A DNA stretch of 64,000 bases from positions 4,513 to 68,512 of the forward strand of contig JAICEW010000001.1 of the NCBI GenBank assembly GCA_025923995.1, given 5' to 3'. Position numbers and translations under genes: made by a program. The notes beneath the pieces are model-generated. The model ran no database searches. It had not been told where the DNA came from and saw nothing but the letters and a program-made list of their open reading frames with translations. How positions within the stretch are numbered: the stretch's first letter is position 1; each line of letters opens with the position of its first letter. Positions 1-64,000 of the stretch are shown one piece after another. The DNA is from Vicinamibacteria bacterium. GTDB lineage: Bacteria; Acidobacteriota; Vicinamibacteria; Fen-336.

Positions 1-457
1 GACGCCCCTCGTTGTAGGCCGTGATCGCGGTGACGTGGGTCTCGCTGGCGACGGCCGCCTCGGCCAGCAGCTCGTAGTCGCCCGGCTCGGACGAGGGATT
101 GTCCGTCGACACCTTGAGGCGGTAGTCGCCTTCCTTCTGCGTGATCCAGACGAGCATCTCGCTGCCGCCGACCTGGACCCAGTCCTTCACCTCGATGAGC
201 GCGGTGCCGGCGGGATCGAGCAGCTCGAGCGTGAGGTCGATCCCGATCTGTGCGCCGGCCACCTTCAGGGCCTGCCCCGCCGCCAGCTCCAGCCGGTACT
301 CGTGGACCTCGTTCGCGGCGAGCCGGTGGCGGACCGGCACGGACGGAGCGAGCACGCCCTGGTCGACGGTGGAGCGCGGCGGCGGGCTCGGCGCGACGCT
401 CGGGCCCTGGGGCGCCAGGAGCCCGACCAGCGGGACGCACAGACCCAGTGCCCGCAT
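1..457 (-). CDS. 5' part (N-terminal 152 aa) of a secreted protein with a PPC-like beta-sandwich domain; the gene continues past the window start
   Basis: Reverse-complement of 1-457 is an uninterrupted reading frame from ATG (457-455): MRALGLCVPLVGLLAPQGPSVAPSPPPRS... (signal-peptide-like). It is followed by HEYRLELAAGQALKV...LLDPAGTALIEV...GDYRLKV...PGDYELL, which is alignable to the N-terminal domain of the CHAT protein at 8910-12026. GC3-rich codon usage. Not in the ORF track because it is truncated by the window edge. Confidence 0.5.
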   Translation of the reverse strand, partial: MRALGLCVPLVGLLAPQGPSVAPSPPPRSTVDQGVLAPSVPVRHRLAANEVHEYRLELAAGQALKVAGAQIGIDLTLELLDPAGTALIEVKDWVQVGGSEMLVWITQKEGDYRLKVSTDNPSSEPGDYELLAEAAVASETHVTAITAYNEGR

Positions 458-508
458 GACCGGCAAGGATGGAACACCCAATCCCCCGCGGGCGCAAGGG
501 CGCATGCG

Positions 509-2191
509 TCAGCGCGGTCGGTGCAGCATCGGCGAGTCGAAGCTGAAGCCGGTCGAGGGCTCGAGCGCCACCGTCTTGCCCGCCAGCGCGCCGTAGGGCG
601 CGTCGTGGACGGCCGTGATGGTCCCGCTGGCGCCCGCGAGGGCCGGGATCCCGGCCGTGGCCAGGACGAGCAGCCCCTTGGGCGGGAGTGGTGCGATCGG
701 CGAGTGCGTCGCCAGCAGGTCCCCGGCGGGCGACCAGAAGTACAGCGTGGCCGTCACGGGCTCCGCGGTCGGGTTCTGCAGCAGCACGACCGTCACCTGG
801 CTGCCCGCGTTGTTGAAGCGCGGGACGATCAGCGTCGTGTCCCACGCGCGCAGCCGGTAGGTGTCGTCCGCCCCGCTGGGCGGCGCGGCTCCCCGCGCGC
901 GCACGCGCACGAGCTGGTCCTCGATGGCGGTCGAGGTGGGATTGGCGAAGCGCAAGGCGCGCGCGGGACCCGTGCCCGCCGCCTGCGCGGACTGGAGGAC
1001 GGTCCCACCGGCGTCCACTCGCTCCAGCGCGGGACCCTCGCCCGTGCCCAGGTCGCCCGAGGCCGCGTCGACGACGACCTCGTACGAGGAGTGGGCGTCC
1101 TGCCGGATGCGGAAGTGGTCGCCGCCGCTCCCGGCGGCCGCGGGCAGCGCGCGCTCGACGCGCGTCCCGTGCGCGAGCTCGGCGAAGGCGGGCGGCGTCT
1201 GCACGGCGGTCACGGCCTGCGCCGCGTTGTTCGCGGCCACGGGATCCGTCGCGGCTCCGGCCACGGTCGCGTCGTTGACGATGGGTCCGGCGGCGGTGTC
1301 CTTGACGCGCACGTGCACCGTGACCACCGACGTCCCGCCGGGGTCGAGCGCGCCCAGCGCGCAGGTCAAGGCGTTGCTCGCGTACTGGCACGTGGGGGCC
1401 GCGGGGGAGGACGCCACGAAGTCCACCAGCAGCGGATCCGGTGTCGACACCAGCGTCATGCCGGGCGAGCGTGAGGGGCCGTCGTTCGTGACCGTGAGCG
1501 TGTATACGAGCGGCGCCCCCGGCGCGACCGGGTCGGGCGCATCGGCGATGGCGAGCGCCAGGTCGGCGCGCGGATCGAGCAGGTCGGAGTCGGTCGCCGA
1601 GTTGTTGCCCAGCGCGGGGTCGGTCACCCCCGACGGCGGCGTCAGGCCCGCGGTGTTCGCGAGGGTCCCCGTCGCCGCGGGATCGATGGTGCCCGTGAGC
1701 GCGAACGTGGCCGAGCCGCCGACCAGCAGGCTCACGGACGCGTTGATGAGCCCGGAGCCGGACGCCGGGCACGACGACCCGCCCGACGCCGTGCAGGTCC
1801 AGGTCACGCCGAGGAGCGCAGCGGGCGGCGTGTCCAGGACGGTCGCGGACGCGACGCTCGAGGGGCCGGCGTTCGAGGCCACGATCGTGTAGGTGAGGGC
1901 GGTGCCGGGCACCGCGGTCGCCTGGCCGTCCGTCTTCGTGAGCGACAGGTCGGCCTGCGGGCCGCCGCTGCCGGCCGCGAGCGACCAGAAGCCGGCGTGG
2001 AGGGCGAACGGGCTGCCGGCGAAGGGTCCTCCGGCGTCGGGCTGCCCGGCGGTGCCGTCGAGCGTGAACGTGCCGCCCGCGGCGCCCATGGCGCCGCCGC
2101 CATCCACCGTGGACCAGGAGATCGCGTAGGGCTGCGCCGAAGCGGCTGCGGCGGCCAGGCCGAAGACGATCGCCAGCGCGGCTTGCCTCAC
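509..2191 (-). CDS. secreted DUF11 (conserved repeat domain) protein with an uncharacterised C-terminal domain
   Basis: Real start re-anchored to GTG at 2191 (VRQAALAIVFGLAAAAASAQP signal peptide) with AGGAGG 6 nt upstream; the ORF-track N-terminal extension is Arg-rich junk. Contains two DUF11-like modules (LTKTDGQATAVPGTALTYTIVASNAGPS...; VYTLTVTNDGPSRSPG...). Lies 18 nt downstream of the preceding gene. Confidence 0.7.
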   Translation of the reverse strand: MRQAALAIVFGLAAAAASAQPYAISWSTVDGGGAMGAAGGTFTLDGTAGQPDAGGPFAGSPFALHAGFWSLAAGSGGPQADLSLTKTDGQATAVPGTALTYTIVASNAGPSSVASATVLDTPPAALLGVTWTCTASGGSSCPASGSGLINASVSLLVGGSATFALTGTIDPAATGTLANTAGLTPPSGVTDPALGNNSATDSDLLDPRADLALAIADAPDPVAPGAPLVYTLTVTNDGPSRSPGMTLVSTPDPLLVDFVASSPAAPTCQYASNALTCALGALDPGGTSVVTVHVRVKDTAAGPIVNDATVAGAATDPVAANNAAQAVTAVQTPPAFAELAHGTRVERALPAAAGSGGDHFRIRQDAHSSYEVVVDAASGDLGTGEGPALERVDAGGTVLQSAQAAGTGPARALRFANPTSTAIEDQLVRVRARGAAPPSGADDTYRLRAWDTTLIVPRFNNAGSQVTVVLLQNPTAEPVTATLYFWSPAGDLLATHSPIAPLPPKGLLVLATAGIPALAGASGTITAVHDAPYGALAGKTVALEPSTGFSFDSPMLHRPR

Positions 2192-2208
2192 CTCGCGCCT
2201 CCTGCGGG

Positions 2209-4131
2209 TCAGCGGCAGCTGTGGGTGCTGCACTTGGTCACCTTGAGCGTGCCCAGCGACGTCCCGTAGCTGATCACCGGCAGGCCGTCCGCGCCGAGCA
2301 CGACCGCCGAGTCGAAGCCCACGATGCCGCTTCCCGGCGCGAGGCTGTCCAGGCTCGTGAGGACGTTCCCCGCCGAGCAGGCCGCGTTGCCACACTTGGC
2401 GACGCGCAGCCCTTCGATGAACGAGCTGTAGAACGTCACGAGCGGGAGACCGTCCGCGCCGATCACGACCTGTCCCGTGGAGCCCAGGTCCGTGGCCAGC
2501 ACGGTGACGGTCGAGGTGCCCGTGCACGTGGCGTTCGCGCACTTCGCGGCCTTGAGGCTCAGGTCGGTGGCGAACTGCCCGAGGTAGCTCACGACGGGGA
2601 CGCCGTCGGCGCCGATCGCGATCGAGCTGTAGGCGCCGGCGAGCACACCCGCGCTCACCGGATCGTCGACCACCGTCAGCACGTTCCCCGCGCTGCACGC
2701 GGGCGTGCCGCAGTGCGCCACCTTGAGGACGCCCGCCGTCCGGTCGTGGTAGCTCACCACGGGCAGGCCGTCGGCCCCGACCGCGATGGCCGTGCCGTAG
2801 TCCACCGCGCCGATGGGATCATCCACGACCGTGATGGTGTTGGCGTTGCTGCAGGCGGCGTTCCCGCACTTCACCACCTTCAGCGTGCCCGCCGTCGTGT
2901 CGTTGTAGCTGACGACGGGCAGGCCGTCGGCGCCGATCGCGAGCGAGCTGCCCCGGCCCACCACGTTGACGGCGGGATCGTCCACGAAGGTGCGGGTGCT
3001 GACGCTGCAGAACGCGTTGGCGCACTTGGCGACCTTGAGCGCGCCCGCGCTCGCGTCGTGGTAGCTGATGACGGGGAGCCCGTCGGCGGGGACCGCGATC
3101 GACGTGTCGATGCCCACGACGGCCGCCGGGTCGTCCACCGTGACGGCGATGTTGCCCGCGCTGCAGGCCGGGTTGCCGCAGCGGAGGAACTTGAGCGCGC
3201 CGGCCGTCGCGTCGTGGTAGCTGACGACGGGCAGGCCGTCGGCGCCGATCGCGATCGAGGTGTCCTCGCCGACCTGGTTGACCGGATCGTCGGCGGTCGT
3301 GACCGCGGGCGGCACGAAGACGGCCTCGCAGACCACGGACCCGTCCGCGTTGATCCCGCGCAGGTACTGCCCGGCCGTGCACGCGCCGCTGACGCGCGCC
3401 TGCACCTGCGCGGTGTTGATCTGCGCGAGGCCGACGGCGCCGCCCGCGATCTTCGGCGACGTCACCGCCTGGGGCGCGATCAGGACCGTCGTGATTCCGG
3501 CGGCCGCGACCGCCAGCGTTCCCGTGCCCGTCACCGGTCCGCCGGTCAGCCCGGCGCCGGTGGCCACGGAGGTGACGGTGCCCCCGCTGTTGGCATCCGG
3601 TGCGCACGCCCACGCGGCGCCGTTCCACTTCGCGACCTGGCTGGGCGCGCAGGAGAGCGCGCCCAGCGCATCGTCGTCCGTGTCGTCGGCGAAGCCGGCC
3701 GGCTTGCCCGAGACGCCCGACCACGGCGCGGCTGCGCTCCACAGCGAGGCGGGCCCTGGCGTGAGCTCCTGCCGCGGCGCCAGGCTCGTGTAGCCGCCGG
3801 CGGACGCGCCCGGCCGGACGCCCACGTCCAGGAACCGCTGGCTGCCCGCGAACGCCGCCCCGAAGTCGAGCCTGACCGTGAACAGCCCGTTCGCGACCAC
3901 CACGTCGTCGCGCGCGACCGTCGGTCCGGACTGCGAGCCGCCGGCCACCGCGTCGAAGAGCCGGAACTGGAAGTCGAACGTGCCCTCGGCCGGCAGGCGG
4001 GCGTCCGTCAGCCGCCCCTGGTAGGTGAAGGCGGTGCCTTGCGGAGTCTGGGCCTGGACGGCGCCGGCGCCGGTGAGCACCGCGAGCGCGAACGCCGTCC
4101 GCGTGCGGCGGACTCGCGAGGGCATCGTCAT
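2209..4131 (-). CDS. secreted tail-fibre-like repeat protein, paralog A (shared N-terminal domain plus 8 x ~48-aa Cys-pair repeats)
   Basis: Start ATG at 4131 (MTMPSRVRRTRTAFALAVLTGAGAVQAQ signal peptide) overlapping the upstream stop as ATGA. The N-terminal ~230 aa are homologous to the N-terminus of the 4128-6233 product (FTYQGRL...FDFQF...GGSQ.GP...DDVVVA.GLFTV.LDFGA.FAGS...SGKPAGFADDTDDDALG...AKWNG..WACA). Then eight repeats of the form ...IAIGADGLPVVSY.D.TAG.LKV.KCGN.ACS...VVDDP. Confidence 0.7.
   Translation of the reverse strand: MTMPSRVRRTRTAFALAVLTGAGAVQAQTPQGTAFTYQGRLTDARLPAEGTFDFQFRLFDAVAGGSQSGPTVARDDVVVANGLFTVRLDFGAAFAGSQRFLDVGVRPGASAGGYTSLAPRQELTPGPASLWSAAAPWSGVSGKPAGFADDTDDDALGALSCAPSQVAKWNGAAWACAPDANSGGTVTSVATGAGLTGGPVTGTGTLAVAAAGITTVLIAPQAVTSPKIAGGAVGLAQINTAQVQARVSGACTAGQYLRGINADGSVVCEAVFVPPAVTTADDPVNQVGEDTSIAIGADGLPVVSYHDATAGALKFLRCGNPACSAGNIAVTVDDPAAVVGIDTSIAVPADGLPVISYHDASAGALKVAKCANAFCSVSTRTFVDDPAVNVVGRGSSLAIGADGLPVVSYNDTTAGTLKVVKCGNAACSNANTITVVDDPIGAVDYGTAIAVGADGLPVVSYHDRTAGVLKVAHCGTPACSAGNVLTVVDDPVSAGVLAGAYSSIAIGADGVPVVSYLGQFATDLSLKAAKCANATCTGTSTVTVLATDLGSTGQVVIGADGLPLVTFYSSFIEGLRVAKCGNAACSAGNVLTSLDSLAPGSGIVGFDSAVVLGADGLPVISYGTSLGTLKVTKCSTHSCR
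2212..3370 (-). repeat. in-frame tandem coding repeats (8 x ~144 nt) within the paralog A gene
   Basis: Periodic protein repeat GADGLPV(V/I)SY...LKV.KC(G/A)N..C seen eight times in the translation of 2209-4131; boundaries approximate. Confidence 0.5.
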
Positions 4132-6233
4132 GGCCGCGTGGCGGTGTGGCGCCGGTCGAGACCGCGCTCGGGCGGGGCGCCCCATGCGTCGGGGTGCAGG
4201 TAGGTCCCGCGCTCGTCGTCCGGCTTGTCTTCCTCGACCGGGATGCGGTGCTTCTCGGCGTACGCGTCCTGGCGTATCCCGGTCACCTGCCACGAGACCT
4301 CGATGCGCGGCAGGTCGGTCTGGACGACGAAGGTCCCGCCCGCCATCTTCCGCGAGACGCGTGCGCGCGCCCAGGCGCCGCCGCCGAGCACCGTGAGCTG
4401 GTAGCGGAAGTCGCGGTTCAAGGCCTCGAACCAGTCCGGCATCGTCACCGTCGCGTATCCCTGGTCGTCGGTGGTGACCACGCCGTCGTAGACGTTCTTC
4501 ATCTCCGGCGACTCGACGAACGAGTGGTACAGGTACCGGTTCTCGGGATCGAGCGGGTGGTCGATCTTGAACGAGCCCGCGCTCTTCGAGAGCGTCCCGT
4601 TCACGTGCAGGCGACCCGAGAAATAGCCGGCGTAGCCGGACGAGGAGCCCGAGAGCCCGTAGACGCCGACGTTGGCGCCGGTGGTTCCGGACGCCTGGCC
4701 GTAGACGCCGTACACCGTGCCCGTGCCGGTGGCCTCCCCGTGGACGCCGAAGCCGCGGACCACCTCGCCGTGCACGCCGGTCGCGACCCCGCCCGCCAGC
4801 GCCTGGCCCCGCACGCCGATGCCGACGCTGGACGTGCTGACGCCGTGCACGCCGACGATCGCGCCCGACGGCCAGTTCGCCTCGCCGTACACGCCGGTCG
4901 CTCCCACGGACTGGGCCCAGCCGTAGACGCCGAAGATGTCGCCGCTGCCTCCGAACGCGCGGCCCTGGACGCCGCGTCCGGCGCTGGACCAGCTCTCGCC
5001 CCACACGCCGGTCGTATTGCCCGAGGAGGCGAGCGCGTAGCCCACGACGCCGCGGCCTCCGGTCGACTCGGAGCGCCCCACCGCGCCGATCGTCGGCCCT
5101 CCGACGGTCGACGTCGCCCAGCCGTACACGCCCACGCCCTGGGTGGATTGCGACTGGCCCTCGACGCCGCGCGCGTCGCCGGAGCTCGCGAGCGCCACGC
5201 CCGACACGCCCCGCCCGAACGTCGACATGCTCCAGCCCTTCGCGCCGTACGTGAGCCCCGTGCTGGCCGTGTGCCAGCCGAACAGCGCGGAGCCGTAGCT
5301 GCTGCCGCTCTGTCCGCGCACGCCGAACTCGCCGCCCTCGGCGTAGACGCCGATGCCCTGGCTCGAGTCGCTCAGGCCGTAGACCCCGATGGTCGCGTTC
5401 GTGGTCGCGAGCGCGTGACCGTAGACGCCGACGCCGCTGGTCGAGCTGGTCTCGCCGACCACGCCGCGGCTGAAGCCACCGCCGGCTCCGGCGCGCGCCA
5501 GGAGGCCGGTGCCCGCGTTCGCCGTGCTCTCGACCGTGAGGCCGGTCGCGCTGCCCGCGTTCCAGGTCTGGCCGTGATGGTTGTGGTCGCTGCGCGCGAC
5601 CGTGGTCGACGCGCCGCCGCCGCCGAACGCGACGCTCAGCGTTCCCGTCGAGGTGATCGGCCCGCCCGCGAGGCCCGCCCCCGCCGCGACCGAGGTGACG
5701 GTGCCCGGGTTCACGCTGTCCACCGCGCACGCCCAGCCGTTGCCGTTCCACTTCGCGACCTCGCCGGCCGCGCAGGTGAGGCCGCCCAGCGCGTCGTCGT
5801 CCGTGTCGTCCGCGAAGCCGGCCGGCTTGCCCGAGACGCCGGTCCAGGGCGCGGCCGCGCTGAAGAGCGCGGTCGGGGTCGAGGTCAGCTCCTGGCGGGG
5901 CACGATCGGGGTGTAGGTGCCGGCGCTCGCGCCGGGCCGCACCGAGACGTCGAGCCAGCGCCGGCTCCCGGCGAAGGACGCGCCGAAGTCGAGCGCGACG
6001 GTGAAGAGCCCACCGGCCACCACCACGTCGTCGCGCAGCACGATGGGGCCGACCTGCGAGCCTCCCACCGCGGCGTCGTAGAGGATGAACTGGAAGTCGA
6101 ACGCGCCGTCGGCCGGCGCCCCACCGTCGGCCAGCCGGCCCTGGTAGGTGAAGCTCGAGCCCTGGGGAGTCTGGGCGGCGGCCGCCCCCCCCAGCAGGGC
6201 GGAGACGGCGGCCCCGACGATCGCGTAGCGCAT
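4128..6233 (-). CDS. secreted tail-fibre-like protein, paralog B (shared N-terminal domain, Gly-rich ~11-aa periodic repeats, conserved C-terminal IDHPLDPEN-type domain)
   Basis: Start ATG at 6233 (MRYAIVGAAVSALLGGAAAAQTPQG signal peptide) with AAGGAG upstream. The stop TGA (4130-4128) overlaps the next gene's ATG (4131-4129) as ATGA. The central region is a periodic G.GV(Y/W/H)G.(A/S)xxS repeat. The C-terminus reads SAGSFKIDHPLDPENRYLYHSFVESPEMKNVYDGVV... Confidence 0.7.
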   Translation of the reverse strand: MRYAIVGAAVSALLGGAAAAQTPQGSSFTYQGRLADGGAPADGAFDFQFILYDAAVGGSQVGPIVLRDDVVVAGGLFTVALDFGASFAGSRRWLDVSVRPGASAGTYTPIVPRQELTSTPTALFSAAAPWTGVSGKPAGFADDTDDDALGGLTCAAGEVAKWNGNGWACAVDSVNPGTVTSVAAGAGLAGGPITSTGTLSVAFGGGGASTTVARSDHNHHGQTWNAGSATGLTVESTANAGTGLLARAGAGGGFSRGVVGETSSTSGVGVYGHALATTNATIGVYGLSDSSQGIGVYAEGGEFGVRGQSGSSYGSALFGWHTASTGLTYGAKGWSMSTFGRGVSGVALASSGDARGVEGQSQSTQGVGVYGWATSTVGGPTIGAVGRSESTGGRGVVGYALASSGNTTGVWGESWSSAGRGVQGRAFGGSGDIFGVYGWAQSVGATGVYGEANWPSGAIVGVHGVSTSSVGIGVRGQALAGGVATGVHGEVVRGFGVHGEATGTGTVYGVYGQASGTTGANVGVYGLSGSSSGYAGYFSGRLHVNGTLSKSAGSFKIDHPLDPENRYLYHSFVESPEMKNVYDGVVTTDDQGYATVTMPDWFEALNRDFRYQLTVLGGGAWARARVSRKMAGGTFVVQTDLPRIEVSWQVTGIRQDAYAEKHRIPVEEDKPDDERGTYLHPDAWGAPPERGLDRRHTATRP
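4670..5620 (-). repeat. degenerate ~33-36 nt tandem coding repeats (Gly-rich beta-helix-like) within the paralog B gene
   Basis: DNA periodicity of gtagacgccg / gtgcacgccg / gtacacgccg units; the protein shows GVYG / GVHG / GVWG periodicity. Boundaries approximate. Confidence 0.45.
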
Positions 6234-6312
6234 GGCCACTCCTTGTGGGGTCCGTGCAAGGGTGACGCCGCGGCCGGAAACGTGTCGGGTGGGCGCCCGG
6301 GAAAACGCATCG

Positions 6313-6347
6313 GGGCCGGAGCGCGCTGGGGCGACGCGCTCCGGCCC
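6313..6347 (-). terminator. strong GC hairpin (13-bp perfect stem, 9-nt loop) between the Cys-rich gene and paralog B; possible terminator or attenuator
   Basis: gggccggagcgcg (6313-6325) and cgcgctccggccc (6335-6347) are exact reverse complements. On the minus-strand RNA it begins 7 nt after the TGA of 6355-7008 and is followed by CGAUGCGUUUUCC (a short U run 7 nt downstream). Confidence 0.3.
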
Positions 6348-6354
6348 GAACCCC

Positions 6355-7008
6355 TCACATCCAGGGGATGAACGGGTCCTCGTACGGCGGCTCCGGCAGC
6401 CCGACACACTCGCAGGTGAACGGGCACACGTAGCGCCAGCACTGCCCCCCTGAGTCCCACCACCAGTGACAGCTGCAGCTGAAGCCGGCCACGCCGCCCT
6501 GTGGCGCCAGGGGGTTGTTGCACCAGAGCTCACAGTAGTGCTCGATGCCCTCGCAGCTCTGGCTCGATCCCTGGCACCGCTGCCCATAGCTCACGGTGGC
6601 GCCGGTGGCCGGCGTCAGCTTGAACCGGTGGTGGGGGTCGACCGGCCCGACCGCCTTGCTGTCGAGGATCACCCGGGCGGTCTGCGTCTTGCCCGGATCG
6701 ATGTCGTACCCCTGTGCGACCTTCACGCGACGCACCAGCGTGCCGTCGGGCTTCGAGATGTCGAGCGACCAGCCGCCGGCCGTCACGAGCAGGTTGCTCG
6801 TGGTGTTGTGGACGCCGATCTGGAACCCGATCGAGTACTTGCCGCCCGCCTCGGGAATGAGGCGGGCGTCCCCGACCGTCAGCTTGAACGGCGCCTCGGG
6901 CGACGAGACGGCCTGGATCGTGATGGGGATCGGCTCCGCGGCCATCAGGATGGCGGCCACGGCAAGGGTCAGCGCGGCGGCGGCGGCAACGGCCGTTCGC
7001 GGGCGCAT
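6355..7008 (-). CDS. secreted Cys/Trp-rich protein (beta-sandwich N-terminal part plus a C-terminal ~70-aa domain with 12 Cys)
   Basis: Start ATG 7008-7006 (MRPRTAVAAAAALTLAVAAILMAAEP signal peptide) sharing one nt with the TGA of the metzincin gene (TGATG). The C-terminus reads RCQGSSQSCEGIEHYCELWCNNP...FSCSCHWWWDSGGQCWRYVCPFTCEC. Confidence 0.65.
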   Translation of the reverse strand: MRPRTAVAAAAALTLAVAAILMAAEPIPITIQAVSSPEAPFKLTVGDARLIPEAGGKYSIGFQIGVHNTTSNLLVTAGGWSLDISKPDGTLVRRVKVAQGYDIDPGKTQTARVILDSKAVGPVDPHHRFKLTPATGATVSYGQRCQGSSQSCEGIEHYCELWCNNPLAPQGGVAGFSCSCHWWWDSGGQCWRYVCPFTCECVGLPEPPYEDPFIPWM

Positions 7009-7961
7009 CAGAAGCACCCGTTCGTGTAGGTGGCCGTCCGGTTGCCGCGGCGGTAGCAGCTGCAGCCCGACGCGTTGCACGCGCGCACCCGCACGTACGC
7101 GGAGGCCACGACGTTCAGCGTGGTCATGGTGTCGGGCCCGGAATACACGAGCGTCTGTGTTCCGAAGCCGGAGCTGCTCGACCGGTACACCTCGTACCGC
7201 GTGGCGCCGGCCGAGGGAGCCCAATCGAGGTCGTTCAGCCCGTAACACATCGCCGGAGTCACGGTGAAGCTGGCGGGCGCGGGCGGAGCGCCCGTCGCGC
7301 CGCAGTACCGCTCCTGGGAGCACTTCAGGGCGTTGCGGTCGTCCGTCTCCAGGCTCCGCTGCTGCGTCCCGCCCCAGTACGTCGCGTCCATGGTGGGCGT
7401 CTGGTTGGTTGCGGCGGGCACCGAGAGCTCGGTGTGGTGGATGCCCAGCGCGTGGCCCAGCTCGTGGGCCGCGACCGCCTGCGTGTCGTTGTCCATTCCG
7501 TTCGTGAACCAGTTGACGTTGTCCTCGAACACGATGTCGGACTCGATGATGACCTGCCCCGGCTGCTGCAGGACGAGCTGGGTGAGAGCGATGCAGCCGT
7601 TGCACGGGATCGCCTGGGCCCAGGAGAGGGTGTTCTGCTGGTCCACGGTGAACCCCGCGTTGGTGGTGCCCGCGTACGTGAGCACGTGGTCGGCGCCGGG
7701 GACGTTCGTCCAGGACGTCATGGCCGCCGTGAGTGCTGCCGCCTTGCCGTTCCCCTGGCGGGCCAGGTTGTGGAACCAGTTGGTGAACGGCGTGTTCCAG
7801 TGGGTGAAGCCGCCCGGGTCGTTGCAGGGCACGCGAAGGCCGCTGGTCTGCGCGCCGGCATTCGTCTGCTGGATCAGGCGCGAGGCGTCCGATGGAACCG
7901 CGATGCCCGACAGCAGGATCGCGGCCGTGGCGAGTCTCGTGAGACGACGTGGGCGGGTCAT
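7008..7961 (-). CDS. secreted zinc metalloprotease of the metzincin class (HExxHxxGxxH) with a C-terminal Cys-containing FN3-like tail
   Basis: AAHELGHALGIHH motif plus a downstream Met-turn candidate (PTMDATY). Signal peptide MTRPRRLTRLATAAILLSG. Start ATG 7961-7959 with GAGGAGG upstream, overlapping the upstream gene's stop as ATGA. Confidence 0.8.
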   Translation of the reverse strand: MTRPRRLTRLATAAILLSGIAVPSDASRLIQQTNAGAQTSGLRVPCNDPGGFTHWNTPFTNWFHNLARQGNGKAAALTAAMTSWTNVPGADHVLTYAGTTNAGFTVDQQNTLSWAQAIPCNGCIALTQLVLQQPGQVIIESDIVFEDNVNWFTNGMDNDTQAVAAHELGHALGIHHTELSVPAATNQTPTMDATYWGGTQQRSLETDDRNALKCSQERYCGATGAPPAPASFTVTPAMCYGLNDLDWAPSAGATRYEVYRSSSSGFGTQTLVYSGPDTMTTLNVVASAYVRVRACNASGCSCYRRGNRTATYTNGCF

Positions 7962-8554
7962 CGCTGCACCTCCTCGGCGGGCCCCTGCCTCACGGCATCG
8001 AGGATCCGCTGCGTGAGCTCGTGAAGCGGGAGGCCGTCGGGGCCACCCGCGGGATCCCTGCGGCCGAACCGATCGGCCACGAGCGGATGGGACGCCGCCT
8101 GGCTCACGGCGTGCGTGACGCCGTCCGTGCCCTCGGCCAGGTCGAACACGCCCTGCGACAGGTAGCTGGGGGTGAGTGCGTCGGCCGCTCCCGGGAGCGT
8201 CCCGCGGCCGAGGAACAGCACGTAGCTGCGGCCTGTTTGAAGCGAGGCTCCGGCGACGATCATCGCCGTGCGGTCCCCGACCGTTCCTCCCAGCAGCGTG
8301 ACGGTGATCTCCGCCCCGGCGCTTCCCTTCAGCACCTCGGTCGGGGCGACCCGCACGTCGGTGAAGATCAGGCTCCGCGCCGCGTTCCAGTACGAGCGCG
8401 CTCCCATGACCTCGCCGACCACGACCGTCTCGTGGGCTGCGGTCAGGTCCTCCAGGCTGGCGCGAACCATCGTGGTCGCGTCCGCGGATGCCACACAGCC
8501 GAGCGCGAGCGCGATCGCGCCGGTGGCATGCCTCCATGTCTTGTTCGTGTGCAT
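7958..8554 (-). CDS. secreted hypothetical protein (198 aa); first gene of the coupled triad
   Basis: Start chosen at ATG 8554 (MHTNKTWRHATGAIALALGCVASADA signal peptide) preceded by GAGGAGGTGGACCAC. The ORF-track start at 8644 adds 30 non-hydrophobic residues. Confidence 0.6.
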   Translation of the reverse strand: MHTNKTWRHATGAIALALGCVASADATTMVRASLEDLTAAHETVVVGEVMGARSYWNAARSLIFTDVRVAPTEVLKGSAGAEITVTLLGGTVGDRTAMIVAGASLQTGRSYVLFLGRGTLPGAADALTPSYLSQGVFDLAEGTDGVTHAVSQAASHPLVADRFGRRDPAGGPDGLPLHELTQRILDAVRQGPAEEVQR

Positions 8555-8909
8555 GTGGTCCACCTCCTCGGCGAGACGGACGCGGGGTGAGGGCCGGCTC
8601 TCTCGGCACGAGGCGGGGGACGTGATGCGCCTCACCGCACGCACGTGTCACGCGTGCCTGGTGATCGCGGGATGACGAAGCTTCCGCGAAGCCGCCTGCG
8701 GGGGGACTGGGGGAGGAGGCTCGGCGGCTGGCGGGCCGGCGGAAGAGGGAGGCCGCCGCCCGCACCGGCCAGCCGACTCTTCCGCGGATCGGCTGCCCCG
8801 GCGCCACCCGGGCGGCGACGGTTCCCTACCCCTATGTGACGCGCGAAACCCATCCGTTACGTCTCAGGGGGGAAGCCTGGTCGTCCTAGAATGTCGGTGC
8901 CCTGGTCCC

Positions 8910-11900
8910 ATGCGCGGTCGAGCCCATTCGCCGGCTTGGACCCCTTTCCGGACGGTCCTGCTGTGCCTGGCGGCCTCGCCGTTCGTGGTCGCGCTCGAGG
9001 AGACGGTCGTCCCGAACGGCGTTCCCCTGCCCTTCGAGCTGACGGGCGGCGAGCCCAACCGCCACCCGTTGGCGCTCGAAGCGGGCCAGCTCCTGGACGT
9101 GGAGCTGCGCGAGAGATCGTCGCGGCTCGGCCTCGCCCTCCTCGATCCCTCGGGCGCCGTCGCCGCGCGACGTGAGGTGGCCGGAGAGAGCATCACGACG
9201 GTGCGCCTGCTCGCCGTGGCTCCGGTCGCGGGGCTCTACACGCTCGAGGTCCGGGCCCAGTCACCGGGCGCGCCGGGAGGCTACACGCTTGGCATCCAGC
9301 CGCCCCGTGCGGCCGGCACCGCCGAGCGGACGCGCGTCTCCGGCGACGAGGTGCATGCCGAAGCCCTCCGGGAGGCGGCCAAGGGCACGCCGGACGGCCG
9401 ACGCGGGGCGCTCGAGCGGCTGGCCGTCGCCGAGAAGGCGTTCGGCGAGACCGGCGACCGTCTCGGCCTCGCCCTCGTGCTCCAGGATCGCGGGACCGTG
9501 CAGCTCGCGCTCGGAGACCTCGCCGCCGGCCCGTCGTCGTATGAACGCGCGCTCGATCTGTTCCGCCGGATGGACCACGCCGAGGGCGAGGCGGCGGCGC
9601 TGTGCGGGCTGGGGCGCGCGAAGCTGGCCCAAGGTGAGCTGGAGCTGGCGGGACAGTTGTTCGATCGGGCGCTCGAACGTGCCGGCGCGGCCAATCCACG
9701 CACCGTCGCCTACTACACCAGCAACGCCGGGATCGTGCTGGCGCGCACTGGACGCTACGAAGGCGCGATCGCGCGTTTCTCCCGCGCGGCCGAGCTGGTG
9801 GCCCCGACGGGGGACGGGCGCGGCCAGGGCCGCGCGCTCACCAACCTGGCGAGCGCCCACAAGGAGCTGGGCGACTACGAGCGCGCGGCCGCCATCTACG
9901 ATCGCGCGCTCGCGGTGTGGGAGAAGGCCGGACAGCGCGACGGCATGCTGATGACGCTCGTCAACCTCGGCAACATGGCCCTGCTGCAGGACGACGTGGA
10001 GCGCGCACAGGCGCTGCTGGAGAAGGCCCTGCCGCTGGCGGAGGGCACGGGGACCGACGAGGAAGGCCGTCTCCTCATGAACCTGGCGGCGATCCATCGG
10101 CGGCGCGGGGACCTGCCGCGGGCCGTCCCTCTGGCCGAGCGGTCGCTCGAAATCAGGCGGCGCGCGGCCCAGCCGCGTGGCATCGCCAGTTCGCTGCAGA
10201 TCCTCGCGGACTGCGTACGCGACGCCGGCGACCCGGAGCTGGCCCTGCGCCACCTCACGGAGGCGCTGGCGCTGCAGCAGTCCATCCAGGACGCGTACCT
10301 GGGCTCGGAGACGCTCAGCCGCATGGCCGAGCTGGAGCGCTCCGGTGGCCGCCTGAAGGAGGCCGTGCAGCACGCCGAGCAGGCGGTGAGCCTTGTCGAG
10401 TCGCTGCGGGCTTCCGTGACGAACCCGGACCTGCGCGCTTCGTTCGTCGCGGTCGAGCGGGTCAAGTACGACCTGCTGGTCGACGTGCTGATGCGCCTGC
10501 ACGAGCAGGACCCGGCGGCGGGGCACGACGCGGCCGCCCTGGCCGTCAGCGAGCGCGCCAGCGCGCGCGTCCTTCTCGACTCGCTGGTGGAGGCGCGCGC
10601 CGACATCCGCGCCGGCGTGGACGCCGCGCTGCTGGCCCGCGAGCGGGAGCTCCAGAAGCGGATGACCGAGGGCTCCACGCGCCTGTCGTCGCTGCTCGCC
10701 CGGCAGGCCCCGGCCGGAGACGTGGAGCCCGCTCGCGCCGCACTCGAAGCCGCGTCCGAGGAGTACCGCCAGCTCCAGGCCACGATCAGGGCGCAGAGCC
10801 CCCGCTATGCCGCGCTCACCCAGCCCCAGCCCCCCACGCTGGAGCAGCTGCGGCAGGACGCGCTGGACGAAGGGACGCTCCTGCTGGAGTACTTCCTGGG
10901 CGACGACCGCAGTGTCCTCTGGGTCGTGGGCCGGAAGGAGCTCGTGAGCGTCTCGCTGCCCGCCCGCCGGAGGATCGAGGAGCCCGCCCGGCGCATCCAC
11001 GAGCTCCTGAGCGAGCGGCAGCGCTCGCGTGGTGCCGCCGCGCGCGCGGCCGACGAGCGCCTCCGCGCGGAGTCGGCGGCGCTGTCGGAGGTGCTGCTCG
11101 GGGGCATCGCGCCGCGGCTGCGGGCCGACTGGCGCGGCAAGCGCCTCCTGATCGTGGCGCCGGGCGCGCTGGCGTACGTTCCCTTCGCCGCGCTCCCGCT
11201 GCCCGGCGACGCCGGCGGCCGCCCCCTGTTGGACGGCCACGAGGTGGTCTACGCGCCGTCGGCCTCCGTGCTGATCGCCTTGCGCCGCGAGCCGCCCCCG
11301 GTCACGGAACGGTCGACGGTCGCCGTGCTGGCCGACCCGGTCTTCGAGGCGGACGACCCCCGCGTCGGCCGCTCGGGGGGGCACGCCTCGCGGGCGCCGC
11401 AACCGGTCGGGCTGGGCCGCGCGATGCGGAGCCTGGGGCGCGACCACTTCACGCGCCTGCCCTTCTCCCGCGCGGAGGCGGCGGCGCTCGCGTCGCTGGT
11501 GCCCGAGCGTGACCTGCTGCGCGCGACCGACTTCGCGGCGTCGCGCGCGCTCGTCGACGAGGGCGCGCTGGCGGGGCGACGCATCGTGCACTTCGCGACC
11601 CACGGCATCCTCGACACCGCGCACCCCGACCTGTCCGGCCTCGTGCTGTCGCTCGTGGACGAGAAGGGCCGGCCGCGCGACGGCTTCCTGCGCATGCACG
11701 AGATCTACAACCTGCGCCTGCCCGCGGACCTGGTGGTGCTGAGCGCGTGCCAGACCGCGCTCGGCCGCGAGGTGCGCGGCGAGGGGCTGGTCGGCCTCAC
11801 GCGCGGCTTCCTCTACGCCGGCGCGCGCCGCGTGATGGCCAGCCTCTGGCAGGTCGACGACGAGTCGAGCGCGGAGCTGATGAGGCGCTTCTATCGCGCC

Positions 11901-12026
11901 CACCTGCGCGACGGGCAGCCGCCGGCGGCCGCGCTGCGCGCCGCGCAGGCGGAGATGTCCCGCGACCGCCGGTTCGCCGCGCCGTTCTACTGGGCGGCGT
12001 TCACCCTCACCGGCGACTGGCGCTGA
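8910..12026 (+). CDS. multidomain CHAT (caspase-like) protease: N-terminal PPC-like domain, TPR repeats, coiled linker, C-terminal CHAT domain
   Basis: TPR-like segments (LGLALVLQDRG..., ALTNLASAHKELGDYERAAAIYDRAL..., LMNLAAIHRRRGDL...). The CHAT domain carries the His/Cys dyad (IVHFATHGILD ... LVVLSACQTALG). The N-terminus (FRTVLLCLAASPFVVALEE) may be a signal peptide. Start codon uncertain; the only in-frame ATG is at 8910. Confidence 0.85.
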   Translation: MRGRAHSPAWTPFRTVLLCLAASPFVVALEETVVPNGVPLPFELTGGEPNRHPLALEAGQLLDVELRERSSRLGLALLDPSGAVAARREVAGESITTVRLLAVAPVAGLYTLEVRAQSPGAPGGYTLGIQPPRAAGTAERTRVSGDEVHAEALREAAKGTPDGRRGALERLAVAEKAFGETGDRLGLALVLQDRGTVQLALGDLAAGPSSYERALDLFRRMDHAEGEAAALCGLGRAKLAQGELELAGQLFDRALERAGAANPRTVAYYTSNAGIVLARTGRYEGAIARFSRAAELVAPTGDGRGQGRALTNLASAHKELGDYERAAAIYDRALAVWEKAGQRDGMLMTLVNLGNMALLQDDVERAQALLEKALPLAEGTGTDEEGRLLMNLAAIHRRRGDLPRAVPLAERSLEIRRRAAQPRGIASSLQILADCVRDAGDPELALRHLTEALALQQSIQDAYLGSETLSRMAELERSGGRLKEAVQHAEQAVSLVESLRASVTNPDLRASFVAVERVKYDLLVDVLMRLHEQDPAAGHDAAALAVSERASARVLLDSLVEARADIRAGVDAALLARERELQKRMTEGSTRLSSLLARQAPAGDVEPARAALEAASEEYRQLQATIRAQSPRYAALTQPQPPTLEQLRQDALDEGTLLLEYFLGDDRSVLWVVGRKELVSVSLPARRRIEEPARRIHELLSERQRSRGAAARAADERLRAESAALSEVLLGGIAPRLRADWRGKRLLIVAPGALAYVPFAALPLPGDAGGRPLLDGHEVVYAPSASVLIALRREPPPVTERSTVAVLADPVFEADDPRVGRSGGHASRAPQPVGLGRAMRSLGRDHFTRLPFSRAEAAALASLVPERDLLRATDFAASRALVDEGALAGRRIVHFATHGILDTAHPDLSGLVLSLVDEKGRPRDGFLRMHEIYNLRLPADLVVLSACQTALGREVRGEGLVGLTRGFLYAGARRVMASLWQVDDESSAELMRRFYRAHLRDGQPPAAALRAAQAEMSRDRRFAAPFYWAAFTLTGDWR

Positions 12027-12114
12027 CCCCGACCGACCGATCGGTTTGACTGGCTCGCCGGAAGAGCGTAGCTTCGAGCGTACGGCCAACCCTCAGCGCG
12101 ATCCCATCCGTCTC

Positions 12115-14604
<2,490 letters not shown>

Positions 14605-14657
14605 GAACGAAAGGCTCGCCCTCGGTCCGGCGATCGGCCGGGAGGTAGTCTCTACTC

Positions 14658-16007
14658 GTGGTCCCGCAGGAGCTGCTCGAACGGATCCGGCTGCGGCTGG
14701 AGGAGAGCTTCGTCGGCATCGGCGCCCACGTGGCCGAGCTGGCCGACGTGGACGTGGCCGACCTGGTCAACGAGCTGACGCTCCAGGAGGGCGCGGCCGT
14801 CGTCTCGATGCTGCCGGTGGTGCGGGCGGTGGGCGTGCTGGACCAGCCCAGCCTGCGCCGGCGCAGCGCCATCGTGGAGCAGCTCGACCCGGGGCGGGCC
14901 GGGCAGCTGCTCGAGCAGCTCTCGGCCGACCAGCGCACCGAGATCGTCCGCGAGATGGGCCAGCTGGAGCGCCGGCGCGTCCTGCCCAAGCTGTCGGCCG
15001 CGGCCCAGGCCGAGCTGGAGGGCCTCCTGCAGTACCCGCCGCACTCGGCGGGCGGCATCATGACCACCGAGTTCGTGCGGCTCTCGCCCGGCCTGACCGT
15101 GGGCGAGGCGCTCAAGCACCTGCGCGCCGTGGCCCGCGAGAAGGAGTCGATCTACGCCTGCTACGTGATGGAGCCGGAGACGGGCCGGCTGCTCGGCGCC
15201 GTCTCGCTGCGCGACCTGGTGATGGCGGAGATGGGGAGCCCGCTGGTGGACGTCATGCGGCGCAAGCCGGTGACGGTGGCGGCGCTGGACGACCGCGAGC
15301 TGGTCGCCCAGAAGATCGCCAAGTACAACCTGCTGGCGGTGCCGGTGCTGGAGGCGGACGGCCGCGTGGTCGGCTTCGTCACCGTGGACGACGTCATCGA
15401 CGTCCTGGTCGAGGAGCAGACCGAGGACATCCTGCGCATGGCCGCCGTCGAGCCGGGCCTGGACAAGCCCTATTTCGACAACCCGATCTGGCGCGTGGTG
15501 CGCAAGCGCGTCGGCTGGCTGCTGCTGCTGTTCGTGGGCGGCACCCTCACCGGCACCGTCCTGCGGCACTTCGAGGGCGAGCTGTCGGCGGTGGTGGCGC
15601 TCAGCTTCTTCATCCCCATGCTCATCGGCACCGGCGGCAACGCCGGCGCGCAGACGGTGATGACGGTCATCCGCAGCCTGGCCCTCTCCGAGATCCGCTT
15701 CCGCGACGCCTGGAAGGTCGTGCTGCGCGAGGCGCTCACGGGGCTGACGGTGGGCGTGATGATCGCGACGGCCGCGCTGGGCCAGGCCCTGCTGACCGGC
15801 GCCTCGCTCACGCTCGCCATCACGGTCGCGCTCACCATGCTCGCCATCTGCCTGTGGTCGACGGCCGTCGGCGCGCTCATCCCGCTGGTGGCACAACGGG
15901 TGGGCCTGGACCCGGCCGTCCTCTCCGCCCCGCTCATCACCACGATGGTGGATGCGACGGGCCTGGTCATCTACTTCTTGATCGCAAAGACCGTTCTGGG
16001 GCTTTGA
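14658..16007 (+). CDS. mgtE: magnesium transporter MgtE (N-terminal domain, CBS pair, TM domain)
   Basis: Full-length similarity to the MgtE family (CBS pair ...[26 protein letters not shown]...; TM region [17 protein letters not shown]). GTG start. Confidence 0.85.
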
Positions 16008-16053
16008 GGCCCAGCTCTTTGCCGTAAAGCGCGTAAGGCGCGACACTCTAGCC

Positions 16054-18285
16054 ATGACCGACCCGGCCGAGGTCCTGCGCGCGGCGGCGCTGGACCTGGC
16101 GCGCACGCTCGACCTGGAGCGCGTGCTCGAACGGCTGCTCGACCACCTCGGCGTCCTGGTCGCCTACGACACCGCGAACGTGATGCTGCTGGCGGACGTC
16201 ACGCGGCTCGAGGTGCGCGCGGTCCGCGGCTACGAGCGATGGGGCACCGCCGAGACGGTCCGCCAGGGCGTCTTCGAGGCGAGGAACCACCCCGTGCTGA
16301 CGCCGATCCTCGACCGCCGCGCGAGCATCCTCATCGCGGACACGCAGACCGATCCCCACTGGCAGCGGCACGACGGCGCCGATCACGTGCGCAGCTGGAT
16401 GGGGGTCCCGCTGGTGGCGGGCGACGAGGTGTTCGGGCTCTTCTCGATCGACCGCTCGCTGCCCGGCGCGTTCGGGCCCCGCGACGTCGCGTCCACCGAG
16501 GCGCTGGCGCCGTTCGCCGCCATGGCCATCCGCAACGCGCGCCTGTTCGAGCGCCTGCGGGCGGAGGAGCAGCGCCACCGCGCGCAGGTGGGCGAGTTCC
16601 AGAAGCTGCTGGAGGTGATCCCGATCGGCATCGGGATCGCCCGCGACCCCTCCTGCACGGTGATCGAGAGCAACCCGTACCTGGCACGGCTGTTCGGCAC
16701 CCGCTCCGGCGACAACGTCTCGTTCTCGGGGCCGCCCGGCACGCTGCCGACGGGCGTCGGCCTCCATCACCACGGCGTCCCCATCCCGTCCGCGGACCTG
16801 CCCATGCAGCGCGCCGCGCGCACGGGGGAGGAGGTCGTGGACATGGAGATGGACCTCGTCCGCGACGGCGCCCAGGTGGCCACCATCCTCGGCTACGCGG
16901 GCCCGCTGCTGGACGACGAGGGCAAGCCGCGCGGCGCGATCGGCGTCTGCCTCGACATCACCGAGCGCAAGCGGGTGGAGGAGCAGGTGCGGAGCCTGGC
17001 CTACCGCGACTCGCTCACCGGCCTCCCCAACCGCCTGCTCTTCCACGACCGGCTCTCGGTGGCGGTGGCCAGCGCGCACCGCCATCGCCGCGGTGTCGCC
17101 GTGCTGTTCCTGGACCTCGACCGGTTCAAGGTCATCAACGACTCGCTCGGCCACTCGGTGGGCGACCGGCTGCTGCAGGAAGTCTCGGAGCGGCTCCGCG
17201 CCTGCGTGCGCGAGGGCGACAGCGTGGCCCGGCTGGGGGGCGACGAGTTCACCGTCCTGCTGCAGGACGTGGGGGCGCCCGCGGACGCCGCGCGCATCGC
17301 GGAGAAGGTGCTGGACGCCCTGCGCGCCCCCTTCCGGCTGGAGGGCCACGAGCTGTTCGTGACCGGCAGCGTGGGCGTCAGCCTGTTCCCCGAGGACGGG
17401 CAGTCCGCGGAGACGCTCATCAAGCACGCGGACACCGCCATGTACCGGGCCAAGGAGCAGGGCCGCGACGGGCTGCAGCTCTACACGCCGGTCATGAGCG
17501 TGGCGGCGCTGGAGCGGCTCGCGCTCGAGAGCGGGCTGCGGCGCGCGCTGGCGCGCAGCGAGTTCGTCCTCCATTACCAGCCCATCCTCGACATCGCCGG
17601 CCGCAGGCTGCACGGTGTCGAGGCCCTGCTGCGGTGGCGCCATCCCGAGCTGGGCCTGCTGGGGCCCGACCGCTTCCTGCCGCTCGCGGAGGCGACCGGC
17701 CTGGTGCTGCGCATCGGCCCCTGGGTCCTGGGCGAGGCCTGCCGGCAGGTGCGGGCGTGGCAGCAGCGCGGCCATCCCGAGCTGAGCCTCGCCGTCAACA
17801 TGAGCGCGCGGCAGTTCCTGCAGCCGGGGCTGCTGGGGACGGTCGCCGCGGTGCTCGACGAGACGGGCCTGGCGCCGGCGCACCTGGAGATCGAGATCAC
17901 CGAGACGGACGCCATGCAGAACGCCGACCTGATGGGCGAGACGCTGCGCGGCCTGGTGAGCCTGGGGGTGCGCCTCTCCATCGACGACTTCGGCACCGGC
18001 TACTCGTCGCTGGGCTACCTGAAGCGGTTCCCCATACAGACCCTCAAGATCGACCGCTCGTTCGTCGGCGACGTGGTGTCGGACCAGGACGATGCCGCGA
18101 TCGTCTCCGCCATCCTGGCCATGGCGCGCACGCTCAAGCTGCACGTGGTGGCGGAGGGGGTCGAGACGGCCGAACAGCTCGAGTTCCTCTCCGCGCGCGG
18201 CTGCGAGCGCGCGCAGGGCTTCTACCTCGGCCGGCCGCTCCCGCAGGAGGAGGTGGAGCGCGCCCTCGGCATCGGCGCGCTTTGA
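16054..18285 (+). CDS. GAF/PAS sensor protein with GGDEF diguanylate cyclase and EAL phosphodiesterase domains (c-di-GMP turnover)
   Basis: RLGGDEFTVLL (GGDEF), EALLRWRHPELG (EAL), DDFGTGYSSL, QGFY motifs. N-terminal GAF-like and PAS-like segments. Confidence 0.85.
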   Translation: MTDPAEVLRAAALDLARTLDLERVLERLLDHLGVLVAYDTANVMLLADVTRLEVRAVRGYERWGTAETVRQGVFEARNHPVLTPILDRRASILIADTQTDPHWQRHDGADHVRSWMGVPLVAGDEVFGLFSIDRSLPGAFGPRDVASTEALAPFAAMAIRNARLFERLRAEEQRHRAQVGEFQKLLEVIPIGIGIARDPSCTVIESNPYLARLFGTRSGDNVSFSGPPGTLPTGVGLHHHGVPIPSADLPMQRAARTGEEVVDMEMDLVRDGAQVATILGYAGPLLDDEGKPRGAIGVCLDITERKRVEEQVRSLAYRDSLTGLPNRLLFHDRLSVAVASAHRHRRGVAVLFLDLDRFKVINDSLGHSVGDRLLQEVSERLRACVREGDSVARLGGDEFTVLLQDVGAPADAARIAEKVLDALRAPFRLEGHELFVTGSVGVSLFPEDGQSAETLIKHADTAMYRAKEQGRDGLQLYTPVMSVAALERLALESGLRRALARSEFVLHYQPILDIAGRRLHGVEALLRWRHPELGLLGPDRFLPLAEATGLVLRIGPWVLGEACRQVRAWQQRGHPELSLAVNMSARQFLQPGLLGTVAAVLDETGLAPAHLEIEITETDAMQNADLMGETLRGLVSLGVRLSIDDFGTGYSSLGYLKRFPIQTLKIDRSFVGDVVSDQDDAAIVSAILAMARTLKLHVVAEGVETAEQLEFLSARGCERAQGFYLGRPLPQEEVERALGIGAL

Positions 18286-18334
18286 CGGGGTTTGATCGCC
18301 TCGGCGGTCCCCGATCTCGCGGTCCGCTGGACCG

Positions 18335-20389
18335 TCACGCCGTAGGGCCGGAGCCCGGCGCGGCCACCACCTCGAACGGCTCGCGGGCCCGCAGGGTCTC
18401 GCTCTTGCCGTCCGCCTGCACCGAGATCAGCAGCTCGTAGCTGCCGGCGGGCAGTCCCTTGAGCGGGATCGACCACTGCCGCGAGGGGGGCACCGCCGCG
18501 ATCGGGCTGTCCGGGATCTGCAGCAGGGTCTGCCCCGAGGCGTCGCGCAGCACGACGCCCGCCTGCACGGCCACGCCCGGCGCGCCCATCACCTGCACCA
18601 CGCAGTGGAGCGTGGAGTCGGCGGCGAACCGCCTCTCCGCGCGGGCCAGCGGCCGCTGCGCCTGCAGCACGTCGGTGAGGATGGGTGTCGTGATCCGGAA
18701 GGTGTCGAGCGGCTGCACCTCGAGCGTGTGGCGCACGCTGCCCAGGCGGTGGCCGCCGCTACGCTCGCGCACCACCAGGCGCGCCTGGTACGCGCCCACG
18801 TCCGCCTCGAAGTGCTGCTCGATCCGGACGCGGTTCCCGGCCGCGGCGACCGGGGCCGCCCGCACCACCTGCTGAGCGCGGCTGCTGCCCTGGCCCGTGA
18901 GCAGGAACACCGCGTCGAGTGTGTCGGGCGTGCTCATGCCGGTGGTGTCCACCTCCGCCACCAGGCGCACCACCGAGCCACCGCGAGGACCGCGCCCGAG
19001 CACGTACGAGGCGAGGTGGAAGGGCAGCCCCGTGACGTCGAAAGGCGAGACCAGCGCGGCCTCCAGCTCGGGGCGCGCGGAGGCGCGGCGGACGGACCGG
19101 GCCTCCGGCGCCGCCACCGCGAAGTAGCCGGGCCGCACGTCGAGCTTGAGGTCGGCGCCGCGTGCCGACACCCGGAGCTCGTGGTACCTGCCGTCGGCGC
19201 GCCCGCCCGGCGCGTAGCCCAGCAGGTAGTAGGTGCGCAGCTCGTTCCCGATGCGCGAGAACGCGTCGGGCAGGGCCTCCAGGCTGCGGACGATGCGGCC
19301 TCCGGTCGCGTGGGCGAGCGCGTCCGAGCCCTCGGCGTCCCGCTTCGCGTGCATCTGCGCGTCCAGGATGTCGCGCGTGTCGATGTCCCGCACGTAGTCG
19401 CCGGTGTCGTGGCCCAGCAAGCCCTGGTTGCGGGGGTCGATCACGTGCACCGCCGCCCGGGCGCGGCGCGCGGCCTCGACCAGCTCGCGATGCTCCAGGA
19501 TCGCCGGGTCGTGGATGAACCCCTCCGACACGAGGACCACCGCCTTGCGGCCCGGCCGCGCCGCCAGTCCCTGCAAGAGCTGCACGAGGCTCGCGAGCGT
19601 CGCCGCCTGGCGGCTGCGCGCCGCACGCCACTTCTGCTCGGCCTCCACCTTGATGGCGCCCTTGCCGATCGCCGGCGCGTCCCGCATGCCGTCGCTCTCG
19701 ACGCCACGCGGTCGCTTGGCCCCACCCCCGCCGTACACCTCGGGCAGGATGGGCGTCGGATCGGGCACGTAGCCCTGGTCCACGTAACGGCGGTAGACCT
19801 GCGTCAGCGTGGTGTCGTTGTTGCGGGCCGCGATCAGGAACGCCTCGTAGTCGGTCATGTACCCGGGCCGTTCGAACCGCGCGCCGCGGAAGCGATCGAG
19901 CGCGCGCTGCAGGCCCTCCGCGTCCTCGGGCAGACGTCCCAGCCACGAGCCGCCGCCGGCGGTGGACAGGAGCAGCACGTCCGCCGGTCCCAGCGAGCCC
20001 TCGCGCCAGACGGCGTCGAGCCGGCGCCGCACCTGCTCCGTCGTGGCCGGAGCCATGTGCAGCTCGTCGAACGCCACCACCAGCGTGGCCCGCGGCGTGG
20101 ACACGCCGGTGTTGGTGGACAGGACGCTCCTGCGCCTCTCCGCCTCCGAACCGGGCTGCGCCTCCAGGTCGACCGCCTCGAACGTCTCGACCTCCTGCGG
20201 CTTGCCGTCCTCGTACACCACGAAGTCGTCCTTCGTGAGCCCGCGCACGAGCTGCCCCTTCTCGTCCCTCACCACGACGTCCACGATGACCAGGTCGGCC
20301 TGGCTCGTGAACACCGGCGGCTCGGGGGGCTGCTGGGGAAGAAGGGAGGACGGCACGACGACGAGCGCGATCGCGAGGGGGGACCTCAT
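18335..20389 (-). CDS. VWFA-related acidobacterial-domain protein (TIGR03436-like), paralog 1
   Basis: Hallmark N-terminus FTSQADLVIVDVVVRDEKGQLVRGLTKDDFVVYEDGKPQEV. Signal peptide. ATG at 20389 with GGAGGTG RBS. ~55% alignable to the 21550-23607 product over the full length. Confidence 0.75.
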   Translation of the reverse strand: MRSPLAIALVVVPSSLLPQQPPEPPVFTSQADLVIVDVVVRDEKGQLVRGLTKDDFVVYEDGKPQEVETFEAVDLEAQPGSEAERRRSVLSTNTGVSTPRATLVVAFDELHMAPATTEQVRRRLDAVWREGSLGPADVLLLSTAGGGSWLGRLPEDAEGLQRALDRFRGARFERPGYMTDYEAFLIAARNNDTTLTQVYRRYVDQGYVPDPTPILPEVYGGGGAKRPRGVESDGMRDAPAIGKGAIKVEAEQKWRAARSRQAATLASLVQLLQGLAARPGRKAVVLVSEGFIHDPAILEHRELVEAARRARAAVHVIDPRNQGLLGHDTGDYVRDIDTRDILDAQMHAKRDAEGSDALAHATGGRIVRSLEALPDAFSRIGNELRTYYLLGYAPGGRADGRYHELRVSARGADLKLDVRPGYFAVAAPEARSVRRASARPELEAALVSPFDVTGLPFHLASYVLGRGPRGGSVVRLVAEVDTTGMSTPDTLDAVFLLTGQGSSRAQQVVRAAPVAAAGNRVRIEQHFEADVGAYQARLVVRERSGGHRLGSVRHTLEVQPLDTFRITTPILTDVLQAQRPLARAERRFAADSTLHCVVQVMGAPGVAVQAGVVLRDASGQTLLQIPDSPIAAVPPSRQWSIPLKGLPAGSYELLISVQADGKSETLRAREPFEVVAAPGSGPTA

Positions 20390-20532
20390 GCCTCACCTCC
20401 GGCGTCTGACGGCAGGCGCGATTCCCGATGGTAGTCCCGAAGGGAAGCCCCGCGCATCCCTTCGTCGAGGACTGGCCGGCCGGGCCGGCGGGCTGGTACC
20501 ATTCGGGGTTTGTAGGGGGCTCGAGGGGTCAC

Positions 20533-21540
20533 ATGTCGGTCGCGCGCGCGGTCTTCCTGGCTCTGTCGCTTTCGTCCGCCGCCGGAGCCTCGGCGCAGGA
20601 GTCGCTCAAGATCCAGCACCAGCCGCCGCAGTGCCTGGTTCCGGACCGCTACTCCGAGCTGCGCGCGAAGATCGACCCCATCAGCAACGTGCTGCGGGCC
20701 CGCATCCTCTTCCGTACGGACCCGCTGGCCGAGCCGCACGCGGTGCTGATGCGCCAGGACGGCCAGGAGTTCGTGGGCGTGCTGCCGCGCCCCCTGCCGA
20801 CCCTCACCCAGGTGCAGTACTGGGTGGAGGCCGCCGACCCGGCGCTGGTCGAGACGGTCTCGGACGAGGTCACGGTTCCCGTCCAGGCGAGCTGCGCCCA
20901 GGCGGCGAAGAACAAGAAGAGCGCCCGGACGGACGTGACGGCGCCGCTCGGAGCGCCGCTGGTCCCCGCCGGGTTCGGATCCGACGAGCAGGTGGCGGAT
21001 GCGACGTTCATGAAGGGTGGCTCGGGGCGTGCGGGCGTCTTCAACATCGGCGCCAAGACGTCGCTGATCGCCGCCCTCGGCGTCGGAGCGGGCGCGGTGG
21101 CGGTGGCCGCCGCCAACAACCCGGGCGGCAACCCGCCCGAGCGGCCCGTCGTGATGGAGCCGGTGGGCGTGACGTTCATCGAGTCGACGCCCGCGCCCGG
21201 GGGCACGGTCAGCCTGGGACAGGGGAGCTTCCGCGTCATGGTCCGCGTGGTGATCGGCAGCGGCATCGGCGGCGCGCCTTCGATCGAGTTCCGCCAGAAC
21301 CCCGGCGGGCCCGTCTGCATGACGAACGCGTTCCAGCTCCCGAACGAGTTCCTGGAGCCGCACGTCGGCCGGAACGTGCAGTTCAACCAGTTCCGGGCCA
21401 CCGGCGCCTGCGGCGACACGTTCGAGGTCGGCGTGGTGCGCGTGGCCCTGCGCGCGTCGTTCGGCGCCGGGGCGGAGATCTTCACGACGGGGACGGCCGA
21501 GGTCCCCGACCTGGCGCTGCGCTACCAGGTCACGCCCTAG
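20533..21540 (+). CDS. secreted hypothetical protein
   Basis: Start ATG 20533 (MSVARAVFLALSLSSAAGASAQ signal peptide) preceded by GAGGGG. GC3-rich. Sits between the two VWA paralogs on the opposite strand. Confidence 0.5.
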   Translation: MSVARAVFLALSLSSAAGASAQESLKIQHQPPQCLVPDRYSELRAKIDPISNVLRARILFRTDPLAEPHAVLMRQDGQEFVGVLPRPLPTLTQVQYWVEAADPALVETVSDEVTVPVQASCAQAAKNKKSARTDVTAPLGAPLVPAGFGSDEQVADATFMKGGSGRAGVFNIGAKTSLIAALGVGAGAVAVAAANNPGGNPPERPVVMEPVGVTFIESTPAPGGTVSLGQGSFRVMVRVVIGSGIGGAPSIEFRQNPGGPVCMTNAFQLPNEFLEPHVGRNVQFNQFRATGACGDTFEVGVVRVALRASFGAGAEIFTTGTAEVPDLALRYQVTP

Positions 21541-21549
21541 CGCACGCCG

Positions 21550-23607
21550 TCAGGGGGTCGTCGAGGCCGTCTGCGGGGCCACGACCTCGAACGCCTCGCG
21601 CGACTGCACGCCCTTGCCGCTCGGGTCCTTCACCGAGATCAGCACCTCGTAGGTCCCGGTCTCCAGCTGCTCGAGCGGGATCGACCAGTGCCGTGATGGC
21701 GGCGTCGAGGAGATGGGGGAGTCGGCCACCTGGAACACGGTGCGCCCGTCCGCCGCCTTCACCTCCAGGCCGGCCTGCACGGGCAGGCTGGCCGCGCCGA
21801 CCACCTCGACCAGGCAGTGCAGCGTCGACCCCTTCGCGAACTTGCGCTCGGCGCGCGCCAGCGGCGACTTGTCGGCCAGCAGGACGTCGGTGAGGATCGG
21901 CGTGGTCAGGCGGAACGCGTTCATCGGCTGCACCGTGACCGACTGCAGCACGCTGCCCACGCGCTTGGGCCCGCCACGCTCGCGCACGACGATCCGGGCC
22001 TGGTAGGCGCCCGCGGGCGCCTCGAACTGGCGCTCGAGCCGGATGCGGGCACCGCCCCCGGCGGTGACCGGCGCGGTCAGCGTCGCGTGCAGGGCCTGGC
22101 TGTCGTCCTGCTTCGCGAGCTGGAACAGCGCGTCCAGGCTCTCGGGTGCGGTGACCGCAGTCGCGTCCACTTCCGCCACCAGGCGGATCACCGACCCGCC
22201 CTCGGGCCCCTGGCCCAGGACGAACGCGGCCAGGTAGACGGGCAGGCCGGCCGCGTCGAAGGGTGACATCAGCGCCGCCTGCAAGGCGGTGCTCGGAGCC
22301 TCGCGCGCGGCCCGCTGCGCCGCCGGGGCCAGCGCAAAGTAGCCGGGCCGCGCCTCCAGCTTGAGGCCGGGGCGCTTCGCCTCCACCTGGAGCTTGTGGT
22401 ACTGGCCGTCATTGCGCGCGTTGGGCGGCGCGTAGCCGAGCAGGTAGTACGTCCGCAGCTCGCCGCCGATGCGTCCGAGCGTGTGGGCCAGGTTCTGGGA
22501 GGTGCGCACGATCCGGCCGCCGGTGGCGAGGGCGATGGCGTCGGATCCTTCGGCCTCGCGCGGCTGCCGCATCGAGAGCTGGATGGAGTCGCGCGAGTCC
22601 ACGACGTTGTCCATTTCGGCGTCCGGGCCCAGCGCCGCGGGCGTGCGCGGGTCGATGACGTGCACGGCCGCCCGCGCGGCGCGTGCGGCCTCGACCAGTG
22701 CGCGGTGCTCGAGCACCGCCGGGTCGTGCACGAACCCCTCGGTCACCAGCACCACCGCCTTGCGGCCCGGCGTCCCCGCCAGCCCGTTGAGCAGGCGCTG
22801 GAGGCTGGCCAGCGTGACCGCCTGGCGGCGCCGGGCCTCGGACCACTTCTGCTCGGCATCGGCCTGCACGAGGCTGCGGCCAGCGGGCGGCATCGACTTC
22901 TGCTGCTCGGACTGCTGGCCGTAGATCTGGCGCTCGCCGGTGTCGATCTGGGTCGGGTCGTGGATGATCCCCATGTCGAGGTACCGGCGGTAGACCTCGA
23001 CCAGCACCCGGTCGTCGCGGCGGGCCGTGATGAGGAAGGCTTCGTAGTCCGTGACCTTGCCCGGGTTCTCGGGCTGGCGTCCGCCCCGGAAGCGGAGCAG
23101 CGCCGATTGCATGCCCTCCGCCTCCTCCGGCAGCCGGCCGAGCCAGTTGCCTCCGCCGGCGGTGGAGACGAGGAGCACGTTCGCCGCGCCCAGCGACTTC
23201 CAGACCGGCTCCAGGCGGCGGCGCACCTCCTCGGTCTTGATCGACGACAGGTGCTGCTCGTCGAACACGACGATCATGGTGGCGCGCTCGGGCCCGGCGC
23301 CGGTGTTGCTGGCCAGCGCCGCGGTGACGGGAGCGGTCCCGCCGGGGGGCGTTGCCACCGCCGCCCCGGGTCGGTCGATGGCCTCGAAGGTCGCGATCTC
23401 CTGCGCGCGGCCGTCCTCCTTGACGACGAAGTCCTCGCGCGTGAGGCCGCGTACGGGCAGCCCCTTGTCGTCGGTGACCACGACGTCGACGATCACCAGC
23501 TCGGCCTCGCTCGCGAAGACCGGCGGGGCGGGCGTCGGCGGGGGCGGCTGGGCCAGCAGCGGTGGCGCGGCCAGGACCGCCAGGGCCAGGAAGCAAGCGC
23601 GCGTCAT
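21550..23607 (-). CDS. VWFA-related acidobacterial-domain protein (TIGR03436-like), paralog 2
   Basis: FASEAELVIVDVVVTDDKGLPVRGLTREDFVVKEDGRAQEI. Start ATG 23607 (MTRACFLALAVLAAPPLLAQ) with GGAGG RBS. Confidence 0.75.
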   Translation of the reverse strand: MTRACFLALAVLAAPPLLAQPPPPTPAPPVFASEAELVIVDVVVTDDKGLPVRGLTREDFVVKEDGRAQEIATFEAIDRPGAAVATPPGGTAPVTAALASNTGAGPERATMIVVFDEQHLSSIKTEEVRRRLEPVWKSLGAANVLLVSTAGGGNWLGRLPEEAEGMQSALLRFRGGRQPENPGKVTDYEAFLITARRDDRVLVEVYRRYLDMGIIHDPTQIDTGERQIYGQQSEQQKSMPPAGRSLVQADAEQKWSEARRRQAVTLASLQRLLNGLAGTPGRKAVVLVTEGFVHDPAVLEHRALVEAARAARAAVHVIDPRTPAALGPDAEMDNVVDSRDSIQLSMRQPREAEGSDAIALATGGRIVRTSQNLAHTLGRIGGELRTYYLLGYAPPNARNDGQYHKLQVEAKRPGLKLEARPGYFALAPAAQRAAREAPSTALQAALMSPFDAAGLPVYLAAFVLGQGPEGGSVIRLVAEVDATAVTAPESLDALFQLAKQDDSQALHATLTAPVTAGGGARIRLERQFEAPAGAYQARIVVRERGGPKRVGSVLQSVTVQPMNAFRLTTPILTDVLLADKSPLARAERKFAKGSTLHCLVEVVGAASLPVQAGLEVKAADGRTVFQVADSPISSTPPSRHWSIPLEQLETGTYEVLISVKDPSGKGVQSREAFEVVAPQTASTTP

Positions 23608-23687
23608 GGGACCTCCGGGAATGCCGCCAGGAAGTCCGATGTTAGCCCCGTGCACGGTCGCCGTGCACGGGGCTCACGGCGAAGCCG

Positions 23688-25040
23688 TCAGTTCCCGGTG
23701 TAGACCACGCGCCAGATGCGGCCGCCCTTGTCGTCGGTGATGTAGAGCGAGCCGTCCGGTCCCTGGGCCAGGCCGACCGGGCGATGCAGGGCCGTCTCCG
23801 GAGTGGGCTCGGGCGTGCCCGCGAAGCCGTCCGCGAACACCTCGAAGTCCCCGCTGGGCAGGCCGTTGTTCCCGAACGGCACGAACACCACGTTGTAGCC
23901 GGGTCCCTCGGGCTGGTTGACGGGGTCGAAGCGGGACCCGTGGAACGCGACGAACGCCCCGCGGCGATAGCGCTGCGGGAACTGGTGGCCGGTGTAGAAG
24001 AGCATCGACAGCGGCGCCCAGTGCGCGGGGAACCACGAGAGCGGCTCGCGCACCTGCGCGCAGCGTCCCTCGATCTCGCCGTCGCCGCCGTACTCGGGCG
24101 CCAGCACCTTGCCGCGCTCGGGATCGTGGAAGCAGTACGGCCACCCGTAGTCGGCGCCGAAATCGAGGCGGAACAGCTCCTCGGACGGGAGCACCAGGTC
24201 CTGCTGGGGCGTGAAGACGTCCGGCCAGAGCTCGTGCAGCTGGTCGCGGCCGTTCTGGACGCCGTAGAGCCGGCCGTTCCGCGGGTTGATGTCGAGCGCC
24301 ACCATGTTGCGCGCGCCCTTGACGAAGCGGCGGCCGTCGTCCTGCGTCTGGTTGGACCGGAACGCGAAGAACTGCCAGACGCCGGCCCGCACCGGGAGCT
24401 CGGGGCAGGGATCGATCCCGGGCGAGCCCTTCACGCGGTTCTCCTCCTGGCAGGCGTTGGACGCGGACCCGATGTTGAGGAACAGCGTGCCCAGGTAGCC
24501 GTCGAACCCGCCCAGGACCACCGTCTTGTTGACGTGGTCCCCGTCGGCGGGCAGGCCGGAGACGACCGTCTTGGGCTGGCCGATGGGCAGGAACCGCCAG
24601 GGCGGGAGCACGTAGCGGAGCAGGCGATCGTTCTGGGCGAAGAAGAGGTGCCCGAACCCGTAGGCGATCCCGTTGCCCCCCTTGTCGCCGAAGCGCTCCG
24701 TGACGTCGGCATCCCCGTCGCCGTCCGTGTCGCGCAGGGCCAGCACGCCGCCCAGCGCCGAGCCGTTGGGCGCGTCCGCCAGCGCGACGTACAACGACCC
24801 GTTGGGGCTGGTCACGATGTGTCGCGCCCGTCCGACCTGGTCCGCCACCACCGCGGCGCAGAAGCCCGGGGGGAGCGTGATGCCGCCATTGTCGGGGGCG
24901 CACTGGACATCGTGGTGATCGGGCGCGGGAGGCAGGCGCTGCTCGTCCTGCGCGGACGCGCCGAGGGCGAGCGCGAGGGTGAGCGAGGCCGCGCCGACGA
25001 GGCGCACCCCCGACGGATGCGAGAGGGAACGGACGGACAT
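23688..25040 (-). CDS. PQQ-dependent sugar dehydrogenase / sorbosone dehydrogenase-family beta-propeller (periplasmic)
   Basis: Family-typical segments (GSLYVALAD..., DGSLYITDDKGGRIWRVVY). Start ATG 25040 (MSVRSLSHPSGVRLVGAASLTLALALGASAQ) with GGAAGGAGAG RBS. Confidence 0.7.
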   Translation of the reverse strand: MSVRSLSHPSGVRLVGAASLTLALALGASAQDEQRLPPAPDHHDVQCAPDNGGITLPPGFCAAVVADQVGRARHIVTSPNGSLYVALADAPNGSALGGVLALRDTDGDGDADVTERFGDKGGNGIAYGFGHLFFAQNDRLLRYVLPPWRFLPIGQPKTVVSGLPADGDHVNKTVVLGGFDGYLGTLFLNIGSASNACQEENRVKGSPGIDPCPELPVRAGVWQFFAFRSNQTQDDGRRFVKGARNMVALDINPRNGRLYGVQNGRDQLHELWPDVFTPQQDLVLPSEELFRLDFGADYGWPYCFHDPERGKVLAPEYGGDGEIEGRCAQVREPLSWFPAHWAPLSMLFYTGHQFPQRYRRGAFVAFHGSRFDPVNQPEGPGYNVVFVPFGNNGLPSGDFEVFADGFAGTPEPTPETALHRPVGLAQGPDGSLYITDDKGGRIWRVVYTGN

Positions 25041-25285
25041 GGGACTCTCCTTCCCGGGGGCCGCGCCCCGGGGCACCAGACGTCGTCGAACACGTCGAGC
25101 CTGTGGCCGCGCCACCGCTCGTCTTGCCGGCCGGGCCTTACCTGTCGACGTGCTCGCGCGTCTTCGGGAGGGCAGGCGCAGAGAGACCTACGGCAATGGG
25201 CATGCCATCGCGAGGACGCGTTTCCGGGGTCCGCGCCGCGTCAAATCGGCGCGCGCGTGTAGATCGTGCCGGTGCGGGCTTGTAG

Positions 25286-25318
25286 GACGTGCTTGCGGCG
25301 CGGGGCCGCAAGCACGTC
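25286..25318 (-). terminator. perfect 13-bp GC-rich hairpin downstream of the lipoprotein gene (no U-tract)
   Basis: gacgtgcttgcgg ... ccgcaagcacgtc are exact reverse complements with a 7-nt loop, starting 10 nt after the stop at 25328-25330 on the minus strand. Confidence 0.3.
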
Positions 25319-25327
25319 GGTCCGCCG

Positions 25328-26224
25328 TCAGAACGCGGCGGGGTAGCAGGTCGAGCGGTACGAGCCCTCGCCGCGGCGCACGTTGCCCTCGGCGGTGGAG
25401 ATGTCGTAGTGCTCGGAGAACGTGTTGGCGTTCTTGACCACCAGCTCCTCGCCGTCGTGGCGCGAGCAGTAGCCGGCGCTCTTGAGGGCCTCGACCACGT
25501 AGTTGTCGTAGGCGGTCACGTTGACGATCTCGTACCAGCCTTCGGCGGGCTGCTTCCCGCCCAGGTTGAACACCTCGGGGTGCTCCCGCACGACCTTGTT
25601 GATGGCCGTCTCCACCGCGGCCAGGTGCGTGGAGCGCTCGCGGCCGCAGGTGACCTCGATGCTGTGGGGCAGCTCGCACCCGTTCTTCGGCGGATAACCG
25701 CGCGGCGCGCCCGGGAACGACGCCGGCGTGCAGGTGGCGCGATAGGAGGAGTCCCCGCGGCGGAGGATCAGGTCCGACGTGATCATGTGCCACTGCTCGC
25801 TGAAGGAGTCGGTGTTCTTCATCCCGACCTCCTCGCCGTCGAACTGCGCGCAGATCCCCCGCTGGTCCATCTTCTGCAGGAAGGCGACGTAGAACTGGCC
25901 GGTGCTCCTGACGCGCAGGCCGCCGTCGCTGTTCTCGAAGATCCCCGGCTTCTCCCGGATCAGCTCGCTCAGCACGGCGTCCACGTCGGTCATGAAGTTG
26001 GGCGACGTGCGCGAGCAGTTGCCCTCCCGTCCGGCGCCGAGCCTCGCGCAGGAGGACGCGCCCGGAATCGGGTCGAACGGCGGCGGCGTCGGCGTCGCTG
26101 CCACCTGGGGCGGCGACGTCACCGGCGGCGGGTTGTTCGTGACGTTGTTGTTGTCGCTGCCGCCACCGCAGGCCGACAGCAAGAGGAGGGAAGCGGCCGT
26201 GGCCGCGTACGCGCTACGGTTCAT
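25328..26224 (-). CDS. lipoprotein with an internally duplicated ~100-aa Cys-containing domain
   Basis: Lipobox LLLLSAC, then a Pro/Thr-rich linker. Two homologous halves, each ending ...GEE(V/L)..KN..(S/T)FSE......T......RRG..SYR(A/S)TC.PA(S/A)F. ATG 26224 with GGAAGG RBS. Confidence 0.6.
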   Translation of the reverse strand: MNRSAYAATAASLLLLSACGGGSDNNNVTNNPPPVTSPPQVAATPTPPPFDPIPGASSCARLGAGREGNCSRTSPNFMTDVDAVLSELIREKPGIFENSDGGLRVRSTGQFYVAFLQKMDQRGICAQFDGEEVGMKNTDSFSEQWHMITSDLILRRGDSSYRATCTPASFPGAPRGYPPKNGCELPHSIEVTCGRERSTHLAAVETAINKVVREHPEVFNLGGKQPAEGWYEIVNVTAYDNYVVEALKSAGYCSRHDGEELVVKNANTFSEHYDISTAEGNVRRGEGSYRSTCYPAAF

Positions 26225-26342
26225 GAAACAATGCCTTCCAGTCTGCGCCGCGACACATCGGTCCAGCGGTGCGTAAATCGGCGTGGATTATAGAGAAAAC
26301 CCCCGGCAGTGGCAAGTGCCGGTTCCTGGAGCCGTGAGCCTG

Positions 26343-27329
26343 ATGCGCGCTGTCCTCCAACGTCTCGCCCTCGCCGCGCTCGCGACGGCCGTCGCGGGGG
26401 CGCGCGCCGCCGATGCCCCGCCGACGCCCTCCCCGGTGGCGCCGCCAGAGCCCATGGCTCGCGTCGAGCAGTTCGTCGTGCGCGACGTCGTCCAGGCGGA
26501 CGGGAGCGTGGTGCGCTCGGAGGACGTGGTCGTGCAGGTGCACACCGCGATGGCGGTCAGCGCCTTCGGACAGGTCCCCGTGCCCTACGTCGACGGCTAC
26601 GGCGAGGTGACGCCGGGGGACCTGCCGGGCGCGGCCGCGGTGGCACGGGAGGCCGCCCCCCGCCTGTACGCCCATCTCGACGCCGATGATCCGACGCGCT
26701 TCGACGATCCCGCGCGGGAGCGCTTCGTGCTGGTGGTGGGAGAAGCGTGGCGCCTGCAGGGCGCGGCGGCGTTCGCGGCCGGCGACCGGGCCGCGGCCGA
26801 GCGCTACCTGGCCGCGGCCTGGCAGCTGGCCGGGACCCCTGACGGCGCGGTCGATCTGGCCCGACTCCGGCAGGCCCAGGGCCGCCACGAGGAGGCGATC
26901 GACGCCCTGCACCAGGCGTCGTACCTGCCCGCGTGGCGCGCCAACACGGCGAAGGTCGAGCTGGAGCGTGTCGTCACCGACGCGGGGCGGCGCCAGGAGG
27001 TCCTCGGCACCTCCCGCCGGGAGAAGGGGAAGCGCCACCTCTTCGACGTTCCGGGCGAGGCCCCGCCCGGCGGCGCGCAGCTCCGGCTGAAGCTGCTCGT
27101 CGACCAGCGCGGCCGGATCGTCGACGTCCGCGCCGCGCAGCCGGCGGACGCGGCGGCCCTCGATGCGTGGCGGGCGCGCGTCCTGCAGACGGCGCTACCC
27201 GCTTTCGACGTCGACGGCGCCGCGTTCAAGCTGGTACGGGCGGCGACGCTCAAGTGCGCCGCGGATCATGGCTGCCGGCTGGGCCTCAGCTACTACGGCG
27301 ACGAGGTGGCGACGGTCCTGGAGCGCTGA
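26343..27329 (+). CDS. secreted hypothetical protein with a TPR-like segment; translationally coupled to xthA
   Basis: Start ATG 26343 (MRAVLQRLALAALATAVAGARA). Its stop TGA overlaps the xthA ATG (TGATG at 27327-27331). Confidence 0.5.
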   Translation: MRAVLQRLALAALATAVAGARAADAPPTPSPVAPPEPMARVEQFVVRDVVQADGSVVRSEDVVVQVHTAMAVSAFGQVPVPYVDGYGEVTPGDLPGAAAVAREAAPRLYAHLDADDPTRFDDPARERFVLVVGEAWRLQGAAAFAAGDRAAAERYLAAAWQLAGTPDGAVDLARLRQAQGRHEEAIDALHQASYLPAWRANTAKVELERVVTDAGRRQEVLGTSRREKGKRHLFDVPGEAPPGGAQLRLKLLVDQRGRIVDVRAAQPADAAALDAWRARVLQTALPAFDVDGAAFKLVRAATLKCAADHGCRLGLSYYGDEVATVLER

Positions 27330-28207
27330 TGCGGATCGCGACCTGGAACGTGAACTCGCTGAGGGCGCGCCTGGACAAGGTGCGCTGGTGGCTGGACCGC
27401 GCGCGGCCCGACGTCCTCATGATGCAGGAGACCAAGCTCGCCGACGCGGACGCCCCCGCGGCCGCCTTCCGCGACGCGGGGTACGAGCTGGCGCATCACG
27501 GCGAGGGCCGCTGGAACGGCGTCGCCATCGCCAGCCGCTGTGGCGTCTCGGACGTGGTCACGAACTTCGGCCTGCCCCTGCAGCCGGCGCGCACCGAGGA
27601 CCAGGGCGACGACGAGCCCCTGGCCGAGGCGCGCATGATCGCGGCCCGCTGCGCGGGCGTGCGCGTGGTGTCCATCTACGCGCCCAACGGCCGCGTGGTC
27701 GGCTCGCCGTTCTACGAGGCGAAGCTCGTCTGGTACGACCGGCTCGCGCGCTGGTTCGCGGAGGCGGCCTCGCCCGAGGACGCGCTGGTGCTGGGGGGCG
27801 ACTTCAACGTCGCTCCCACCGACGAGGACGTCTGGGACCCGCGCGCCTGCCACGGCGGCACGCACGTCTCGCCCGAGGAGCGCACCGCGTTCGCGCGGCT
27901 GGGCGCCTGGGGCCTCCAGGACGCGTACCGGCACCATCGGACCGAGCCGGGCCGCTACACGTGGTGGGACTATCGCGCGGGCAACTTCCACAAGAACTTC
28001 GGCATGCGCATCGACCACCTGCTGACGACGCCTCCGCTGCTCGCGCGGACGGTCTGGGCCGAGATCGACCGCGAGGCGCGCAAGGGCAAGCCGATCCCGT
28101 CCGACCACGCGCCGCTCCTGATCGACGTGGACGAGCCGGGCCATCCCTTCGACGCGGGCTGGAGCTCCGCGGAGGGCCGCATCGCCGCCCGGCGGGCCAA
28201 GGGCTGA
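27329..28207 (+). CDS. xthA: exodeoxyribonuclease III (AP endonuclease, EEP family)
   Basis: MRIATWNVNSLRARL...MMQETK...DFNVAP...SDHAPL: classic ExoIII signature across the full length. Confidence 0.85.
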   Translation: MRIATWNVNSLRARLDKVRWWLDRARPDVLMMQETKLADADAPAAAFRDAGYELAHHGEGRWNGVAIASRCGVSDVVTNFGLPLQPARTEDQGDDEPLAEARMIAARCAGVRVVSIYAPNGRVVGSPFYEAKLVWYDRLARWFAEAASPEDALVLGGDFNVAPTDEDVWDPRACHGGTHVSPEERTAFARLGAWGLQDAYRHHRTEPGRYTWWDYRAGNFHKNFGMRIDHLLTTPPLLARTVWAEIDREARKGKPIPSDHAPLLIDVDEPGHPFDAGWSSAEGRIAARRAKG

Positions 28208-29277
28208 TGGCGTTCACGATCGCGCCGCCGGTCGAGCCCATGCTGGCCAAGCTCACCGACGCCCTGCCGCCGGGCGACGGCTGGCTGTTCGAGCCCAAGT
28301 GGGACGGGTTCCGCGCGATCGTGTTCAAGGACGGCGACGAGGTGTACATCCAGAGCCGGGACCTCAAGCCCTTCAACCGCTACTTCCCCGACGTCGAGGA
28401 GATCCTGCGCGCGTCGCTGCCCCCGCGCGTGGTGGTGGACGGCGAGATCGTGATCGCGACGCCCGGCGGTCTCGACTTCGACGCGCTGCAGCTCCGCATC
28501 CATCCTGCGGCTTCGCGCGTCCAGAAGCTGGCGGCGGAGATGCCCGCCTCTTTCGTCGCGTTCGACCTGCTGGCGGAGGGCGACGCGGACCTCTGCGGCG
28601 TCCCGCTCTCGGTGCGGCGCGAGCGGCTCTCGCGTGCGCTCGCGTCGGTGGCCGGGCGCGTGCACGTGACGCCGTGCAGCCGCGACCGCGCGGTGGCGGC
28701 GGAGTGGTTCGAACACTTCGAGGGCGCGGGGCTCGACGGCGTCATCGCCAAGCACGAGTCGCTCACGTACCAGCCGGGCAAGCGCGCGATGGTGAAGGTC
28801 AAGCACGTGCGCACCGCGGACTGCGTGGTGGCCGGCTTCCGCTGGCACAAGAACGGGCCGGGCACGCTGATCGGGTCGCTGCTGCTCGGCCTATTTGACG
28901 CCGACGGCCGCCTCCATCACGTCGGCGTGACCTCCTCCTTCCCGATGGCGGAGCGCCGCCGGCTGGCCTCCGAGCTCCAGCCGCTGCGGGAGAACGCGCT
29001 CGACGCCCACCCCTGGCGCGAGTGGGCGCGGATGATGGACGGGCACCAGCGCATGCCCGGGATGCAGAGCCGCTGGAGCGCCGGCAAGGACCTCTCGTGG
29101 GAGCCCCTGCGCATCGAGCGGGTGTGCGAGGTGAAGTACGACCACCTGCAGGGCGACCGCTTCCGCCACGCGGCCGTCTTCCTGCGCTGGCGGACGGACA
29201 AGGCGCCCGCGGACTGCCGCTACGACCAGCTCGAAGTGGTGGCGCCCGCGGAGCTGAACGAGCTCTTCGGGACCTAG
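28207..29277 (+). CDS. ligD: ATP-dependent DNA ligase (LigD ligase-domain type, stand-alone)
   Basis: Adenylation motif EPKWDGFRAI (KxDG). OB-fold C-terminus. Start ATG overlaps the xthA TGA (TGATG at 28205-28209). Confidence 0.8.
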   Translation: MAFTIAPPVEPMLAKLTDALPPGDGWLFEPKWDGFRAIVFKDGDEVYIQSRDLKPFNRYFPDVEEILRASLPPRVVVDGEIVIATPGGLDFDALQLRIHPAASRVQKLAAEMPASFVAFDLLAEGDADLCGVPLSVRRERLSRALASVAGRVHVTPCSRDRAVAAEWFEHFEGAGLDGVIAKHESLTYQPGKRAMVKVKHVRTADCVVAGFRWHKNGPGTLIGSLLLGLFDADGRLHHVGVTSSFPMAERRRLASELQPLRENALDAHPWREWARMMDGHQRMPGMQSRWSAGKDLSWEPLRIERVCEVKYDHLQGDRFRHAAVFLRWRTDKAPADCRYDQLEVVAPAELNELFGT

Positions 29278-30701
29278 CTCTTCTTCGCTTCTCGGCGGGC
29301 CTTGGCCTTGGCGCGCTGGCTCTGCTTCCAGGCCGCGACCTGCTCTTCCGTGAAGGTCTGGCCGGCCCAGGGGTCGTAATCGGACTCGAGCGCTTCCTGG
29401 GGCGGCCGCTTCTCCTCGGGCACGTGCTCGAGGTTCACGCGCACGCGGTACCAGACGGACGAGCGGCCGCGCATCCCGTCCACCAGGTAGTCCTTCTCCT
29501 GGAGGTGCGCGGCGGCCTCGGGGTGCTTCGCCTTCCACCGCTCGAGCCCGCTGAGCGCGTCCTCCTTCTTCTGCGCCTTGGCGATCTCGAGCAGCGGCTT
29601 GGTGGAGACGCGCCGGCCGGTCGGGCCCTTGGCGCGCTTGCTGGGCTGCACGCGCGGCGGCTCGCCCGCCTGCTTCTGGTAGTGCGGCGGCCAGGGCGCG
29701 TCGCCCTGCCCTTCGGCTTCCTGCTTCGCGGACAGCTCCAGCAGCGGCTCGAGCGAGCAGGGATGCGCGTCGATGTCGGCGTGGCGGTCGCCGATCTCCG
29801 CGAACCGCTTCGGCATCGTGCGCAGCGTGAAGTCGCCCGGATCGCAGGCGTCGAGCTCCGGCCAGGTCACGGGCGCGGAGACGCGCGCGTCGGGCTTCGG
29901 GCGCACCGAGTACGCGCTGCAGACGGTGCGGTCCTTCGCGTTCTGGTTGTAGTCGAGGAACACCCCGTGCCGCTCCTCCTTCCACCACTTGCTGGTGGCG
30001 ATGGCGGGGGCTCGCCGTTCGACCTCCCTGGCGATCGCGAGCGCGGCCCGGCGGACCTTTTCGAAGCTCCACCTGGGGTGGATGCGGATGTTGATGTGGA
30101 TGCCGCGCGAGCCGGACGTCTTGGGCCAGCCGACCAGCTTCAGGTCGGCGAGGACCTCGTGGACGACGCGCGCGACCGCCTGGAGCTGCGGCCACTCGAC
30201 GCCCGGCACCGGATCGAGGTCGACGCGCAGCTCGTCGGGGTGGTCGAGGTGGTCGGCTCGCACCGGATGCGGATGCAATTCGAGGCACCCCAGGTTCGCC
30301 ATCCACGCCAGCGCGGCCGCGCTCCTGGGCACGACCTCCTCCGCGATCCGTCCGGAGGGGAACTTGAGCGCGATCACGTCCACGAAGTCCGGACGCTTCT
30401 CGGGCGCGCGCTTCTGGTAGAAGAACTCGCCGTGGATGCCGTTCGCGTAGCGCACGAGCACGTTGGGCCGCCCGCCCGCGTGCCTGAGCGCGCCCTCCGC
30501 GACGCTCAGGTAGTACTGCACGACCTCGAGCTTCGTGATGCCGGCCTCGGGGAAGTACACCTTGTCGGGGTTGGTGACGGTCACGTCGTGCCCGGCGACG
30601 TGGAGGACGGTCGAGGGAGACTTGGACGGCACGCTCGCAGCATACGGCAGGCGCGTGGCGTCTCGCTGTAGAGTCTCGCGCATGAAACGACTCGCACTCA
30701 T
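29274..30701 (-). CDS. NHEJ primase-polymerase (LigD PolDom-like, stand-alone) with a Lys/Glu-rich C-terminal tail
   Basis: LHVAGHDVTVTNPDKVYFPEAGITKLEVVQYYLSVAEG...GRPNVLVRYANG..FYQKRAP...LELHPH...KTSGSRGIHI. Start ambiguous: ATG 30701 (GAGAGGA upstream) or ATG 30683. The stop shares CTAG with the ligase stop. Confidence 0.75.
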   Translation of the reverse strand: MSASRFMRETLQRDATRLPYAASVPSKSPSTVLHVAGHDVTVTNPDKVYFPEAGITKLEVVQYYLSVAEGALRHAGGRPNVLVRYANGIHGEFFYQKRAPEKRPDFVDVIALKFPSGRIAEEVVPRSAAALAWMANLGCLELHPHPVRADHLDHPDELRVDLDPVPGVEWPQLQAVARVVHEVLADLKLVGWPKTSGSRGIHINIRIHPRWSFEKVRRAALAIAREVERRAPAIATSKWWKEERHGVFLDYNQNAKDRTVCSAYSVRPKPDARVSAPVTWPELDACDPGDFTLRTMPKRFAEIGDRHADIDAHPCSLEPLLELSAKQEAEGQGDAPWPPHYQKQAGEPPRVQPSKRAKGPTGRRVSTKPLLEIAKAQKKEDALSGLERWKAKHPEAAAHLQEKDYLVDGMRGRSSVWYRVRVNLEHVPEEKRPPQEALESDYDPWAGQTFTEEQVAAWKQSQRAKAKARREAKKS

Positions 30702-31083
30702 CGGGCTGGTGATCCTCTCGGGCTGCCGGGCGCCCGAGGACGCCCTCGTCTCGAGCTGCACCACGTCGGTGCTGTCGCTCAGCACCGAGTGCAAGCTGAG
30801 GGCGACGAAGCTGCCGGCGGTGCGGAGCTCCTGGATCGACGCCAACACCAAGAACTTCAAGGTGCGCGTCTCCGGGACGTTCTCGGTGCAAAAGGGCCGG
30901 GTGACCGTGACGCTCCCCGGTTGCAGGGAGGGAGGCAGTGCCGAGGCGACCGCCGCGCGCCCGGCGTCGCTCGAGTGCGATGCCGCGATCAGCCGCTCCG
31001 ACTTCACCTTCGCGGTGCGAGCGAGTCCCGTCGACGGGGTCGCGGAGGGCTTTGCAGGACAGCTGAGCTTCAAGCCGATCTGA
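30682..31083 (+). CDS. small lipoprotein (133 aa)
   Basis: MKRLALIGLVILSGC lipobox. GC3-rich real-gene codon usage; mixed composition (K, F, I). Its ATG (30682-30684) overlaps the alternative ATG of the divergent PolDom gene within CATG. Occupies the spurious N-terminal extension of ORF 29274-31235. Confidence 0.5.
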   Translation: MKRLALIGLVILSGCRAPEDALVSSCTTSVLSLSTECKLRATKLPAVRSSWIDANTKNFKVRVSGTFSVQKGRVTVTLPGCREGGSAEATAARPASLECDAAISRSDFTFAVRASPVDGVAEGFAGQLSFKPI

Positions 31084-31086
31084 TTC

Positions 31087-31108
31087 CCATCCGCCCCGGG
31101 GCGGATGG
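31087..31108. terminator. 22-nt perfect palindrome (bidirectional terminator-like hairpin) between convergent genes
   Basis: ccatccgccccggggcggatgg equals its own reverse complement (9-bp stem, 4-nt loop). Flanked by the TGA of 30682-31083 and the TAG of 31120-31725. Confidence 0.35.
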
Positions 31109-31119
31109 AAGCGACGCGT

Positions 31120-31725
31120 CTACCGCGGGAATCCGAAGCTGACTCCCAGCGTCGCGCGCCAGAAGCCGTAGTCCTCGGAACGAATGCCGTCGGGCTCGTC
31201 TTCGTCGGCCAGCGCGCGGAAGTACCGCAGGTCACCTCGAAGCCCCACGCGCCGGCTCAGCGCGAACATCACGCCGCCGCCGGCGTCGAATGCGAGGTCG
31301 TCCTGGTCCCTGGACGGCTCATTGGTCCAGGCGTGCACCAGCCCGAACCCGGCTGACCCGTAGGGTCGCCACTTCGGCGCGCTTGGAATGCGAATGGGCA
31401 CCACCACGTTGGCCATGAAGCCCATGGCGTCGGTGTTGATGTCCTTGCAGGGCCCCGGCATCCCGGTGCAGTTGGGCGGAGCCGCCGGGTCCAGCGGGAC
31501 GACCTCGGAATCCTTGAAGAAGTGCTGGTACCGCTGGAGATCGAGCTCGAACCCGAGCCAGCCGCCGAACCAGGCGATGGTACCGCCGGGCCCCCCTTTG
31601 CCGTGCTCGACGTCGCCTGCCACGTTCAACCCGAGTTGCGGCGTGATCACCCACTGCGCTTGCGCCGGCGCCGTCAACCAGACGACGACCGGAACCGTGA
31701 GAAGAACCGAGCGATATCGGGCCAC
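31120..31725 (-). CDS. outer-membrane beta-barrel-like protein (201 aa)
   Basis: GTG start at 31725 (VARYRSVLLTVPVVVWLTAPAQAQ signal peptide, AQA|QW cleavage). Alternating amphipathic strands, Gly/aromatic-rich, C-terminal ...LGVSFGFPR. Confidence 0.5.
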   Translation of the reverse strand: MARYRSVLLTVPVVVWLTAPAQAQWVITPQLGLNVAGDVEHGKGGPGGTIAWFGGWLGFELDLQRYQHFFKDSEVVPLDPAAPPNCTGMPGPCKDINTDAMGFMANVVVPIRIPSAPKWRPYGSAGFGLVHAWTNEPSRDQDDLAFDAGGGVMFALSRRVGLRGDLRYFRALADEDEPDGIRSEDYGFWRATLGVSFGFPR

Positions 31726-31904
31726 CGATTCACCCCGTCGTCGCCACTCGCCCCTCTCGGGCGACGGTCGGGCGTGTATGCAGCCCTGATGCCGTCGGAC
31801 ACCTGTGGTGCAGGCCTGGCAAGCCGACGACTGGCTCCCGGTGTTGTCCACACGGGACGACGTCAGCGATCTCACGCTGACCACCCGAGATGACAGCCGC
31901 TCTT

Positions 31905-31944
31905 CCGAAACGAAAACGCCCGCGGGCCGAGGGGCCCGCGGGCG
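31905..31944 (-). terminator. intrinsic terminator of rpoD
   Basis: 12-bp perfect stem cgcccgcgggcc / ggcccgcgggcg (31917-31944) with a 4-nt loop. Followed on the minus-strand RNA by UUUUCGUUUCGG, about 40 nt after the rpoD stop. Confidence 0.6.
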
Positions 31945-31985
31945 GTCGATTCAATGGCGCGGCGCCGGCGGCGCCGTCCGGAGCG

Positions 31986-33656
<1,671 letters not shown>

Positions 33657-33689
33657 TCGTTCCCTTTCCTTCTTCCTCTATGAATCCCG

Positions 33690-35447
33690 TTACAGGCCCG
33701 CGATCTGGCGGGCGATCTCGTTCTTCTCGCGCAGCAGCTCGTCCTCACGCCCGTCCCGGGCGGCGGCGATCTGCTGGCGCAGCGCGCTCAGGCGCGACTC
33801 CAGCTCCAGGCGGCGCAGCTCACGAACGCACTCGGCGGGGCTGACGCCGCTCCCCGGCGCCGCCTCCACGGCCACTTCGGTCACGATGCGTCGCGCGTCC
33901 TCGTCCGGCAGGGCTTCCAGCAGGGCCGACGCGCTCACGGCCGCGCCGGACGCCGTGAGGCGCTTGGCCGCGGCCAGCACGTCCCCCGCGCCGAGGCGGG
34001 CCAGGCTCTCGTCCGGCAGCGCCTGCAGGGCGTCGGCGATCCCCTCGGCGCTCGTCACCGTCAGCGACACCAGCCAGCGCTCCGCGGGCAGCAGCCGTGC
34101 GCGCGTCGGGGAGGCGGGCGGCGGTGCGCTGGGCTCCGGCAGCGTCATGCGGTCGCGTCCCGCGGTGAGCGCACGCCGCAGCTCCTCCTGCGCCGCGCGC
34201 TCGTCCAGTCCGCCCGCCTCCACGATCGCGGGCATCCAGGCCGCGCGCTCCACCGCGCTCTCGATGCGCGCGACGCTCGGCAGCAGCGCGGCCAGGAACG
34301 CCGCCTTGCCCGCCGGCGTCCGGGTGTCGTTCTCGGCCGCCGCGCGTCGGATCAGCCACTCCATGTAGCCGGGCGCCTCGTCCAGGCGACGCCGGTACGC
34401 GTCCGCGCCGAACTGCTTCAGGAAGCTGTCGGGGTCGTGCCCCTCCGGCAGCTCGACCACCTGCACCTTGAAGCCCTCTTCCAGCAGGATGTCGAGCCCC
34501 TTGCGCGCGGCGCGCTGGCCGGCCGCGTCCTGGTCGAAGTTCACGACCACGTGGTCGGTGAAGCGGCGCAGCAGCCGCGCGTGCGCGGGCGTCAGCGCGG
34601 TGCCGCAGGTGGCGACGGCGCCCTCGACTCCCGCCTCCAGCGCGCGGGCGACGTCGAGGTAGCCCTCCATCAGCACCGCGCGCCCGTCCTTGCGGATCGC
34701 GTCCTTGGCCCAGTGCAGGCCGTAGAGCACCCGGCTCTTCTGGTAGACGGGCCCCTCGGGCGAGTTCAGGTACTTCGGCTCCGAGCCGTCCAGGCTGCGC
34801 GCGCCGAACGCGACCACCTTGCCGCCCTCCGCGAAGATGGGGAACACGGCCCGGCTGCGGAACCGGTCGTAGAGGCGGTCGGTGCCTTCCTTCTGCACCA
34901 CCAGCCCGACGGTCTTGAGCGCGGCCTCCGGGAAGCGTCGCTTCATCGCGTCGAGCAGGTCGGTCCAGCCTTCCCGTGCCGCCCCGGCGCGGATGCGCTC
35001 CAGCGTCTCCTGCTTGAACCCGCGGCCCAGCAGGTACTCCCGCGCCTTCTCCCCGGGAGCCGTCCAGAGATGACGCGTGAAATGCTGGGCGGCCGCCTCG
35101 AGCAGCCCCAGCAATTCCTCGCGCTCCTTGCGGTCGGCCCCGCCGTCCCACCGGCTCTCCGGGACGGTCAGCCCGAAGTGCTTCGCCACCAGCTCGATCG
35201 ACTCGGGGAAGCCGACGCGCTCGTGCAGCATCACGAACTTGAACACGTCGCCGCCCTGGCCGCAGCCGAAGCAGTGGAACACCGGCGGCTCCTGGCGAAC
35301 GGTGAACGAGGGGGTCTTCTCGTTGTGGAACGGGCACAGCCCCTTCCAGGACGCGCCCGCCTTGCGCAGGGCGACGTGCTCCGAGATGTAGCGGACGATG
35401 TCCGCCGTGCGGCGGACCTCCTCGACGAAGGAATCGGGCAGCGCCAT
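33690..35447 (-). CDS. dnaG: DNA primase
   Basis: Zinc-ribbon CPFHNEKTPSF...HCFGCG and a TOPRIM region. Start ATG 35447 lies 2 nt after the mutS2 stop. The 1292-aa ORF-track ORF is a read-through in another frame of mutS2. Confidence 0.9.
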   Translation of the reverse strand: MALPDSFVEEVRRTADIVRYISEHVALRKAGASWKGLCPFHNEKTPSFTVRQEPPVFHCFGCGQGGDVFKFVMLHERVGFPESIELVAKHFGLTVPESRWDGGADRKEREELLGLLEAAAQHFTRHLWTAPGEKAREYLLGRGFKQETLERIRAGAAREGWTDLLDAMKRRFPEAALKTVGLVVQKEGTDRLYDRFRSRAVFPIFAEGGKVVAFGARSLDGSEPKYLNSPEGPVYQKSRVLYGLHWAKDAIRKDGRAVLMEGYLDVARALEAGVEGAVATCGTALTPAHARLLRRFTDHVVVNFDQDAAGQRAARKGLDILLEEGFKVQVVELPEGHDPDSFLKQFGADAYRRRLDEAPGYMEWLIRRAAAENDTRTPAGKAAFLAALLPSVARIESAVERAAWMPAIVEAGGLDERAAQEELRRALTAGRDRMTLPEPSAPPPASPTRARLLPAERWLVSLTVTSAEGIADALQALPDESLARLGAGDVLAAAKRLTASGAAVSASALLEALPDEDARRIVTEVAVEAAPGSGVSPAECVRELRRLELESRLSALRQQIAAARDGREDELLREKNEIARQIAGL

Positions 35448-35449
35448 CC

Positions 35450-37867
35450 CTATTCCTTGAGCTCCACGACCGTCACCCCGCCGCGTCCCTCCGCCCCCAC
35501 GCGGAACGAGGCCACGTGCGGGTGGCCGTCCAGGAACTGCGCGACCGCCTTGCGCAGGCGTCCGGCGCCGAAGCCGTGGATGACCCGCAGCTCCTTGCGG
35601 TCGGAGAGGGCGGCGTCGTCCAGCAGCTTGTCGACGCGCGGCAGCGCCTCGTCCACGGTCAGGCCCACCAGGTTGATCTCGGCCGGGACCGCGGGACGCA
35701 TGCCCTTGGCGGGCCCCTCGACGCGCGCCGTCTTCGGCGCCGCGCCCGCGAGCGCGATCAGCTCCGCCCGCGGGACGCGGAGGCGCTTGCCGCTCACGGC
35801 CAGCTCCACGTCGTCGCCGGCGAGCGCCATCACGTCGCCCACCACGCCCAGCGAGCGGACGCGCGCGCGTCCTCCCACCGCCAGCGGGGTCTCGGCCGCG
35901 GCAGGCTCGGGGGCCGCCTCGGCTCCATCCAGCCCCTGAGGCGCCAGCGCCTCGCTGCGCGCTTCCCGGATGGCGGTGACCGCCTCGCTGCGCGCCCGGG
36001 CCGCCGCCGTCCTGGCCGGACGCGCGGCCTGCTCCTCGAGCTTGCGCACGGCGGCCGCGATCGCGTCCGCCGCCTGCCGCGCGAGCAGCTCCGCCCGGCG
36101 GTCCAGCTCCTTGTGGAAGGACTCGATCTCCTTGCGCCGGCGCACGGCCATCGCCTGCTCGACGTCGCGCTGGCGCACGCGCTCGTCGTGCAGCTCGGAC
36201 TGCTCGTGGGCCAGCCGCGCCTGGTCGTGGCGCAGGCGCGCCTGTTCCGTCTCCAGCTGCTTGAGGAGCGCTTCCGCCTGCGCGTCCTTGCGGTCGAGGC
36301 GCGTGCGCGCGTCGGCCACGACGGAGGGCTCGAGGCCGAGGCGTTCCGCCATCTCCAGGGCCAGGCTCCGGCCGGCCACGCCCAGCGCCAGCCGATACGT
36401 GGGCTCGTAGGTGGCCGGGTCGTACCCGAAGGAGGCGCACGCGACGTCCGGCGTCGACTGCGCATAGGCCTTGAGCAGGCCGTGGTGCGTGGTCGCGACC
36501 ACCATCGCGCCGCGCACGCGGAAGTGATCGACCACGGCGGTCCCCAGCGCGCCGCCCTCGGCCGGGTCGGTGCCCGCGCCCACCTCGTCCAGCAGCACGA
36601 GCGCGGGCGTCTGCAGGTCGCGCGTCATCTCCACGATGCCCGCCAGGTGCGCGGAGAAGGTCGAGAGGTTGGCCGCGATCGACTGCTCGTCGCCGATGTC
36701 GGCGAAGACCCGCTTGAACACCGGCAGCACGCTGCCCTCGGCCGCGGGCACGTGCAGGCCGCACTGCGCCATGAGCGCCAGCAGGCCGACCGTCTTGAGC
36801 GCGACCGTCTTGCCGCCCGTGTTGGGCCCGCTGATCACGAGCACCGGCTTGCCGAAGCCGACCGTGATGCTGACCGGCACCGGCTCGCGCGTCGTGCGGC
36901 GCTGCAGGCCCAGCCGCTCGACCAGCACCGGCATCAGCAGCGGATGGCGCGCGTCGCGCAGGTCCAGGTCCAGGTGTCCCTTGTCCGCGATCACGGGGCA
37001 CACCGCGTTCATGTCGCGCGCGCACAGCGCCCGCGCCTGCACCGCGTCCAGCTCGCCCAGGACCTCCACCGTGCGGGCGAGGTCGCGCGACCGGGCGCCC
37101 ACGCGCGACGTCAGGTCGCGCAGGATCCGCACCACCTCGGCCCGCTCCTCCTCCTGCAGCGAGACGATGTCGTTGTTGAGCTCGACCGCCGGCATGGGCT
37201 CGACGAAGAGGCTGGCGCCCGAGCCCGAGCCGCCGTGGATGATCCCGGGGATCTGGCCCCGGTGCTCGGCCTTGAGCAGCAGCACGTAGCGGTCGTTGCG
37301 CGTGGTGACCAGCTTGTCCTGCAGCAGGCGATCGGCGTCCTTGCCGCGGAGGAACCCCTCCATCACGGACTGCAGCTGCGCGCGCAGGCGGGTGAGGGCG
37401 CGTCGCGTCTCCTGCAGCTTGGGGGAGGCGTCGTCCGCCACCTCTCCGGTCGGCAGGATCGCGCGCCGGAGGAGCACCGCCAGGTCGGTCATGTCCGGCA
37501 CGACCGAGGCGTCGCGCGCGAGGCCCGGCGCGCTCTCCACCCGCGCCACGCGCTGGGCGATCTCGCACCCGCCCTCGACGAACGACGCGACGTCGAGCAG
37601 CGCGGCCGGCTCCAGGTGCGCGCCCTCGACCCGCGCGGCCGGGAGCAGGTCGGTCAGGTCCGGCAGGTCGTGGTAGGGCTGCCGCCCGAGGCCACGGAGG
37701 AGGCGGACGCCCTCCGTCGTTTTTTCGAGCGCCTCCCGGACCTCCGCTGGCGTGCTCAGGGGAGAGAGTGTACGGACGCGGTCCCGACCCGCTGCCGAGC
37801 CGGTATGGCTGAGCAGCAGGGCGCGCACGGTCTCGAATTCCAGCGTACGGAAAGTGTTCGCGTTCAC
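35450..37867 (-). CDS. mutS2: endonuclease MutS2 (MutS domains plus C-terminal Smr)
   Basis: Walker A GPNTGGKT, LLDEVGAGTDP, C-terminal Smr (LRVIHGFGAGRLRKAV). GTG start at 37867 with AAAAGG RBS. Confidence 0.9.
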   Translation of the reverse strand: MNANTFRTLEFETVRALLLSHTGSAAGRDRVRTLSPLSTPAEVREALEKTTEGVRLLRGLGRQPYHDLPDLTDLLPAARVEGAHLEPAALLDVASFVEGGCEIAQRVARVESAPGLARDASVVPDMTDLAVLLRRAILPTGEVADDASPKLQETRRALTRLRAQLQSVMEGFLRGKDADRLLQDKLVTTRNDRYVLLLKAEHRGQIPGIIHGGSGSGASLFVEPMPAVELNNDIVSLQEEERAEVVRILRDLTSRVGARSRDLARTVEVLGELDAVQARALCARDMNAVCPVIADKGHLDLDLRDARHPLLMPVLVERLGLQRRTTREPVPVSITVGFGKPVLVISGPNTGGKTVALKTVGLLALMAQCGLHVPAAEGSVLPVFKRVFADIGDEQSIAANLSTFSAHLAGIVEMTRDLQTPALVLLDEVGAGTDPAEGGALGTAVVDHFRVRGAMVVATTHHGLLKAYAQSTPDVACASFGYDPATYEPTYRLALGVAGRSLALEMAERLGLEPSVVADARTRLDRKDAQAEALLKQLETEQARLRHDQARLAHEQSELHDERVRQRDVEQAMAVRRRKEIESFHKELDRRAELLARQAADAIAAAVRKLEEQAARPARTAAARARSEAVTAIREARSEALAPQGLDGAEAAPEPAAAETPLAVGGRARVRSLGVVGDVMALAGDDVELAVSGKRLRVPRAELIALAGAAPKTARVEGPAKGMRPAVPAEINLVGLTVDEALPRVDKLLDDAALSDRKELRVIHGFGAGRLRKAVAQFLDGHPHVASFRVGAEGRGGVTVVELKE

Positions 37868-38133
37868 GCCTTTTCTGTAGGGAACCAGAAACCTGGCGTC
37901 CGCACCCTTCCGCTCAACCGGACATCGCGTTCGCCCGTCTGGAGGGGGCTAAGGCGTTGCTTTGGCTAGCTTTGAAGGGAGGGACGCGGTGGGATCCTGC
38001 CCCTTGCCTCCGTCCGCCTTACACCCGCCTCGGGCCCAGGACAGGACTCTTCCCCAAAAATGAGAAGAATCAACGAGTTTGTCAAGGTCGAGGGCGTGGA
38101 AATTGCCCTCTTTGGAGGACGATTGGAAGTCCC

Positions 38134-38892
38134 TTAGGGCCGGGCTCCGGTCCGCAGGATCGAGCACGCCAAGTAGCCCGCTCCGAAGCCGTTGTCGATG
38201 TTCACGACGGCGACCCCCGAGGCGCACGTGTTGAGCATGGCGAGCAGCGCCGCCAGCCCGTGGAAGGAGGCGCCGTACCCGACCGACGTGGGCACCGCGA
38301 TCACCGGGGCCTCGACCAATCCTCCCACGACGGAAGGAAGTGCCCCCTCCATGCCGGCCACCACGATCACGACCTTCGCGCGGCGGATCTCCTCGGTGCG
38401 GCCCAGCAGCCGGTGCAGCCCGGCGACCCCCACGTCGAAGTAGCGGTCCACGGTCGCGCCCAGGAACGACGCCGTGACCGCGGCCTCCTCGGCCACCGGC
38501 TGGTCCGACGTGCCGGCGGACACGATCGCCACCCGTCCCACGAGGCTCTCGGTCGCGCGCACCGCGAGCGTGAGGCACCTCGCGGACGGATGGTGCTCGA
38601 CGGGCAGGCCGCGTGCGAGCACGGCGTCGCGTGCCTCTTCGGAGGCACGCGTGACGAGGACGTTGTGGCCGGCGGCCGCCATGCGCTCGACGATGGACGC
38701 GACCTGCTCCGGCGTCTTTCCGCCTCCGTAGACCACTTCGGGCGCGCCCCGGCGCAAGGCCCGGTGGTGGTCGATCGTCGCGAACCCGAGATCCTCGTAG
38801 GGAAGGGCGCGCAGCCGCTCCAGCGCGTCGTCGGGCGAGACCCGGCCATCCTTGACGGCGCCGAGCAAATCGTGCAAATCTCCCGGATTCAT
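38134..38892 (-). CDS. larB: PurE-like nickel-pincer cofactor biosynthesis protein LarB family
   Basis: IVSAGTSDQPVAEEAAVTASFLGA and MEGALPSVVGGL..PVIAVPTSVGYG match the LarB/PurE-like fold. No larC/larE seen in the window. Confidence 0.65.
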   Translation of the reverse strand: MNPGDLHDLLGAVKDGRVSPDDALERLRALPYEDLGFATIDHHRALRRGAPEVVYGGGKTPEQVASIVERMAAAGHNVLVTRASEEARDAVLARGLPVEHHPSARCLTLAVRATESLVGRVAIVSAGTSDQPVAEEAAVTASFLGATVDRYFDVGVAGLHRLLGRTEEIRRAKVVIVVAGMEGALPSVVGGLVEAPVIAVPTSVGYGASFHGLAALLAMLNTCASGVAVVNIDNGFGAGYLACSILRTGARP

Positions 38893-38917
38893 CCCAGGGC
38901 CTTCTGATACGCTCGGA

Positions 38918-38945
38918 TTGACGGGGTCAGGAGCGCGGGTAAACT
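38918..38945 (+). promoter_or_regulatory. candidate sigma-70-type promoter for the GT2 gene (-35 TTGACG, 16-nt spacer, -10 TAAACT) inside an AT-richer patch
   Basis: TTGACG at 38918-38923 and TAAACT at 38940-38945. Followed by inverted repeats AAACT-ATAG-AGTTT and GTGCC-tagttg-GGCAC. Divergent region between larB and the GT2 gene. Confidence 0.3.
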
Positions 38946-39109
38946 ATAGAGTTTGTGCCTAGTTGGGCACAACGCCCCCCTTGAGGATCGCCCGGGGGGA
39001 CCCGAAAGAGACCCCGGGGCGGTCCCGTTCGTGCAAGCAGGTTGGCATGGCCCTCGAGCAACGGGGTCAGACTGTGGCCGCCTGCGGAGGAGGCTAACGT
39101 CCCGAAGTC

Positions 39110-40597
39110 ATGAGCCCACTTGAATACGCCATCCTTGGTGCCTACTTCCTGACGCTCGTCATCCTGGCTGTCTTCGGCCTCCATCGTTACGTCATGGTCT
39201 ACCTGTACTATCGGCACCGGGACCGGCGTGCGCTTCCCGCGCCGCTGCCGGCTCGGCTGCCCCGGGTGACCGTCCAGCTCCCTCTCTACAACGAGATGTA
39301 CGTCGTGGACCGCCTCTTGGAGAGCGTCACCTCGATCCGCTATCCGCGCGAGCTGCTGGAGATCCAGGTGCTCGACGACTCCACCGACGAGACGCGCGCG
39401 ATCGCGTCGGCCGCCGTGGCGCGGTACGCGGAACAGGGCTTCGACATCCACTACCTCCATCGCGCGGACCGCGAGGGCTACAAGGCGGGCGCGCTCGACG
39501 CGGGCCTCAAGGTCGCGAAGGGCGAGTTCGTGCTCATCTTCGACGCGGACTTCATCGCGCCGCCGGACATCCTCGAGAAGACGCTCGGGCACTTCGACGA
39601 CGCGGGGGTCGGCATGGTGCAGGTGCGTTGGGGGCACATCAACCGCGACTACTCGCTGCTGACCCAGGTGCAGTCGGTGCTGCTCGACGGCCACTTCATC
39701 CTGGAGCACGGCGGGCGCAACCGCTCGGGCCGCTTCTTCAACTTCAACGGGACCGCGGGGGTCTGGCGGCGCGAGGTCATCACCGACGCCGGCGGCTGGC
39801 AGCACGACACGCTGACCGAGGACCTGGACCTCAGCTATCGCGCCCAGATGAAGGGCTGGCGTTTCGTGTTCGTGCAGGACGTGGTCTCGCCGGCCGAGGT
39901 GCCGGTGGAGATGAACGCCTTCAAGAGCCAGCAGCACCGCTGGGCCAAGGGCTCCATCCAGACCTGCAAGAAGCTGCTGCCGCGCATCCTGGCCTCGGCC
40001 CAGCCCCTGCACATCAAGGCGGAGGCCGCGTTCCACCTGACGGCCAACTTCGCCTACCCGCTCATGATCGTGCTCTCGCTGCTCATGTTCCCGGCCATGG
40101 TCATCCGCTACAACATGGGCTTCTACGAGATGATGATCGTGGACGTGCCGCTGTTCCTGGGCGCGACCATGAGCGTCTGCTCGTTCTACCTGATGAGCCA
40201 GCGCGAGGTGTTCGGCGAGGGCTGGCGCGCGCGCATCCGCTACCTGCCGGCGGTGCTCGCGGTCGGCATCGGGATCTCCGTGAACAACGCCAAGGCCGTG
40301 CTGGAGGCGCTGCTGGGGATGCAGTCGGAGTTCACGCGCACGCCCAAGTACCGGGTGGAGGGCACCTCCGACGACTGGAAGCTGAAGCGCTATCGCGGCA
40401 ACGTCACGCTGGTGCCCTTCATCGAGCTGCTGCTGGGCGCCTACTTCAGCCTCATGGCGTGGTACGCGGTGAGCAACGGCATCTACGGCACGCTGCCGTT
40501 CATCTTCCTGTTCCAGGCAGGCTTCCTGTACGCGGCGTTCCTCTCGCTGTTCGAGAACGTCGGCAAGGTGGGCCTGGTGCAGGAACAGGAGGCCTGA
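39110..40597 (+). CDS. family-2 glycosyltransferase, processive cellulose-synthase-like (membrane)
   Basis: DDSTDE, FDADF, Q(Q)HRWAKG (QxxRW) motifs. N- and C-terminal TM helices. Confidence 0.85.
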   Translation: MSPLEYAILGAYFLTLVILAVFGLHRYVMVYLYYRHRDRRALPAPLPARLPRVTVQLPLYNEMYVVDRLLESVTSIRYPRELLEIQVLDDSTDETRAIASAAVARYAEQGFDIHYLHRADREGYKAGALDAGLKVAKGEFVLIFDADFIAPPDILEKTLGHFDDAGVGMVQVRWGHINRDYSLLTQVQSVLLDGHFILEHGGRNRSGRFFNFNGTAGVWRREVITDAGGWQHDTLTEDLDLSYRAQMKGWRFVFVQDVVSPAEVPVEMNAFKSQQHRWAKGSIQTCKKLLPRILASAQPLHIKAEAAFHLTANFAYPLMIVLSLLMFPAMVIRYNMGFYEMMIVDVPLFLGATMSVCSFYLMSQREVFGEGWRARIRYLPAVLAVGIGISVNNAKAVLEALLGMQSEFTRTPKYRVEGTSDDWKLKRYRGNVTLVPFIELLLGAYFSLMAWYAVSNGIYGTLPFIFLFQAGFLYAAFLSLFENVGKVGLVQEQEA

Positions 40598-40656
40598 CGG
40601 CCGAGGACGTCCTCCGCTCCCCCGGACAGGACGAAGGCGCCCTCACCGGCGCCGCC

Positions 40657-41493
40657 GTGCGGCGCGTGCTCGGGCTGACCCTGCTGCTCAACGTCCTGGT
40701 GAGCGCCGGCAAGATCGTCGTCGGCAACATGTCCGGCAGCCTGTCGATGGTGGCCGACGGCTACCACAGCATGACCGACGGGCTCAACAACGTCGTGGGC
40801 CTGGTCGTCGCCTCCTTCGCCTACAAGCCGCCCGACGCCGGCCACCCCTACGGCCACCGCAAGTTCGAGACGGCGGCCACGCTCCTGATCGGGCTCGCGC
40901 TGCTGGTCGTCGCCTACCACGTGATCGAGCAGGCGCTGACGCAGGTGCAGGGCGCGCGGCAGCCCGAGGTGGGCGCGCTCAACTGGATCGTCATGGGCGT
41001 CACCCTGCTCGCGAACGTGTTCGTGGCCTGGTACGAGCGCCGTGAAGGACGACGCCTCAACAGCCCCTTCCTCATCGCGGACTCGGCCCACACGCGCTCG
41101 GACATCTACGTCACGCTCGGGGTCGTGGCGTCGTTCGCCGGCGCCCGCGCCGGCCTGCCCTGGATGGACGGGCTGGTGGCGGCCGGCATCGCCGCCTTCA
41201 TCGCGTTCCTGGCCGTGCAGATCCTGATCGGCTCGTTCAACACGCTCACCGACCGCGCGGTCCTGTCCAGCGAGGCGCTGCAGGCGGTGGTCCGGGCCGT
41301 CCCCGGGGTGCGCGCCTGCCGCGAGATCCGGACGCGGGGAGGGGAGGGCGCCGTCTACGTCGACCTCACCGTCCACGTCGACGGCGACATGCGGCTGCGC
41401 GCCGCCCACGACGTCGCCGACCGCATCGAAGCCGCGCTGCAGGAGGCCCACCCCGAGATCGTGGACGTGGTGGTCCACGTCGAGCCGGCCTGA
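40657..41493 (+). CDS. cation diffusion facilitator (CDF) family metal efflux transporter
   Basis: LNVLVSAGKIVVGNMSGSLSMVADGYHSMTDG..., HPYGHRKFE, C-terminal cytoplasmic domain. Start uncertain (GTG 40657 or 40666; no in-frame ATG upstream). Confidence 0.75.
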   Translation: MRRVLGLTLLLNVLVSAGKIVVGNMSGSLSMVADGYHSMTDGLNNVVGLVVASFAYKPPDAGHPYGHRKFETAATLLIGLALLVVAYHVIEQALTQVQGARQPEVGALNWIVMGVTLLANVFVAWYERREGRRLNSPFLIADSAHTRSDIYVTLGVVASFAGARAGLPWMDGLVAAGIAAFIAFLAVQILIGSFNTLTDRAVLSSEALQAVVRAVPGVRACREIRTRGGEGAVYVDLTVHVDGDMRLRAAHDVADRIEAALQEAHPEIVDVVVHVEPA

Positions 41494-41504
41494 ATCAAGT
41501 GAAG

Positions 41505-41831
41505 CTAGCGCTTCTCCCCGCCGCAGTCGTCGCACGGACACAACCCACGCAACAGCCGGAAGGTGTAGATGCCGGTGCTGTGGTTGTCGGCCCAGGTCGG
41601 CGCCAGCGCGTAGTTGCCGACGCCCTCGACGTGCAGGAGATCCTGCCCGGACAGGTCCAGGTAGCGGGCCACCGGCGCGTGGCCCTGGCAGCCCGCGCAG
41701 GGACACCAGCTGCGCAGGTAGTCGAGCCCGTACGTCGAGACGTGGCCGTCGTCCCAGGTGACGACCAGCCGCCGCGCGCCCTTCTCGTGGCGGACCTCGA
41801 CGGGCTCGGGATACGGCGGGGCGGGGGGCAT
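41505..41831 (-). CDS. DUF971 (gamma-butyrobetaine hydroxylase-like N-terminal domain) protein
   Basis: RLVVTWDDGHVSTYGLDYLRSWCPCAGC...LCPCDDCGG. ATG 41831, 5 nt after the FHA gene stop. Confidence 0.7.
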   Translation of the reverse strand: MPPAPPYPEPVEVRHEKGARRLVVTWDDGHVSTYGLDYLRSWCPCAGCQGHAPVARYLDLSGQDLLHVEGVGNYALAPTWADNHSTGIYTFRLLRGLCPCDDCGGEKR

Positions 41832-41836
41832 CGTGG

Positions 41837-43216
41837 CTACGGGATGTCGACGGCCGCAGTGTGCTCGATCCGGCCGCCGCCCACCAGGTCGCGCACGGTC
41901 AGCTTCACCATGTAGGTGCCGGGCACCGAGTTGGGATCCATCGTCAGGTTGGTGGTGAAGCTCGCGAACGCGCCCGTGGCCAGCGACGTGTTGCCCGCGA
42001 AGCGCTCGACGTCCGGCCGCGAGAGGCCTTCGATCACCACGCCGTCGGGGCCGATCGTCTCCACGTCCTCGGCCAGGTCGATCGCGAACACGTTCCCCTC
42101 CGGGCGCACCTTGAAGCCGGTCACCTGGATGCGGACGGTGACGCGCAGCGTTCCGCCCTCCCGCCGCTTCTCGACACCCAGGGGCTCGATGGTCATCACC
42201 CCGGTGCCGGTGTCGGGGATCGCGTTCTGCGGACGCTCGCCGCCCACCTCGATGTCGGTGATCTTCCAGGCGCCGCCCTGGTGCACGAGCTGGAACGACG
42301 CGTCCTCGGACTCGCCGCCCGTGCTGCGGAGCGACCCGCCCAGCGTCGCCGTCTCGTTCTGGATGTTGATGTTGGAGAAGCTCGAGTCCGCGTTCTGCGA
42401 GAACGAGGCGTGTTTCGCGGCGAAGGCCTGGAACGCCTCCTTCGACACCTCGGACTGGTAGGGCGGCGCCAGCCGCGCGTACGCCGCGTCGAGGTTGCCC
42501 GCCTTCACGTCGGCCAGCTGGGCCTTCACCTCGGCGGCGGGCGCCTGGATCGCGCGGTAGCCCTTGTAGACCGCGAAGCCGATCCCGCCCGCGATGAGCG
42601 AGCCGATCAGCAGGATGCTGCCGCAGCCGATGGCGACCCAGAACCAGACGCTGCGCCCCGAGCGCGCGGGTGCGGCCGCGGGCGCCTCGGCCGGCCCGAC
42701 GGGGCGCGGCGGACGCGCGGCGGGCGCGTGCCCGGGCGGTGGCGGCGGCAACGGCGGCGCGCCGGGAGCGGCCGCCGCGGGACGCGGAGCCGGAGGATAG
42801 GCCGGGGGAGCGACGGCGGCCGGCGGTGGCGGCGGGTGCGCGGGAGGAGGTGGCGGAGCGGCCGGTCGGACGGGCGGCGGCGCCGCCATGGGCGTGCCGC
42901 CCAGGATGGTGCCGTCCGTCTCGAAGCCGGGCGCACCCGCGATCTCGACGCGGAACGGGACCGCGCCGAAGCGGACCTCCTGGCCCGGACGCAGCAGCGC
43001 GTCGGCCACCCGCTGGCTGTCGAGGAACGTGCCGTTGGCGCTGCCCTCGTCGACCACGAAGTAGGCTGCGCCCCGCCGCTCGATGCGGGCGTGGCGGCGC
43101 GAGACCGAGCCGTCGTTGACGTAGATCTCGCACCCGGGCTCGCGGCCCACGACCGACACGTCCTGGCTGATGACGATGGGGGCGCCGATCGGTGGGATGA
43201 GCCGCAGACCAACCAT
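41837..43216 (-). CDS. FHA-domain membrane protein (N-terminal FHA, Pro-rich linker, one TM, periplasmic domain)
   Basis: FHA signature GREPGCEIYVNDGSVSRRHARIERRGAAYFVVDEGSANGTFLDSQRV. Pro-rich segment. TM helix VWFWVAIGCGSILLIGSLIAGGIGFAV. Confidence 0.75.
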   Translation of the reverse strand: MVGLRLIPPIGAPIVISQDVSVVGREPGCEIYVNDGSVSRRHARIERRGAAYFVVDEGSANGTFLDSQRVADALLRPGQEVRFGAVPFRVEIAGAPGFETDGTILGGTPMAAPPPVRPAAPPPPPAHPPPPPAAVAPPAYPPAPRPAAAAPGAPPLPPPPPGHAPAARPPRPVGPAEAPAAAPARSGRSVWFWVAIGCGSILLIGSLIAGGIGFAVYKGYRAIQAPAAEVKAQLADVKAGNLDAAYARLAPPYQSEVSKEAFQAFAAKHASFSQNADSSFSNINIQNETATLGGSLRSTGGESEDASFQLVHQGGAWKITDIEVGGERPQNAIPDTGTGVMTIEPLGVEKRREGGTLRVTVRIQVTGFKVRPEGNVFAIDLAEDVETIGPDGVVIEGLSRPDVERFAGNTSLATGAFASFTTNLTMDPNSVPGTYMVKLTVRDLVGGGRIEHTAAVDIP

Positions 43217-43293
43217 TCGCGATGACCTCCGCGACCCGAAGTGGCCGAGATTCTAGGGGCCCCCGTGAGGCGAGGTCAAACGTGGGCCCCTGG

Positions 43294-43322
43294 TTGACCC
43301 GGGTCGCCCCTGCGGATAGAAC
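43294..43322 (+). promoter_or_regulatory. candidate promoter of the ccm operon (-35 TTGACC, 17-nt spacer, -10 TAGAAC); would give a near-leaderless ccmA mRNA
   Basis: TTGACC at 43294-43299 and TAGAAC at 43317-43322. ccmA ATG at 43329. Confidence 0.25.
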
Positions 43323-43328
43323 GCCTTG

Positions 43329-44012
43329 ATGGGCTCATCGGACCTCGCGGTCGAGACGCACGACCTCGGTCGCCGCTTCGGCCGCCGCTGGGCGCTGGCC
43401 GAGGTGACCCTCGGCGTGCCCGCGGGCGCGCGCGTGATGGTCACTGGCCGCAACGGGTCCGGCAAGTCGACGCTGCTGCGCGTGCTGGCGACCGCCAGCC
43501 GCGTCGACCGGGGCCTGGCGCGGGTGGCGGGGTTCGACGTCAAGCGCCAGCGCAGTCAGGTGCGCCAGCGCGCCGCGCTGCTCGGTCACCACTCGTACCT
43601 GTACGAGGCGTTCTCCGCGCGGGACAACCTCACCGCGGCGGCCCGCTTCCTGGGCGCGCCCGCGGAGCGGGTCGAAGGGCTGCTCGAGCGGGTGGGCCTG
43701 GCCGCGCGGGCGGAGGACCCCGTCTCCGTGTTCTCCGCGGGGATGCGCAAGCGCCTCTCGCTGGCCCGGGCGCTGCTGCAGGAGGCGGACGTCCTTCTGC
43801 TGGACGAGCCGTACGGCGAGCTGGACCCGGCCGGGTTCGCGCTGCTCGACCGCGTGCTGGACGAGCAGCGGTCGCGGGGCCGGACGGTGCTGCTGGCCAC
43901 GCACCTGCTGGAGCACGGCCGCGAGCGGTGCGATCAGGCCATCGCACTCGACGAGGGACGGCTGGTGTGGTCGGGCCCGGCGAAGGACCTGCCGGTGCCG
44001 GGCGCGCCGTGA
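43329..44012 (+). CDS. ccmA: heme exporter ATP-binding protein CcmA
   Basis: Walker A GRNGSGKST, ABC signature SAGMRKRLSLA, Walker B LLLDEP. Context with ccmB and ccmC. Confidence 0.85.
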   Translation: MGSSDLAVETHDLGRRFGRRWALAEVTLGVPAGARVMVTGRNGSGKSTLLRVLATASRVDRGLARVAGFDVKRQRSQVRQRAALLGHHSYLYEAFSARDNLTAAARFLGAPAERVEGLLERVGLAARAEDPVSVFSAGMRKRLSLARALLQEADVLLLDEPYGELDPAGFALLDRVLDEQRSRGRTVLLATHLLEHGRERCDQAIALDEGRLVWSGPAKDLPVPGAP

Positions 44013-44031
44013 GGCCCGGGGGGCGCGCGAA

Positions 44032-44700
44032 GTGATGACGCACCTGCTGGCCGCCCTGCGCAAGGACTTCCTGCTGCAATGGCGCACGCGGGCGCAGGCG
44101 ATCGCCGTCTACGCCTTCGGCGCGTCCGCCCTGCTCCTCTTCAGCTTCGCGGTCGGTCCGGTGGCGGCGACCCTGCGCGAGCACGCGGCCGGCTTCCTGT
44201 GGCTGGGGCTGCTGCTCTCGTCGACCTTGACGCTCGCGGAGAGCTTCCACGCGGAGGCGGAGCAGCACGCGCTGGAGGGGCTGCTGCTGCTGCCCGTGGC
44301 CCCCGCCGCGCTGTACTACGCCAAGGCGCTCGCGAACGCCGCGGCGCTTTCCTTGATGGGAGCCGCCCTCATCCCCGTGATGGTGATACTGTACGATGCG
44401 GCGACGCCGCGGGTCCCGGCCCTCCTCGGGATCGTGCTGCTCGGCTCGGCAGGCCTCTCGGCGCCCGGAACCCTTTACGCGGCCATGACCTCCCAGGCCC
44501 GAGCCCGGCAGACCCTGCTCCCGCTCCTGCTGTTCCCGCTCGTGGTGCCCGTTCTGCTCGCGGCGGTCAAGGCCACGTCCCTGATCATTCACGGCGATCC
44601 CATGGGCCAGATCCGGTCCTGGTCGCTGCTGCTCGTCTGCTTCAACGTCATCCATTGGTCGTTGTGCGGGCTGCTGTTCGAGCGGGTGGTGGAGGACTGA
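44032..44700 (+). CDS. ccmB: heme exporter membrane protein CcmB
   Basis: Six-TM CcmB-like sequence; position between ccmA and ccmC. Confidence 0.85.
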   Translation: MMTHLLAALRKDFLLQWRTRAQAIAVYAFGASALLLFSFAVGPVAATLREHAAGFLWLGLLLSSTLTLAESFHAEAEQHALEGLLLLPVAPAALYYAKALANAAALSLMGAALIPVMVILYDAATPRVPALLGIVLLGSAGLSAPGTLYAAMTSQARARQTLLPLLLFPLVVPVLLAAVKATSLIIHGDPMGQIRSWSLLLVCFNVIHWSLCGLLFERVVED

Positions 44701-44702
44701 CG

Positions 44703-45413
44703 ATGGCCACAAGCAAGACGCCGTACGCCTGCATCGGCCTGGCGGTGACGCTCCTCGTCTGGGGCTCCGTCTGGGGCCTGTTCTACGCACCGGCCGAGAC
44801 CTACATGGGGGACGTGCAGCGCATCATGTACGCCCACGTTCCCACCGCGTGGAACGCGATGCTGGCACTCAGCTTCGCCTTCCTGTGCGCCCTGATGTCG
44901 CTCTGGCGATCGGAGATGGCCTGGGACAACCGTCTCGAGGCCGCGCTGGAGGTGGGGGTCGTCCTCTCCGCGCTGCTGTGCATGCAGGGCGCGATCTGGG
45001 CCAAGCCCACCTGGGGCGTGTGGTGGGACTGGGATCCCCGGCTCACCACCACCGCCGTGATGGTCTTCGCGTTCGGGGCCATCCTGGCCCTGCGCCAGTT
45101 CGTCGAGGACCCCGTGAAGCGCGCCACCTGGTCGGCGGTGGCCACCGTCATTGCGTTCGCCGACGTGCCGATCGTCTACTTCTCGGTGCGCTGGTGGAAC
45201 TCGCTGCACCAGCTCCAGTCGTCGCCGGAGACGGTCTCGAAGGCGTTCCACTGGCCGCTGCGCATCAACGCGTTCGGCATCCTGTTCCTCATGATCGGGC
45301 TCATCTCGTTGCGCACGCGCGTGGCCGCGCTGCGCCGCGAGGAGGAGCTGGCCCCGCCGTTGCCCGAGACCGCGCCCCGGCGCGCGCCGATCGCGGAAGG
45401 AGCTCGCTCGTGA
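44703..45413 (+). CDS. ccmC: heme exporter protein CcmC
   Basis: WWD motif WGVWWDWDPRLT and conserved His residues. Confidence 0.9.
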   Translation: MATSKTPYACIGLAVTLLVWGSVWGLFYAPAETYMGDVQRIMYAHVPTAWNAMLALSFAFLCALMSLWRSEMAWDNRLEAALEVGVVLSALLCMQGAIWAKPTWGVWWDWDPRLTTTAVMVFAFGAILALRQFVEDPVKRATWSAVATVIAFADVPIVYFSVRWWNSLHQLQSSPETVSKAFHWPLRINAFGILFLMIGLISLRTRVAALRREEELAPPLPETAPRRAPIAEGARS

Positions 45414-45565
45414 ACACCGGTGTCATCCAGGGCGGATGGGAGTTCGTGTGGGCCGCGTACGCGGTGACCGCGACTATACTGACGGGCTATGGCCTCTCGA
45501 TCTTCTCCCGCTACCGCGCGGCGCTGCGCCGCCGCTCCGCGGCGGGTCCGGGGGTGACGCGATGA
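45410..45565 (+). CDS. ccmD: heme exporter protein CcmD (51 aa, single TM)
   Basis: GTG start overlapping the ccmC stop (GTGA) with GGAAGGAG 7 nt upstream. Hydrophobic WEFVWAAYAVTATILTGYGL followed by an Arg-rich tail. Its stop overlaps the ccmE ATG (ATGA). Confidence 0.6.
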   Translation: MNTGVIQGGWEFVWAAYAVTATILTGYGLSIFSRYRAALRRRSAAGPGVTR

Positions 45566-46035
45566 GCCGCGGGCGCTGGGCCGCGATCGGCGCGCTGGTG
45601 GCCGCCGGCGCCGCCCTGCTCGCCATCACGGCGGGCGGGATCGGCCAGAACCTCGTCTACTACTGGGGGCCCACCGAGCTGCACGCGGCGGGGCCCAAGG
45701 CGGTCGGCGCCAGCATCCGCCTCGGCGGGCTGGTGGCGCCCGGGTCCATCAAGAAGGGCGAGGGCGCCTCGCACGTCGAGTTCGACGTCATCGACCGGCC
45801 CGGCGGCCGCGTGCACGTGAAGTGCACCGGCGTCCCGCCGCAGATGTTCCGCGAGCAGATCGGCGTGGTGGTGGAGGGCACCATGGACAAGGCGGGCTAC
45901 TTCGACGGCCGCCGGCTCATGGTGTCGCACAGCAACGAGTACCGCGTGCCCGGGGACGGCGAGGCGGTCGACGTCCAGAAGGCGATGCGCTCGACGCAGG
46001 GGCTGGACGAGCGCCCGAAGCCGAAGGAACCGTGA
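45562..46035 (+). CDS. ccmE: cytochrome c-type biogenesis heme chaperone CcmE
   Basis: N-terminal TM anchor, OB-fold, conserved heme-binding His in ...VMVSHSNEY. Confidence 0.9.
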   Translation: MSRGRWAAIGALVAAGAALLAITAGGIGQNLVYYWGPTELHAAGPKAVGASIRLGGLVAPGSIKKGEGASHVEFDVIDRPGGRVHVKCTGVPPQMFREQIGVVVEGTMDKAGYFDGRRLMVSHSNEYRVPGDGEAVDVQKAMRSTQGLDERPKPKEP

Positions 46036-48034
46036 CCGCCGCCGCCGGACGCTTCCTCATCCTGATCGCGCTGCTCGTCTCCTCGGCGGGCGCGATCGTC
46101 GGCTTCGCGGCCGGAGCCCGCGGCTCGGCCGCCGGCTGGCGGCTGACCCGCGGGTTCGCGTACGCGTTCGCGGCGGCCATGGCCGCCGCCAACGTCCTCA
46201 TGATGGCGGCCCTGCTGCTGCGCGACTTCAGCGTCAGCTACGTGGCCCACGTCGGATCGCGCTCCGTGCCCGACTGGGTCGCGCTCGTCAGCCTGTGGTC
46301 CTCGCTGGAGGGATCGATCCTCTTCTGGGGCCTGATCATCGGCGCGTACGTCGCGGTCGCCACCTGGCGCAACCGCGCGCTGCACCCCGAGTACATGCCG
46401 TACGCCACGGCGGTGTGGCTCGCCTGCGGCGCGTTCTTCAGCTTCCTGCTGGCCGGCCCCGCCCAGCCCTTCGGCAGCGTCTTCCCGGTGCCCGCGGACG
46501 GCCCGGGCCCGAACCCGCTGCTGCAGAACCACGTGCTGATGATCGTGCACCCGCCGTTCCTCTACCTGGGCTACGTGGGGATGACGATCCCGTTCGGCCT
46601 GGCCTCGGCCGCGCTGCTCACCGGACGGCTCGGCCACGACTTCCTGCGCCCCCTGCGCAACTGGCTGCTGCTGCCCTGGGTCTTCCTCACGGTCGCGATC
46701 GTGCTGGGCGGATGGTGGGCCTACGAGGTGCTGGGCTGGGGCGGCTACTGGGCGTGGGATCCGGTGGAGAACGCGTCGTTCCTGCCCTGGCTGACCGCGA
46801 CCGCGGCGCTGCACTCGGCGCTGCTCACCGAGCGCAAGGGCGCGCTCAAGGGCTGGACGGTCACGCTGGTCATGGCCACGTTCCTGCTCACGATCCTGGG
46901 GACGTTCATGACCCGCTCGGGCGTCTTCAACTCGGTGCACTCGTTCACGCAGAGCGCGATCGGCCCCACCATCCTGGTCTTCCTGGCGCTGGCGCTGTTC
47001 TGGTCGGTCGGCCTGCTGGCGATGCGCATCGACCGCCTCACGGCGGAGGGATCGCTGTCGGTCGGGGCCAGCCGTGACTCGATGTTCCTGGTCAACAACC
47101 TGCTCTTCGTGCTGTTCACGTTCACGGTCCTCATCGGCACCACCTTCCCGCTGATCGTCGAAGCGGTGCGCGACGTGCAGATGAGCGTCGGGCGGCCGTA
47201 CTTCGACCGCATGGCGGTCCCGGTGGGCGTGAGCCTGCTGCTGCTCATGGGCGTGGGGCCGGCGCTGCCTTGGGGGCGGGCCACCGCGGAGCAGGTGCGG
47301 CGCGCGCTGCTGGCTCCCATCGGCGCCGGCCTGGTGGTGGCCGCGATCGCGTTCGCGCTGGGCGTGCGTGTGCCCTGGACGCTGGTGACGCTCTGCTTCG
47401 CCGGCTTCACCGCCTTCGTCACGCTGCGGGAGCTGGCGGTACCGCTCCTGCGCCGGATGCACGCGCACGGCGAAGGGTTCGGCCAGGCGCTGCTCGAGTC
47501 GCAGGTCCTCCGCGGCCACCGCCGCACGGGGGCGTACGTGGTGCACGCGGGCGCCGTGATCGCGTTCTCCGCCATCGCCGTCAGCAGCACCATGGGCACC
47601 TCGATCGAGGTGCAGCTGAGCGAAGGACAGACCGCGAAGCTGGGCGCGTACGAGCTGACCTTCCTCAAGGCGGAGCGCGTGCAGGAGCCCCATCGCGAGG
47701 CGCTGGTGGCGCGCGTGGCCGTCACGCGCGGCGGCCGCGACCTGGGCACGCTCAGCCCCGGCATGAACCAGTACGAGAACCAGCGCGAGCCCATCGGCAC
47801 GCCGGACGTGCGCACGTCGCTGTTCGAGGACCTGTACCTCTCGGCACTCAACGTCGATCCCGAGGGCCAGACCCTGGGCCTGCACGCGATGATCAACCCG
47901 ATGGTCGCCTGGATCTGGGCGGCAGCCGCGATCATGGCGCTGGGCGGGCTGGTCGCGCTGGTGCCCGCGCGGCGCCTGGCGCAGAGTCCGCAGGTCCAGC
48001 CGGCGGTGACGACCGCGCCGGTGGCGACGCAGGG

Positions 48035-48038
<4 letters not shown>
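46032..48038 (+). CDS. ccmF: cytochrome c-type biogenesis protein CcmF
   Basis: WWD motif WGGYWAWDPVEN; multi-TM. GTG start overlapping the ccmE stop (GTGA). Confidence 0.9.
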
Positions 48039-48591
<553 letters not shown>

Positions 48592-48595
<4 letters not shown>

Positions 48596-49191
48596 GGGGA
48601 CTGCGCGCGGCGCTGGTGGCGGGCGTGCTGGGGGCAGCGACGATGTCCTCGGGCCAGGAGGCGAAGCCGGCGGCCGATCCGTCGACCGTGGTGGGCCCCC
48701 CGCGCGCGGGCGCGCTCACCGGCGACGCCCTCGAGAAGCGAACGCACGAGGTGGCGGCGCTGCTGCGCTGCCCCGTCTGCCAGGGCCTCTCGGTGGCCGA
48801 CTCGCCGTCCACCATGGCCACCAACATGCGTGGACAGGTGCGCGACCTGGTCGCGGCCGGCTACGACCAGGAGCAGATCCTCGCCTACTTCGAGCGCTCG
48901 TACGGCGAGTTCGTGCGGCTGCAGCCGCCGCTGCGCGGCGTGAACTGGCTGGTCTGGCTCGCACCCATCGTGGGGCTGCTGGGCGGCGGTGCCGTCGTCT
49001 GGTGGGCGCTGCGCCGGCCGCACGCGGGGGACGCCGTGACGACCGAGCCGTTGGGCGAGGTGCCGGGCCGCGACACCCTGCCCGAGGATTCCGGCCTCGC
49101 GCCCTTCGTCCTGCGCATCCGTGAGCGCGCCTACGGCTGGCCGGGCGGCGTCTCGCCCGGGGCGAAGACCGCGGCGGAGCCGGTCGCCTAG
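48592..49191 (+). CDS. ccmH: cytochrome c-type biogenesis protein CcmH
   Basis: LRCPVCQ motif, C-terminal TM. ATGA overlap with the ccmG stop. Confidence 0.8.
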
Positions 49192-50576
49192 TGGAGCAAG
49201 TCGCGTGGGGCTGGCCGGTCGGCATGCTGGCCGCCGGCCTGTTGATCGGCCTGGCGCTCCTGTGGCGCATGCGCGCGGGCGCGCCGGAGGCGGCTCCGGC
49301 GGCCGCGATACCGCTCGAGCTGCGTGACCTCGATGGGCGGCTGGAGGCGCTGCTGCGACAGCTGCGCGAGATCGAGGACCTGGCCGACAAGCGCAGCCCG
49401 GAGCAGGTGGCGCGCGAGCGGTACGCGCTCGAGCTGGAAGCCGCGACGGTCCTCCGCGACCGCGAGCGCGGCCTGGCGCGGCTCGGGTCGCCGTCGAAAA
49501 AGGCCAAGGCGGGCCCGGCTCCCGCCGCGGCGGCGGCTCCGCCGCCGGCGCCGACCGGCTTCCTGGCCACGCGTCCGGGGCTCCGTGGCTTCGTGTGGGG
49601 CACGGTGACGGCGGCGTCGCTGGCGGCGCTGGTCTTCGTCGTGTGGCGCCAGGCCAAGCCCCGCGAGGAGGGTGGCAGCGTGACGGGCGAGATCCCGACG
49701 GCAGGCCGCGGCGCGGCGACGGCTCCGGACGACGAAATGGCGCAGCTCACGGCCGCGATCGCCGAGCATCCCGCGGACCTGGAGCTGCGCATGGCGCTGG
49801 CGCAGCTCCATCTCCGGCGGCGCGACCTCATGGGCGTGTGGAACGAGACGCAGCTGATCCTCGAGAAGCAGCCAGGCCATCCGCGCGCGCTGGCCTACCA
49901 GGCGCTGGTGCGCCTCGCGATGGGCCAGGCGGAGGTGGCGGACTCGATGCTGCAGCAGGCGATCAAGAGCGACCCGAACCTGGTCGAGGGCTACCTCCAC
50001 CTCGCGCTCGTCTACATGCGCACCGGCCGCGAGAAGGAGGCGGACGCGCTCATGAAGCAGGCCTCGCAGCGATTCCCCGCGCAGGCGCCGATGTTCGCGC
50101 GCGCGATGGCCGAGATGCGGGCGGCCGGGGCCGAGCCGGCCCCGGAGGGCGACCCGCACGCGGATGTTCCCGCTCCCGGGTCCCAGGCGGACGCGGGGAC
50201 CTCTTCTGCGCCCGCCCCGCCCCCGCGAGCCGCGGAGGCCCCGCCCGCCGGCCCCGGTCTCTCCGGCGTCATCGAGCTGCCGGACGCCCTGCGCGCGCGC
50301 GTCGGTCCCGGGGCGCTGGTGTTCCTGACCGTGCGCGAGTCCGGCGCGACCGAAGGCCCGCCGGTCGCGGTCAAGCGGCTCCCGGCGTCGTTCCCGCTGG
50401 CGTTCGCGGTCGGCCCCGGCGACTCGATGATGGGCCAGCCGCTGCCCGCGCGCGCTCGGGTGGAGGCGCGCGTCGACTCGGACGGGGATCCGCTCACGCG
50501 GGTCGCCACCGATCCGTCGGCCCGGCTCGACGGCGTGGCCGCCGGCAGCACCAAGCTGCGCCTGGTGCTCCAGTAG
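49191..50576 (+). CDS. ccmI: cytochrome c-type biogenesis protein CcmI/CycH-like (TM plus TPR)
   Basis: N-terminal TM segments, TPR-like C-terminal region. GTG start overlapping the TAG of ccmH (TAGTG). Confidence 0.65.
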   Translation: MEQVAWGWPVGMLAAGLLIGLALLWRMRAGAPEAAPAAAIPLELRDLDGRLEALLRQLREIEDLADKRSPEQVARERYALELEAATVLRDRERGLARLGSPSKKAKAGPAPAAAAAPPPAPTGFLATRPGLRGFVWGTVTAASLAALVFVVWRQAKPREEGGSVTGEIPTAGRGAATAPDDEMAQLTAAIAEHPADLELRMALAQLHLRRRDLMGVWNETQLILEKQPGHPRALAYQALVRLAMGQAEVADSMLQQAIKSDPNLVEGYLHLALVYMRTGREKEADALMKQASQRFPAQAPMFARAMAEMRAAGAEPAPEGDPHADVPAPGSQADAGTSSAPAPPPRAAEAPPAGPGLSGVIELPDALRARVGPGALVFLTVRESGATEGPPVAVKRLPASFPLAFAVGPGDSMMGQPLPARARVEARVDSDGDPLTRVATDPSARLDGVAAGSTKLRLVLQ

Positions 50577-51856
50577 TGGCGAAGCCACCCGCGTCGACCG
50601 CGCCGGCGGTCCCGGTGAAGCGCGTGCACCTCGTCCTGCTGACGCTGCTGGGCGCGGCCGTCGCCGCCTGGTCGTTCGTCCTGCTGCGCGCGCAGAACGC
50701 GCCCGAGACCGTCTGCACCGAGGGGGGCGGCTGCGCGAGCCTGTGGACCGCGCCGTTCGCGCTCACCGTGCAGCGGATCACGAGCGTGCCCGTCGCGGGC
50801 TGGGGGCTGGTGTGGGGGCTGGCCGCGGCGGGGCTGGGCCTCGCCGCCCTCGTCCGCCTCGGGCGCCGGCCCATCGACGCCATCGTCACCTCGCTGCGCC
50901 TGCTCTCGGCCGCGGGGCTGCTGGGCGTGTTCGCGCTGGTGGGGGTGATCGTCTCCGAGCGCACGTTCTGCCCGCCATGCGCCGGAGCGCACGCGCTGGT
51001 GCTGGCGCACGCGGGCGTGGCGCTGTTCGCCTGGCGGCGGCTGGGCCTCGAGCGGCCGGGGCCGGGCGCCGTCCTGGCCGGGGGCTCGCTGCTGTGGGCC
51101 TACCTGGTCGTCGCGTTCACCGCGGGCTCGGTGCCCGCGAGCGCGGTCCCGGCGGCGAAGCCCGACGCCACCGCGGACGCGGCGCTGCGTGAGTTCATCG
51201 AGAAGATGCCACCCCCGGGACGGCAGGCGCTGGCCGACGCGCTCGGGCGGATGCGGCGCGGCCCCGCGCTCACGCTGCCGCCGCCGCGGACGCTGCGCGG
51301 GCCCGCGACCGCTCCCGTGCGCTTCACCGAGTTCACGGACGTGCGCTGCAGCCACTGCGCGGAGCTGCACCAGGTCTGGGAGCGGCTGGAGCCGACGCTA
51401 CCGGCCGGCAGCTTCAACGTCGAGTCGCGCTTCTACCCGCTGGACGGCGGCTGCAACCCGGCCATGCGAGGCCCGGCGCGCGACCCCGTGCGCTGCCTCG
51501 CCCCGCGGGTGCAGATCTGCCGCGAGAAGGAGCCGGGCGGCGGGCCGGCACTGGCCGGCACGCTCTTCAAGGAGCAGCGGACGCTCACGCCCGAGCGGGT
51601 GTACGAGCTGGCCGGAGGCGACCGCGCGGCGCTCGACGCGTGCGCCTCCAGCGCAGAGACGCGCTCGAAGCTGGAGGGCGACGTCGCGCTTGCACAGCAA
51701 TACGACCCGGACGGCACGCCGCTGGTCCTGGTCAACGGTCGGCTGGGCAGCGCGCAGCCTCCGTTCCTGTACGCGATCGTGCTGGCCCAGGGCTCTCCGG
51801 ACCACCCGGCGTTTTCCGTGCTGCCGCCCGCCGACCCCAACGCCCACATCCACTAA
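50576..51856 (+). CDS. VKOR (vitamin K epoxide reductase-like) and DsbA-like thioredoxin fusion protein
   Basis: VKOR CxxC (CTEGGGC) in a multi-TM N-terminal half. DsbA-like half with CSHC. GTG start overlapping the ccmI TAG. Confidence 0.75.
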   Translation: MAKPPASTAPAVPVKRVHLVLLTLLGAAVAAWSFVLLRAQNAPETVCTEGGGCASLWTAPFALTVQRITSVPVAGWGLVWGLAAAGLGLAALVRLGRRPIDAIVTSLRLLSAAGLLGVFALVGVIVSERTFCPPCAGAHALVLAHAGVALFAWRRLGLERPGPGAVLAGGSLLWAYLVVAFTAGSVPASAVPAAKPDATADAALREFIEKMPPPGRQALADALGRMRRGPALTLPPPRTLRGPATAPVRFTEFTDVRCSHCAELHQVWERLEPTLPAGSFNVESRFYPLDGGCNPAMRGPARDPVRCLAPRVQICREKEPGGGPALAGTLFKEQRTLTPERVYELAGGDRAALDACASSAETRSKLEGDVALAQQYDPDGTPLVLVNGRLGSAQPPFLYAIVLAQGSPDHPAFSVLPPADPNAHIH

Positions 51857-51892
51857 CATGGAAGCCGTCCCGCTCTTGCTGGAGGTCTGGCC

Positions 51893-52636
51893 ATGAAGCG
51901 CCTGCTCGCATCCGGTCTGGTCCTGTTCGCGCTGGCGGCGGCGAACGCCGCGGGGGCCGCCGAGCAGAAGGTCTCGTTCGGGACCGGCGGCTCGGGCCTG
52001 CTGGTGACGCCGGAGGGCAAGGGCCCGAGCCCGGCCATGATCGTGATCCAGGAGTGGTGGGGGCTCGACGACTGGGTCAAGGACCAGGCGCGCGCGCTGG
52101 CGAAGGAAGGCTACGTCGCGCTGGCCGTGGACCTCTACCGCGGCAAGGTCACGAGCAAGCAGGAAGAGGCGCACCAGTTCATGATGGGCCTGCCGCCGGA
52201 GCAGGCGATGGGGGACCTGAAGGCGGCGTACGCGCTGCTGTCGGCGCGGCCCGACGTGAAGAAGGACCGCATCGGCGCGATCGGCTGGTGCATGGGCGGG
52301 AAGTACACGCTGGCACTCGCCACCGAGGAGCCGAGGCTGGCGGCCGCCGTGCCGTACTACGGCGCGCCTCCGACGGACCCCGCGGCCATCGGCCGGATCG
52401 CGGCGCCCGTCCTCGGCAACTACGGCGGCGAGGACAAGGGGCCGTCGCCCGAGCAGGTGAAGACGTTCGAGGCCGAGATGAAGAAGCAGGGCAAGAGCGT
52501 CGACATCAAGATCTACGAGGGAGCGCCCCACGCCTTCGCCAACCCCAACAATCCCTGGGGCGGCTACCGCGAGGCGGCCGCGAAGGACGCCTGGTCCCGC
52601 ACGACCGCGTTCCTGGCGAAGAACCTGAAGAAGTAG
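51893..52636 (+). CDS. dienelactone hydrolase family protein (secreted)
   Basis: Signal peptide. Nucleophile elbow GWCMGG; DLH-family length and order of catalytic residues. Confidence 0.8.
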   Translation: MKRLLASGLVLFALAAANAAGAAEQKVSFGTGGSGLLVTPEGKGPSPAMIVIQEWWGLDDWVKDQARALAKEGYVALAVDLYRGKVTSKQEEAHQFMMGLPPEQAMGDLKAAYALLSARPDVKKDRIGAIGWCMGGKYTLALATEEPRLAAAVPYYGAPPTDPAAIGRIAAPVLGNYGGEDKGPSPEQVKTFEAEMKKQGKSVDIKIYEGAPHAFANPNNPWGGYREAAAKDAWSRTTAFLAKNLKK

Positions 52637-52645
52637 GGCCGGCCC

Positions 52646-53626
52646 TCAGGGCGCGGCCGCGGCGCCTTCGACGGCGGCCACCGCCTCCGGCCGCGGGAAG
52701 CACAGCCGGCGGAAGTTGCACCGCCGGCACCGGCGCGGCCGGTCGATCATGGGGAAGTCCTCGAGCCGGCCGCGGTTGCCGATCGGGTCGAGCAGCAGGG
52801 ACTTCATGGTGCCGGCACTCTTGAGGATGTACCGACGCGCGTGCTCCAGCTTCCGCGCGTCGACCGTGCGGCGCACGTAGCGCGGGACCGCGAGGTAGGC
52901 GAGCTCGGTGCGCAGCTCCTCGGGCGAGCCCACCCAGCCCTTCTCGGCCGCGCACAGCGCGTAGCCGGCCAGCTGGACCTCGCTGAAGCGGCCCTCGTTG
53001 CGGCCGGTCTTCCAGTCCACGATGACCACGCGGCCCGACCGGTCGCGGAACGCGAGGTCCATGCGCAGCAGGACCTCGACGTCGCCCACGTGGAAGGACA
53101 CCAGGTCCTCCACCGTGAGCCACTGCGCGCGGCCCACGGCGAACGCCTCGTGCAGCGTCTCCGAGCGGAAGAAGTTCCGCAGCGAGCGCATCACGATGCC
53201 CACCGCGATCTTCTTGTCCTCCGGCTCGACGGGCGTGCCGTATTCGTGCTCGAAGAGCCGGAACTCGGGCGAGGCCGCCTCGCTCAGCCGCCAGTCCGCG
53301 AGCATCCGCGAGTGGACGGCCGCCCGCACGATCGCCTCCTGCTCGGTCTCGGACGGCAGGGCGTCGCGCGTCTTCAGCAGCTCCTCGATCGTCTCGTGCA
53401 CCACGCTGCCCGCCCACAGTGGCAGCGCGGAGAGGCGCTTCAGGCGGCGGACTTCCTCGTCCTCGGGCGCCACGTAGTACGAATAGAAGTAGCGGCGGCG
53501 GCACGACTGGAACGCGTCGTGGCGCGAGATGGACCAGGAGAAGCCGCTGCGCGCGTCCGCCGGAGCGTCGCCGGGTGCCACGAGGTCCGTGTCGAGCGGA
53601 ACGACGTCGCTGGCGGGGGCGTCCAC
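52646..53626 (-). CDS. PD-(D/E)XK nuclease, RecB-family / Cas4-like with a 4-Cys Fe-S motif
   Basis: Nuclease motif VVIVDWKTG. Cys near the N-terminus (FQSCRRRY) plus a C-terminal CRRCNFRRLC (CxxCx5C) cluster. No CRISPR/cas context. Confidence 0.65.
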   Translation of the reverse strand: MDAPASDVVPLDTDLVAPGDAPADARSGFSWSISRHDAFQSCRRRYFYSYYVAPEDEEVRRLKRLSALPLWAGSVVHETIEELLKTRDALPSETEQEAIVRAAVHSRMLADWRLSEAASPEFRLFEHEYGTPVEPEDKKIAVGIVMRSLRNFFRSETLHEAFAVGRAQWLTVEDLVSFHVGDVEVLLRMDLAFRDRSGRVVIVDWKTGRNEGRFSEVQLAGYALCAAEKGWVGSPEELRTELAYLAVPRYVRRTVDARKLEHARRYILKSAGTMKSLLLDPIGNRGRLEDFPMIDRPRRCRRCNFRRLCFPRPEAVAAVEGAAAAP

Positions 53627-53663
53627 GGCCCGGAGGCTAACACGCGCCCCTGCCGGGCCGGGT

Positions 53664-55742
53664 CTATTTCGGGCTGACCGCGAGGGCGCGCTGGGCGGCG
53701 TCGAGCAGCGGCTGCGCGGAGAGGGGGGCGCCCACCGCCTGGCGCATCCAGGCGTCGGGCGTCACCGACCCGATGCGCGTGACCCGCTCGAACTCGGGGC
53801 CCAGCGGGCCCTTCACCTTCGCGAAGTGCTCCTCCACCTGAAACGCGATCAGGTGCCCCAGCCCGTAGTCGGGGAGGTAGAGGCCCGAGTCGACGGCGTG
53901 CGAGTAGATGCCGAGCAGCGTGACGTCGCGCTGTCCGAACAGCGAGGCGAAGTGGCGGTTCCAGACGTCCTTCGCGATCCCGACCACCGCCTCGCGGAAC
54001 CGGGCCGGCGTCGCGTCGGGGTTCGCGTAGAGCCAGCGCCAGGCGGCCATGTCCACGAGCCCCACCGCCGCGATCTCGCGCGTGGCCCAGAACTCCTCCA
54101 GCGCGCGCAGCCGTTGCGCCTCCGGGTCGGGCTCGCCCAGGCCGAGCAGGGGCAGGTCGCGCGCCTGGAAGACGAAGGCCAGCGCCTCGGTGAACGCGGT
54201 GTTGGGCACGCCCATCAGCAGCGTGTGGTCGATGGTGGAGACGGAGAACACCTGCTCGACGTTGTGGCCCATCTCGTGGATGGCGATGTTGTAGCCCTTG
54301 TAGTCCATGCCGCCCGCGCCGATGCGCGTGCGCAGGTGCGCCTTGTCGTCGCGGCGGGCGCCGCCGAAGGCGTGGCCCGAGCCACGCGCGGCCTCCACCA
54401 CGATCCGCGCGGCCAGGAAGCGCGCCTTCTCGTCGGAGAAGCCGAGGCCCTTCAGCAGGCGCGGGATGTCGGCCGCGTAGTCGGAGGGGCTGGGGTAGCG
54501 CTTGCGCGTCAGCGCGTCCAGGTCGGCCTCGGTGTGCTTCGCGCGCGGCTTGAACCCGGCGTACCAGATGTCGAAGGGCTCCAGCTTGCGGCCCAGGCGC
54601 TTCTCGATCAGGCGGGCGGTGGGCTCGGCCAGGGGTGACGTGAGCACCGCCTCCAGCAGCTTCGTGACCTCGGCCTCGGGGATCTCGCGATTCAGGTTGA
54701 ACCGCCGGTCGATGAAGGTGGGGTTGCGCGGATGGTACGGGTCGGCCTTGCGCTCGGCCTGGAACACCCCCATCCAGCGCCGGTAGCGCTCGTCGTCCTC
54801 GCCATCCCCCGACGGGGTCGCGATCGCGCCGCCGGGAGGATCGGCGTCCTTGACGGGAGACAGGACGACCGCGCCCGTCTCGGGTGTCCAATCCATGAGC
54901 GGGTTGTTCACGACCGCGGCCGGGATCGTCTGCCGCACGATCGCGTCCATCACCTTCGCGACCAGCCGCTGCTTCGGCGCGCCGTCGGAGTCGGCGTAGC
55001 GCGCCTTGATCTCGTCGCGCAGGTTCCAGTGGCTGAGCAGGCGCTGGCCGGCGGGGAAGAGGCGCTGGCCGTCCGCGGTCAGGACGTGGTGCGTGTAGAT
55101 GTTGTAGGCCGCGATGTAGGACCCCGCCTCGGCATAGGCCCGCGCGGTGGCGGCGTTGACCTCGGCCGGCACGCGCGTGTCGAAGCGCTGAGCGAGACGC
55201 GCCTCCGCCCACTGCCGACGCGTCCAGCCGCCACCGTCCTTGAGCCGCTGCTCGAGCGTCGTGAGCGGGAAGTTGAGCAGCGCCACGAACGCGATCCGCC
55301 CCTGGAAGAGGTCCTCGGACAGGTGCGCGCTGGGGTCGAAGCCCGCCAGCCGCTCGTCGAGCGGGATCAGCGGTCCGATCTCCAGGTCGGCGCCGCGGCG
55401 GAGGTCCCGGACCATCGACGTGAAATAGCCGCCCAGCGCCTCCAGCGCGGACTCGAGCCGCCCGAACGCCGCGTCCAGCGCCTCGCCCTTCGGCAGGAAC
55501 TCGGCGGCCACGAACGACCGGAACGCGGCGGCGTCGCCATCGGTGGCGCGCCACAGCGAGCGGACCTGGTCGACGCCGCGCTCGATGCGCGCGCGCTCGC
55601 CCTCCCCGTGCTTCGCCACGAGCGCCGCCTTGGCCTCGGCCGCGACCGCGTCGGTGACAGGGGAAGGCGGCTGCGCGGAGGCGGGGTCGGGTCGGGTCAT
55701 GGCGATCACCACGGAGAGGACGCGGAGCGAGTGCCTCGTCAT
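53664..55742 (-). CDS. secreted gluzincin metallopeptidase (HEMGH...E), peptidase M2 (ACE-like)-type
   Basis: IAIHEMGHNVEQ with FTEALAF 24 residues downstream (HExxH+E). Signal peptide MTRHSLRVLSVVIAMTRPDPASAQ. Start ATG 55742 preferred over 55775. Family assignment tentative. Confidence 0.55.
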   Translation of the reverse strand: MTRHSLRVLSVVIAMTRPDPASAQPPSPVTDAVAAEAKAALVAKHGEGERARIERGVDQVRSLWRATDGDAAAFRSFVAAEFLPKGEALDAAFGRLESALEALGGYFTSMVRDLRRGADLEIGPLIPLDERLAGFDPSAHLSEDLFQGRIAFVALLNFPLTTLEQRLKDGGGWTRRQWAEARLAQRFDTRVPAEVNAATARAYAEAGSYIAAYNIYTHHVLTADGQRLFPAGQRLLSHWNLRDEIKARYADSDGAPKQRLVAKVMDAIVRQTIPAAVVNNPLMDWTPETGAVVLSPVKDADPPGGAIATPSGDGEDDERYRRWMGVFQAERKADPYHPRNPTFIDRRFNLNREIPEAEVTKLLEAVLTSPLAEPTARLIEKRLGRKLEPFDIWYAGFKPRAKHTEADLDALTRKRYPSPSDYAADIPRLLKGLGFSDEKARFLAARIVVEAARGSGHAFGGARRDDKAHLRTRIGAGGMDYKGYNIAIHEMGHNVEQVFSVSTIDHTLLMGVPNTAFTEALAFVFQARDLPLLGLGEPDPEAQRLRALEEFWATREIAAVGLVDMAAWRWLYANPDATPARFREAVVGIAKDVWNRHFASLFGQRDVTLLGIYSHAVDSGLYLPDYGLGHLIAFQVEEHFAKVKGPLGPEFERVTRIGSVTPDAWMRQAVGAPLSAQPLLDAAQRALAVSPK

Positions 55743-55813
55743 GACGGCTATCCTACGCGGACTCGGCGCCGTCACGCGCTATCCTTGCGCGCAGGTTGCG
55801 ATCGGGAGGATCC

Positions 55814-57139
55814 ATGAAGCGCTTCCTGGGGCTGGCCCTGCTGCTGGCGGCGACGCCGGCGCGGGCGCAGGTGACCGCACTCGTGGGCGGCACGCTCGTC
55901 GACGGCACGCTGCGCGCGCCGATCGACGACAGCGTGGTGCTGATCGAGGGCCAGCGCATCAAGGCCGTGGGGCGGGTGGGCGAGCTGGCGGTGCCCCCCG
56001 GCGCGACCGTGGTCTCGACCGAGGGCATGACCGTGCTGCCCGGCCTGTGGGACATGCACGTGCACCTGATGATCAACGGGCACGCCGACTACACCCACTG
56101 GGACAAGACGTACCCCTCGCAGTTCCGCCCGGTGATCATGCCCGCCTCCGCGAAGCAGCTCCTGCACGCGGGGGTCACCGGCGCGCGCGACCTGGGCGGG
56201 CCGCTCGAGGACTCGATCGCCGTGCGCAAGGCGATCGCGGACGGCGCCATCGAGGGGCCGACGCTGTTCGTGTCTGGTCCGTTCATCCAGAAGAAGCCGT
56301 ACCCGGGCACCGAGCTGTTCCGCTGGGGCGTCGACGGCGCCGCGGACGCGCGGGCGAAGGTCAAGCGCCTGGCGGACGCGGGCGTCGACGTGATCAAGCT
56401 CATCGACCAGGACGAGATGACGGTGGCCGAGGTGGAGGCGGTCGTGGCCGAGGCCCACGCGCACAAGCTGCCGGTCGTCGCGCACTCGCACCGGCCGGAG
56501 GAGATCCGGCGCGGCCTGGCGGCGGGCGCCGACTGCTTCGAGCACACGGGCCTCTCGGCCGCGCCCGAGTACCCCGAGGACGTGATCGCCGCCCTGCGCG
56601 CGCGCACGTCGCAGATGTCGAAGGGGCCGCTGTTCTGGACGCCCACCATCGAGGGGCTCTGGAACTTCCCCTACGTCGTCCAGCACCACGAGTTCCTGGA
56701 CAACACGTCGTGGCACGAGGGGCTGACGCCCGAGATCGTCGCGGACATCAAGCGGTCGATCGCGCACCCCGAGCGCATCGCCTACTTCCAGCAGACGCCG
56801 CAGCGCTTCCCGACGCTCAAGCGGAAGTTCCAGCAGCTGCGGGAGTCGGGCGTGGTGATGCTCGTCGGCACGGACTCGGGCATTCCGATGAAGTTCCACA
56901 GCCAGAGCACGTGGAACGAGCTGGACGTGTGGGTGCGCGAGCTGGGCGTGCCCGCGCTGGACGCGATCCGGTCGGCCACCTACTGGCCCGCGGTCGCGAT
57001 GAAGCGCGACGCCGACTACGGGACCGTGACCGAGGGCAAGTACGCCGACGTGATCGCGGTGCGCGGCGACGTGCTGAAGCACATCGCCCTGCTCCAGCGG
57101 GTGGACCTGGTCATCAAGCACGGCCGGCGCGTGAAGTAG
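55814..57139 (+). CDS. amidohydrolase-family metallo-dependent hydrolase (secreted)
   Basis: HVHLM metal-binding motif, downstream His/Asp ligands, TIM-barrel-hydrolase length. Signal peptide MKRFLGLALLLAATPARAQ. GGGAGGA RBS. Confidence 0.8.
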   Translation: MKRFLGLALLLAATPARAQVTALVGGTLVDGTLRAPIDDSVVLIEGQRIKAVGRVGELAVPPGATVVSTEGMTVLPGLWDMHVHLMINGHADYTHWDKTYPSQFRPVIMPASAKQLLHAGVTGARDLGGPLEDSIAVRKAIADGAIEGPTLFVSGPFIQKKPYPGTELFRWGVDGAADARAKVKRLADAGVDVIKLIDQDEMTVAEVEAVVAEAHAHKLPVVAHSHRPEEIRRGLAAGADCFEHTGLSAAPEYPEDVIAALRARTSQMSKGPLFWTPTIEGLWNFPYVVQHHEFLDNTSWHEGLTPEIVADIKRSIAHPERIAYFQQTPQRFPTLKRKFQQLRESGVVMLVGTDSGIPMKFHSQSTWNELDVWVRELGVPALDAIRSATYWPAVAMKRDADYGTVTEGKYADVIAVRGDVLKHIALLQRVDLVIKHGRRVK

Positions 57140-57148
57140 CGCTCAGCG

Positions 57149-57601
57149 CTAGACGGTCTCGAAGGCCACCTCCGCACCGCGGACGCGCAGCAGGTAGCGC
57201 GCGACGTCGATGCCGGGAACGATGCGGTCCACGGCCAGGACCGCCTTCCGCAGGTCGTCGACCTGCTCCGCCTCGGCCTCGTCCGGCGTCAACCGGAGCC
57301 GGTGCGAGTAGTAGGCGCATCCCACGTGGGCGATGAGGACGACCTTGCGGATCTCGTGGACCTGCGCGAGGAATCGGAGCTGCTCCTCCACTCCCCGCGC
57401 CTCCCAGTGCGCGGCGAGGCGCCCTGTGAGCGCCACCGGACCGCCCGGACACGCCAGCCGGTCGTAGCGGGGGAGGCCGAGGCCGTTGTGGAGGAAGTCG
57501 TCCACGTGATCGCCCAGGCGGCCGTCGGAGCAGTAGACCGCGGCCGCGTAGATCCGCGCCGGCTCGTAGGGCAGCGCGCTCAGGTACCGCGGAGCCGTCA
57601 T
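57149..57601 (-). CDS. hypothetical 150-aa protein with beta-carbonic-anhydrase-like CSDGR / H..GC motifs
   Basis: AVYCSDGRL and IAHVGCAYY resemble the CxDxR / HxxC zinc ligands of the beta-CA fold. ATGA overlap with the preceding DinB_2 gene. Confidence 0.4.
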   Translation of the reverse strand: MTAPRYLSALPYEPARIYAAAVYCSDGRLGDHVDDFLHNGLGLPRYDRLACPGGPVALTGRLAAHWEARGVEEQLRFLAQVHEIRKVVLIAHVGCAYYSHRLRLTPDEAEAEQVDDLRKAVLAVDRIVPGIDVARYLLRVRGAEVAFETV

Positions 57602-58152
57602 CGGGCCGTCCGGCGTGGCCGATCACGCGCGGGCCGCGCCGCGGACTCCCTGGCGCGCTGCTTCCACTGCCACAGGCCGTGCCGGACCTCGGGAGGCAGC
57701 CGGTAGCCGAGGTGTCGGGCGGCCAGGCAGAGCTGTCCGCGATGGTGCGCCTCGTGCGACACGAAGTAGCTCAGGAAGTGCGCGAGGTCGGTGGGGAAGT
57801 TCTGCCAGGTCGCGGGGGGAACCGCGCCGCCCCGGGAGAGCCCGAGATCGATCAGCCTCAGCATGCCGTCGCTGCTCCTTGAAAGGGCTCGCACCAGCTC
57901 GCGCGGCCGCACGCGGCGCGCGGCGACCCGCTCCGGCGCCTGGACGCCGTGGCGCGCGCCGATGCTCTTGATCCACATGCAGCGCGCGTTGTGGATGTGG
58001 GCCGCCAGCATCCCGAAGGTCCAACGCGGGTTCCCCGGGACGCGCTCGGACCAGAGCGGGGCGGGCAGCCCCTCGACGAGGAAGCGCGTGACCCGGTCGT
58101 TGGTTCGCCACGCGTCCGCCAGCGCCCGGCCCAGGTCGAGTCCTTCCGCCAT
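57598..58152 (-). CDS. DinB/YfiT-like (DinB_2 superfamily) metal-dependent protein
   Basis: Four-helix-bundle family signature ...FLSYFVSHEAHHRGQL. 13 nt after polB. Confidence 0.7.
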   Translation of the reverse strand: MAEGLDLGRALADAWRTNDRVTRFLVEGLPAPLWSERVPGNPRWTFGMLAAHIHNARCMWIKSIGARHGVQAPERVAARRVRPRELVRALSRSSDGMLRLIDLGLSRGGAVPPATWQNFPTDLAHFLSYFVSHEAHHRGQLCLAARHLGYRLPPEVRHGLWQWKQRARESAARPARDRPRRTAR

Positions 58153-58165
58153 CCGCCACCTCCCG

Positions 58166-60475
58166 TCAGAAGGCCAGGCTCAGCTGCCTCTCGTCGCCCA
58201 CGACGCGCGCGAAGTCGAGGCCGAGCAGCGCCAGCACCGGCTCCGCCACCGCGCGCACCTGCTTCTGCACGTAGTGCTCGTGGTCGATCGGGTGCGCTCG
58301 CGACGCCGCGGGCTCCGCTCCCGCCGTGGTGATCACGTAGGCCACGCGGCCCCGCGCGCGGCGGCCCTGCTTGCGCGCGGCGGCGACGTGCGGCGGGGTC
58401 GTCGCCGTGTAGGACTCGGGGGCCTTGCGCAGGACCTTGCGGTACACGAGCCGGTCGTCGTGGCGCCCGGCGCGCAGCTCCGCGACCAGCCCGCGCAGCC
58501 ACTCGTCCACCGGCTGGTCCGCGAACAGCCGCGCGTAGAGCTCCCGCTGCACGTCGCGCGCGAGCGGCGTCCAGTCGCCCCGCACGGCCTCCATGCCGGT
58601 GAAGAGGACGCGCCCGTCGTCCACCAGCCCGACGTAACGCTTGCGCGCCCCGCCGCCGCCGTGGCGCATCTGCGGGAAGAACAGCCGGCGGTAGAGGCGG
58701 TCGAACGTGAGGTCCAGCCGGCTCTCCACCTGCCAGCGGGAGCGGACGTGTTCCGCGAGGTCGCGGTTGAGTCGCAAGGCCAGGCGGACGCCCCAGGCGC
58801 GCGCCGCTTCGGGGTCGGGCTCGCCCGTCTCGACGAAGAGGCTGTCGGTGTCGCCGTAGAGCACGCGCCGTCCGTCCGACTCGATGCGGTCGCGGCACCA
58901 CAGCAGCAGCTCCTGGCCGAAGCTCGTGATGGCGTTGGCCAGCCGCGGCTCGTAGAAGCGGCAGGCCGGCGTGCCCAGCACGCCGTAGAACGAGTTCATC
59001 AGGATCTTGATGGCGTGGCTCTTCACGCCGTCGCCGGCGCGCCGCGCCGCCTCGCGCCTGGGCATGAGGTCGTCGAGCAGCTCGGTCAGGATGCCGCGCT
59101 CGCGGCGGAAGGCGGCGCCATTGGGCGCCAGGAGCGCGTCGGGAACGGAGCCCGAGCGCACCAGGTTCAGCGGGTCGATCTGGAACGTCCGGATCACGGT
59201 GGGATAGAGGCTGCGGAAGTCCAGCACGGCCACGTTCGCGTGCAGCCCCGCCGCCGGCTCCATCACGTAGCCGCCGGCCTGCGGCTCGTCCTCGACCGCG
59301 GACGAGCCCACGGTCGGAGCGACCACTCCGCGCCGCCCCAGCTCGGTCAGGTAGCGGAAGTCGAAGGCCGCGATCGCGGAGCTGACGCGGTCGAGCGGCA
59401 TGCCCGTGAGCAGGCTGCGCGCAACCGCCAGCTCGACCACCCGCAGCTTCTCCAGGATCTCGAGCGCCAGGCGGGCGTCCGTCCGGTTGTACTCGACGAA
59501 GCGGGCGCGGTCGTCCCGGTAGAGGCGCAGGACCTCCTGCGCACGCGCACGGCCCGAGAGGCGGCGGCTGTCGATGGCCTTGCCCTCGCCCAGTACGGTG
59601 CGGGCCACGGCGTCCAGCCCGTAGTCCTCCATCCTGATGAAAGCGCCCCGCAGGAGCTGGATTCCGTCCAGCACCACACGGCCGGGGACGTGCACCTGGC
59701 GCATCGCGCGCGGGCCGATGCCCGGACGGACGTGCAGGCCCTCGGGCCCGCGCCCCAGGGCCAGCGACAGGCCGTTGCGCCAGGCCGCGCGCGCGAGCAC
59801 CGCGAAGTCGAAGTCCACCACGTTCCAGCCGGTCAGCACGTCGGGGTCGATCGCGTGCACGCGCTGCTCGAACGCCTGCAGCATCTCCCGCTCGCTCGCG
59901 CAGGAGACGGCGCCCGGTCCTCCGCCGAGGGCCAGCACCTCGGAGGTGCCGTCTCCGTGGAGCGCGATGGAAAGGACGGTGCGCGCCTGCGGGTCGGTCT
60001 CGATGTCGAGCGACAGGACCCGCAGGCGCGGCGACCACTCCGCGGGTCGGACGTCGGGGTCGTCGAAGACGACGCCGAACGCGGGATCCTCGCGAGCCTC
60101 GCCCGCGATCGCCAGGGCGCCCCGGATTCCACGGTCGATGAGGTAGCGCATGGCGAAGCGGACGTCGGCCTCGTGGCACGCGATGCCCTGGCGCAACAGG
60201 CGGTCCCGCAGCAGGGGCGCGTCGGCCGGCAGCGCGACCTCGACGCGGCTCACCGGCTGCCCGGTCATCGTGACCCGCGCTTCCGGCGTGAGCGGGCCGG
60301 CGCCGAGCGAGCGCGCGCGCCCGGCGTCGCGCGTCTCCACGTGGAAGCGCGGGATCTCGCGGCCGTCGCGCACCAGGAAGGGCCGACCGTCCTCCAGCCG
60401 GCCGAAGAGGTGCACGACCGCTCGTCCCGCGGAGGTGCGATAGGTCGGCTCCAGGATGAAGCCGCGGACCGCCAT
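58166..60475 (-). CDS. polB: family B DNA polymerase (DNA polymerase II)
   Basis: Exo I LSLDIETD, motif A DFRSLYPTVI, motif C YGDTDS, KILMNSFYG (motif B). Confidence 0.9.
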   Translation of the reverse strand: MAVRGFILEPTYRTSAGRAVVHLFGRLEDGRPFLVRDGREIPRFHVETRDAGRARSLGAGPLTPEARVTMTGQPVSRVEVALPADAPLLRDRLLRQGIACHEADVRFAMRYLIDRGIRGALAIAGEAREDPAFGVVFDDPDVRPAEWSPRLRVLSLDIETDPQARTVLSIALHGDGTSEVLALGGGPGAVSCASEREMLQAFEQRVHAIDPDVLTGWNVVDFDFAVLARAAWRNGLSLALGRGPEGLHVRPGIGPRAMRQVHVPGRVVLDGIQLLRGAFIRMEDYGLDAVARTVLGEGKAIDSRRLSGRARAQEVLRLYRDDRARFVEYNRTDARLALEILEKLRVVELAVARSLLTGMPLDRVSSAIAAFDFRYLTELGRRGVVAPTVGSSAVEDEPQAGGYVMEPAAGLHANVAVLDFRSLYPTVIRTFQIDPLNLVRSGSVPDALLAPNGAAFRRERGILTELLDDLMPRREAARRAGDGVKSHAIKILMNSFYGVLGTPACRFYEPRLANAITSFGQELLLWCRDRIESDGRRVLYGDTDSLFVETGEPDPEAARAWGVRLALRLNRDLAEHVRSRWQVESRLDLTFDRLYRRLFFPQMRHGGGGARKRYVGLVDDGRVLFTGMEAVRGDWTPLARDVQRELYARLFADQPVDEWLRGLVAELRAGRHDDRLVYRKVLRKAPESYTATTPPHVAAARKQGRRARGRVAYVITTAGAEPAASRAHPIDHEHYVQKQVRAVAEPVLALLGLDFARVVGDERQLSLAF

Positions 60476-60502
60476 GCCGAGAGCCTACCGCGAGCGGCGG
60501 CG

Positions 60503-62506
60503 CTACCGGGGCAGGCTGCGGACCTCGTCGTCGAGCGCGCGCGCCTCGGCGGGAAGCGGCGGACGCCCGGCGAACGCCGCGTGGTACACGGCCTGGACCA
60601 CCCGCTCGCTGGCGCTGCGCAGCTCGGCCGAGAGGGCCTGCGCCGGCATGGCGTCGAGGTGCTCGCGCAGGCCACGCGACGGCGGCCGCGGCCGGCCGGC
60701 ACGCGCCCAGTCCTCCTCGATCCGCGCCAGCGCGGCCTCCAGCTCGGGCGCGAGCGTGGCGCGCGGCCGCTCGGGGGGGCTCCCGGGCGGGGGGCGCAGG
60801 CGCACGAGCGCCAGCACGACCAGGGCCGCGGAGAGCGCGCCGAGCACGACCCGATGGTGCACCGTGAGGAGGCGGCCCAGCTCGGCGAAGCCCGACGTCA
60901 TCCGCGGCCAGCTCTCCTGCCACCAGCGGGCCCAGGCCTGCGCGACGCCGGCGGCCGCGCGCTCCCACAGCGTGGCGAGGAAGCCGGGCGGCACCGCCGG
61001 ATGCGTGGCCGCCCAGCCGTCCGGGGGCGTGGGATCCACTTCCGTCCAGCCCGTCTCCGCGGTCCACACCTCCGCCCAGGCGTGCGCGTCCCACTCGCGC
61101 ACGACGTAGTGCGAGCCCACGAGCGCGTCGTGCCGCACGGCGACGCCCTTCACGTACCGGGCGGGCACGCCCTGGAGGCGGAGCAGGACCACGGCCGCGG
61201 TCGCGAAGTACTCGCAGTAGCCGGCGCGCTTGTCGAACAGGAACTCCGCCAGCGGGTCGCGCGAGACGAAGCGGTCGATGTCGAGGGTGTAGCGGTAGCG
61301 CGTGCGCAGGTGGTCGACGGTGCGGGCCACCACGGCGCGTCCGGGCGCCTCGCCTGCCCGGAGCGAGTCCGCCAGCTCGCGCAGGCGCGGGTCGACGCGG
61401 ACAGGCAGCGACAGCTCGAGGTCGGTGGGCGGCACCGCGACGCCGGCCAGCGGACGGTTGGCGACGCCGTAGAGCTGTGCCCAGGAGCCGCCCGTCGTGA
61501 TGAGGCCGCGGTCGTCCATCGCCACGCCCTCGTCGGGCCAGGCGAGGAACAGCGGCCCGCTGGGCGCGAGCAGCCCCCAGCCGTCGTCCATCCACAGCTC
61601 GGGCATGACGCGCGTCTCCGCCAGGCCGCCGACACGGCTCGGGGCGGGGCCGCTCGCGTAGGTCAAGCCGGGCACGGAGGCGAGCAGCGGTCCCAGCCGG
61701 CCACGCGCGACGGGCTCCAGGCGGCGTCCGGCACGGGGGAACGCGGCCCATCGTCGTCCGTCGAACTGCGCGAACACCTGCATGCGCAGCAGCTGGGGCC
61801 GGTCGGTCCACACGCGCGCCACCACCCGGCGCGACCGCGCGAGCGACGCGACCTCGCCCAGCTCCGAGCGGTCGGAGAGCCCGGTCTGGCCCCACCGATA
61901 CGCGCGCGCGAGCATCTCCTGGACGACCGGCTGGGCCGCCGGGAGGAGCCAGACGATGCCGGCGGCCAGCACGAGGCTGGCCGCGCCGGCGACGACGACG
62001 GGCAGGCCGGCCCGTCGCGGGCCGCCGGTGCGGAAGGCGTCGATCCAGGCGGCCAGGCCCGCCGTGCCGGCCAGCCAGACGTATCCGGGCGCGTTGCGCT
62101 CGAGCCCTGCCGCCACCAGCACGCCCGCCAGGGCGAGCACGAGGTGGGTGTGCACGCGCAGCGCGCGCCGGCTGGCGAGGAAGCCCAGCGCCAGCAGCAC
62201 GAGCGCGCCGCCGACGACGGCGCCCAGGCGCCGCGCGTCGGTGTGGCGCAGGAGCGGGAACTGCCGCGCGAACACGACCAGCGAGCCGGCCGCGATCAGC
62301 AGCAGGCGCAGGACAAGGCCGGCTCCACGCGCGACGCGTGGCGACACGGCGGGAATGCGGACGGCCCAGGCGAGCGCGGCCAGGGCGCAGGCCCCCACCG
62401 CAGTTCCCCAGCGCAGCCCGGCCGGCGCGCCCTGGAGGTAGGCGAGGGCATACGCGCTGAGCGCCGCCGCGGTGGCCACGGCCAGCTCCACGCGGCCCGA
62501 GCTCAC
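60503..62506 (-). CDS. membrane transglutaminase-like protein (TgpA-type: multi-TM N-terminus, transglutaminase core, C-terminal TM)
   Basis: Cys-His-Asp core: GYCEYFATAAVVLLRLQGVPARYVKG ... DAHAWAEVW ... WTEVDPT. GTG start at 62506 overlapping the DUF58 stop (GTGA). The upstream ~300 codons in the ORF track are Arg/Gly-rich junk. Confidence 0.8.
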   Translation of the reverse strand: MSSGRVELAVATAAALSAYALAYLQGAPAGLRWGTAVGACALAALAWAVRIPAVSPRVARGAGLVLRLLLIAAGSLVVFARQFPLLRHTDARRLGAVVGGALVLLALGFLASRRALRVHTHLVLALAGVLVAAGLERNAPGYVWLAGTAGLAAWIDAFRTGGPRRAGLPVVVAGAASLVLAAGIVWLLPAAQPVVQEMLARAYRWGQTGLSDRSELGEVASLARSRRVVARVWTDRPQLLRMQVFAQFDGRRWAAFPRAGRRLEPVARGRLGPLLASVPGLTYASGPAPSRVGGLAETRVMPELWMDDGWGLLAPSGPLFLAWPDEGVAMDDRGLITTGGSWAQLYGVANRPLAGVAVPPTDLELSLPVRVDPRLRELADSLRAGEAPGRAVVARTVDHLRTRYRYTLDIDRFVSRDPLAEFLFDKRAGYCEYFATAAVVLLRLQGVPARYVKGVAVRHDALVGSHYVVREWDAHAWAEVWTAETGWTEVDPTPPDGWAATHPAVPPGFLATLWERAAAGVAQAWARWWQESWPRMTSGFAELGRLLTVHHRVVLGALSAALVVLALVRLRPPPGSPPERPRATLAPELEAALARIEEDWARAGRPRPPSRGLREHLDAMPAQALSAELRSASERVVQAVYHAAFAGRPPLPAEARALDDEVRSLPR

Positions 62507-63771
62507 GCGGTGGCCTCGGCCGCGACCAGGCGGGCCTCGATCTCGGACGGCGCGATGCGGGTGATGGTGCCCAGCGCGTCCGACGCGGCCGCGAAGGGTT
62601 GCCGTGCCGGTCCCTCGCGCACCAGGAACGTCACCACCGCGACGCCCATCCGGCGCACCGAGCGCAGGAACGCCTCCCGCTCGTCGTCCCAGTCGAGCAC
62701 CACCGCCACGATCGTGGTGAGTTGCGAGAGCCGGGCGAGCAGTGGCGCCGCCACCACTTCGAACGGCGGCTCGGCGCACGGCTCGATGCACGCCAGCACG
62801 TCGAGCACGTTCCCGAGGAAGCCCAGGCTGCGCCCGGCGCTCACCTCGTAGAGGTCGGGGCCCGCCGCCAGCACGTCGACCACCTCCTCGCTGCGGCTCA
62901 TGCGGTCGGCGATGGACGCGAGCAGGGAGAGGGCCGCTTCGAAGGCCAGCCGGTCCGCCGCCCGCGGCCGGGGCGGGAGGTAGGTGTCGAGCACCAGCGC
63001 GACGCGCGAGAAGTACTCGTCGTGGTACTCCTTGACCACCGGCTGGCCGCGCCGGGCCCACGAGCGCCAGTGCACGCGCCGCAGCGGGTCGCCCTCGCGG
63101 AAGTCGCGCGTGCCGACGAACTCCGTCGAGTCGCCCAGGCTCGACGCCAGCGGGATGCCCCCCGGCTGGTAGCGCCGGCCCACGGGCAGCGACAGCGAGT
63201 CGAGCCCGTAGAAGCGGGGATACGCGAGCACGACCTGCTCCGGGTGGACCAGGCGGCGCGTCGACACCAGGCCGAGGGGATCGGTCCGTCCGGCGCCGAT
63301 CGACGGCAGGGTGAACCGGCCCCGGGCCGGGGGCCGGACCATCAGGCGGCCCTGCGCTTCGCGTCCCGGTCCGGGCGCCAGGTAGATCTCCGGCGTCTCG
63401 CGCACCAGCTCCGGCGACCCGCCCCACCGCCAGCCCACGACCAGCGGAACCGTGCGCCCGTCGAGCGAGGCGGTGTTGACGTCCACGAGGCCCGCGCGTC
63501 CGGCGGTGAGCCGCGCGGGCGCCGCGACGGTCAGGGAGGCGTGCGGCCTCCTCCTCAGGGCGAGGGGCAGGGCGGCCAGCAGGGGGCCCGCCGCGACGGC
63601 GAACAGCACGAAGACGTAGGCCTGCAGCGTGTCGATGCCCACGAACCCGAGCGCGAGCGCCATCCAGAGCACGTAGCGCCCGCGCCGCGTCAGCCGCTCG
63701 TGGTAGAGCCGCGAGACCAGGCGCGCGAGCCGGGAGGCCCGCAGCGCCCGCGAGAGGAACCCGCCGGACAT
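62503..63771 (-). CDS. DUF58-domain protein (MoxR-associated)
   Basis: FREGDPLRRVHWRSWARRGQPVVKEY motif. ATG 63771 overlapping the upstream stop (TGATG). Confidence 0.8.
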   Translation of the reverse strand: MSGGFLSRALRASRLARLVSRLYHERLTRRGRYVLWMALALGFVGIDTLQAYVFVLFAVAAGPLLAALPLALRRRPHASLTVAAPARLTAGRAGLVDVNTASLDGRTVPLVVGWRWGGSPELVRETPEIYLAPGPGREAQGRLMVRPPARGRFTLPSIGAGRTDPLGLVSTRRLVHPEQVVLAYPRFYGLDSLSLPVGRRYQPGGIPLASSLGDSTEFVGTRDFREGDPLRRVHWRSWARRGQPVVKEYHDEYFSRVALVLDTYLPPRPRAADRLAFEAALSLLASIADRMSRSEEVVDVLAAGPDLYEVSAGRSLGFLGNVLDVLACIEPCAEPPFEVVAAPLLARLSQLTTIVAVVLDWDDEREAFLRSVRRMGVAVVTFLVREGPARQPFAAASDALGTITRIAPSEIEARLVAAEATA

Positions 63772-64000
63772 CAGACGGGAACGACGACCTGGCCCAGGAC
63801 GTCCCGCACGACCGACTCCTTCGACACCCCGGAATAGCGCGCCTTGGTCTCCAGCCCCAGCCGGTGGGCCAGCACGGGCAGGGCCTCGGCCTTCACGTCC
63901 TCCGGCACCGCGTAGTCGCGGCCCGCGAGGAGCGCGCGCGCCTGGGCGACGCGGAACAGCGCCAGCGTGCCGCGCGGCGAGCAGCCCAGCTGCACCGACG
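63771..64000 (-). CDS. 3' end of a MoxR-like AAA+ ATPase gene (5' part outside the window)
   Basis: C-terminal ...YAVPEDVKAEALPVLAHRL... typical of the MoxR C-terminus. Context with DUF58 and transglutaminase. Confidence 0.6.
   Translation of the reverse strand, partial: SVQLGCSPRGTLALFRVAQARALLAGRDYAVPEDVKAEALPVLAHRLGLETKARYSGVSKESVVRDVLGQVVVPV

Follow-up and report, generated by a model that had tools for sequence, protein, structure and literature searches.

The genome of a Vicinamibacteria-like member of the Acidobacteriota encodes an exonuclease III, an ATP-dependent DNA ligase and a primase-polymerase side by side, which raises the question of whether these genes are a LigD-type non-homologous end-joining (NHEJ) enzyme divided into separate parts, as a preliminary description of the locus proposed, or belong to a different repair system. 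We addressed it in a contiguous stretch of 64 kb around the locus (the window) and in 82 related loci, each with 10 kb of flanking sequence. Neither Rfam models nor tRNAs matched anywhere in the 64-kb window. The features considered here are:

26225..26302, no strand: AT-rich intergenic/upstream region, conserved in relatives, in which xthA follows it directly; here followed by ORF A
26343..27329, plus strand: ORF A, 328 aa, N-terminal Sec-like signal peptide (by eye), orphan
27329..28207, plus strand: xthA, exodeoxyribonuclease III, 292 aa, conserved C-terminal extension of ~25 aa
28207..29277, plus strand: ligC, 356 aa, LigC-type ATP-dependent DNA ligase consisting of NTase and OB domains only
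29274..30632, minus strand: prim-polC, Prim-PolC-type AEP primase-polymerase, 452 aa with the probable start GTG 30632
29643..29771, minus strand: alpha8/Loop 3 part of prim-polC, aligning with M. smegmatis Prim-PolC residues ~294-336
29277..29630, minus strand: C-terminal tail of prim-polC, not in the solved M. smegmatis Prim-PolC chains
30682..31083, plus strand: small lipoprotein gene with an LSGC lipobox, 133 aa (from ORF and sequence)

Gene junctions and family affinities of the three enzymes

Direct reading of the sequence bears out the junctions originally described. ORF A and xthA overlap by 1 nt in a TGATG (TGA 27327-27329, ATG 27329-31), as do xthA and the ligase gene (TGA 28205-07, ATG 28207-09), while the CTAG at 29274-29277 combines the TAG of the ligase (29275-77) with that of the convergent, minus-strand polymerase (complement of 29274-76). 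The synteny comparison that had been called for indicates that these overlaps are not due to chance, since the xthA-ligC overlap (TGATG or GTGA) is kept in all eight loci of the closest LigC clade and the tail-to-tail arrangement of ligC and prim-polC, abutting or overlapping, recurs in 47 of the 82 loci, which are labelled as several phyla; ORF A is not shared. Derivation of ligase and polymerase from one frameshifted gene is rejected, as they lie on opposite strands in an arrangement recurrent across phyla. The linkage to xthA is confined to that single LigC clade (8/82 loci) and is therefore not general to the family: when we clustered, across the 82 loci, the ORFs that immediately precede ligC, the only sets to recur were xthA (8 loci), a membrane protein of Chloroflexota (9 loci) and two small, unrelated groups, with no other base-excision repair gene (glycosylase, EndoIV) recurring at this position.

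The domain calls made earlier also hold, with matches to Exo_endo_phos/TIGR00633 xth, DNA_ligase_A_M plus A_C, and LigD_Prim-Pol. Profile and structure-database comparisons place the three enzymes more precisely: 1) XthA passes TIGR00633 (239 bits vs 99) and TIGR00195 (207 bits vs 182.55), has Neisseria NExo (2JC4, E 1e-51) as its top PDB match, and retains in its translation the catalytic residues E34 in QETK and the His in SDHAP; AP endonuclease, 3'-phosphatase and 3'-5' exonuclease activities are predicted on this basis. Its C-terminal extension, EPGHPFDAGW.SAE.RIAARR, is kept in 8/8 ligC-linked xthA genes. 2) The ligase contains PF01068 (residues 11-199) and PF04679 (residues 220-332) and no other Pfam domain, with K31 (KWDGFR) as motif I. 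It passes NF006078 at 516.7 bits (cut-off 296), residues 1-354 covering model positions 1-346 of 350, but fails both the NHEJ_ligase_lig model TIGR02779 (148 bits, cut-off 227.75) and the full LigD models (77-147 bits, cut-offs 373-989). NF006078 corresponds to PRK08224, whose CDD label we take to be ligC. LigC enzymes are defined as the catalytic core alone (NTase + OB, ~350 aa), without fused Pol, PE or N-terminal DNA-binding domain (PMC10140301), and the two-domain protein of 356 aa has precisely this composition; further, its genomic partner is the convergent, abutting Prim-PolC-type polymerase and not Ku. By domain content and profile score it is a LigC-type core ligase rather than the LigDom of a LigD. 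3) The polymerase is 52% identical to M. smegmatis Prim-PolC (PDB 6SA0/5OP0; E 7.5e-104, 351 bits), against E-values of 1e-40 to 1e-47 for the LigD/NHEJ PolDoms (5DMU, 164 bits; M. tuberculosis LigD Pol 2IRU, 142 bits, E 1.7e-40; 2FAO, 118 bits). It matches PF21686 at 283 bits, and its AEP core is intact, with D161, D163 and D250 (475-aa numbering) and SGSRGIH invariant across the homologue alignment. Its score on ligD_pol TIGR02778, a model that does not discriminate Prim-PolC from LigD-Pol, lies just above the cut-off (218.8 vs 214.7 bits), and standard pipelines therefore give it an NHEJ label.

The feature that sets Prim-PolC apart is an extension comprising alpha8 and Loop 3 (M. smegmatis aa 294-336), which is strictly conserved in that family (PMC5663958, PMC7442782) and of which Loop 3 is required to fill 3-nt gaps (PMC7442782). 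The alignment of our polymerase with 6SA0 runs unbroken through this extension to chain residue 338 (...GEPPRVQPSK), its final 45 columns being 58% identical. Among the contact residues of Loop 3, P320, K324 and R331 are retained; the "locating pin" N321 is replaced by His, which counts against a function equivalent to that of the mycobacterial enzyme pair. As judged from this alignment, the polymerase is a Prim-PolC orthologue with the family-specific alpha8/Loop 3 extension. Translation probably starts at GTG 30632 (452 aa) rather than at ATG 30701 (475 aa), because this is where M. smegmatis Prim-PolC and the majority of homologues start and the upstream residues are unconserved with a pLDDT of ~30.

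The locus is thus a variant of the known LigC/Prim-PolC system, in which the ligase operon also encodes an end-cleaning exonuclease III, and its description as a split NHEJ/LigD module is not sustained: the ligase fails TIGR02779 and passes NF006078, and the polymerase carries the Prim-PolC Loop 3.

Excision repair versus end joining

The closest experimental parallel is the mycobacterial LigC/Prim-PolC (PolD1) system (MSMEG_6301/6302/6304 of M. smegmatis, and ligC with the adjoining PolDom gene of M. tuberculosis; PDB 5OP0, 6SA0, 6SA1). In M. smegmatis LigC1 binds XthA, ExoIII, EndoIV, FPG and MPG, Prim-PolC binds LigC1 and not Ku, and LigC1 seals nicks with the 3'-ribonucleotide left by Prim-PolC (PMC5663958). 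In vitro, 8-oxoG and AP sites are repaired by the successive action of FPG or a glycosylase, XthA/ExoIII/EndoIV, Prim-PolC and LigC1 (PMC5663958). The present locus resembles that system in that a standalone NTase+OB ligase adjoins an AEP polymerase with alpha8/Loop 3 and no Ku is linked, and in that XthA, the documented physical and functional partner of LigC1, is encoded together with the other two. It differs in four respects: 1) xthA lies in the ligase operon and is translationally coupled to it, whereas fpg is the only base-excision repair enzyme reported in the mycobacterial operon, where in some mycobacteria it accompanies ligC/prim-polC (PMC5663958); 2) the ligase and polymerase genes converge, and their stop codons are shared or overlap; 3) the polymerase has an extra tail of ~118 aa with a beta-alpha-beta-beta domain, and His in place of N321; and 4) the hosts are Acidobacteriota rather than Actinobacteria. 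A LigC-type ligase also invariably lies beside a dedicated PolDom paralogue, apart from the ku-polK locus, in the ligC-polR arrangement of Streptomyces (PMC5124664); exonuclease III linkage is not reported there, and that locus was read as "core NHEJ".

Using tblastn we found no Ku in the 64-kb window (best E 0.95 over 36 aa, with probes validated on Pfam Ku at 180 and 197 bits), in agreement with the initial reading that this neighborhood lacks Ku. Likewise, a LigD_N phosphoesterase (PE) probe that scores 168 bits on PF13298 gave tblastn E-values no lower than 0.46 across the window and the 82 loci, and in none of the 82 loci does Ku or PE occur within 10 kb. Because the documented role of the LigC/Prim-PolC pair is base-excision and short-gap repair, with no binding to Ku, a neighborhood without Ku is expected rather than odd. 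The suggestion that ExoIII serves as 3'-end cleaner for the ligase/polymerase pair agrees with the published biochemistry (PMC5663958), although not its framing as a substitute for a missing LigD phosphoesterase, as the pair is LigC/Prim-PolC, paralogous to the LigD domains. The family identities, the junctions, the conserved arrangement and the lack of Ku and PE together make it likely that the locus corresponds to mycobacterial LigC/Prim-PolC and encodes a module for LigC-dependent excision repair (short-gap repair).

Two other functional readings deserve consideration. The first is dual use, in which the enzymes would act mainly on single-strand gaps but also in Ku-independent or back-up sealing of double-strand breaks, for instance upon desiccation or irradiation of soil bacteria. 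Deletion of ligC renders Streptomyces sensitive to electron-beam irradiation, and strains lacking ligC or polR show a radiation phenotype (PMC5124664); LigC itself has been regarded merely as a back-up ligase for mycobacterial NHEJ (PMC5124664, PMC8068969), and these observations together keep a double-strand-break role conceivable. The related loci are of soil-metagenome origin, and the extra basic C-terminal tail of the polymerase could raise its affinity for DNA ends. However, Loop 3 confines the mycobacterial orthologue to short gaps (PMC7442782), and the coupling to xthA points to processing of AP sites and 3' blocks; we hence consider dual use improbable, if slightly less so than the reading that follows.

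That reading takes the genes as separated LigDom and PolDom of a Ku-dependent NHEJ system, with XthA replacing PE and Ku encoded elsewhere in the genome. It draws on the membership of the polymerase in the LigD_Prim-Pol Pfam family and its marginal TIGR02778 score, on the existence of split NHEJ operons in other species (PMC5663958), and on the same back-up role of LigC and electron-beam sensitivity of Streptomyces (PMC5124664, PMC8068969). Indeed, LigD (PE-Lig-Pol) with Ku and its archaeal and bacterial split forms use the same superfamilies (ATP-dependent ligase and AEP PolDom) and likewise need 3'-end cleaning. Yet that cleaning falls to a phosphoesterase in LigD and to an ExoIII-family AP endonuclease here; the ligase passes the LigC-type equivalog but neither the NHEJ-ligase model nor those for full LigD, the polymerase scores ~350 bits on Prim-PolC against 118-164 on NHEJ PolDoms, and neither Ku nor PE accompanies any of the 82 loci within 10 kb. 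Further, Loop 3 fills the path taken by the in-trans template DNA in the NHEJ enzyme (PMC5663958, PMC7442782), and mycobacterial Prim-PolC does not bind Ku (PMC5663958). Taken together, these points render a Ku-dependent system unlikely.

A candidate pathway and the accessory elements of XthA and Prim-PolC

For the favored excision-repair module, the substrates, order of steps, use of rNTPs and contact between XthA and LigC can be modelled on the mycobacterial experiments. A glycosylase or spontaneous base loss would give rise to an AP site or to a nick with a blocked 3' end. XthA would then incise the AP site and/or strip a 3'-phosphate or 3'-unsaturated aldehyde, and may also nibble in the 3'->5' direction, so that a gap of 1-3 nt with a 3'-OH remains. 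Prim-PolC, anchored on the 5'-phosphate and with the upstream duplex docked on Loop 3, would fill this gap, probably inserting rNMPs when dNTPs are scarce, and LigC would seal the nick. The 1-nt overlap of xthA and ligC implies that the nuclease and its ligase partner would be made together, and prim-polC, which faces ligC tail-to-tail on the opposite strand, would have its own transcript. It counts against this scheme that no dRP-lyase is encoded in the module, since the 5'-dRP must be removed after incision by an AP endonuclease.

A new detail of this locus is a conserved domain of ~85 aa at the C-terminus of Prim-PolC. Within the tail, a beta-alpha-beta-beta domain (~29436-29591) is followed by a basic helix (~29280-29348). 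The tail domain occurs in 559 representative clusters. We tentatively suggest that outside Actinobacteria LigC repair may be a more self-contained machine of three enzymes, in which XthA with its own C-terminal peptide is co-translated with LigC, and the previously undescribed beta-alpha-beta-beta domain and basic tail of Prim-PolC tether it to LigC/XthA or to the DNA flanking the gap; in some lineages the polymerase with its tail would be fused to a PolX-PHP enzyme. Were this so, bacterial excision repair would have in the tail domain a new module for assembly or DNA binding; in any event, this domain and the C-terminal extension of XthA are concrete candidates for interaction mapping.

That LigC/Prim-PolC and end-processing enzymes of the ExoIII type cooperate in excision repair, and not in end joining that depends on Ku, has so far been proposed on the basis of mycobacterial pull-downs and in-vitro reconstitution, and the present locus lends this proposal independent genomic support from a distant phylum. 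Automatic annotation names these genes "non-homologous end-joining DNA ligase" and "bifunctional NHEJ protein LigD", and such labels on LigC/Prim-PolC genes would lead to NHEJ capacity being overestimated for soil Acidobacteriota and for other phyla.

ORF A and the flanking genes

The preliminary description placed a secreted, TPR-like protein at the head of the repair operon. Its position and TGATG coupling stand, and ORF A is probably co-transcribed with xthA-ligC; the TPR matches fall below the Pfam gathering scores (TPR_19, 18.2 bits vs 25; TPR_2, 16.5 vs 27), and ORF A is not a conserved operon member. The signal peptide (MRAVLQRLALAALATAVAGARA/AD) was judged by eye. No homologue was found among 5.8e9 proteins, and the PDB sequence search gave only matches of E>=1. 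In tblastn and blastn searches of the window and the 82 loci, ORF A protein and DNA matched only themselves, and the ORF is therefore without a paralogue or sign of a mobile element. It is missing from the related locus L002 and from contigs carrying the homologue P0001, in which the polymerase is 85-90% identical and the synteny is otherwise alike. Moreover, 26225..26302 is nearly identical to the L002 intergenic stretch between a divergent lipoprotein gene and xthA; the minus-strand TTGCCA-17-TATAAT site in this upstream region serves the divergent gene. By this comparison ORF A is a lineage-specific orphan insertion of ~1.03 kb (26303-27328) between the conserved upstream region and xthA, and we infer no repair role for it. 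That it works in the repair operon, as a regulator or adaptor for instance, is very improbable: its coupling to xthA does match that of xthA to ligC, its codon-position GC (0.84/0.52/0.92, uniform along its length) looks coding and it lies downstream of the conserved upstream region, but it is absent from the close relatives, had no homologue in any search and would be placed outside the cytoplasm by the predicted signal peptide.

An antisense ORF at 26214-27038 was considered as the true gene in place of ORF A and rejected, as its codon register mirrors that of ORF A (GC 0.92/0.52/0.84), its product is rich in Arg and Gly, and it extends over the beginning of the lipoprotein gene. Positions 26324 and 27316 carry an imperfect direct repeat of 21 nt, in which 16/21 nucleotides match; considered as a duplication or insertion scar, it was given no weight, being short, present in two copies with differing frames and without a counterpart in L002. 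At the other end of the locus, the lipoprotein gene at 30682..31083, which had no match in Pfam and NCBIfam searches, is divergent from the polymerase gene, with a gap of 49 bp to the polymerase start. A 133-aa gene occupies the equivalent position in the contigs carrying P0001, and the lipoprotein gene is a neighbor that probably lies outside the repair module.

Identity of the ligase, nuclease and polymerase

The ligase contains the Pfam domains PF01068 and PF04679 of ATP-dependent ligases, and over its full length it passes the curated equivalog NF006078/PRK08224 (516.7 bits; cut-off 296), whereas it fails both the NHEJ-ligase domain model TIGR02779 (148 bits; cut-off 227.75) and every full-length LigD model. 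It consists of NTase and OB domains only, the composition by which LigC is defined in practice (PMC10140301). Judged by these profile matches, it is distinct from the ligase domain of LigD. The xthA product is an exonuclease III (ExoIII; NCBIfam TIGR00633, 239 bits) with a C-terminal extension of ~25 aa past the end of the ExoIII model (residues about 268-292; window 28129-28204). This extension, of consensus EPGHPFDAGW.SAE.RIAARR, is common to all ligC-linked XthA proteins (the window and the related loci L001, L002 and L004-L009), and may be a partner-binding peptide.

The polymerase has a LigD-type Prim-Pol domain (Pfam PF21686, 283 bits), and its best relatives in the PDB are the structures of Mycobacterium smegmatis Prim-PolC (6SA0/6SA1 and 5OP0; E 7.5e-104, 351 bits), with 52% identity over 335 columns. 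The NHEJ polymerase domains (PolDoms) match it far less well: that of Methanocella at 6e-47, M. tuberculosis LigD at 1.7e-40 and P. aeruginosa LigD at 6e-33. Further, the Prim-PolC alignment runs on through the C-terminal α8 helix with Loop 3, the hallmark of Prim-PolC (residues 294-336 in M. smegmatis; in the window ...GDAPWPPHYQKQAGEPPRVQPSK). Among the Loop 3 residues that Brissett et al. (PMC7442782) report to contact DNA, P320, K324 and R331 are kept and N321 is replaced by His. Sequence comparison thus identifies the polymerase as a Prim-PolC orthologue. The preliminary description placed the start of the gene at ATG 30701, which is to be corrected. The start is most likely GTG 30632 (giving 452 aa): this is where M. 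smegmatis Prim-PolC and the majority of homologues start in the alignment, and the 23 residues upstream are unconserved and poorly modelled (pLDDT about 30).

A probable role in excision repair, and the end-joining question

In mycobacteria LigC1 has as partners the base-excision repair (BER) enzymes FPG, MPG, EndoIV, ExoIII and XthA, and Prim-PolC binds LigC1 but does not bind Ku; 8-oxoG and abasic substrates are repaired in a reconstituted reaction by a glycosylase followed by XthA, ExoIII or EndoIV, then Prim-PolC and LigC1, Prim-PolC prefers short gaps and rNTPs, and fpg is co-transcribed with ligC/prim-polC in some mycobacteria (Plocinski et al., PMC5663958). The genes studied here are almost certainly members of this LigC/Prim-PolC family, and the module is likely to function in BER and short-gap repair. 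The earlier reading as a split LigD/NHEJ module is disfavored by the failure of the ligase against TIGR02779 and the LigD models and by the proximity of the polymerase to Prim-PolC. The accompanying proposal that ExoIII cleans 3' ends agrees in substance with the mycobacterial biochemistry, but the activity belongs to excision and gap repair rather than to an NHEJ system without the LigD phosphoesterase (PE).

The reported absence of Ku from the neighborhood was borne out within the 64-kb window by two tblastn probes (best E 0.95 over 36 aa), which had been validated on Pfam Ku (180 and 197 bits); this is to be expected of a LigC/Prim-PolC pair. A validated probe likewise recovered no LigD PE in the window, and neither Ku nor PE occurs within 10 kb in any of 82 ligC loci. 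The module may nonetheless, with lower probability, have a Ku-dependent or back-up end-joining role, as ligC deletion causes a radiation phenotype in Streptomyces (PMC5124664); against this, the features of LigD/Ku NHEJ membership testable here all failed except one PolDom model, which does not discriminate between the Prim-PolC and LigD families.

The locus differs from its mycobacterial counterparts in that xthA lies in the operon and is translationally coupled, ligC and prim-polC are tail-to-tail, and the polymerase bears an extra domain. It is a genomic corroboration of LigC/Prim-PolC excision repair that corrects annotation, and would not surprise a specialist. The polymerase homologues P0001-P0120 are publicly annotated as 'bifunctional non-homologous end joining protein LigD' or 'non-homologous end-joining DNA ligase'. 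Such labels on Prim-PolC orthologues are a systematic mislabeling that would inflate metagenomic counts of NHEJ.

Gene junctions, ORF A and conservation of the module

Direct reading of the sequence (~72% G+C) upheld the overlapping junctions described earlier: the TGA of ORF A (27327-27329) overlaps the xthA ATG (27329-27331), the xthA TGA (28205-28207) overlaps the ligase ATG (28207-28209), and the ligase TAG (29275-77) and the minus-strand polymerase stop (complement of 29274-76) both lie within CTAG 29274-29277. The module is flanked by the following genes:

30682-31083, divergent lipoprotein gene (133 aa), 49 bp from the polymerase start GTG 30632
31120-31884, OMP beta-barrel gene, between the module and rpoD
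31986-33656, minus strand, rpoD, adjoining the module
33693-35480, minus strand, dnaG, adjoining the module
35453-37867, minus strand, mutS2/Smr gene, adjoining the module

The 49-bp spacing recurs in the closest relatives. In L002, a close relative whose polymerase is 86% identical, the order is mutS2-dnaG-rpoD, prim-polC (rightward), ligC and xthA (leftward), a divergent lipoprotein gene and a GSDH-like gene, with the same synteny and the same 4-nt and 1-nt overlaps. As the rpoD/dnaG/mutS2 synteny is shared, the module lies in a core chromosomal region.

ORF A (26343-27329) had been described as a secreted, TPR-like protein heading the repair operon. Its N-terminus does resemble a Sec signal peptide by eye, but all its TPR matches in Pfam are sub-threshold, and it is no conserved operon head: in relatives with polymerases 85-90% identical it is absent, and only 130-189 bp separate the divergent lipoprotein gene from the start of xthA. 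Searches recovered no homologue among 5.8 billion proteins and no significant match in the PDB. Its codon-position G+C (0.84/0.52/0.92), uniform along the ORF, argues for real or recent coding, and it is probably co-transcribed with xthA. In the DNA alignment the intergenic region of L002 is almost identical to window 26180-26302; L002 then has 51 nt before the xthA ATG, and the window ~1.03 kb with ORF A. Hence ORF A is an insertion specific to this lineage, placed between xthA and conserved upstream sequence. The 1.03 kb peculiar to the window has a GC hairpin (26303-26322) at its left edge. The AT-rich segment 26225-26322 is near-identical to L002 while its flanks diverge, and contains a near-consensus minus-strand promoter, TTGCCA-17-TATAAT, for the lipoprotein gene 25328-26224.

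Soil metagenomes are rich in homologues of the polymerase (73-90% identity, about 430-460 aa), one of which is named Vicinamibacteria. A single ligase scan of species-representative genomes recovered 80 loci (65-76% identity) labelled Acidobacteriota, Myxococcota, Binatia, Rokubacteria, Chloroflexota, Gemmatimonadota, Beta-/Gammaproteobacteria and Verrucomicrobia, which with L001 and L002 make up the 82 counted. In 61 of the 82 a homologue of Prim-PolC is encoded within 10 kb, and in 47 it is convergent with ligC, abutting or overlapping it. The convergent 3' overlap is 44-73 nt in about 35 loci (including L013, L020, L039, L059 and L065), most commonly 56 nt (16 loci) or 46 nt (8 loci); in these the polymerase runs antisense through the conserved LigC C-terminus, its TGA opposite the Val-Thr codons of 'QLEVT'. 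The CTAG overlap in the window is the minimal form of this common arrangement.

xthA directly precedes ligC in no more than 8 of the 82 loci, and these have the most similar LigC. All eight show an overlap (TGATG or GTGA), which makes the coupling a conserved feature of this LigC clade. In L001, L007, L008 and L009 a TAnnnT hexamer precedes the start codon of xthA by 6-8 nt, which suggests leaderless xthA-ligC transcripts there. In the Chloroflexota-labelled L035, L036, L054, L064, L068-L070, L079 and L081, the position held by xthA in the window, directly upstream of ligC, is occupied by a gene for a conserved polytopic membrane protein. The loci with the closest LigC/XthA (L003-L009, 74-76% identity) carry the MAG labels Thermodesulfobacteriota, Binatia, 'Deltaproteobacteria', Rokubacteria and Vicinamibacteria, a mixture suggesting either that the module has been transferred horizontally or that the labels are unreliable.

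The C-terminal tail of Prim-PolC

The polymerase extends ~118 residues past Loop 3 (window 29277-29630, minus strand), a tail that the M. smegmatis Prim-PolC chains of known structure (331 and 350 aa) lack. About 85 of its residues are strongly conserved, with 33 invariant positions among 18 homologues and the consensus GRRVSTKPL.EI.RA.KKEDALAGLERWKARHPEAAAHL...DVLVDSMRGRSSTW.RVRVNLEHVPE.LRP.QE. Most of the 61 loci with a polymerase have it, across the phyla named above, and so do the proteins P0121-P0270; an exhaustive profile-free search matched it to 559 representative clusters (E<=1e-3). Among ten longer matches scanned against Pfam, seven have the Prim-Pol domain, none another domain in its place, and one is fused to a PolX-PHP polymerase. 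Modelled by itself in AlphaFold (pLDDT 86), the tail is predicted to form a β-α-β-β unit and, after it, a basic helix; it matches no Pfam family and has no clear structural relative. The tail is an unreported feature of Prim-PolC, and our guess is that it may dock to LigC/XthA or bind flanking DNA. The protein P0181 (895 aa) is a natural fusion of Prim-PolC and the tail domain with a PolX-type polymerase (HhH, pol-beta thumb and PHP phosphoesterase), which provides a second link of Prim-PolC to BER-type enzymes. Another, P0184 (811 aa), combines Prim-Pol with HhH only.
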